From: Tolypothrix carrinoi HA7290-LM1
GTDB taxonomy: Bacteria > Cyanobacteriota > Cyanobacteriia > Cyanobacteriales > Nostocaceae
Reading direction: 5' to 3'
Length of the DNA stretch: 34,281 bases
Assembly (NCBI GenBank): GCA_019358935.1
Contig: JAHHIK010000091.1
Location: 1-34,281, forward strand
The position numbers and the translations under genes were made by a program. The notes under the pieces were generated by a model. That model was not told the origin of the DNA and made no database searches. It saw only the letters and a program-made list of their open reading frames with translations. Shown in pieces: positions 1 through 34,281 of this stretch. The number at the start of each line of letters is the position of its first letter. Within the stretch, counting starts at the first letter, position 1.

Positions 1-113
1 AAGCGAGGTATGTATGACAAAACACCAAGTTACTGAGGAGCCGGATGAAGCGAAAGTTTCACGTCCGGTTCTGAAGACGAGTCAGGCGAGGCGACTCCCT
101 GGCTTAGTTCAAC
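1..113 (+). mobile_element. 3' end of a group II intron (domains V-VI); rest lies upstream of the window
   Basis: DV GAGCCGGATGAAGCGAAAGTTTCACGTCCGGTTC at 38-71 with intact AGC triad, then a DVI hairpin ending ...GTTCAAC at 113; coding sequence resumes in frame at 114. Confidence 0.9.
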
Positions 114-665
114 AAAGGCTTTGCTGGGTGGGACTCTGACGCTGATGGAGGTGTGGCACGACGGCTCTCTGGCAAGCTTTTAACTTGGATGGAAGAGCAT
201 CAATCACAAGTTTACATGATGGCAACCGTGAATAGGTTAGGGATGCTGCCACCGGAGCTGATCCGAAGATTTGACGATATTTTCTTTATCGATTTGCCTC
301 ATGAGGGAGCGATGTATGAGATTTTTAACTTGCACCTATCCAAATATTTCCCAGAGTTTCAAAATCCAGACAAATCACCTTGGTCGGATGAGCAATGGCG
401 AATTTTGCTCAGGGATTACCGACTTTGCACAGGAGCGGAAATTGCCAATGCTGTCAGAAAAGCTGCTGAGTCTGCATTTTATCAAGGTAAACCAGGAAAA
501 GTGGATGTACTAGACCTAATTAAAGTGCGCTCTTCGTTTACTCCGTCGTTGATCCGCGATGAAGATAAAATCCTGGCAATCCGCAACCAAGCCGTGTTTG
601 CCCGTCCAGCAGCAGGTCCAGATCAGTCTCGCTTTGCGATTCTGCCAGCCGAACTGTTTGATTAA
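114..665 (+). CDS. 3' exon of a Ycf46-like AAA+ ATPase interrupted by the group II intron
   Basis: From 114 reads KGFAGWDSDADGGVARRLSGKLLTWM, in frame with ORF 153..665; sensor I/SRH motif ATVNRLGMLPPELIRRFDDIFFIDLP; lid motif TGAEIANAV. Confidence 0.85.
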   Translation, partial: KGFAGWDSDADGGVARRLSGKLLTWMEEHQSQVYMMATVNRLGMLPPELIRRFDDIFFIDLPHEGAMYEIFNLHLSKYFPEFQNPDKSPWSDEQWRILLRDYRLCTGAEIANAVRKAAESAFYQGKPGKVDVLDLIKVRSSFTPSLIRDEDKILAIRNQAVFARPAAGPDQSRFAILPAELFD

Positions 666-1288
666 AACACTTTTGTTTCAATTATGAGGCATTGCTTGTA
701 TCTCCAAATCCCTTAATTGCGCGTAGTGGTGATTCCTTCAACACCCGTTAAACTTTGCTTTTTGATGTGTAAAAAGCGCTCCTGCAAGGAGTGCGCCCGC
801 TAATTCGCCGCGTTCGCGTTTGTTTTTTAACTATGCCAGAACATAGAGCATTTTTGTACTTTGTCTAACAATGAGTGAAATTTTGGGCGCTATGCGTGGA
901 ATTCGCACTCTGCACGCGAATCTGGTTAAAAACATAATCCCTCCGCGTGCAATTATAAAGGTGCGACAAGAGTGCCGCCTGAGAAAGTCGGGCTTCGCCG
1001 ATCACACCCCCAGTACCCATCATTTCACACCTTAATTATGACCGAACTAACACATCCACAGCCTCAATATTACTGATGTCTAATATGCCCAATCGCACTC
1101 GGTTCATACACTAGGTAAATCATACGCCGGACTCACAGATAAAAATGCTACCTACCATAGCGCTCCTTACCCCTCAAGGAGAAAAATGTCGTGGTGCTTA
1201 CTTCCTGCAACAGGACTGGAGAAGTCAGCGTCCACGGTTGAAACACACCAAGTAAAGTAGCGAATTGTGTCGATATATGACACGCCTT

Positions 1289-1397
1289 AATTATTTACAG
1301 ACAATTTATAACCGGTGTAGAACCCAACACCCTGGCGAACTCCTGGAGTTCAATAGCCCAAAAATTATTTACAGACAATTTATAACCGGTGTAGAAC
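1289..1397. repeat. Perfect 35-bp direct repeat, two copies (1289-1323, 1363-1397)
   Basis: AATTATTTACAGACAATTTATAACCGGTGTAGAAC twice, 39 bp apart. Confidence 0.9.
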
Positions 1398-1793
1398 AGC
1401 AGCACACCCAACGAACTACAATCTACTTGTCGATATCAAAATTGATATCAAATGGCTGCAAACAAGTCCAGCAAGAATCACTCATTCCCCACAAGCGCGT
1501 TCCGGATTCGCGTGCCTGTCCCGCTGATTGGGGTAGTTCGGCAACTGTCGCAATTGCATCGGCTTTCTCCATACAATCGCCTTGCTGCAAGCATTAGAGG
1601 AATTAATTTCCACCTTTGATATCAATTGAAGGCGTGAGAATACCTAAGCTCAATAATTATAAAGAAATGCGTCATAACCCTTGACTAATAATAATTTTAT
1701 GCAAGGCGCGATCTAAAATAGTTTACTAGAATGCCACTTCTGATAAATAAATGCGTTCACCCCTAGTTCAGGCGCTAGTTCGCTCGCGAGCCA

Positions 1794-2711
1794 TTGCCAC
1801 TGACGCTACACCCAGCGGCGGTGTATCTCGATAGCCTTGCTCCTGGGTCTAGGCCCACTATGGAACAGGCTTTAAATGCGATCGCTTCTCTTTTAACCAA
1901 CGGTGCGTGCGATGCAATGACTCTCGACTGGGCGGCATTAAGGTATCAGCATACGGCTGCGGTGCGGTCTGCGCTGATGAAAAAACACGCTCCAGCGACG
2001 GCAAATAAGATGTTATGTGCGCTGAGGAGGGTGTTGCTTGAAGCTTTTAAGTTGGATTTAATTCAGGCACAAGATTACCAAAAGGCTGTAGATTTACGTA
2101 GCATAAAGGCGAGTAAAAAGCAACGGGGCAGACAACTAAAACAACGTGAAATTACAGCACTCCTGGCGGTATGTCAAGATGATAAATCGCCGCTTGGGGT
2201 GCGGGATGCGGCGTTAATTGCGATACTGCGGTGTGGGTTAAGAAGGGCGGAGGTAGTTGATTTAAATTTGAAAGATTTTGATGCTGCAACTGGGGCGTTG
2301 GAGATTGTTGGTGGGAAGGGTGAAAAAGATAGAACGGTATATATGCCGATTAGTGCGATCGCGGCTGTCTCTGAATGGCTTGTTGTGCGTGGGAAAAGAC
2401 CGGGACCTTTATTGCATCCGATTCGCAAGGGGGGATTTATAGAAGATTTCAAGCGCATGACCCCCCAAGCGGTGTTGATGATTTTAAGAAAACGTGCATT
2501 ATCAGCCTCGGTTGAGCAATTTAGCCCCCACGATTTTAGAAGGACGTTTTGTTCAGATTTGTTGGATGCGGGGGTGGATATTGTGACGGTGCAGAAACTT
2601 GCAGGACATGCTTCGCCGGTTACTACGGGTAAGTATGACCGACGGGGAGAGGAAACTAAGCGCAAGGCGATGGAAAAATTGGATATTGATTACACCAAAC
2701 GCAGTCAGTGA
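1794..2711 (+). CDS. Tyrosine recombinase (XerC/D-like, likely plasmid resolvase)
   Basis: Catalytic motifs GLRRAE, GKGEK, SPHDFRRT, LAGHASPVTTGKYDRR. Start uncertain: an ATG at 1751 is one base out of frame. Confidence 0.9.
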   Translation: MPLTLHPAAVYLDSLAPGSRPTMEQALNAIASLLTNGACDAMTLDWAALRYQHTAAVRSALMKKHAPATANKMLCALRRVLLEAFKLDLIQAQDYQKAVDLRSIKASKKQRGRQLKQREITALLAVCQDDKSPLGVRDAALIAILRCGLRRAEVVDLNLKDFDAATGALEIVGGKGEKDRTVYMPISAIAAVSEWLVVRGKRPGPLLHPIRKGGFIEDFKRMTPQAVLMILRKRALSASVEQFSPHDFRRTFCSDLLDAGVDIVTVQKLAGHASPVTTGKYDRRGEETKRKAMEKLDIDYTKRSQ

Positions 2712-3360
2712 TGGAGTTTTTCAAGTTGGTAACTTGTTTAGCAGTTGTTTGGAGATTTTGGTCAGTAACGGTTTGAATGAAATTGGGTGCAGCAGATGTT
2801 ACACCTTTAGCTTGATTTAGCTGATTAGAAATACTGAGATTTTTTGTGCCGTCAACAGATGTGGATTTGACGATATAGCGATGGCTTCGCCCGCCGTAGG
2901 CATCGCGATTAAAACAGAACGGACGGACGATCGCTAAATTGTTTTGCTGCAAAATCGCCTGTCTTTGGCTTGAGTCAAGTTGTGGATCGAAGCTGATAAT
3001 AATTTCGTTGGGTAAAACAATAACTTCTTGGCGTTGGCTGCGACTCAGTACTGGTAAGGTAGTTTGGACGTAAGGTTGCTGTTGGATTTGAGAATAGATA
3101 GCACTGCCGACATCTCGAACTCCCGATGGTAGACTGACTAAAGCATAATTTGCGCCCAAAGGACTGACCTTTGGTGAAATGCCTCCATCGCTGTGAGTAC
3201 CACCCTGTAAGGCTTGCTGGAGTTGCAGGTAAAGCGGTTGAGCAGCGCGATGCGGAGGGGAGCAACAGATGCGGAACGCGTGTTGCAGCTACTTTTTTAA
3301 AGGCAACAGCGATCGCTGCCGATCAACAGATCAAAGGATGATTGAGAAAAGCCTGAAGCG
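2712..3360 (-). pseudogene. Truncated, frameshifted N-terminal remnant of a secreted S8-peptidase-like protein
   Basis: VIVLPNEIIISF...AILQQNNL...SNQLNQAKGVTSAAPNF resembles cyanobacterial S8 prodomains; no catalytic domain follows; upstream boundary approximate. Confidence 0.5.
2878..2906. repeat. 21-nt SDR5-like insertion inside a HIP1 site
   Basis: GCG+ATGGCTTCGCCCGCCGTAGGC+ATCGC, i.e. GCGATCGC split by 21 nt. Confidence 0.85.
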
Positions 3361-3679
3361 ACTTATTTTCGTAAAGTCTGCCGTTCTAAGCTTAGAGCGG
3401 CTCGCTTTACGTTAATGCACAGGATAATGAATTTGTATAGTGCAGAAGTCAGTCCTAACTTATATGTCTTAGGGGTTTGGAATTGAATCTATCGATGGAA
3501 ACAAAAGCGAACTGACAAGTCAGCGCTTACGCTATCGCCATCAGAGAAAGCGAACAGAAGTGGCAGAAATCGGATATATTCAACAGAGTTTAGTCAAACA
3601 CTACCAAGGAGAGCGAAGCCGGAGGCAGGGTGAGGTTTTATATTTAATTTGACCCACTTACTTACTCTCTTCATGGTTG

Positions 3680-4101
3680 CAGAGTCCAGAACTGCGACGG
3701 CGGGACTAAACAAGGGTGAGGCGAAGCATACTCTGACTCATAGCGGTGTTTTTTAATCGCCTGGGGGAAGTACGCGATCGCTCTTTGGTGAAGACCAGTT
3801 TTATCGGGCTAGTGGGTTGAATTTGGTAATTGCTGCTATCGTTCTGTGGAATACGGTGTACTTAGAAAAAGCCGTTGATTATTTGAAACAACAGGAAATG
3901 GACATTCCTGAAGAATATTTGCAACATTTGTCACCGCCCTTGTTGGGAGCATATCAATCTTACTGGCGATTATGTCTGGAATTTGAAGCAGGCGACCAGT
4001 TTTGACAAGTTGCGTCCTTTGCGGGTTCAGGAAAATAAGTATCGCTGAAACACTTATGTGATATGAGTTTCAGCCGGATTCGTACAATAAACCCGTTTTG
4101 G
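3680..4101 (+). pseudogene. tnpA: Tn3-family transposase C-terminal remnant plus inner part of its terminal inverted repeat
   Basis: Frameshifted GLNKGEA...FFNRLGEVRDRS...RASGLNLVIAAIVLWNTVYL...LQHLSP...WEHINLTGDYVW; IR-like CGTACAATAAACCCGTTTTGG ends at 4101. Confidence 0.85.
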
Positions 4102-6497
4102 GTGCGATACGATGGCGCACGAAGGGCTGGAAGCCCCTATACATAAAGCTTCCAAAAGATGAGTGAGGAACCGATTCCTCCAGTAAGCGTGTCCAAGGCT
4201 GTTCCTAACCTTCCCATGCACTACTGGTAACGGTGGTGTGTGAAGCGGAAAGTAAAGCCCAAGGAAGCATTTAGCCTAAAAATGTAACCGGGCAAAGGAA
4301 AGATTGGATGGGTGAATGCAAATGAATCCTTGTTAAGGCATCGTCAGAAAAGATCATCGAAAAGGCTGACACGGTGATATGAGTAAATGTACTGAATACC
4401 CCAAAATTATTCAGTTAAGGTTCAACTCCCCATTTTAGTTGAATTAGGACACCAAACACAAGGCGTGTAGAGAGGACACCCTACCCAATTAAATCTCATC
4501 CGTGCGTAACGTAGTAACCCCAATGAAGTCTGGGATTTACCCAGTAAGTAACCCGTAAGGGAAGCCGAATTCTTCAGTGGGTAAAGGATGCTGACACCAA
4601 GCGAAAGCCACCAAGCCGAAAGGCAAGGGGAATCCATAACCCGGTGGATAAAGCAATTGCCTAACCTGAAAGGGTGCTGACGGGAAGCAGGTGAGTCAAC
4701 TAAAATCCGTTGTAATGATTTCAAACCGAGGTGTAAGTTAGATGCAGGCAACTGTAAACCGAACCAAGGGACAGACTGATTGGAATTGTGTTAATCAAAG
4801 CAAAGCGAATCGGATTGTTAGGAATTTGAGACAGCGAATCTTTAGAGCCAAAGCTGAGGGCAACCCTAAAAAGGTTCGCTCGCTCCAGAAATTAATGTTA
4901 CGCAGCTATTCTAACCGCTTAGTTAGCGTTAGAAAAGTGACGCAGCATAACCGAGGTAAATATACACCAGGTATAGATAAAGTAGTAGTTAAAACTCCTG
5001 CTTACAGAGGACAATTAGTTGATAAAATCGCTAATTATACCCCTTGTAAATCATTACCTGCACGAAGAGTTTACATCCCAAAAGCTAATGGAAAGAAGCG
5101 TCCTTTAGGAATCCAAGTAATACATGACCGCGCCATACAGGCAATGGTTAAAAATGCCTTAGAACCCGAATGGGAAGCTGTTTTTGAGAGGTCTAGTTAT
5201 GGTTTCCGACCTGGGCGTAGCCCTCATGACGCAATTGCGAGCATCTATAACCTCGCTCGTCCGAATAAACGGAAAAAATGGGTTGTAGATGCAGATATTC
5301 AGGGGTGTTTTGACAACATTTCTCATGATTTTCTTCTAGAGCTTCTAACGGGCTTTCCGGCTCGTGAATTAATTAAACAATGGCTTAAAGCAGGTTACAT
5401 GGAAGGGGAGTTATGGCATCCAACAGATGCTGGTACTCCTCAAGGCTCTGTTGTCAGTCCTCTATTAGCTAATATAGCGTTACACGGTATGGAATCAGCC
5501 CTTGGAGTTAAGTATAATAAGGAGGGAGAACTCAGGGCAACAAGGGCATTAGTGAGATTTGCAGATGATTTTGTGGTATTTTTTGAGTCCAAAGAAGATG
5601 CAGAAAATGCAGTTAAAATTCTGACCGATTGGATGAAGTCTAGGGGACTTACTCTATCAGATGAAAAGACGAAAATAGTGCATTGAATTGAAGGATTTGA
5701 CTTTCTGGGATTCAACATCAGACACTATAAAGTCTCAACCAGTAAAACGGGATTAAAACTGCTAATTAAATCTAGTAAATCTTCCGTGTTAAAGATTCGG
5801 AATAAACTGCGTAATGAATGGCGTAACTGTCAAGGTAAGTCGAGAGATGCAGTTATTAAGAAGCTCAACCCAATTATCAGGGGAGAAGCAAATTATTTCC
5901 GAATAGGTGTATCCTCTGAAATATTCAATTCCCTCGACCATTGGCTGTATGAAAAGCAGAAAAGGTATGTCAAACATACTCATCGTCACAAATCTGATAA
6001 ATGGCGTAAGGCTAAATGTTGGGGAAAATTAAATCTTGATAGACCAAACGACAACTGGGTTTTTGGCAATAAACAAATCGGAGCCTATATGTTGAAATAT
6101 GCTTGGTTTCCTATTGAGAGACATGTCTTAATTCAAGGTAAATCATCACCTGATGACCCCAAACTAAAGGATTACTGGAGAAAGCGAGAGGAGGTTAAAG
6201 CTAAATCCGAACTAATCAAAAGCAGACAAAAGATAGCCCATCGGCAAAAATATGCCTGTCCCATATGTGGAGAATCCTTGTTAAATGGCGAAGAGTTACA
6301 TCTTCATCATAAAAAGCCAAAAAGTCAGGGCGGTGGGGATAATTACGGCAACATACAACTTGTTTATTTATACTGCCATCAGCAAATACACTCTGGTACA
6401 GTGAGTAGTTTATGACTTGCTTGATCCGGATGCGGTCAAAGTCGCACGTCCGGTTCTGAGGGGGCGGGATTATAGCGATATAGTCCTGCTACCCGAC
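4102..6497 (+). mobile_element. Full-length group II intron, probably inactive
   Basis: 5' GTGCG at 4102; DV GATCCGGATGCGGTCAAAGTCGCACGTCCGGTTC at 6423-6456; DVI ending ACCCGAC at 6497; encloses an RT ORF. Confidence 0.9.
4742..6415 (+). pseudogene. ltrA: Group II intron RT/maturase/HNH protein with one in-frame TGA at 5684-5686
   Basis: RT motifs GFRPGRS, DADIQGCFD, GTPQGSVVSPLLANIAL, RFADDF; VH*IEGFDFLG continues in frame into domain X and HNH (CPICG...HLHHK...GGGDNYGN...CHQQIH). Confidence 0.9.
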
Positions 6498-6777
6498 CAC
6501 AGTCCTGCCTGAATTGACGCAATCCTCACTCCTCAAATGTTGGCATTGATGCTCGACACCGAGGACATTTTGCATATAAAACAGGAAATGCCATCTGACA
6601 AAAATCTGCGTGTGATCCAAATTATCGGGATAGGTCGATTAAGTAGCGATCGCCTCAAGTCGGCATCAAGGCTCGTGGCAGCAGCGATCGACGGGACAAG
6701 AAACGGCATATTAGGTTACTTAAGCGCTATATTGACTACTGACTTTGCCGAATACAGCGCGGTTTTGGGAGGTTAAT

Positions 6778-8916
6778 ATGTTGCAACTACGGGACTACCA
6801 AACGCAAGTAATATTCGATACTTATAAATTTTTTGACATCGGATTGAAATCGGTTCTGCTTTATGCGCCAACCGGTGCGGGTAAAACAGCGATCGCATCT
6901 CAAATTATCGCCGATTATGTTGGACAAGGTAAGCGAGTTTTATTTCTTGTGCATCGCACAAAACTTGTGCGGCAGACCCAAGACACGTTGCAGAAATTCC
7001 ACGGCATTGATTGCAGCGTCATTTGGGCAGATAAAGGTAAGCCAGATTATAGTAAGCCGGTACAAGTCGCCATGCTCCAAAGCCTCCATCGTCGTGAGCT
7101 ACCACCAGACATCGATTTGGTAATTCTGGATGAAGGACACACAAGCAGCTATTTCTCAACATATCAGCGAATCTTAAATCAGTACTCTGGGGGAATTTGG
7201 GCGCTTTCCAAAACACTATTTTTGGGGTTGAGCGCTACACCTTGGCGGACAAAAAAGCAAGAGGGGTACTGCCACGTATTTGAGGCAGTTGTTCGCGCTC
7301 CTTACCCCCAGCAGCTTATCGATTTGGGGCATTTATCCCGCGCTCGTCAGTTTGGGTATGTGGGATTGATTGATGAAAGCAAATTAGAAGTAAGCCGGGA
7401 TACTGGCGAATTTACAGATGCCTCAATAGCCGAGGTTTGTGACGAAGCGCTTAACCTTGAAATTGTTAACAAATACTCAGAACGCGATCCAAAAGGAGAG
7501 CGTAAGGTTCTAGCCTTCTGCGCTAGCGTCAAACAAGCGCTTGATTTAACTCTCAAGTTAAAAAGCCGAGGCTACTTATCTGAAATCATTATTGGTGAAA
7601 CTCCAGAAAGCGATCGCTCTTGTATCTTTGAAAAGTTTACCAAAAGTGAAATTAAGATTTTGGTTTCGGTAGCAGTTCTTTGTGAAGGTTTCGATGAGCC
7701 ATCTGCTGATTGTGTTTTAATCTGCCGTCCCGTTAAATCAAGGGCGCTGTTTATACAAATGGTCGGACGCGGACTGAGGATTGCCAAAAATAAAGAAGAT
7801 TGCTGGATTATCGATTATTGCGGTAACATTAAGCGGCTAGGACTGCCCACCCAGCGATATCCTATCAGCCTGTGTCCCGCACCAAAGAACGATGACGACG
7901 AGCCTATATCCACTAAAACCTGTCCCAGTTGCGGACAAGAGATTTACGCCTTTTTGATGATTTGTCCTCACTGCGGACATGTTTTTGAACCTGAGAAAAT
8001 AGATTTAGTACCACGAAAAGGCAAACTAGAAGAAATTCTTTCCCCAGATCAGCGCACCCACTTTAAGTTTCTAAAAGAACTAATCGTTGGCTTATACAAC
8101 AAGCGAGCCCCCAATACCGAGATTGACCTTGCCTTTCTACAAAAGTGGGGCTACCTCCCACCAGAAGATTGGTATGATTCAATATTATTTGGCGATAAGC
8201 ACGGCTGGGAAGTAGATGTACAAGTTTATTATCGCTATCTGTTAGAGGCGCTGCCTGGTGGTTCTACTCAGACCCGCGAGTGGATAGAAAAAAGCATCCG
8301 ACGTGAATTTAAATCAGCGATCGCCTGGGCAGAAGAAAACTTTTACAAGAACTACAAACTTCACCTGCCCCCTGTTGGCGTACAGCGCTCCGCGCATGAA
8401 AACGGCGGAGCCTCTCGTAGAGAAGCCTCTCGAACAGAAGATATCCAGGAGACAGTTAACAGACGCATCAAGGATCTAATTTCCTACAAAACCTGGTGGA
8501 AGCTTTTAGGATTTACTCAGGAACCGACGGATTTATCTCTGGTCTACGATGCTTATCAACAGCGGCTGAGAGAAGCGGAAACTTGGAAGCGTAATATTTT
8601 TGAGCAACGAGCGAAGCTCTACAATTTAGCGTTGGAGCAGTCTGTAGCACGGTTTAGCCTCAGTCCCCGTCTTTTACTATTGACCGCAGGTGCAATCAAA
8701 AGAGCGATCGCTGCCCAAGATTTCCAAGCAGCAGAGGAACATGCATCATCCGTGACGGCGATCGCCAGAGAAACTATTTGGTCAATGCTAGATCCAACGG
8801 AGCGCAGTTTATTTGCCCGATATCGCCGAGGTGAGTTGAATAAACCCCTTCAAGTTGCCAAACCAACCTACACTCAGCACGGAGCAGCGTTTTATCATAA
8901 GTCGCATCGTAACTAG
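6778..8916 (+). CDS. SF2 DEAD/DEAH-box helicase with Zn ribbon
   Basis: APTGAGKT, DEGH, SATP, EGFD, QMVGRGLR; CPSC...CPHC; GGAGG RBS before ATG 6778. Confidence 0.9.
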   Translation: MLQLRDYQTQVIFDTYKFFDIGLKSVLLYAPTGAGKTAIASQIIADYVGQGKRVLFLVHRTKLVRQTQDTLQKFHGIDCSVIWADKGKPDYSKPVQVAMLQSLHRRELPPDIDLVILDEGHTSSYFSTYQRILNQYSGGIWALSKTLFLGLSATPWRTKKQEGYCHVFEAVVRAPYPQQLIDLGHLSRARQFGYVGLIDESKLEVSRDTGEFTDASIAEVCDEALNLEIVNKYSERDPKGERKVLAFCASVKQALDLTLKLKSRGYLSEIIIGETPESDRSCIFEKFTKSEIKILVSVAVLCEGFDEPSADCVLICRPVKSRALFIQMVGRGLRIAKNKEDCWIIDYCGNIKRLGLPTQRYPISLCPAPKNDDDEPISTKTCPSCGQEIYAFLMICPHCGHVFEPEKIDLVPRKGKLEEILSPDQRTHFKFLKELIVGLYNKRAPNTEIDLAFLQKWGYLPPEDWYDSILFGDKHGWEVDVQVYYRYLLEALPGGSTQTREWIEKSIRREFKSAIAWAEENFYKNYKLHLPPVGVQRSAHENGGASRREASRTEDIQETVNRRIKDLISYKTWWKLLGFTQEPTDLSLVYDAYQQRLREAETWKRNIFEQRAKLYNLALEQSVARFSLSPRLLLLTAGAIKRAIAAQDFQAAEEHASSVTAIARETIWSMLDPTERSLFARYRRGELNKPLQVAKPTYTQHGAAFYHKSHRN

Positions 8917-9079
8917 CCGCAATATCGGCACTTGCTCGTCATTCGCTCTCGCTAGTTACGATTAGTTAGCGTAAACTACCTACACGCTCCCCAAGGTAGG
9001 TGTGAGCCTCCTTGCTGTAAAAGGTATCTCGGCTCAATACCTAAAAGGTGACAATTGAGCGATCGCTCACTATTCCTGC

Positions 9080-10843
9080 TCAAGCGCTCCAACTGCGAGC
9101 AACTTGAATGGACACTTTTACAGGTAGAGGATTGAGGAATTGTGCTGCTGCTGACAGCATACATTTCTGTAAAATCTTGCTCACAGGTGCAACTTGTTTT
9201 TCCGGACATTCCAGTAAAATTTCATCATGCACAGTGCCAATCAACTTCGCATCCGTTTTACCCAAAATTGTGAACAGCTTGGCAATGGCGATTTTGGTAA
9301 TATCAGCACTGGTTCCCTGTACGGGGTGATTTAACAGTTCAGAAAGACGAGGTTTATTTGCCCAGCGTCGTCGCCGTCCACCGATTGTCCTGATTTCTTT
9401 AATTCCTCTGCCGTAGACAGTGCTACGAATTCTATCATGCCATTTGGCTACACCTGAGTAAGCTTGGAAAAAGCGTTTTCTGAAAATCTGTGCTTCTTCA
9501 AGTGTCATAATGATACCGTATTCAGTCTCGGCATACACTTGCAGTTTGGAAGCTCCCATGCCATAGATTAAGCCGAAATTGATTGCCTTGGCTAATCGTC
9601 TATCTTCTGGTGTAATAGAGGACAAAGGTTTTCCCGTAACCAGGGAAGCGGTAACGGCGTGCAAGTCTCGTCCTTGTTTATAGGCTTTGAGAGGAAGGCG
9701 ATCGCCACTGAGTACTGCTGTTATTCTCAGTTCGATTTGGCTGTAGTCAGCTTTAATGATTTTGTAGCCACCAGAAGCAACAAAGCAGCTTCTTATTGCC
9801 TTATCTCGCGGAATGTTTTGCAAATTAGGGCATAGACAGCTGAACCGACCCGAACGGGCACCACATTGACGGTATTGAGCGTGTATTCGACCTGTAACAG
9901 GATGAATGTGTTCTTTAAGATTTGTTGATGTGAGTTTTGATAATTTGCGGTAGTCCAATAGCGATCGGATGATTGGGTATTGACTAGCCAATGGGATTAG
10001 GGTTTTTTTGCTAGTTGAGTCAACAGGGATACCTAGAGATTGTAGGGCTGCCAGAATTTGTTGGGGTGACTCAGGATTTACGCAGTCTGTGTATTCTGGT
10101 AGTAAGGAAAGTTGATCCGAATGCCTGATTTTTAGCTCTTTTAGTTGCAAAGCTGCTGCTTGCTTCTTTTGTTCCAAGTCTAAACTTACAGCAAGCCACT
10201 TTTGGTGATCTAGCTGCATTCCGTTTAGCTCCATTTTTGCTATAGCTGGCATTGCTTCAAATTCTAAAAAGGCGGTTGGCAGTAAAGAAGCGCGTTTGAG
10301 ATAAGTGTATAGAATTTTTTGCAATGGGAGCAGGATAGCAGCATCAATAGCAGCGTACTTTAGTTGGTCATTCGACAGTTTCTCAGAAAAATCGCTGTGT
10401 TGTAGGTCTTTATTAAGTTTTATCTTCAAGAATTTGTCGGCTAGGGCAGCTAGGGTATGGCTCTTTTTCAAGCCAGCGAAAAGGACTTGAGATGCCAGTT
10501 GAGTGTCAAAGTAAAAACCAGTGGGCTGTAGATTAGCCATCGACAGGAAAGATAAGTCAAACTTGCCATTGTGAAAAACCTTAGTAGATTCATTAGTTAG
10601 TAGTTGTCTTAAGGGTCTAAGTTTATTTGCGGGAATGGCAGCTAAGTCCACAATCATCACGGGCATTCCCGAAGCTGCTATTTGCACCAGCCTGAGTTGA
10701 TGAGTTCGGGGGTCTAGTCCGGTTGTTTCTGTGTCAATCCCTATGGTTTTAGCGGTGGCTAAAGACTGACACGCGGACTTCAGGGTTTGGGCATCCTGCA
10801 CCAGCTGGTATTGCACATCGCTTGTGTTTAAAGTTAAATTCAT
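9080..10843 (-). CDS. Family A DNA polymerase with 3'-5' exonuclease and no 5'-3' nuclease
   Basis: Exo DTETTGL, HNGKFD, YAAID; polymerase motifs ADYSQIELR, RRLAKAINFGLIYG, VHDEILLE. Confidence 0.93.
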   Translation of the reverse strand: MNLTLNTSDVQYQLVQDAQTLKSACQSLATAKTIGIDTETTGLDPRTHQLRLVQIAASGMPVMIVDLAAIPANKLRPLRQLLTNESTKVFHNGKFDLSFLSMANLQPTGFYFDTQLASQVLFAGLKKSHTLAALADKFLKIKLNKDLQHSDFSEKLSNDQLKYAAIDAAILLPLQKILYTYLKRASLLPTAFLEFEAMPAIAKMELNGMQLDHQKWLAVSLDLEQKKQAAALQLKELKIRHSDQLSLLPEYTDCVNPESPQQILAALQSLGIPVDSTSKKTLIPLASQYPIIRSLLDYRKLSKLTSTNLKEHIHPVTGRIHAQYRQCGARSGRFSCLCPNLQNIPRDKAIRSCFVASGGYKIIKADYSQIELRITAVLSGDRLPLKAYKQGRDLHAVTASLVTGKPLSSITPEDRRLAKAINFGLIYGMGASKLQVYAETEYGIIMTLEEAQIFRKRFFQAYSGVAKWHDRIRSTVYGRGIKEIRTIGGRRRRWANKPRLSELLNHPVQGTSADITKIAIAKLFTILGKTDAKLIGTVHDEILLECPEKQVAPVSKILQKCMLSAAAQFLNPLPVKVSIQVARSWSA

Positions 10844-11155
10844 GGCGCTTTGTTAATCAGAGTTGATGATAGATATTGCTTTCAGAGAACCGCACCAATG
10901 GGTAGAGGAGTGGGAGACAACTTCTTGCCATGAAATTGTTTTGTTGATTTAGTTTTCAACATCAAGGAGTTGATAAAATAAAAAAATAAATCAAAAAAAT
11001 TGACTTCAATTGAAGTCAAAAAAACAAGAAGATAAATGAATTTAACAAGAGGGCTTTATGGAAAATAAAAGAATGTCGCCAGCGCTATATCGACAGATGA
11101 GAAAGGATAATAGCAAGCAGTTACCTGTTAAATATGTACCGAAAACCAGGTGCTT

Positions 11156-11686
11156 TTAGTATTCGTCTGCACACATTAACAACCCAACCCGCCAAGTTTT
11201 ATCGGGGTTGCTTGGATCATCAGAACCCAAATCTTGACCTTTGCGGAATGCTTCACGGTCGTAGTAATCGATTTTGTAAAAATATCGAATTCCGTCCAGT
11301 TCAACCACCGCTAGATCGTGTTCATTATACGGGTCATTATTAGAAGTGAATTTGTCAAAGCTACGCACCAGTTGAATGAGTTGGGCTAATTTGTTAACTG
11401 GGAGGGCTTGGACGTTACGAGTCATGCAGGTTATGCCCAAACTGGTGTCACCTTGGCGAAAGCGATCGTTCAGTTCTGCAACCGATATTTTGAGTTTAGG
11501 GTTTCGACAACTATAAGCTGCTTCAATCACGTTGTCTGGGTCAAACTCAGGTGGGACTTTAAGTAATGTCCAGCATGAAGTGCCTTCAATTGTTGCGCTT
11601 TGTTTTTCTGTTAAAAAGTCACTGAGGACTTCTATAAAATGGTCTTCACCATGCTGTTGCCACAGCTTTTCTAATGTTTGTTTCAT
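11156..11686 (-). CDS. DUF3768-like protein
   Basis: LNDRFR...FDKFTSNNDPYNEHD...YKIDYYD...GSDDPSNP...ADEY pattern. Confidence 0.75.
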   Translation of the reverse strand: MKQTLEKLWQQHGEDHFIEVLSDFLTEKQSATIEGTSCWTLLKVPPEFDPDNVIEAAYSCRNPKLKISVAELNDRFRQGDTSLGITCMTRNVQALPVNKLAQLIQLVRSFDKFTSNNDPYNEHDLAVVELDGIRYFYKIDYYDREAFRKGQDLGSDDPSNPDKTWRVGLLMCADEY

Positions 11687-12000
11687 TGATTTATATGGAT
11701 TATAGGATTGGACTCAGCTACGTCCGTATGTGAACGTGCTGGCTAATCCTAAAGGGCGTTAGCCCTGATTTCTCTCTAGTTATCAGTGACTTAAAGTCGA
11801 GATTGAAGAACGGAGTTCTCTTTCTTTGAACTGAAGAGCGAAGCGCAACTACAAGCGCTGCGATGGTCTAGCTGCTAGCCTTGTCGGGCTTCGCAATTTT
11901 TTTAACTCAGCCTAACGGCTGATAGCCTCACTGAAAATTCTTCCCGTTGATAGAACCAATTTTTCAAGAGTGTTGGTTAATTTAATTTGTCAATTTTGAA

Positions 12001-12020
12001 TGATTTGTAGCTACAAATCA
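12001..12020. promoter_or_regulatory. Perfect 20-bp palindrome, putative operator
   Basis: TGATTTGTAGCTACAAATCA just upstream of the M23 gene; core recurs at 18264-18277. Confidence 0.6.
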
Positions 12021-12034
12021 TTTGAAGGTTCTTT

Positions 12035-14665
12035 ATGAGACTTCCAAAAACGAATACTACTTTTCTCTATTTTTTGAAAACATTTTTGCTGCCGTCAAAG
12101 ACAACTTTTGAAGAAAGTGTTGAACCGACAATGATTAGAAGATTACCCAGATATTGGCGCTTTCTGACTTGCATATTTTCTGCCTTTTTAATCATTTCCA
12201 GTTTTCTAACATTTCCGGTAAGTGCGGTGGGACAGACTCTTAGTGATGGAAGTCTGCCAACACGGATTTGGGAAGTCAAGAGTGCTGAGAAACAAGGAAA
12301 TCCCACTAAAACGAATGTTCTTTTACCGGATTGGAAGCAGATAACATTCAGTCAGATGCCGCCGATTAGTAAATCCGGTAGCATTAATGCTAGTGAGTAC
12401 ACGCAAGCCGTTGGTTACGACTTAAGCCGCAGCTGGCAGGCTGGGCAAACTCCCGATCAATATATGAAGCTGGGGGATGTAAGCCAAGCTTTGCAACCTG
12501 AACTGCTTTCGGTTGGGGCAATTGCACAAGCTACGGGTTTGAATTTAAATGAGGTTGCTTTGAGTACTTTTACTCTGGTTGCCGAGCAGACTTTAGACCA
12601 ATTAGTTAAAGCAGTGCCGATGACGGGACAATTCAATGTCCGAGATGTTGCCCCCGTTGCTGCTTTGCTTGGCACGTCATCTGTGGGCGATGTATCCGAT
12701 CTTCAAATTGCTCAAGTACTAGCTCAAAATCCTCAACTAGGGCAACTAAAGCTTGGGGAAATAGATTTGAGCCATTACTCAGTTTCTTCCATTCCTAATT
12801 TAGACAGCACACCACTCCAACAGTTTACAGGCTGGCAGAACACTTTTATTAAAGACGTGCCAGGACTAAATACTTTGCCTCTGGCTGCGATGCCTAATCC
12901 CATTGCTGAACTTGGCAGTTTAGTAATGCGGATCGATATGGTTTATGGTAAAGCTGAAGCTAAACGAACTAATACCGTTTCTGGCTCTGATGTCCAGGGG
13001 TTTTCAGTTCTCTGTGAGGGAAATGATTGTGCCTATGTTGAGCTTGACGATTTAGAAAATCAAGGTCGAGCTGCTCGCGGATCGTTGGAAGGAAAACAGT
13101 GGATTTCCGGTAAATACCAGGAAGTCGAAGGAGGTTGGGGCTGTTTAAAAGGTTTTAACGGTGGCAAAGAGCCAACCGGGAGATTGCCGTTTGGCAGTTC
13201 TTTTAAAGTGGTGATTTGGGATACGGATGAAACGACCGATAGCATTACCACTGCTTTGTTTTTCCGGTTTTGCAGTCCTTGCGGATGTACGCCTTACTTT
13301 ATTGGACCAGTTCCCTTCTTCACTTATCGGGTCAATTCTCCAATATTTGTGGGGACTTTGAATGAAAGGCTTGTTACTGCTGCTTACATGCCGACTCAGG
13401 CTCAACCAGAAGTGATGTCTTCATCAGCATCGACACCCAAACCCGTCCAAAATGCTGTTTCCACTGTTAATATACCTTGTTCCCCTGCGAAAACGTCTGG
13501 GGCATCTTTGCAAGGGATCAACCTAGATGCTTTAGGTCGTGCGATCGCTCTTATCGAAAGCGATGGTCAGTTTGATGGGTTCGGTCTTTATGTTTGTGCT
13601 GATAAAGGACAGAACTGTGGGCGTGCTTTAGGAAAGTACCAAGATATGTCCTACAACCCCTACGCGGTGAAGGCGATTAGCAGTAAACCAGGTGGTGAGG
13701 CGTGGCTCTTGAAAATTCGCTCTGGCGGGGAGATAACGAAGCAAGAACTTTTTCAGTTCTATCCGCCTGCGGATCAAGAAGCAGCTTTCAAAGCTTCGTT
13801 GCGAGACAAGATTGCTTCTACATCTGAACAGATTGATCCTAAAACTGGGAGGCCTTACTTAGGCGATTTTCGTTCTCCTACCGGAGACGCTGCGCGGTTT
13901 TCATGCGCGTTCGCGAAGCGTCTCGAAGAGAAGCGCTGTATGGAGACGCTACGCGATAGCTGCGCTCGCCGTAGGCATCGCTTAATTGAGCGAGTAGCGC
14001 AGAAACATTTTGGGGGAGAATACTCCAAAGTTGACTCTGGTGCAAGCGACACCTATGGTCGGTTGAGTATTTACACTTATGGGCTTGACGCTTTAAAGCG
14101 ATACAAGTCAGACGTGGGTGGTACTTTGACTAACACTGCTTGTACTTCTACTGCTTCTGCGTCCTCCACTCTTCCTGCGTCTCCTACAACCCAAAAAAGT
14201 GGAGCGAGTAATTCTTCATCAGCCCTTAAAGCGACGAACAACTATGTCAAACCTTCAAACGGGCTAATAACCAGTAATTTCGGTTGGCAGACTCACCCGG
14301 TTACTGGTGTGCGGAAAATGCAGAATGGTCTTAATTATACCGCAGATATTGGAAGCTCGGTTAAAGCAGCTGATGCTGGTGTTGTTAAGTCTGTTGTCTC
14401 TAACTGTAGTCGAGGTGAGAGCAGCTGCGGTGGCGGCTACGGGAATTGGATTGAAATCGACCACGGTAACGGTAGAACCACTCGGTACGCTCACCTGCAA
14501 TCTGGAAGCGTCAAGGTTAACCCAGGAGACACAGTTTCTCAAGGGCAAGTGATTGGTGGAATTGGCAGCACGGGGTTGTCAACAGAACCACACCTGTATT
14601 TTGAAACCCGCTCCTCTGGTAGCTCTGTCAACCCGTCTCAATTTGGACTTATGCAAGCCAATTAG
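12035..14665 (+). CDS. Secreted M23-family peptidase, likely conjugation-associated
   Basis: Hydrophobic N-terminus; C-terminal GYGNWIEIDHG...TRYAHL...GSTGLSTEPHLYFE; lysozyme-like AIALIES...ALGKYQ segment. Zn-ligand motifs look degenerate (QNGLN, HLYF). Confidence 0.8.
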   Translation: MRLPKTNTTFLYFLKTFLLPSKTTFEESVEPTMIRRLPRYWRFLTCIFSAFLIISSFLTFPVSAVGQTLSDGSLPTRIWEVKSAEKQGNPTKTNVLLPDWKQITFSQMPPISKSGSINASEYTQAVGYDLSRSWQAGQTPDQYMKLGDVSQALQPELLSVGAIAQATGLNLNEVALSTFTLVAEQTLDQLVKAVPMTGQFNVRDVAPVAALLGTSSVGDVSDLQIAQVLAQNPQLGQLKLGEIDLSHYSVSSIPNLDSTPLQQFTGWQNTFIKDVPGLNTLPLAAMPNPIAELGSLVMRIDMVYGKAEAKRTNTVSGSDVQGFSVLCEGNDCAYVELDDLENQGRAARGSLEGKQWISGKYQEVEGGWGCLKGFNGGKEPTGRLPFGSSFKVVIWDTDETTDSITTALFFRFCSPCGCTPYFIGPVPFFTYRVNSPIFVGTLNERLVTAAYMPTQAQPEVMSSSASTPKPVQNAVSTVNIPCSPAKTSGASLQGINLDALGRAIALIESDGQFDGFGLYVCADKGQNCGRALGKYQDMSYNPYAVKAISSKPGGEAWLLKIRSGGEITKQELFQFYPPADQEAAFKASLRDKIASTSEQIDPKTGRPYLGDFRSPTGDAARFSCAFAKRLEEKRCMETLRDSCARRRHRLIERVAQKHFGGEYSKVDSGASDTYGRLSIYTYGLDALKRYKSDVGGTLTNTACTSTASASSTLPASPTTQKSGASNSSSALKATNNYVKPSNGLITSNFGWQTHPVTGVRKMQNGLNYTADIGSSVKAADAGVVKSVVSNCSRGESSCGGGYGNWIEIDHGNGRTTRYAHLQSGSVKVNPGDTVSQGQVIGGIGSTGLSTEPHLYFETRSSGSSVNPSQFGLMQAN
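13863..13981. repeat. Nested stack of small dispersed repeats, 111 nt inserted in frame at a HIP1 site
   Basis: Removing 13868-13978 restores GGCGATCGC (G-D-R); contains GGAGACGCT twice, CGTTCGCGAAGCGTCTCGAAGAGAAG and an SDR5-like unit at 13953-13981. Confidence 0.75.
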
Positions 14666-14773
14666 GACTTACGCACAAGTCGCGAAAAAACGAACCACGT
14701 TCGCATAGCATCTCCGACAGGAGAAGGGAAGCAGAAGAAATAAGAGTTAGAAAGAGTTTTTGCCTAAGTCCTA
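14663..14773. mobile_element. MITE with TAGGACTTACGCA terminal inverted repeats
   Basis: TAGGACTTACGCA...TGCCTAAGTCCTA flanked by CCAAT on both sides. Confidence 0.75.
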
Positions 14774-14878
14774 CCAATGAAAGTAAAAAACCAACTAGCA
14801 TCGTTCCTGTCTGGCTTAGGCTTTACGTTAGTTGGGGTTTCAAATTTGCACTAATGTTGCGATTTTCAGTGAATTTCA

Positions 14879-15403
14879 ATGAAAAGACTCATAAAAAGAA
14901 GGTTTTTGCAGTTTACTTGGGGCGTGTTAACTGTCCTGATGATTTCCTTGATCTGCGGGTTGTTTGCCCCAACAAACAGCCAAACCAGTGAAATAGAGGT
15001 TCCGATCGCCTGCGTTCCTAAAAGTATTGGTGTTGTGAGAACAGAACTAGTAACGGCTGTATCAGAAAAAGGCATTCAATACCGCTTGCTGGATGCTTAT
15101 ACCGAAGGAGCCTCTGTGCCATTTTCTCTGTTGGTTTCTCTCAAGGGCAAATCGTGCCAGATTCTTCTTTCTAATCCCATGAATGACTTTTACCCCTACC
15201 ACCGTGTAGTGCCGTTGCAAGTAGCGCGACAGATAGCTTTGGGCGAGCTGCGTTACTCCGCTGACAAGTTAGGAGGAATAGATAAGTTCCGTGCCACGTT
15301 ACAACCACGATCTTCAGGCTCGTCTTGGGAATTTGCTTTTATAGGACATTTGGGCGTTGCAACACGTAGGAATCACACCACCCAAAAATATCAAGGTTGT
15401 TAG
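14879..15403 (+). CDS. Hypothetical exported protein
   Basis: Signal-peptide-like N-terminus; co-oriented with the M23 gene. Confidence 0.6.
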   Translation: MKRLIKRRFLQFTWGVLTVLMISLICGLFAPTNSQTSEIEVPIACVPKSIGVVRTELVTAVSEKGIQYRLLDAYTEGASVPFSLLVSLKGKSCQILLSNPMNDFYPYHRVVPLQVARQIALGELRYSADKLGGIDKFRATLQPRSSGSSWEFAFIGHLGVATRRNHTTQKYQGC

Positions 15404-16071
15404 AGCGAAATAGAGGTAGGTCAGTGTCAAAACTAAAATTGCCAAAACATCACGTTTTATCTTCATCCCCTGTTTCTAAACCTCCAAGCTGCTGGATGTC
15501 ACTTGCCCGTTGGTTCCGTTTTGGGCTTGGGGTTTTTTTGTTGCTTTCATTATTATTGGGAACTGTTGGTTGTAGTTCTAGTGCCGCAACGGTATCTTGG
15601 CAGAAAGCATCATCTGTAGTTTCTGTCAAGACTTTAGAACAAATTGTTCAACAAAATACTGAACTCGATCCGACTCAAGCAACTGCGGATGTGCTGGCTT
15701 GGACTGTAAAAGGAAAAGCTGGAAAATTGGTTGTTCTTGATTACAATAACTCCGGTGTTTGTGGAGCAGCGGGCTGTTTGTACAATGGCTATTTAGTTGG
15801 TAAAAATGAGCAGTTAAGCCAGGTTTTTTCGAGTTATTTGAACCCTTACTTACCACAGCATCAGCCTTTGTTTCAAGTTGGCGATGCTCCAGAGGAGTCG
15901 CTTGGCGTAGACGCGGAGCGGCTTGTCGTTAGACATCGCTCTGATACGGCTTTGCCTTGTTTGCAGGTTATGCAGGTGGATAACAACCGACTTCGACAAA
16001 TGCTCTTTTGCTTCAATGGTCAAAATTATCAGTTAGCCAGCAGTCAGTTACTTGACAAAAATAGCAAATAA
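15397..16071 (+). CDS. Hypothetical lipoprotein
   Basis: Hydrophobic stretch then TVGC lipobox-like motif; CGAAGC; 27-nt in-frame HIP1 insertion at 15908-15934. Confidence 0.65.
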   Translation: MLERNRGRSVSKLKLPKHHVLSSSPVSKPPSCWMSLARWFRFGLGVFLLLSLLLGTVGCSSSAATVSWQKASSVVSVKTLEQIVQQNTELDPTQATADVLAWTVKGKAGKLVVLDYNNSGVCGAAGCLYNGYLVGKNEQLSQVFSSYLNPYLPQHQPLFQVGDAPEESLGVDAERLVVRHRSDTALPCLQVMQVDNNRLRQMLFCFNGQNYQLASSQLLDKNSK

Positions 16072-16105
16072 CGCTCTACGTATGGGACGCACTCTTGGTG
16101 CTGCC

Positions 16106-16149
16106 AAAAAAGATTCCCCCAGCACCATTAGTGACTGGGGGTCTTTTTT
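16106..16149. terminator. Bidirectional intrinsic terminator
   Basis: AAAAAAGA-TTCCCCCAG...CTGGGGG-TCTTTTTT between convergent genes. Confidence 0.7.
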
Positions 16150-16160
16150 AGATTTTCGGA

Positions 16161-17204
16161 CTATGCTTCATCCTCATCATCGCTAAAATCATCATCAAAG
16201 TCGTCGTCGAATTCTGATTCCTCGTCTTCAAGCTCATCCTCGAAGTCGTCATCATCTTCAACTTGGCTGATTTTCCGAGGTGGTTTGTCGTGACTGCCTG
16301 TATTAGTCTTTGTTTTCTCTGCTGGTTTCCCGGCTGGAGGGAGAACTTTGACTTCAGGTTCAGAAGAGACTGGTAGGGCTGGTGTTTCTGTAAATCCAGC
16401 GATCATATCATGCAGATTCCAGATACTATTTTTGTGTTGGGGTCTGCCAAGATAAAGCTGCGACAGATTATCAATTGTCGGCTTTGTATAGCTGAGGGTT
16501 TTGCAGCAGTAGGATTTATTGTTTCCTTCGCCTTCCTTAACAGCTTTAAACTGGCAATTAATAACCCCCAATGAGCGCCATTTGTCATTTTTACCGCTAA
16601 ATGGTACTTTGAAGTAATCTGAAAATGTTTTTTCAAGTAGTCGGTAAAACTCGTCACGAGCTGCTTTGAAGCTCCACAGAGCTACGTTTTTAAAGCGGAT
16701 CACAATGGGAGTTGAATGCATTGGACGATTGGTTTCGTCCAGGAACACCAGGGCGTGTTCGCTGACAACATCCATTGTTTTCTTGTCGAGGTTTAGTTTG
16801 TACTCATCGTACAGTCCAACAACACTGCCACCGACATCGGGGGCATCGCTTTTATAGCGAATGTATTCAGGTACAAAGCCTAAGACAAGAATTCGGGCTT
16901 TAGTGAGTAGCAAACCAGTCACGTCTTCACTAAGTGTGACAGTAGTTAAGTCATCATCATCAGGCATAGCAAACCAATTCGCCTTTTCCAGTTGATCTTC
17001 TGGAATGAGAATACCTGCGGGGTTATCATTGATGACAATCCCATAAGGCAAGACGGGTCGGCGGATTTGATTATATTCTGAACCCAGTAATTCGGGGTCA
17101 ATATCGAATATTGCTTGCTCTTGAACTTGAGTTGCTTCTTGAGTGACTTCTTGTTCAGCTGGTTTAGTTCTGGATTTAGTTGATTTGTTATTAGTTCTAA
17201 CCAT
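16161..17204 (-). CDS. DUF5895-like plasmid protein with very acidic C-terminal tail
   Basis: Long ORF, probable start MVRTNN at 17204; D/E-rich tail; family recalled from memory. Confidence 0.6.
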   Translation of the reverse strand: MVRTNNKSTKSRTKPAEQEVTQEATQVQEQAIFDIDPELLGSEYNQIRRPVLPYGIVINDNPAGILIPEDQLEKANWFAMPDDDDLTTVTLSEDVTGLLLTKARILVLGFVPEYIRYKSDAPDVGGSVVGLYDEYKLNLDKKTMDVVSEHALVFLDETNRPMHSTPIVIRFKNVALWSFKAARDEFYRLLEKTFSDYFKVPFSGKNDKWRSLGVINCQFKAVKEGEGNNKSYCCKTLSYTKPTIDNLSQLYLGRPQHKNSIWNLHDMIAGFTETPALPVSSEPEVKVLPPAGKPAEKTKTNTGSHDKPPRKISQVEDDDDFEDELEDEESEFDDDFDDDFSDDEDEA

Positions 17205-17364
17205 GAGGGTGAAAATTAAAGTTTCCGCCCTCACTAGTGGCGGTAGCCACAGTGGGCGGAGTTTATGTCTATCAGGCGTGGTAGATAAATCAAGCATTGA
17301 GTGAGCGCACGACACCCCCAGTCCAAAACTCGCTAAAATAAGTTTAATCATTAGACTTAAATCA

Positions 17365-17676
17365 ATGATTCAGGAGTCAGAGGGGTACGACGCACAGCGG
17401 GTGATTATGCTGCTAAAATTTATGCGCTCCATTCGCAGTAAAGCCTTGCATCCCCGAAACTTCGTTGAAAAATACCAACTGACCCAGGCTCAACTCGCCG
17501 AACTCCTCGGCGTGTCCGTGCAGCTTGTCAAAACTTGGTTTGCGCGTGAAGACCCGCGTGAACCAGAACAAAAGTATTTAGACCGACTGGCTGAAATTGA
17601 TGCTCTCCTCGAAATCAAAAAGGTCATCGACGAAAAAATTCCCCCCCACTTACGTAAGCTGTTTCACCTCGATTAA
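17365..17676 (+). CDS. XRE-type helix-turn-helix regulator
   Basis: LTQAQLAELLGVSVQLVKTW. Confidence 0.8.
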   Translation: MIQESEGYDAQRVIMLLKFMRSIRSKALHPRNFVEKYQLTQAQLAELLGVSVQLVKTWFAREDPREPEQKYLDRLAEIDALLEIKKVIDEKIPPHLRKLFHLD

Positions 17677-17758
17677 AGTCTAATCATTATACTTTTACTC
17701 TTGACCTTGCACAGCGGCGAACTTTACTGTGATAAAAAGTCGTTCGTTACTCTTAATT

Positions 17759-18010
17759 ATGATGACCCAGAGCTTTCTCTCCGGCAACGATAACGAAAAT
17801 GCACCCGTACCTAACACAGCCCAAACAACATCCCCCCACCGAGAATCCATCAAACATCTACTGATTGGTTCTCCCAAAGCTGTGACCAGCACAATTCACG
17901 TTTTACACCAGCTTAATTATGCCCATGTGGGTGATTGGAGCGACCTGTTGCCAACCGCTAATCAAGGAGAAGTAATGAGTATTTTGAGTCGCACAATTTC
18001 GGTACAGTAG
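17759..18010 (+). CDS. Conserved small cyanobacterial hypothetical protein
   Basis: IKHLLIGSPKAVTSTIHVLHQLNYAHVGDWS pattern; start uncertain. Confidence 0.65.
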   Translation: MMTQSFLSGNDNENAPVPNTAQTTSPHRESIKHLLIGSPKAVTSTIHVLHQLNYAHVGDWSDLLPTANQGEVMSILSRTISVQ

Positions 18011-18040
18011 TAGTTAGTGCGCTGAAGAAGAAGAGTTTAC

Positions 18041-18066
18041 GCCCCCAATAGTGGGGGTTATTTTTT
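18041..18066 (+). terminator. Intrinsic terminator
   Basis: GCCCCCA-ATAG-TGGGGGT then a T-run. Confidence 0.6.
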
Positions 18067-18319
18067 AGGTGAAGATACTAAATAAAATTATATTTATTCA
18101 ACATAAAACTGCTTTTCCTAGCTAAATCCTAACCTTTGCTATAACTTCTTTGCCTTTTGGATCGAACTTCGACTGAAAACCGAATTGATATGTAAAAATT
18201 CTACCTATTGACAGAACCAAACTGTTTATATCGTTGTTAAACTAACTTGTCTATTTTGAGCAGTTTGTAGCTACAAATAGGATTTCAATACATTTTAAAA
18301 ACTACTTTAATCATAAAAG

Positions 18320-20218
18320 ATGATTTTTGCTTTCAAGGTTTTGTTAAATCAGGCGGTGAACCAGCCTGCAATTGTAAGTAGAAAAACAGAAGCACCTATT
18401 CCAGGTTCTTCAATTAATATGGGCGGGTTACTCAAACAATTCAGCAATCCAGAAGGACTATTAACAATAGGTGGGCTAATTTTTATCCTTTTGGTGCTGC
18501 GATTTGTTGGGGGCGGAAAAGGCAAAATTACCACAGGTAAGGTTTGTGGAGTTGCTGAGAAGTTAGCAGCAACCCAACTAGCGCTTAAACAGATCAAGGA
18601 GCGCAAACATAACAAGGTTTGCCTTTGGTGTGGTAGCCCTCGTTATTGGTGGAAAGGGAAGAATTTCAAAGGTCTGGTTGCTACCGTGCAGACAGCAATA
18701 GGTGCGATTCCTACGATTTGGCTTCCTCATGCTGAACGGTCTATTTTGGTAATTGGTGCCCCTGGATCTGGGAAAACTTTTTCAACGATTGATCGCGCCC
18801 TAGAAAGCGCAATGGTTCAAGGGTTTCCGATTATACTTTACGACAAGAAAGGAGACCAACTCAAGCTCCATGCACCGCTGGCGGCTCGTTATGGCTATAA
18901 GGTTCGGGTATTTGCGCCAGGGGAACCCTATTCAGGAGTTATTAATCCTCTTGACTTTATGAAGTCCCCGCAAGACGCGGTGATGGCAGGTGAAATTGGG
19001 CAAGTTATTAACAGAAACGCCAGTTCTAGTCAGGGAAAGAGTGATGAGTTTTTCTCCAAGGCTGGAGACTTGCTGGCTAAAGCGATTCTACAGCTAGTTA
19101 AGGGGTCTCGCTATCCAGATATGGCAATGGTTTATAGCGTGCTGAGACTGCCCAATTTAGTGAAGCGCATCGACTTTGCCGTGCAGTCTCGTGCTATGGA
19201 CGAGTGGATAGCTACCAGTTTTAATCAGTTTCTTAGTGCTAAGGAAGCAGAAAAGACAATTTCCGGTATTTTAACGACGGCAGCGGGAACATTTAGTAGT
19301 TTTATTCAGGCTGATTTATTAAGGGCTTTTATTGGCAAGTCCGATATTCCCACACGAATTGAAGGTCGGGAGATGATTGTTTTTAAGTTAGACGACGAGC
19401 GTCGAAGCGTCGTGGGACCTCTGTTAGCAGCAGCAATTCATTTGATTGTTGTTTCTAACCTTAGTCGTCCAAGAAAAGACCCTTTAATCATTTCGCTTGA
19501 CGAGTTTCCTTCAATCCGATTGGATCGGATGCCTCAATGGATTAACGAATACCGTTCTAATGGCGCTTGTTTTATTTTGGGAATTCAAAGTTTGGAGCAG
19601 TTGTACGAGGGCTATGGTGAAAAATTAGGGGCGGCGATCGCTAGTGCTTGTAGTACCCATGTTCTATTTAATCCAGGCAACCCGGACACTGCTAAAAAAT
19701 ATTCTGAGCGGTATGGTGAAAAAGAAATTACTCTCAAAAACAAGTCTACCACTCGCTCTAACGGAAACCAGTCAATTAGTTGGAGCGAATCTCTTCAGAA
19801 AATGCCGTTGTTCTCGGTGGATGAAATTTTACGTTTTCCTCCAGGGAAGTGTGTAATCACCAATCCTGGTTACAGTTCCGGTGGAGAAGGTTCAATCCCT
19901 TATCCGCTGACCATACCAATTCCGTTGGCAGATTTAAAACGGAAAGATGAGAGCGAGGAACTTTGGGACACGCATGTGAGGAAGCATTTGGAAAGTCGCG
20001 TCCAACTCGCTAGCCTTGACCAGCTAACCGCAGCCCTTTACGAACGTATTGAAGAAGCAGAGCGAATGTTGCCGTTACCAGACGAAGCTGGTAATGTTCC
20101 GCCGACCAGTACACCAAAGGGCAGAAATAACGCTGTTGATGCTTTAGACTCTGTTGTTCCTAAGAGAGCTAACCTTAGAACTCGCGTTTTTGCACCCCCA
20201 GAGATTGGGAGTCGGTGA
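18320..20218 (+). CDS. virD4: Type IV coupling protein (VirD4/TraG family)
   Basis: N-terminal TM; Walker A GAPGSGKT; YDKKG; Walker B LDEFP; GIQSLEQL...YG. Confidence 0.9.
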   Translation: MIFAFKVLLNQAVNQPAIVSRKTEAPIPGSSINMGGLLKQFSNPEGLLTIGGLIFILLVLRFVGGGKGKITTGKVCGVAEKLAATQLALKQIKERKHNKVCLWCGSPRYWWKGKNFKGLVATVQTAIGAIPTIWLPHAERSILVIGAPGSGKTFSTIDRALESAMVQGFPIILYDKKGDQLKLHAPLAARYGYKVRVFAPGEPYSGVINPLDFMKSPQDAVMAGEIGQVINRNASSSQGKSDEFFSKAGDLLAKAILQLVKGSRYPDMAMVYSVLRLPNLVKRIDFAVQSRAMDEWIATSFNQFLSAKEAEKTISGILTTAAGTFSSFIQADLLRAFIGKSDIPTRIEGREMIVFKLDDERRSVVGPLLAAAIHLIVVSNLSRPRKDPLIISLDEFPSIRLDRMPQWINEYRSNGACFILGIQSLEQLYEGYGEKLGAAIASACSTHVLFNPGNPDTAKKYSERYGEKEITLKNKSTTRSNGNQSISWSESLQKMPLFSVDEILRFPPGKCVITNPGYSSGGEGSIPYPLTIPIPLADLKRKDESEELWDTHVRKHLESRVQLASLDQLTAALYERIEEAERMLPLPDEAGNVPPTSTPKGRNNAVDALDSVVPKRANLRTRVFAPPEIGSR

Positions 20219-20232
20219 CGGATGTAGTAAAT

Positions 20233-20485
20233 AAGAAAGCCGCTTTAGATTTAGATTGGGATGAACCAGAATCTCGCAATCTCGCCTTATCTAGAATATT
20301 GCAAGCATTAAACTCAGTTGAGTCGTGGGTAGAGCAAAAAACTAATTTAGACTTCAAAACCAGCAATCAGGTAAACAAGAGCCTTAAAGATGCAAGGCAT
20401 CTTTAAGCACAAGATGTGGAGGAGGGATCAGATGGTTTCCCAAAGCTTCGTAAAGCTGTCGCCAAAGATCGACGCATTTCATTCG
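20233..20485 (+). pseudogene. Internal fragment of an IS1182-like transposase
   Basis: KAALDLDWDEP...*AQDVE...PKLRKAVAKDRRIS with an in-frame stop at 20404-20406. Confidence 0.6.
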
Positions 20486-20599
20486 CTTCCGATTGTAATA
20501 AATTAAGTTGTTGCATTGATGTTTTCCTGTTCTATCGCTACACCTAGTTGAGCAATTACAATTAATCTATACTCCGAAAACCCTGAAGATTCCGTGCAA

Positions 20600-23359
20600 T
20601 TAGAAGAGAGAAATACCAACCATTTCCCATGCTGTTTTAACCGCTCTCTGTTCTGTGCTGTCATTTCCATATAGTGTACCAGCAACCTGATACGTAGACA
20701 TTGCCGCATCTCGGAATTGGCTGTTGGGGTTAAGCTTCAGCAGTGCCTTATACCAAATCTGTCCAGCTTTATCAGAACCAATGCGTATTGCAGTTTCATA
20801 AAACGCCTTATTCGGAATGCCTGAGTTGATGTGAATACCTCCATTGTCCTGGGTTCCTCTATAAAGGTCTTTGAAGTGAGCAACTTGAGCATCTTTGCCT
20901 ACAGCGGGATTATCATATGCGGTACCAGGTGCTTTTAGCGATCGAGAAGCCGATTGCTCTTTGGAATTCAAGATATCTTGCTGAAGTAACCAGGCAATAA
21001 AGCCTGGTGCCAAGAGCCAGTCTCCTGTTTGCGCTGTTTGTTGCAATCGCGTTTGTTTAATCAAGGAGGCGAAAATATCAGCATAGGATTCCTGAAGAGC
21101 ACCGGGTTGTCCATAGTATTTAAATTCTACAGTTTTATAGATAAAAGGCAATGCGATTTGGTGATAAGTGAAATCAGGTAAATATTGGATTTGAGGTGGC
21201 GCATTATACTGCTCACCATCCCACCAAGCGTTTAAGAAATTTTTGTCTACAATTCTAACTGGTGGGACATTGAGATCAAAATTGAATAAGGTATTGAGGA
21301 ATTTAACTGCATATGCGACATCTTCATTAATCTTTTTAGCTGCTTCTTGCGTTTCCTGCGTATTAATGCCTGGCTTCTCTATTCTTGGAATGTTACTAAC
21401 ACCTATTCCTTGGGCACTAGTTTGTAATAGCTTGAAAATATCATCTAACTTACGATTAACTAATCCAGTAGTAGAATCAATAGCTCCAAAGTCTGTAAGC
21501 AAAGTCAATGCTTTCCGCAATGACGGCTTTAATGATTCTAACTGCTTATTGACTTGTGCTAGTTCATATTTTGCTCTTTCTCGATCTTTTTTCGCTGCTT
21601 CTGCTTGTGTGCGTGCAGATTTTGCTGTTTGAATAGCCTCTTGGGCGTGCAACTTGGCCTGCGCTGTCTCCTGGATTGCTTTTTCCTTCGCCTGATTTAC
21701 TTGAACTAATTGTTGTTGTGTTTGTTGGTATTGCTGTCTTACTATCTCTTCTTGTTTTTTAGCAGAAGCTAAATTTTGCTCAGCTGTTTTTTTAGCATTT
21801 TCTGCATTTATGCGTTTCACATTTACTGTTTCAAACTGTTTTTGCAAAGAAATTTCTTTCTCCTCAAGGCTACTTACTTTCTTCCTTAATTCATGTTCTT
21901 TTTTTGCCAACTGCTCTGCATTGCTTAAACTTTGCGTTGCTACCCAGCCTGCTCCTGCTGCCCCTACCAGCATTAAACCAAGAGCTACAGCCCCAACCCG
22001 AAGCAGCTGATTCGCTTTACGGTTTGCCTCTGCTAAGACTTGCTTTGCTTCGGCCTCTGCCGTCAATTTTTTTTGAATATCACGCTTTTCCAGTTCTTGA
22101 CTCGCATCCAGAAAACGACGATCATCATCTCCCAAACTTTTTCCTTCCGCCCAAGCCCTTGCGTTCTGTAATACCTGTCCCCGCAGCAACCGCGATTCAT
22201 CCTGGTACTTTGAAGCAACCCAAGCATTAAATCCATCTGCATAAGGGCGTAACTTCTCAAGTTCCTGGTCAAACCACGATAGGTTAAACACCCCCATGTA
22301 AATACGGTTATAAATTTGTAACCTACCCTGACGCTTCACAACTAGCCCCGTTAGCCGCAATTGCGTCTGCTCAGGACTGTTATTCGCTGGAATTTCTTCC
22401 TGCTGCACAATCTGCCGACACAGCCCTAACCGTCGTCCTGCTCGTAGCTCTCCGCCTTCTAACAGGCGATCACGAATTGTCTTCAAATGCTCAGGATTGT
22501 CCTGTGCCTCCCAGTTTTCCAGGATGCGCGAGCGAACTAGCTGCTCAATCGCTGCTGCTTCATCCCCTGCCACAATTGAGTCAGGAGAGCTAAGAACCAA
22601 TTGGCAGAGTTTTTGGACTAGAAAGGGCTGTCCATCAGTCCATGCTAGGACGACATTTAAAACCGCCTCAGGGTTCTCTGCTTTTCCTACTAACCCCGGT
22701 ATCAGGGGTTGAACTTCGTGAAGTTGGAAACCTTCCAAGTTAATGGCTCGTCCAATATTAAAGGGCGTGCGGTTTCTGTCTTGAATCAGGTCTGAGGGAG
22801 TAGCAACACCTAATAGGGCAAAGGTAAGACGGCTGTATTCCATTTGTTCTATCCGCTGCTCATAAAAAGCGCGGATCAGCGCAAAGAAATCATCTTTGAA
22901 ATCGAATTTGAGAACACTATCAATTTCATCAAAGAACAGAACAATAGGTTGAGAAATTTCTACCAATAGAACAGTTTCAATAAACTCCACAAAGCGTTGG
23001 AGTGGTGGGATATCTTCTCTTTCATTCCACCATGCCCGGTGCTGAATTTTGATCCCTAGACTACTTTTTAACCGCCCAATAATACCTTGATACCAGCCAG
23101 CGACAGTTGCATTATGAGTTTCCATGAAATTGAGATTGACTACTCCACAGACAATCCCCTCTGCCCGCAAACGTTGAGCTGTGCGGTTCTGCAAACTCGA
23201 TTTGCCCATCTGCCGGGAGTTGAACACATAGCAAAACTCCGCTGCTTTCAGGGCTGCATAAAACTCCTGGTCAGCTTGACGCACCACATAGCTGGGAGCA
23301 TTCCCTTCCAGTCCACCGCCTACTTTATATGCATAGCCTGGAATCGGTAGCGTGCTCAT
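20600..23359 (-). CDS. AAA_35 NTPase + TM + coiled coil + thermolysin (M4)-like C-terminal domain
   Basis: YVVRQAD, SRQMGKSSL, FFDEID, TPFNIG, WTDGQPFL; TM VGAVALGLMLVGAAGAGW; M4 motifs GALQESYADIF and DNGGIHINSGIPNKAFY. Confidence 0.85.
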   Translation of the reverse strand: MSTLPIPGYAYKVGGGLEGNAPSYVVRQADQEFYAALKAAEFCYVFNSRQMGKSSLQNRTAQRLRAEGIVCGVVNLNFMETHNATVAGWYQGIIGRLKSSLGIKIQHRAWWNEREDIPPLQRFVEFIETVLLVEISQPIVLFFDEIDSVLKFDFKDDFFALIRAFYEQRIEQMEYSRLTFALLGVATPSDLIQDRNRTPFNIGRAINLEGFQLHEVQPLIPGLVGKAENPEAVLNVVLAWTDGQPFLVQKLCQLVLSSPDSIVAGDEAAAIEQLVRSRILENWEAQDNPEHLKTIRDRLLEGGELRAGRRLGLCRQIVQQEEIPANNSPEQTQLRLTGLVVKRQGRLQIYNRIYMGVFNLSWFDQELEKLRPYADGFNAWVASKYQDESRLLRGQVLQNARAWAEGKSLGDDDRRFLDASQELEKRDIQKKLTAEAEAKQVLAEANRKANQLLRVGAVALGLMLVGAAGAGWVATQSLSNAEQLAKKEHELRKKVSSLEEKEISLQKQFETVNVKRINAENAKKTAEQNLASAKKQEEIVRQQYQQTQQQLVQVNQAKEKAIQETAQAKLHAQEAIQTAKSARTQAEAAKKDRERAKYELAQVNKQLESLKPSLRKALTLLTDFGAIDSTTGLVNRKLDDIFKLLQTSAQGIGVSNIPRIEKPGINTQETQEAAKKINEDVAYAVKFLNTLFNFDLNVPPVRIVDKNFLNAWWDGEQYNAPPQIQYLPDFTYHQIALPFIYKTVEFKYYGQPGALQESYADIFASLIKQTRLQQTAQTGDWLLAPGFIAWLLQQDILNSKEQSASRSLKAPGTAYDNPAVGKDAQVAHFKDLYRGTQDNGGIHINSGIPNKAFYETAIRIGSDKAGQIWYKALLKLNPNSQFRDAAMSTYQVAGTLYGNDSTEQRAVKTAWEMVGISLF

Positions 23360-23367
23360 GGCGATCG

Positions 23368-25557
23368 TTACCTTCTCTCTTGCAAATGGTCACGAAAATA
23401 CGAGCGATACAAATCGCAACGAATAGTTGCCTGATTTCCTTGCAGACTAACCAATCCCATACTATCCAGCTTATATGCGGAGGTCGAGTTCAATTCTGTT
23501 GCTTTACTTTTCATGACGACCTGCCGCAGAGCTTCAGCCAGTTCAGGATACTGCTGCAAATTGAGTAAATGCCGTCGCAAGTGATCAATGTAAATTCCTG
23601 CTTCAGTAGGTGCTTCCGAGATCAGTTGTGCTAAAGTCACATCCTGCCGACGAAGATGGTATAGCGCCTTACGGACGAGGTAAGGATGTCCACCCACCAG
23701 AGTCACAAGCTGCTCCACCTGTTGTCCACTCCAGGTCAGCTCATAGCGTTGTGCTAAATGTTGCACCTGAATTCGGTTAAACTCCGGTAACTCTACATTC
23801 ATACCCACATTAAATGGTGACTGGTTGATGTTTTGAGGTATATACGCTTCAGTCGAATGCACAACCACCAGCCGCAGCTTTGCCCATAAATCACTGGAAG
23901 AATCGCCGTACCTTGCCACCTCGTACCAGGAACGGAGTAAGCCGGAAAAATCATCCATAACTTCTTGATGGGGGAATACTAAATCCACTTCATCCAGTCC
24001 CAAAACAATAGGGCTATCAATTTCCTCTAAAATGCACTCCTCCAAATAGGCATTACATTTGTCCTTACTGCCGTAACCCTTCCAGTAGTCCTCCAACTGG
24101 TTCAGGCGCTTCAACCGTCGCCCAATTTGCTCACAGAACCAGCGTAAAAATTGATCCAGGTCGGTAAACAGTCTGTTATCTGCCCGCTGAAAGCTTAAGG
24201 GAATTGCCTGATAGCCTTGCTCCTTGGCGTAATTTAGTATCCTCGCCATCAGTGAAGTTTTGCCCATCTGCCGTGGAGCTTTAATCCGGATCAGCGCCCC
24301 TGGTTGCACAATCTCCCGATAACAATCTGCCTCAATCGGCGGGCGCTCAATATACAACCCTGAGCTGAGCGGCACTGACCCTCCGGGTTCCCGGTACAAC
24401 TCTGGTTCTGCTACGGGTAAAGGGGGGGAATCTGGGCTATCTTCATTCGGGAAGACTGGCCCAGCAGAGGTACTCATCGCTGATGCGTGTCCTGTTGCTA
24501 ATAGGCTCAGCGCCTCCTGAATGATCATGGGTGTATCCAGAGGTGACTTCCATTCCCGCTGCTGAATGTTTTGTAAGTATCCCCGCAGGTCATAATTTAA
24601 GGGAGAGTTCAGTGGGAAGTTCACCCGGATTGGCAGGATCATTGGTCGCCGATCCCCACGGCTGTCGCGTAACAGCTTTGCTCGTCGCACTTCCTCCGTC
24701 ACCATCTCACTGACCGCCGATTGCTCAGACAGCAGTAACAAAAAGTAATCACTTCGTTCTAACTCAGCATCAATTCGCTGTGGCCAGGTCTCACCCAGTC
24801 GGATGCTCTCCCCTGCCATGAAGGCTTCATGCCCTGCTGCTTTAAGCGCCTCGAAAAACTGTTGAGCCAGATCTCTATCAGGGGATTGGCTGCGATAGCT
24901 GATAAACACTCTGGTCATCCTGGTTAGGGAAGATATAGGTGTTTCCTCGTCGCCTTGAACCTGCTTGCGTTTACTCTGGGTGGATAGCGATCGCTTCTTG
25001 ATTTTAAGGACAGGTGTAGAAGACTCCGGGATACTTTGTAGATCAATTAAGTTACAGCCAAACTCAAAAGATTCTTTGTAAGTCTTATTAGACGCGATCG
25101 CTCGATAAAAACCCTTAGCAAACTTGATAGCGGCCTTATCGCCGATCTCTTGATTCATTCCAACTACACAGTCGATGTGCTGATAAATGGCTTTTGCTTG
25201 TTCCTCGGAATAGCAGGCGTTCAAAAAGACACATTCCACGTTTGCTTTAAACAACTTAAACAGTCCTCCTAACGCTGTAGAACTGACCAGTTGCATCTGT
25301 CCCAGCTCATTTTCTAAAGCTAACCCCTGGCTACCCCCACCATGCCCCGAAAAATGAACGATTTGAGGCGTGTGATCCAGCAGAATAGGCTGTAGGTCAT
25401 CCACCCGCACTGCCCAACGAGTAATGATTTCAAAGAGGTCTCGATTTTTGGACTGATCCACAGATGCCTGAATTTCTCGCACCTCTTCGTCCAAGCGCAG
25501 CCTATCAGTACTCTTCGGGTTTGCAGTCAGAATCAAAATCTTCTTCATGGCAACCAC
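23368..25557 (-). CDS. CHAT + TIR + AAA_35 NTPase
   Basis: CHAT VHFSGHG and LNACYS; TIR VFISYRS...SEMVTEEV; AAA_35 YIERPP, APRQMGKTSL, LDEVD, SPFNVG, GGHPYL. Confidence 0.88.
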   Translation of the reverse strand: MVAMKKILILTANPKSTDRLRLDEEVREIQASVDQSKNRDLFEIITRWAVRVDDLQPILLDHTPQIVHFSGHGGGSQGLALENELGQMQLVSSTALGGLFKLFKANVECVFLNACYSEEQAKAIYQHIDCVVGMNQEIGDKAAIKFAKGFYRAIASNKTYKESFEFGCNLIDLQSIPESSTPVLKIKKRSLSTQSKRKQVQGDEETPISSLTRMTRVFISYRSQSPDRDLAQQFFEALKAAGHEAFMAGESIRLGETWPQRIDAELERSDYFLLLLSEQSAVSEMVTEEVRRAKLLRDSRGDRRPMILPIRVNFPLNSPLNYDLRGYLQNIQQREWKSPLDTPMIIQEALSLLATGHASAMSTSAGPVFPNEDSPDSPPLPVAEPELYREPGGSVPLSSGLYIERPPIEADCYREIVQPGALIRIKAPRQMGKTSLMARILNYAKEQGYQAIPLSFQRADNRLFTDLDQFLRWFCEQIGRRLKRLNQLEDYWKGYGSKDKCNAYLEECILEEIDSPIVLGLDEVDLVFPHQEVMDDFSGLLRSWYEVARYGDSSSDLWAKLRLVVVHSTEAYIPQNINQSPFNVGMNVELPEFNRIQVQHLAQRYELTWSGQQVEQLVTLVGGHPYLVRKALYHLRRQDVTLAQLISEAPTEAGIYIDHLRRHLLNLQQYPELAEALRQVVMKSKATELNSTSAYKLDSMGLVSLQGNQATIRCDLYRSYFRDHLQERR

Positions 25558-25950
25558 CTCTAAAGAGGAGGCGAGTCACTACACGCAAATAACTACCACT
25601 TTCTCATAGCCAATTACTGACTTTCAAGCTTGTGACTCGAAATCTGTAACAATATTATATGTCGGACGGGTGAAGGAATATCAGCTTGCAAATAATATGG
25701 GTTGTTGGCAACTTTTGGTGATCCTGGTTGGGGTAAGGCAGCTATGCTGAGGGCAGATGTCGGTTAACAAATTGTTTAGACAGAAATTTTTTCGGTTTTT
25801 CGTCTAAGTAGGCGCCAAGCGCTCCTATGTAGCACCTTTTGAACAGATAAGCATGGTTGGGCTGGTGGCAGCCGATGTAAAAGTATTTCATATGCACAAT
25901 TGTGTCAAAATTATTCTTAGAAAAGCGGCGATATTGGTATGCAAGAGTAA

Positions 25951-26205
25951 ATGTTTCAAAGACATAAAATTCATGAGCAACGAAACTTAGTTGGTAAGAT
26001 CAGCTTGGTGATTTTCGATGCTTGCGCTTGGTTTTTGATGGCTTGTTTCTTGGTTTTGGCTATGCTGGCGTTCTACTATCAGTTTGACCGTTGGTACTAT
26101 TTGTTAGGCATTGCAATTTTGGTTTGCCCAGAGACACCGCTACACCCGCTATTCAAAGCGTTTTCAATTTCTCTAATTTTGGTGTTGCTAAAAGCAATTG
26201 TCTAA
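25951..26205 (+). CDS. Small hydrophobic membrane protein
   Basis: 84-aa ORF with several hydrophobic stretches. Confidence 0.5.
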   Translation: MFQRHKIHEQRNLVGKISLVIFDACAWFLMACFLVLAMLAFYYQFDRWYYLLGIAILVCPETPLHPLFKAFSISLILVLLKAIV

Positions 26206-26256
26206 GTTGTTGAGTTATGGGTAGGATCAGTGTGAAAATAGTTCTGTTTAAGAGTG

Positions 26257-26991
26257 TCAAATTTCTACTTCCTCTATTTCTTCTAAGGGTAGAGCCAGTA
26301 CTTGATTATAGACAGTAGGTGAGCCGAATATGGTTGACAGTTCTCTTTCTTGGTAAATCGGCTGTTCTGTTAATACTGAAACTAACCATTGTTGGGTTTC
26401 TTCATGCTGTTGTTGGTTCCAGTAAATTTCGTGTTTTTTAGCTACCTGTTTAGGGTGCAATGCCAAGATTGTTAATTGTAACTGCTCAGGTGTAACCATT
26501 AAATACTCTGAAGTTACCCAGAGCTTAACTTTGTCATACCAGTTGAGTTGGGGTTGTCGAATTGCCCACTCGATTAGTCTGACCGATTTTTTTTCAAAGG
26601 CTACATTTGTGCTGATCTCGATTACTGCATTGTCGTTCTCAAGTTGCAAAGCAGCGCTAAAGTGAGCGTCAATTAGTAATTTATCTTTTTTAAGTGTAAA
26701 TATTTCTGGAACTAGCGATCGCATCTGATCAACCCATTGGTTGATTTGTGGGTGTGCATCCAACAGTGGTTTTACAGGGAGTCCCAGAAAAATTTGCTTT
26801 ATGACCAGTTGGAGGTTTTTCTGATCGGAGTTGGTTGACGAAGTTAGGGTTTTTGAATTAACCAAAATCCCCAGTTCTGAAATCGTGAGTTGTCGCATGG
26901 AAGAATGGAAAGTATTTTGAGTTTCCTTTATGCATGCGGCGATAGCCGCCTCACAACTACAAAATATTTTTCTTATTTGTTGAGGAAGCAA
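26257..26991 (-). CDS. Hypothetical protein
   Basis: 244-codon ORF; start uncertain (ATG 26898 plausible). Confidence 0.6.
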   Translation of the reverse strand: MLPQQIRKIFCSCEAAIAACIKETQNTFHSSMRQLTISELGILVNSKTLTSSTNSDQKNLQLVIKQIFLGLPVKPLLDAHPQINQWVDQMRSLVPEIFTLKKDKLLIDAHFSAALQLENDNAVIEISTNVAFEKKSVRLIEWAIRQPQLNWYDKVKLWVTSEYLMVTPEQLQLTILALHPKQVAKKHEIYWNQQQHEETQQWLVSVLTEQPIYQERELSTIFGSPTVYNQVLALPLEEIEEVEI

Positions 26992-27464
26992 CGTAGCTCA
27001 GAAGCGATCGCGTGGCTTTGAGTGAGTGCTGGTGATTACCGATTGCAGCTACGTCTGTGTGGCTACTGTATGTTGTAAATTTAGGATTGCTCACCTAACG
27101 TCGCTGTTATATTGGGATGGATATAGAAAAAATATGGCTTGCTAAGTTCCAAAATCCACTCTCATGCTATCCATTCAACTATCTCAAATTCTGCGGTTGG
27201 AGTAAGCAAAAAATAGTTTTCCAAAAGATTCTAGAAGCATGAAACTTGAGACAATAAGTATCTAGAAATATTTGGTATCGGGTTCCTGTTTGAGAATCAG
27301 TCTGAGAAAATCTTTTGTTTACTTATGAATCACCTTATTTTACTTTTGCAGTCTTTCCAAATCTTTTTTAATATTGGATTCAGCTCAGTAAAAATGTTAA
27401 ACAAGCGTGGGAGCGTTAAAAATACATTAGCCTCCAAGAGTTAATTCCTAGAGGCTTTGATATT

Positions 27465-27985
27465 TTAGAGAGTTGGGAGTTCCTGGGGGATTGCTCTGAG
27501 TAAAGTTATCCCAAGTTGTTTGAGTAGACCTTTATTCCCTTGCGGACACCCATGTTGTTGAAGGCATTTAGGACAATCGGCTTCGCACTCACAAGACTGG
27601 GCAAGCTGTGCTGCTGTACTCGCCAGTTTGGTAAGGTTTTGGAAGACAGCCTCGCTTGCCCTATTACCACCTTCACTGCAATCGTAGAAAAGATCGTAAT
27701 ATCCTCCATCGCCTGTGCGTTCAACAACGTAAGTAGAAAGGCGCAAAAAAACCGCTGTCTTGTAACGAAAAGTAAAGTTGTCCAAAAACCTCTTCCCTTT
27801 TGCCCCCCGGCGGGCGTAAGGAGATTTCTGCCAGTTGACATCGTGCCTTCTGCCTTGTCATAACGACAATTTGACCTACTTAATTGATGTCGTTGTGCAA
27901 AGAAAGAACCACCAGTGGTAGCGCTGCCATTACCTGATGCCCGAATGAATGGAGCGCAATTAGATTGCTTGTGCCTTTTGGGTAA
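27465..27985 (-). pseudogene. C-terminal remnant of a DUF1998 (MrfA/Hrq1-type) helicase
   Basis: FYDCSEGGN...SCECEADCPKCL...CPQGN Zn-binding tail; frameshifted and cut at the adjacent MITE. Confidence 0.7.
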
Positions 27986-27989
27986 TAGC

Positions 27990-28187
27990 TAGGACTTACG
28001 CACGCTCTCAAACGAATCATCTTGTGTAATAACGTAAATAGGTCGTTTCAGCCTTTTACAAACCATGCTTTGTTATTTGCTCCCGGCAGCTTGCCGTAAG
28101 CATCACAAAAAGGTAGCTGAAAAATCTAGCTAAAAGCCCTGAAAAGCATACTTGCCATTTCGGCTTTTCTGTCAAGCGTAAGTCCTA
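27990..28187. mobile_element. MITE with TAGGACTTACGC terminal inverted repeats
   Basis: TAGGACTTACGC...GCGTAAGTCCTA, 198 bp, no ORF. Confidence 0.8.
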
Positions 28188-28253
28188 ATCTTATAAGTAA
28201 TTAAGCGAACATGGCATAACACACATAATTAATACGAAATTTGTAGCATCCCC

Positions 28254-28290
28254 TTGACATTATGTAGAGCTAGTACTACAAATGTAGTAT
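28254..28290 (+). promoter_or_regulatory. Sigma70-type promoter overlapped by a TACTACA-AA-TGTAGTA palindrome
   Basis: TTGACA at 28254-28259; palindrome at 28274-28289 over the expected -10/+1 region. Confidence 0.6.
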
Positions 28291-28332
28291 GAGAATAAAG
28301 AGGACAACAAAAGGCAAAACTAAAAGCCCTTG

Positions 28333-28351
28333 GAACCTTGACAATTGCATA
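28333..28351 (+). promoter_or_regulatory. rrn-type boxA antitermination-like site
   Basis: GAACCTTGACAATTGCATA resembles the cyanobacterial rrn boxA GAACCTTGAAAA. Confidence 0.6.
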
Positions 28352-28363
28352 AATGCAACTTTT

Positions 28364-28444
28364 GGGGCCGCGATTGGTGTTCGACTGCTCCGAAACCAAC
28401 AAACGGACGGTTGCAGGATTCGGGTTCGATTCCCGACGGCTCCA
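28364..28444 (+). ncRNA. Mini-tmRNA: tRNA-like domain only
   Basis: GGGGCCGCGATTGGTGTTCGAC 5' end; GGATTCGGGTTCGATTCCCGACGGCTCCA 3' end; G3-U70 pair; stemless D loop; only a short hairpin between the halves. Confidence 0.75.
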
Positions 28445-28480
28445 CTAGACTTGACTGCGGTTGAAGTTGTGTAGAGGCTT

Positions 28481-28689
<209 letters not shown>

Positions 28690-28706
28690 CTAATATCAAT
28701 TCGTAA

Positions 28707-28928
<222 letters not shown>

Positions 28929-28936
28929 ATTTCCGA

Positions 28937-29128
28937 GTCATCCGTGCCCTAACAGAAGAAGCATACATACACATTCATAACGGCCCTAAGGTAGTAAAGT
29001 TCGAGCGATCGGACTAAGCGAAGCATGATTTCTAAGTAAGAGCGCAGATTTAGCGTGCGTGCCCACTGCCAATATTTGGTAAGAGCGACCGTAGCTGTAA
29101 AAAGCTTCTTGAACTTGCACGGAATGAT
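28937..29128 (+). ncRNA. Scaffold unit 2 with permuted 23S rRNA H67-H71-like cargo
   Basis: TCCGTGCCC...AGAAGCATACATAC / GCTTCTTGAACTTGCACGGA; cargo contains ATAACGGCCCTAAGGTAG and GCGACCGTAGCTGTAA. Confidence 0.75.
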
Positions 29129-29137
29129 TTAAGACTT

Positions 29138-29279
29138 AATTCCGCGCCCTAACTTGTGAAGTCTACACACACTCCGGCAACGGAATGCAGGTTCAAATCC
29201 TGTCGCTCCCTTTGATGGGAGCGTAGCCAAATTGGTATAGGCAATTGTGAAAACTGCTTTGCGTTCCTTGTGCGGAATT
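29138..29279 (+). ncRNA. Scaffold unit 3, YrlA-type circularly permuted tRNA mimic
   Basis: T arm GCAGG-TTCAAAT-CCTGT, loop-closed acceptor CGCTCCC-TTTGAT-GGGAGCG, then D arm GCC-AAATTGGTATA-GGC, inside AATTCCGCGC/GTGCGGAATT. Confidence 0.85.
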
Positions 29280-29400
29280 CCAATTATTTAAATCGTATTT
29301 ATCTATAACCTTTACTCAATACGGAGGTGAGTTCAATGATGTTAGCGTTCCTCATGTTTAATAACAACTCAATTAGTACAACTGCATTTAAAGAACGTGA

Positions 29401-30147
<747 letters not shown>

Positions 30148-30155
30148 AATTTTCA

Positions 30156-30277
<122 letters not shown>

Positions 30278-30312
30278 CGATTTTATTTCATTTCAATATG
30301 GAGGTGAGAACG

Positions 30313-30572
<260 letters not shown>

Positions 30573-30607
30573 GGAATAAGAGCAAATTCGATAATTTTCC
30601 GCTCATT

Positions 30608-30639
30608 ACCCAGTCCCCAATCCCTAATCCCCAGTCCCT
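30608..30639. repeat. STRR-type heptamer tandem repeat
   Basis: CCCAGTC-CCCAATC-CCTAATC-CCCAGTC. Confidence 0.75.
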
Positions 30640-30653
30640 TTTACTTGGCAGTT

Positions 30654-30731
30654 GTTGCCGCGCCCCGATCGCAGAAGCTTACATAAGTCTGAAAAATTTA
30701 TACACAATGCTTCTACAACTTGCGCGGTGAC
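30654..30731 (+). ncRNA. Scaffold unit 5 with a lone tRNA-Phe-like anticodon stem-loop
   Basis: GCCGCGCCCC...AGAAGCTTAC / GCTTCTACAACTTGCGCGGT; cargo ATAAGT-CTGAAAA-ATTTAT. Confidence 0.75.
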
Positions 30732-30778
30732 TCGATCGCCCCGCGTGCAACATCTGCCTCCTCATCCATCACAACTAG

Positions 30779-32224
<1,446 letters not shown>

Positions 32225-32313
32225 GGTTAGAATATGGCATTGCTTATTGTTAAGTCGATGAGCAATGCTAATTCAGCAGCTAAGACTTAAAATGAAAAGG
32301 CAAAGGCAAAGAT

Positions 32314-33804
32314 ATGGAGATTCAAAAACAGTTTAGTTTTATTGGAAATTTAAATAAATTGCATGAAACTGATGACCAGCCAATTGAAAATTTCATTGCT
32401 ATTATTCACTGCTATAAAAATGGAAATATTTTCATTGAAATTGATTCAACAACAAATGAAAGTTTGAATCATAAAATATTTTATGAGTCTGCCCCAATAT
32501 ATAAAGTTAAACATCCTATACAGTTTCAAGAAGAGGAAATATTTGAGTGTTGTTTATTTGTTCAACTAGATGAACTTGAAAAAGATTTAGTTCAAACTCC
32601 TTATGAAGGTGATTACATAATTGAAGGAAAAACGTTTGAAGGATGGGCTATAAAAGCAAACATCGCAGATGCTAATTTTAGTGTTTCTTTTGGAAACATT
32701 GATATACAGGAATTTGCGGAAAATACTAAAAAATATTTAGTTAGATTAAGTGATTTATATATTGACTATAATCCTCAACATATTAAAGGCAAAACATTAG
32801 AATCTATCTATGGTATTTCTAATGTAGAAGTATTATCTAATCTTTCAACTTATTTTCTGGATTCTAAATATGAATTGAGTCTTATCTCTGCATCTAGAGG
32901 TAAGAAAGATGCTGAAGTTATAAGTGCTGAAATGATTTTTAGAGTTATAGATGAAGATGATTTTGAAGAAATATCATATGATACTTATTTCGCCTGGTTT
33001 GAACTATTAATTTCATTTGCAACGGGAAAATGTATAAAACAAATCTATAGAATTGAAACAACTCAGAGTATTAGCGGGCAGAAAAAGATAGAGTTTTGGT
33101 CTGGCGATCAAGTTTTCATAAAAGGTCGTGGAGTTGCTGTAATACAGCAGCCACATTTACATTTATTTATTCAGCAATGTTCTTCAAAAGTAACATGGGT
33201 CAACTTCAGTGATAAAGGACTAGGTTCAGCGTTACGTTGGTACGTTGAAGCATTTACTAGCAGCACAGTTTCGGTAGAGTTTATGCTACTATGTACAGTT
33301 TTAGAAACACTAAATAAAAATCACTCATCTAATTTTAGCAGTAGACTGATTCCTAAGCATATGTATAAAGGGATTCGGGAGCAAATTTTGAGTTTTCTAG
33401 ATCAATACGAAAAAAGTATTGATGATGAAAATATTTTGGCAAAGTATCATATATTCAAAGCCAAAGTTGAGAAATCATTTGCTGATGGCTCATTTAATAA
33501 AGTGGGTAGTCTCAGAACAAGTCTTAAACAAATGCTGGAATTTTATAACGTTCCCTACAAAGACTTATTTCCAGAACTTGAATTCATCAAAATTAGAGAC
33601 AAAATTGTTCATGAAGGCTTCGGTGGCTTAGATATTGCACCAGAGCTTCGTAAACTTGCAAATCTTATAGTGCGTATAATTCTCTCTATACTTGAGTATC
33701 AAGGTCATTACATTGAGTCCAGAAGACTAGAGATTGAGCATGAAATGGGTCGAAGCAAGCACGGTCTTGCTTACAAATTTTTTCCTTTTCAGGATGAATG
33801 TTAA
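32314..33804 (+). CDS. ApeA-like protein with C-terminal HEPN domain
   Basis: R-x4-H motif IRDKIVHEG and upstream helix LLCTVLETL; visibly AT-rich gene. Confidence 0.65.
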   Translation: MEIQKQFSFIGNLNKLHETDDQPIENFIAIIHCYKNGNIFIEIDSTTNESLNHKIFYESAPIYKVKHPIQFQEEEIFECCLFVQLDELEKDLVQTPYEGDYIIEGKTFEGWAIKANIADANFSVSFGNIDIQEFAENTKKYLVRLSDLYIDYNPQHIKGKTLESIYGISNVEVLSNLSTYFLDSKYELSLISASRGKKDAEVISAEMIFRVIDEDDFEEISYDTYFAWFELLISFATGKCIKQIYRIETTQSISGQKKIEFWSGDQVFIKGRGVAVIQQPHLHLFIQQCSSKVTWVNFSDKGLGSALRWYVEAFTSSTVSVEFMLLCTVLETLNKNHSSNFSSRLIPKHMYKGIREQILSFLDQYEKSIDDENILAKYHIFKAKVEKSFADGSFNKVGSLRTSLKQMLEFYNVPYKDLFPELEFIKIRDKIVHEGFGGLDIAPELRKLANLIVRIILSILEYQGHYIESRRLEIEHEMGRSKHGLAYKFFPFQDEC

Positions 33805-33867
33805 TCACAATAACCATTCTGGATTTACATTTGCAGTCTTTTTGTAGTATATTGTATTATATTAATA

Positions 33868-34078
33868 TCCTGCGTGCCCCAACTCTTGGAGCCTACATAC
33901 TAGTACGAGAGGAAAAGTAACACTGTCAAATACAGTGGGCGTGTGTGAACGGGGAGTACGAAGAACCTGGGAGGTAGGCTTAAAAGTAGCTATCCTTGAA
34001 AGAGTGTGTAACAACTCACTCTTTGGAGTCCCTCTAGTAACTGAGAACACGCAATGCTCCACCAACTTGCACGCAGGA
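33868..34078 (+). ncRNA. Scaffold unit 6 with 23S sarcin-ricin loop and H42-H44 (L11-binding) mimic
   Basis: TCCTGCGTGC/GCACGCAGGA; TGGAGC/GCTCCA; CTAGTACGAGAGGA at 33900-33913; GGAGGTAGGCTTAAAAGTAGCTATCCTTGAAAGAGTGTGTAACAACTCACT at 33970-34020. Confidence 0.85.
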
Positions 34079-34155
34079 ATTGTACTACTTCCTAAGTAGG
34101 AGGCTATCGATTAACAAAATTAAAATTAACTTCAAGTCTTTGACTTTAATACTTC

Positions 34156-34281
34156 CAGGACTTACGCAACTGGCACAAGCAATGGCGCGGCTGCGCCGCG
34201 CCGAGCGCCTAAAAACTAAACTATAGACATAACAATGTCCGGACGTTTTAGTTGCTCGATTAGATAATTGGAAAGTAAGTT
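34156..34281. mobile_element. Left end of an IS/MITE of the AGGACTTACGCA family, running off the window
   Basis: CAGGACTTACGCAACTGGCAC at 34156. Confidence 0.55.

Follow-up and report, generated by a model that had tools for sequence, protein, structure and literature searches.

A tmRNA cut down to its tRNA-like domain behind a TrcR-type promoter box in the cyanobacterium Tolypothrix carrinoi

Tag-less tmRNAs have been described from only a few sources. Passages of two papers (PMC11915505; PMC4131195) report tmRNAs without a coding sequence (CDS-less) from mitochondria, two plastids, possibly two bacterial groups, and the mycobacteriophage DS6A. According to the same passages, the DS6A form inhibited the tmRNA of E. 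coli, ‘perhaps by titrating SmpB’, and, as cited, this inhibition did not need charging; 2-residue Ala-Ala tags also exist beside the organellar CDS-less tmRNAs (PMC11915505). In vitro, as stated in parts of PMC3895274, PMC2481249, and PMC3929946, a tmRNA consisting only of the tRNA-like domain (TLD) undergoes peptidyl transfer with SmpB and yields polyalanine, and Shimizu & Ueda 2006, as quoted in the latter two, saw each TLD hand the chain on to a further one. In B. subtilis, alanine tails serve as ClpXP degrons, according to part of PMC8012679, and Y RNAs encoded close to Ro60 genes mimic tRNA, according to part of PMC4201824. The trn operon of Anabaena PCC 7120 is induced by translation inhibitors and has been studied as an aid to survival under translational stress (PMC8421152). 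The cellular role of a tag-less tmRNA has so far been guessed for mitochondria and read as that of an inhibitor in one phage.

Here, we describe an 81-nt element of this kind in Tolypothrix carrinoi HA7290-LM1. The window, i.e., the whole 34,281-nt stretch of DNA analysed, is contig C91 (JAHHIK010000091.1) of a 7.96 Mb genome. The initial annotation, made from the sequence alone, had proposed a tmRNA reduced to its tRNA-like domain, and this is confirmed: in the Infernal search that it suggested (cmscan), RF00023 (tmRNA) matches 28364–28444 on the plus strand with 47.0 bits, which equals the gathering score, and an E-value of 9.5e-16. Both model ends are matched, the acceptor, D loop, and T arm are present, and 24 nt of the element stand against 316 in the model. 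The ssrA-like ends, G3·U70, discriminator A, and stemless D loop read by eye from the letters are all borne out by cmscan and pairing, and the tmRNA ends occur in standard order around a short hairpin joint, within the range of about 60–85 nt of TLD-only RNAs.

Table 1. The mini-tmRNA, its predicted promoter, and the downstream genes (window positions).
Feature	Position	Strand	Basis or remark
Predicted promoter	28254..28290	+	-35 TTGACA 28254-59, 17-nt spacer, -10-like TACAAA 28277-82
TrcR-type box TGTAGTAT	28283-90	+	sequence as in trn promoter, PMC10272220
Inverted copy of box, over -10	28274-80
Mini-tmRNA gene, tag-less, 81 nt (tRNA-like domain plus capped P2 hairpin)	28364..28444	+	cmscan, pairing, conservation
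Acceptor stem 5′ strand with G3 of G3·U70	28364..28370	+	sequence; pairs 7/7 with 28437-43
Stemless D loop, unpaired, GG and UUCGA	28371..28384	+	RF00023 alignment
P2-like hairpin in place of entire mRNA-like domain	28385..28416	+	covariation; same build in DS6A
Connector	28417-19	+
T arm	28420-36	+	5-bp T stem
T arm, acceptor 3′ strand, and discriminator A (28444)	28420..28444	+	RF00023 alignment
Next element, tRNA-Ala-like frame (7-bp acceptor with G3·U70, D arm, T arm)	28481..28689	+
Conserved ORF, 66 aa	28728..28928	+	neither Pfam nor NCBIfam match
Conserved ORF, 247 aa	29404..30147	+	family not assigned
vWA protein, 477 aa, distantly Ro60/TROVE-like	30791..32224	+

The mRNA-like domain (resume codon, tag frame, stop, and pseudoknots) is absent from 28364–28444, where only a 32-nt hairpin with no stop codon in any frame is found. 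The CTGC/GCAG closure and the missing tag frame and pseudoknots had been recognized correctly, but the hairpin is not featureless: CUGC/GCAG and CCG/CGG stems are followed by an AAA/A internal loop, a 2-bp CC/GG inner stem, and a 7-nt loop, AACAAAC, of which the internal loop and inner stem are conserved. Discriminator A is followed by CTA, i.e., the gene does not encode CCA, which would have to be added post-transcriptionally. We take the UCGA-type D-loop motif to be an SmpB-contact motif and assume that the D loop and connector both serve SmpB binding. A constrained fold gives the 7-bp acceptor with G3·U70, a free D loop, the hairpin, and the T stem. Because support from free folding is weak (z −1.74, with 7 of 200 shuffles equally good; an extended stem drawn from the flanks has z −0.92), the structure rests on covariation rather than on energy. 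ARAGORN calls the element neither tRNA nor tmRNA at default settings and at -ps90, and an undetermined pseudo-tRNA at -ps80 or lower.

A search of homologous loci, also suggested initially, found the element in cyanobacterial relatives, phages, and several bacterial phyla. A general pattern returned 86 stretches from viral sequences, where 74 of the 80 examined have a 7-bp acceptor with G3·U70, and at least 120 matches from bacterial genomes, where 51 of the 80 examined pass (50 after dropping a full tmRNA, L181) and 29 lack the 7-bp acceptor, most of these being 3′ ends of full tmRNAs. For covariation, the 133 passing loci were reduced by five with a possible upstream 5′ end and the rest merged into 102 distinct sequences, 90 of which measure 74–83 nt and 50 of which are less than 85% similar; pairs were counted by motif anchors, since a MAFFT alignment misregisters the 5′ strand. 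At positions free of the search pattern, the P2 pairs form in 50, 50, 45, 44, and 39 of the 50 relatives (shuffle maxima 32–42), and the two free T-stem pairs in all 50 (shuffle maxima 34 and 39). To avoid circularity, two further scans used only the inner loop and 3′ end as anchors, with no 5′ end required; they gave 139 matches, 96 of them distinct, and 80 of the 96 have an upstream 7-bp acceptor. G3·U70 occurs in all 80, and UCGA in 65, as compared with 33 of 458 control windows. Of the 96 distinct matches, the 16 without such an acceptor resemble 3′ ends of full tmRNAs. A loose form of the internal-loop motif is present in 45 of the 50 relatives and in 20 of 38 full-length tmRNA calls, so the idea that this loop is simply the tmRNA P2a/P2b junction is only partly borne out. 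Overall, 28364–28444 is very probably a selected TLD-only RNA.

Tag-less mini-tmRNAs are widespread, with carriers among many phages and in several phyla of bacteria. Viral members comprise 116 distinct sequences (185 of 225 viral loci), and bacterial carriers include Nostocales, Poribacteria, Saccharibacteria, and spirochaetes, among others. A tRNA gene lies within 1.5 kb of 19 of 73 viral copies, and Streptomyces phage Shaeky has an unannotated copy in a tRNA array. In Poribacteria (L148, L178, L214, and L222), a chromosomal 82–85-nt tag-less tmRNA sits at a conserved site between decarboxylase and Na/Ca exchanger genes. All five non-cyanobacterial carriers checked have a full ssrA and smpB, which rules out the mini-tmRNA as an ssrA replacement in Poribacteria and Saccharibacteria. 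No partner gene is common to all phyla; smpB is near the element at five of 226 loci, four of which are full-length tmRNA loci. The only mini-tmRNA seen near smpB is a 70-nt form in Saccharibacteria (L184, 3324–3393) that overlaps or abuts the smpB neighbourhood.

Within cyanobacteria, a strict pattern found the element in at least 20 of 201 genomes of the family, a lower bound, as known variants miss the pattern, and BLAST found it in 9 of 401 genomes of the phylum, once as a 3′ half. The loci compared hold 33 distinct 81-nt versions. The 23 non-identical versions that belong to the same subtype as the window have an average identity to it of 0.96 for the element, compared with 0.64 for the upstream flank and 0.54 for the downstream flank, two versions of a shifted subtype being out of register in this comparison. 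Stem changes are mostly compensated, with double compensatory changes among cyanobacteria; the invariance of the AACAAAC loop is circular, as the loop served as an anchor, and two loci (L230 and L244) carry variants. The element is accessory and cassette-like: it is missing from many copies of the same operon and has lost its 5′ half in one. Several copies have a ~22-nt palindromic T-loop insertion, identical in L003, L007, L019, and L034, which we take to resemble the small dispersed Nostoc repeats that insert in tRNA genes. UCGA is lost in one cyanobacterial subtype. Besides the window's subtype, a second one is found in long tRNA arrays, where tRNA-Glu and tRNA-Tyr flank it.

The element is the first one behind the predicted promoter and precedes tRNA-like and Y-RNA-like elements, in agreement with its earlier placement as the first member of an operon of RNA mimics. 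In part of PMC10272220, TGTAGTAT is given as the TrcR site of the trn promoter, and the position of the box here, at or near the −10, is as in the TrcR regulon; promoter activity and TrcR binding upstream of the mini-tmRNA are thereby predicted. With a search pattern drawn from this window and scanned up to 1 kb upstream of the loci, the arrangement was found in 19 of 27 cyanobacterial loci, which are kin rather than independent, and in none of 98 control segments; six of the remaining eight loci carry the box with other spacing. The TGTAGTAT octamer occurs 206 times in the host genome. On contig C35, a reverse-strand promoter near 21600 with trn-type TGTAGTAT spacing precedes putative translation-related genes, a presumed EF-Ts-like ORF and a presumed RNA-ligase-like ORF.

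The operon looks as if translation stress switches it on. In the element at 28481–28689, a stem that we infer to be Y-RNA-like substitutes for the anticodon arm and ends in a tRNA (28540–28613) with an amber-reading CTA anticodon; the anticodon of this inner tRNA differs between relatives. The 66-aa ORF is presumably ubiquitin-like. The 477-aa protein matches the TROVE-domain chains 9L5Y/9KOP over residues 25–394 (phmmer, E 5e-4), and its Atlas neighbours are TROVE at scores of 0.94–0.97, while Pfam reports vWA alone. Operons related to this divergent TROVE/vWA operon add a ThiF-family gene at eight loci and a second ribosomal L7/L12 gene at 11. A long bulged stem recurs five times around the TROVE-like gene (28521–28633, 28944–29122, 30160–30273, 30660–30725, and 33874–34072), with differing inserts, i.e., a tRNA, T-arm hairpins, or none, and with no Rfam family at cut-off; these stems are candidates for a new Y-RNA-like class. 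The Ro60-binding Y-RNA-like stem or repeat motif that closes such a tRNA-like module is absent from the mini-tmRNA, which has no YrlA match; the sole YrlA match in the window (29186–29242, E 9.5) is far under the cut-off. Elsewhere in the window, a group II intron (4742–6497) has its reverse transcriptase and maturase/HNH in two separate ORFs, and two minus-strand AAA_35 genes (20600–25557), one with CHAT and TIR domains and the other with an M4 peptidase domain, form a possible conflict or defence module.

In Anabaena PCC 7120, the plasmid pCC7120delta holds the second subtype letter for letter (84/84; NC_003273.1, 51736–51819) inside the trn operon, with 64 of 81 positions identical to the window element. 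The two elements share length, fold, inner loop, and the TGTAGTAT promoter box but differ in surroundings, the sister copy lying in a tRNA array between tRNA-Glu(UUC) and tRNA-Tyr(GUA) and the window element in the TROVE-like operon. The feature table of NC_003273.1, which leaves out RNA genes, has nothing over the sister copy. RNA-library contigs from four runs in four studies span it with no internal difference, contigs that may come from DNA and carry no information on processing, strand, or level. The terms tmRNA, ssrA, and tRNA-like do not occur in the main text of PMC8421152, nor do terms for the element in the text, figures aside, of one of its supplementary files. In the literature searched, mostly outside subscription papers, no paper described a tag-less tmRNA from cyanobacteria or as part of the trn operon. 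A 2012 paper on the trn cluster may mention a tRNA-like element. Within the same operon (L267, 3321–3450), a tRNA-like gene ends in the Y-like 3′ motif of window positions 30246–30275, and this sharing suggests a putative exchange between the two operon types.

We propose that the stand-alone TLD is made under translation stress and supplements the full tmRNA of the host. Lifting of TrcR repression would allow transcription of the operon, RNase P and 3′ trimming would release the mini-tmRNA, CCA would be added, and AlaRS would charge it via G3·U70. Host SmpB and EF-Tu would then bring the charged mini-tmRNA into a non-stop ribosome with a vacant A site, where the nascent chain would be transferred onto it. 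With no message for resuming, the next Ala-mini-tmRNA/SmpB would enter, so that a short alanine tail would replace the SsrA tag; the broken mRNA would be displaced and the product freed by drop-off or hydrolysis. The sharing of SmpB would also reduce normal tagging. That the mini-tmRNA is alanylated, binds host SmpB, enters non-stop ribosomes, and adds alanines without a tag is, in our judgment, the most likely reading, to which we give about an even chance. The strict G3·U70 would argue for charging, and the kept D-loop and connector motifs for SmpB binding, while a stress promoter that tRNA arrays and genes of the RNA repair type also have would fit a benefit to the cell. Full ssrA and smpB genes in the host and in the five further carriers checked also favour it, as do the covarying stems, the polyalanine made in vitro by a TLD-only tmRNA with SmpB, the degron role of alanine tails in B. 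subtilis, the existence of Ala-Ala tags and of CDS-less organellar tmRNAs, and the sister copy in the inhibitor-induced trn operon. Against it, the sole in vivo report for this type of RNA, in the passages of PMC11915505 and PMC4131195, is the inhibition by DS6A. Further points against it are the D loop before UCGA, which has 10 nt in the element and 8 nt in host ssrA, the lack of a TGTAGTA box on the sense strand in the 600 nt upstream of either host rtcB, and the accessory nature of the element (20/201 and 9/401 genomes), with its T-loop insertions and UCGA/GGA losses. We also know of no release step for a peptidyl-mini-tmRNA.

The main rival reading makes the RNA an SmpB sink or ribosome-blocking competitor, which, charged or not, would dampen trans-translation and spare stalled proteins during antibiotic slowdown, or, in phages, block host rescue. 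We regard it as possible but rather unlikely. It agrees with the inhibition of endogenous E. coli tmRNA by the DS6A form (passages of PMC4131195 and PMC11915505), with the mostly viral membership of the family, and with the rarity of a nearby smpB. However, G3·U70 is invariant in the 80 relatives found without 5′ selection, though the cited inhibition is independent of charging, and a sink would presumably not require an alanine identity pair this strict; a rescue inhibitor would also be odd within an operon studied (PMC8421152) as aiding survival under translational stress. Because of G3·U70, the SmpB motifs, and the stress setting, tag-less rescue is favoured over a pure sink, although the two overlap, as productive entry would lower normal tagging too. 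An SmpB/AlaRS decoy and a tag-less rescue RNA were also the two functions put forward in the initial annotation, and they stand as the leading candidates. It is improbable that the element is instead a sacrificial or structural tRNA mimic of an RNA repair or defence module, i.e., a nuclease decoy or Ro60-like ligand with no ribosomal role. Y-like and tRNA-like RNAs and the TROVE-like gene do adjoin it, Y RNAs near Ro60 genes mimic tRNA (part of PMC4201824), and an RNA with no anticodon loop may escape anticodon nucleases; but this RNA also turns up where there is no TROVE-like gene, whether by itself or within a tRNA array, the Y-like repeat motif is missing from it, and its conserved motifs are the tmRNA-specific ones.

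Phage-derived cargo hitchhiking in mobile tRNA arrays, with no role in today's cyanobacteria, is quite improbable: the distribution is patchy, deleted and interrupted copies exist, and the contig, with its integrase, group II introns, DNA polymerase A, and conjugation coupling protein, looks mobile, but the element is far more conserved than its flanks over the 23 comparisons and shows double compensatory changes within cyanobacteria. Scarcely credible is a degenerate tRNA-Ala, or an integration scar or decay product of host ssrA, despite the pseudo-tRNA call of ARAGORN at relaxed thresholds and an acceptor 5′ strand the same as that of host ssrA. The top Rfam match is tmRNA, the element is not among the 150 scored of 510 candidates when RF00005 is run on its own genome to E 10, and it has neither a D stem nor an anticodon arm with a GC-ending anticodon, which speaks against the better-scoring degenerate tRNA-Ala that the initial annotation had listed among its possible refutations. 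The 3′ 29 nt are identical to host ssrA at 18 positions and to DS6A at 23, and BLAST gives no match between element and host ssrA, which rules out a recent deletion product. An attachment remnant would have only a 3′ end, near-identical to host ssrA, and would lie at the border of an island close to an integrase; as had been claimed, both ends are kept, and the closest integrase gene is 25 kb away. Since the host has a full ssrA (contig C107, 136.2 bits) and one copy of smpB, and conservation of the element far exceeds that of its flanks, it is no scar. Separately, on host contig C87 (31229–31698), three tandem tRNA-like matches of 120–126 nt score above the Rfam tRNA cut-off and are missed by ARAGORN.

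To return to tag-less rescue, a broader and more tentative proposal is that mini-tmRNAs may be a stress-inducible second rescue arm adopted by free-living bacteria, with SmpB-dependent alanine tailing on intact 70S ribosomes. If true, such tailing would need no decoding and so would keep working despite poisoned elongation or damaged tRNAs, and the survival effect of the PCC 7120 trn operon would be partly due to an unannotated RNA. A host translation-stress promoter on a tag-less tmRNA would be an argument that the cell benefits from it, and since deletion and derepression strains of the trn operon have been published, the function can be tested directly. The class also marks an annotation gap: ARAGORN misses it, and entries of the curated tmRNA database are checked for a tag frame, which leaves a common RNA class largely unseen.

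Compared with standard tmRNA (RF00023), the element shares the ends, G3·U70, D-loop motif, P2a, and T arm, and has none of the tag frame, resume codon, and pseudoknots. The CDS-less tmRNAs of jakobid and oomycete mitochondria and Mallomonadaceae plastids, as described in passages of PMC11915505, are likewise TLDs with no tag frame and a presumed SmpB partner, but they are the sole tmRNA of the organelle and mostly permuted, whereas the window element has a full ssrA beside it in the genome. The proposed outcome would be similar to RqcH alanine tailing in B. subtilis (part of PMC8012679), which also adds untemplated C-terminal alanines as a degron; this is an analogy only, as RqcH works on the split 50S with ordinary tRNA-Ala, and our proposal involves the 70S, SmpB, and a dedicated RNA. 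The closest relative is the TLD-only RNA of DS6A, confirmed here at JN698994 28478–28557, which measures 80 nt, has an identical acceptor stem, and agrees at 60 of 83 aligned positions. Both have a stemless D loop with UCGA, a P2 hairpin, an A-rich internal loop, a short inner stem, and no encoded CCA, while DS6A differs in its connector (GGA lost) and shorter inner loop. The DS6A RNA is phage-borne and read as a host inhibitor, whereas the window element belongs to a cyanobacterial operon under what appears to be a host stress-repressor box. In structure, the element is thus of the DS6A kind; what is new is its setting, namely a TrcR-type stress promoter, a Ro60/TROVE-like operon, and an unannotated sister copy in the trn operon of PCC 7120.

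What the first reader, a model, noticed from the sequence alone, without database searches (positions are those of the whole stretch)
28937..29128. Circularly permuted mimic of 23S domain IV (H67-H71) opened at the H69 loop
Seen: cargo starts ATAACGGCCCTAAGGTAG (28977-28994; 23S AUAACGGUCCUAAGGUAG, one mismatch), then a hairpin AGTTCGA-GCGA-TCGGACT where H71 would be, then CGAAGCATG pairing with CGTGC (H67-like). It continues TGCCCACTGCCAA-TAT-TTGGTAA (cf. UGCCCAGUGCCGG...CCGGUAA with H68 cut short) and ends GCGACCGTAGCTGTAA (cf. GCGGCCGUAACUAUAA). The two H69 strands are in swapped order with the scaffold attached at the loop, the same permutation logic as YrlA. H69-H71 forms bridge B2a and contacts ribosome recycling factor. 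23S sequences quoted from memory.
Basis: partly seen in the sequence, partly recalled or inferred. Interest (0 to 1): 0.85.

Follow-up and report, generated by a model that had tools for sequence, protein, structure and literature searches.

The report
Y RNA copying a ribosome junction
Next to the gene for the RNA-surveillance protein Ro60, this cyanobacterium encodes a small RNA that is a shrunken, rearranged copy of a central junction of the large ribosomal RNA, most likely bait for proteins that dock on that ribosome surface during translation stress.

Summary
Confirmed. 28937-29128 is one unit of a Y-RNA-like array beside a Ro60-fold gene. Its cargo is a pruned, circularly permuted copy of the 23S H67-H71 junction: 45 of 59 mapped positions match real cyanobacterial 23S. 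Blind folding of 25 homologues recovers the H69 base, H70, H71, H67 and H68 with two-sided changes. The pair closing the permutation is G-C in 25 of 25 (one side fixed by my pattern) and A-U in 5 of 7 held-out copies. One copy lies in an rtcR-rsr-YrlA-rtcB-rtcA operon. Correction: the opening point varies (14 of 32 loop-opened, 13 of 32 with an intact H69 loop), so the constant part is the H68/H69/H70 junction, the published docking site of S4-domain factors (TlyA, Hsp15/RqcP, YlmH). A second unit fuses sarcin-ricin-loop and GTPase-centre copies, and the promoter carries a TrcR-like box. Most likely a stress-induced Ro60 tether or bait for 50S-interface proteins; the partner is inferred, and the junction is not the predicted minimum-energy fold. 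No rRNA-mimicking Y RNA turned up in ten literature searches.

The parts
28254..28289 (+). Putative array promoter: -35 hexamer (28254-28259) and a TrcR-like palindrome (28274-28289) over the -10 region
   Evidence: the strict palindrome pattern hits two places in the genome, this one and C183:4538, which is the exact published TrcR motif (PMC10272220) upstream of a 112-aa ORF; 40 of 80 array loci (some overlapping) against 4 of 80 for the reversed control. The generic scan did not list it.
28937..28962 (+). 5' arm of the shared Y-RNA-like scaffold (outer stem 28937-28947, bulge, inner stem 28956-28962)
   Evidence: repeated in six units of the window; pairs with 29104-29128 in the MFE and centroid folds.
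28977..28985 (+). End of H69 loop and H69 3' strand (23S 1916-1924)
28986..28998 (+). H70 lone-pair triloop (1925-1929) and 1930-1937; published contact site of the TlyA S4 domain
   Evidence: 1925-1932 and 1936 identical in 32 of 32 copies; PMC9168844 passages.
28999..29014 (+). H71-like hairpin; stem matches 1946-1949/1957-1960 at family level, loop replaced by a GNRA-type tetraloop; 1938-1944 absent
   Evidence: 5 of 6 pairs with two-sided change, 97.2% paired.
29018..29021 (+). H70 3' strand (1964, 1967-1969; bulge 1965-1966 absent)
   Evidence: G1933-C1967 becomes C-G in 3 of 25 and is predicted without input; pairs present in 20 of 20 real 23S segments; A1932.G1968 sheared pair in PMC4665369.
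29023..29058 (+). H67-like helix closed by a new hairpin, the joint created by the permutation
   Evidence: 90.7% paired, 2 of 3 pairs with two-sided change.
29059..29086 (+). Base of H68 (1835-1846 / 1894-1905) with the C1838-A1839 bulge, distal arm cut off; 1840-1902 flipped to C-G
   Evidence: C-G in 31 of 32 copies, 23S-type G-C in L109 and in 19 of 20 real 23S segments; 1836-1904 C-G 13 / U-A 10 / U-G 2 of 25.
29087..29101 (+). H69 5' strand (1906-1911) closing the permuted junction, then linker
   Evidence: weakly populated in single-sequence folding.
29104..29128 (+). 3' arm of the scaffold
30791..32224 (+). Divergent Ro60/Rsr (TROVE + vWA), 477 aa
   Evidence: model pLDDT 85.9; top 12 Foldseek matches are Ro60/Rsr structures, E 4e-12 to 1e-9, TM 0.54-0.68.
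33868..34078 (+). Sister unit on the same scaffold: sarcin-ricin-loop 12-mer (33903-33914) joined to a GTPase-centre (H43/H44-region) copy (about 33954-34020)
   Evidence: score 69 against shuffle maximum 43 of 200; the two 23S sources lie about 1.5 kb apart and the 12-mer is kept in 20 of 20 loci; 81 of 300 family genomes match its first 98 bases at E <= 0.001. Helix names recalled.
28514..28640 (+). Sister unit: natural-order tRNA-like cargo
29138..29278 (+). Sister unit: permuted (YrlA-type order) tRNA-like cargo
   Evidence: units in sister arrays score against Rfam YrlA below its gathering score; this one was not listed.
30153..30280 (+). Sister unit: natural-order tRNA-like cargo
30653..30730 (+). 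Sister unit: short hairpin cargo directly before rsr

Best explanation
A Y RNA with a new effector module. SHOWN by comparison: (1) the unit has the same terminal bulged stem as five sister units around a Ro60-fold gene; (2) its cargo is a permuted, pruned 23S H67-H71 junction kept by selection on structure; (3) what stays constant is the H69 base, the 1925-1929 triloop, H70 and the bulged base of H68, while the H69 tip, H71 loop, 1938-1944 loop and distal H68 vary or are gone. INFERRED: (4) the array is transcribed from a TrcR-repressed promoter when translation is impaired and is cut into units; (5) Ro60 binds the stem; (6) the cargo presents the 50S interface junction and captures a protein that normally docks there, most likely an S4-domain factor (YlmH/RqcP/Hsp15 of ribosome quality control, or the S4 domains of TlyA or RluD), tethering it to the Ro60 ring or titrating it away from split or damaged 50S subunits. 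Odds: structural mimic on a Y RNA about 0.9; bait for a protein that reads this junction about 0.7; S4-domain partner about 0.45.
For: Structure: 90.6% of 669 cells paired, 13 of 27 pairs with two-sided change, covariation 0.377, 0 of 500 shuffles; slid controls 19-40% paired; held-out. Ro60. Operon L088 with rtcR, rsr, YrlA-like RNA, rtcB, rtcA; canonical Rsr motif on the stem of L089. Y RNAs are two-module tethers (10.1101/312249 passages). TlyA's S4 domain reads Msm 2149-2153 (E. coli 1925-1929 by the offset) and the H68 base bulge (PMC9168844); Hsp15, RqcP and MTRES1 bind the H68/H69 junction (PMC9757039); YlmH binds H69 and H68, and half of cyanobacteria have YlmH plus RqcH without RqcP (10.1101/2024.03.03.583159). 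This genome has TlyA-, RluD- and YlmH-type S4 proteins and RqcH. TrcR-like box. A second rRNA mimic on the same scaffold.
Against: No binding data. No S4-domain gene among 261 ORFs next to these arrays. The invariant bases may be needed only for the junction's own fold, and 1924-1932, most of 1835-1843 and 1896-1901 were fixed by my pattern in 25 of 32 copies. The rRNA-like fold is not the predicted minimum: window unit -46.6 against -52.5 kcal/mol, median gap 4.0, H69-base probability above 0.5 in 6 of 32 copies, whereas real 23S forms its H69 base in the same model (0.77-1.0). The window's scaffold lacks the GNCGAAN0-1G Rsr motif in 6 of 6 units. S4 factors also touch P-site tRNA or the H69 tip, which loop-opened copies lack. 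Related sequences inflate the shuffle control (tool caveat); no tree-based test was run. Expression evidence is weak.
Confidence: 0.45

Rival explanations
1. Ribotoxin decoy or sensor: the array displays the targets of translation-attacking enzymes (anticodon loops, sarcin-ricin loop, GTPase centre, H69); this unit soaks up an H69-region nuclease or modifier, or mimics the cut product so that Ro60 and RtcB engage.
For: 13 of 32 copies keep an intact H69 loop; the SRL 12-mer is intact in 20 of 20 loci; rtcB and rtcA are adjacent in L088; spare L7/L12 in 4 loci, EF-Tu in 1 and EF-Ts in 1 beside rsr; an H69-cleaving bacterial nuclease exists, shown on eukaryotic ribosomes (PMC13189344 abstract and passages); sponge idea for the TrcR-regulated tRNA array (PMC8421152 passage).
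Against: 14 of 32 copies, including this one, have no closed H69 loop; the 1938-1944 loop (recalled as a MazF and degradation cut site) is deleted; one search listed no toxin cutting bacterial H69.
Confidence: 0.27
2. 30S-binding mimic: the RNA presents the 50S side of bridges B2b/B2c/B3 and brings small subunits to Ro60 for storage, repair or decay.
For: The kept H70 region lies near bridges B2b and B2c (PMC4665369 section title and passage); the H71 stem is kept (its role in B3 is recalled); Rsr works on rRNA maturation.
Against: B2a is dispensable in loop-opened copies; a 130-nt fragment would bind 30S weakly (inference); H71 stem pairs vary freely.
Confidence: 0.1
3. One reading: decoy for ribosome recycling factor through H69-H71.
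For: The H69 base and H71 stem are both kept; RRF contacts are recalled.
Against: The H69 tip is absent in 14 of 32 copies and the H71 loop is replaced; no RRF gene among the 46 of 126 neighbour clusters scanned.
Confidence: 0.07
4. Generic gate: a compact rRNA-derived fold that blocks the Ro60 cavity or resists PNPase, with no specific partner.
For: Y RNAs gate Rsr.
Against: Unpaired bases (1926-1928, 1936, 1838-1839) are identical to 23S in 32 of 32 copies across loci of 36-71% GC, more than a generic gate needs.
Confidence: 0.08
5. rRNA pseudogene debris, mis-assembly or chance likeness.
For: Single-copy statistics for the parts beyond the 18-mer are weak; the genome lacks assembled rRNA.
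Against: The permuted-order pattern is in 12 of 401 order genomes against 0 for the reversed control; held-out copies score E < 1e-25; compensatory changes move away from the 23S sequence; the module occurs on several different terminal stems.
Confidence: 0.02

Closest known systems
YrlA (Rfam RF02553), tRNA-mimicking bacterial Y RNA (PMC4201824; 10.1101/312249)
   Same: Terminal Ro-binding-type stem plus effector module; within 4 kb of Ro60 on the same strand; module is a permuted translation RNA with its natural ends closed by a hairpin; sits beside YrlA-like units.
   Different: Module copies 23S H67-H71, not tRNA; no YrlA match in the window; window scaffold lacks GNCGAAN0-1G; opening point varies.
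Ribosomal-protein leaders (rRNA-mimicking mRNA elements; search listing only)
   Same: Copy a protein-binding site of rRNA.
   Different: Leaders act in cis on r-protein mRNAs (recalled); this unit is a closed cassette in a non-coding array, with no r-protein gene consistently downstream.
Anabaena trn L-array and TrcR regulon (PMC8421152, PMC10272220)
   Same: Array of tRNA-like RNAs behind a TrcR-type box; translation-stress context; rtcB link.
   Different: Here each cargo sits inside a Ro-type stem, includes rRNA copies and lies beside rsr; neither paper mentions Ro60, TROVE or Y RNA in its main text.
23S rRNA domain IV, H67-H71 (Rfam RF02541)
   Same: 45 of 59 mapped positions identical in this copy; same helices; the model built from the mimics finds real 23S as its only other kind of hit among 151 genomes.
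   Different: Permuted order; H68 arm, 1938-1944 and 1965-1966 deleted; H71 loop replaced; 1840-1902 flipped in 31 of 32.

Membership tests
Bacterial Y RNA | Encoded within 4 kb of a Ro60 orthologue, same strand | tested here: met
   ORF 30791-32224 starts 1.7 kb downstream, Ro60 fold.
Bacterial Y RNA | 5' and 3' ends pair into a long bulged stem enclosing a second module | tested here: met
Bacterial Y RNA | GNCGAAN0-1G Rsr-binding motif near the 5' end | tested here: not met
   Absent in 6 of 6 window units; present in L089, 1 of 6 other-scaffold copies. The scaffold is a variant paired with a divergent Ro60.
Bacterial Y RNA | Bound and stabilised by Ro60/Rsr in cells | not testable with these tools
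   Needs immunoprecipitation.
Bacterial Y RNA | Expressed as a discrete small RNA | tested here: inconclusive
   Contigs of 2 of 4 RNA runs from relatives span the unit; contigs give no ends or strand and DNA may be present.
YrlA (RF02553) | T, acceptor and D stem-loops in permuted order; Rfam match | tested here: not met
   No hit at E <= 1; the module is 23S-like.
23S H67-H71 structural mimic | Helices H67, H68 base, H69 base, H70, H71 kept with covariation in permuted order | tested here: met
23S H67-H71 structural mimic | Adopts the three-dimensional junction in solution | tested here: inconclusive
   Not the MFE; median gap 4.0 kcal/mol; needs probing.
Ribosomal leader | In the 5' leader of the gene whose protein binds the mimicked site | tested here: not met
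   Downstream neighbours are other cassettes, an unknown 247-aa ORF and rsr; no S4 gene in 261 neighbouring ORFs.
TrcR regulon | TrcR box overlapping the -10 element | tested here: met
   (similar palindrome). The other published motif form matches only with 2 mismatches.
TrcR regulon | TrcR binding and induction by translation stress | not testable with these tools
   Needs EMSA and RNA from stressed cells.

The most novel reading that the evidence does not exclude
Ro60 arrays are an interchangeable display panel of the translation machine: one stem carrying tRNAs in two orders, a permuted H67-H71 junction and a fused sarcin-ricin/GTPase-centre module, induced together under translation stress to capture ribosome quality-control factors or ribosome-attacking enzymes on the Ro60 ring. 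Each cargo would then name a docking surface under conflict.
Probability: 0.5. Interest if true: 0.9.

Novelty: new variant of a known kind. Interest (0 to 1): 0.8.

Why it matters
In the papers I could read, bacterial Y RNA effector modules are tRNA-like or plain hairpins, and the YrlA effector is unknown. A module that copies a defined 50S surface names a short list of candidate partners, so the open question of what Y RNAs tether to Ro60 becomes a pull-down experiment. It also offers a natural, roughly 130-nt minimal version of the H67-H71 junction and shows that rRNA domains can be permuted and reused as trans-acting RNAs.

Tried and rejected
Own-genome 23S: not assembled. Single-sequence alignment of the 3' half, the H71 part and rotations: weak or not significant. 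Rfam: no Y RNA or rRNA hit on the unit. Viral contigs: 0 matches in two pattern scans; the phage collection gave only 28-nt matches, those with annotation being 23S rRNA. Five of 22 metagenome pattern hits (L070, L072, L076, L081, L087) were dropped as chance before the alignment; the model later gave them no hit. Of the 40 remaining distinct pattern cores 25 were aligned and 15 close variants left out; of 8 held-out copies L009 was left out of the counts as nearly identical to L008. The 247-aa ORF as dedicated partner: rejected for now, since it is reduced to a remnant beside the mimic in L002/L035 and present without it in L019-L022, and has no family. Pairing in trans with real 23S: disfavoured, because both strands of the closing pair change together away from 23S. 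S4 genes near arrays: none. No stand-alone Hsp15/RqcP among the six S4 hits. Generic promoter scan missed the site. RNA runs X2 and X7 do not cover the unit (X2 has 171 other letters there). Burroughs and Aravind 2016 and Sim and Wolin 2018 are not held, and the supplements of PMC4201824 were not read; any of these could list such RNAs. No complex prediction was run: that tool scores protein partners only.

Full report
OBSERVATION. The quoted segments are present as described. The genome has no assembled rRNA, so I took 23S from relatives. The 18-mer at 28977-28994 is 23S 1916-1933 with one mismatch, unique in the genome at up to 3 mismatches; 1 of 1500 shuffled cargos matches an rRNA operon that well. 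For this copy alone the rest is marginal: 85 of 5000 shuffles equal the 3' half, 1925 of 5000 the H71 part, 34 of 300 the best rotation. Numbering is E. coli, anchored on recall and consistent.

CONTEXT. The unit is one of six sharing a terminal bulged stem; the others carry natural-order tRNA-like, permuted tRNA-like, short-hairpin and rRNA-like cargos. They flank ORF 30791-32224, whose model matches Ro60/Rsr structures in its top 12 hits (sequence profile E 2.7e-7). Close copies lie in records named Nostoc and Scytonema. The promoter has a -35 hexamer and a palindrome over the -10 region; the strict pattern occurs at only one other site in the genome, which is the exact published TrcR motif upstream of a 112-aa ORF. 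It recurs in 40 of 80 array loci, some overlapping, against 4 of 80 for the reversed control. TrcR represses translation-stress genes including rtcB (PMC10272220).

HOMOLOGUES. A pattern demanding the swapped order hit 12 of 401 genomes of the order (reversed control 0), 22 metagenome loci (5 dropped as chance) and no viral contig. I aligned 25 of 40 distinct real cores. RNAalifold without input predicted the H69 base, the 1933-1967 and 1934-1964 pairs, H71, H67 and most of H68; 15 of its 25 pairs have two-sided changes. On the 27-pair rRNA-derived structure 90.6% of 669 cells pair, 13 pairs change on both sides, covariation is 0.377 with 0 of 500 shuffles as high, and slid controls pair 19-40%; relatedness inflates the shuffle control and I ran no tree test. 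Profiles of the 3' half find 23S 1831-1846 as best hit in 5 of 5 loci. A covariance model found 8 copies not used to build it, E < 1e-25, and its other hits among 151 genomes lie in loci that align to an rRNA operon. In 7 held-out copies the pair that closes the permutation (1906-1924) is A-U in 5 and G-C in 2; L109 keeps the 23S-type G1840-C1902 that 31 of 32 copies have flipped. The module also occurs on different stems: in L088 between rsr and rtcB of an rtcR-rsr-rtcB-rtcA operon next to a YrlA-like RNA (63.6 bits, cut-off 69), and in L089 with the canonical Rsr motif. I did not determine the phyla of the metagenome copies; their loci span 36-71% GC.

WHAT IS KEPT. Identical to 23S in 32 of 32: 1925-1932, 1936, 1837-1839, 1841-1843, 1896, 1901, 1948, 1958 (largely fixed by my pattern in 25, free in 7). 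Lost: distal H68, 1938-1944, the H71 loop, 1965-1966. The opening varies: 14 loop-opened like this copy, 13 with a full apical H69 hairpin opened near 1908/1909, 5 intermediate. The constant object is thus the H68/H69/H70 junction, not the H69 tip.

A SECOND rRNA MIMIC. The unit at 33868-34078 joins the sarcin-ricin 12-mer to a 68-nt GTPase-centre copy (score 69, shuffle maximum 43 of 200), from 23S regions about 1.5 kb apart; the 12-mer is kept in 20 of 20 loci and the first 98 bases match in 81 of 300 family genomes. Spare L7/L12, EF-Tu and EF-Ts genes occur beside rsr in some loci (46 of 126 ORF clusters scanned).

MECHANISM. Y RNAs tether Ro60 to an effector through a second module. TlyA's S4 domain reads the 1925-1929 structure and the H68 bulge; Hsp15, RqcP, MTRES1 and YlmH bind the same junction. 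These are among the bases the mimic never changes, and the genome has TlyA-, RluD- and YlmH-type proteins, RqcH and two RtcB. I infer a stress-induced tether or bait for such a factor (0.45); rivals are ribotoxin decoy or sensor (0.27), 30S binding (0.10), generic gate (0.08), RRF decoy (0.07), debris (0.02). Against my reading: no binding data; no S4 gene in 261 neighbouring ORFs; the junction is not the predicted minimum (window -46.6 against -52.5 kcal/mol; H69-base probability above 0.5 in 6 of 32); the scaffold lacks the Rsr motif; expression rests on contigs of 2 of 4 RNA runs.

LITERATURE. Ten searches listed no rRNA-mimicking Y RNA. Seen: PMC4201824 parts 1-2 of 5 plus passages, no supplements; passages of PMC10272220, PMC8421152 (31, and section 15 in 35), PMC12135203, PMC13189344, PMC9168844, PMC9757039, PMC4665369, 10.1101/312249 (103) and 10.1101/2024.03.03.583159 (107); all others as search listings only. 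Two relevant papers were not held. Two earlier notes of this scan report the same module, one of them in planctomycetes; they are unchecked and not counted as support. Recalled without a call: helix names of the GTPase centre, RRF and B3 contacts, the nuclease site in 1938-1944, how r-leaders act.

VERDICT. Real, conserved and structured: a new effector module of a known RNA class. The mimicry is well supported; the partner is a testable inference.

Noticed in passing
window 33868-34078: Y-type unit fusing a sarcin-ricin-loop copy with a GTPase-centre copy; widespread in the family. Deserves its own covariation study.
   Followed up: partly
window 28364-28447: Miniature tmRNA tRNA-like domain without the mRNA part, 47 bits at the Rfam gathering score, first element after the promoter.
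   Followed up: no
window 28540-28613 and 30180-30252: Natural-order tRNA-like cargos called with anticodons cta and tga by ARAGORN; the loops vary widely among homologues.
   Followed up: no
window 28719-28928: 69-aa ORF ending in Gly, present in nearly all arrays, no family; ThiF/E1-like genes in 14 loci suggest a ubiquitin-like system (inference).
   Followed up: partly
window 29404-30147: 247-aa ORF of no family, look-alike clusters about 56% viral, often just downstream of the mimic.
   Followed up: partly
L104:4713-6363, L096:1391-2011, L098, L101: Spare L7/L12, EF-Tu and EF-Ts genes within or beside Ro60 loci.
   Followed up: no
L097:4855-7635: Ro60 gene carrying an intein with a LAGLIDADG domain.
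   Followed up: no
alignment A1 columns 76-95: A conserved small hairpin at the end of the H67 extension in most copies, degenerate in this window's copy; no 23S counterpart established.
   Followed up: no
plasmid hits H1-H13: Scaffold-plus-tRNA units occur on Nostocales plasmids, including NC_003273.1 of PCC 7120, without annotation.
   Followed up: no
window 35-113, 4180-4292, 6421-6497: Group II intron pieces; the window also has a TraG-like coupling protein, DNA polymerase A and helicase genes, suggesting a mobile element.
   Followed up: no
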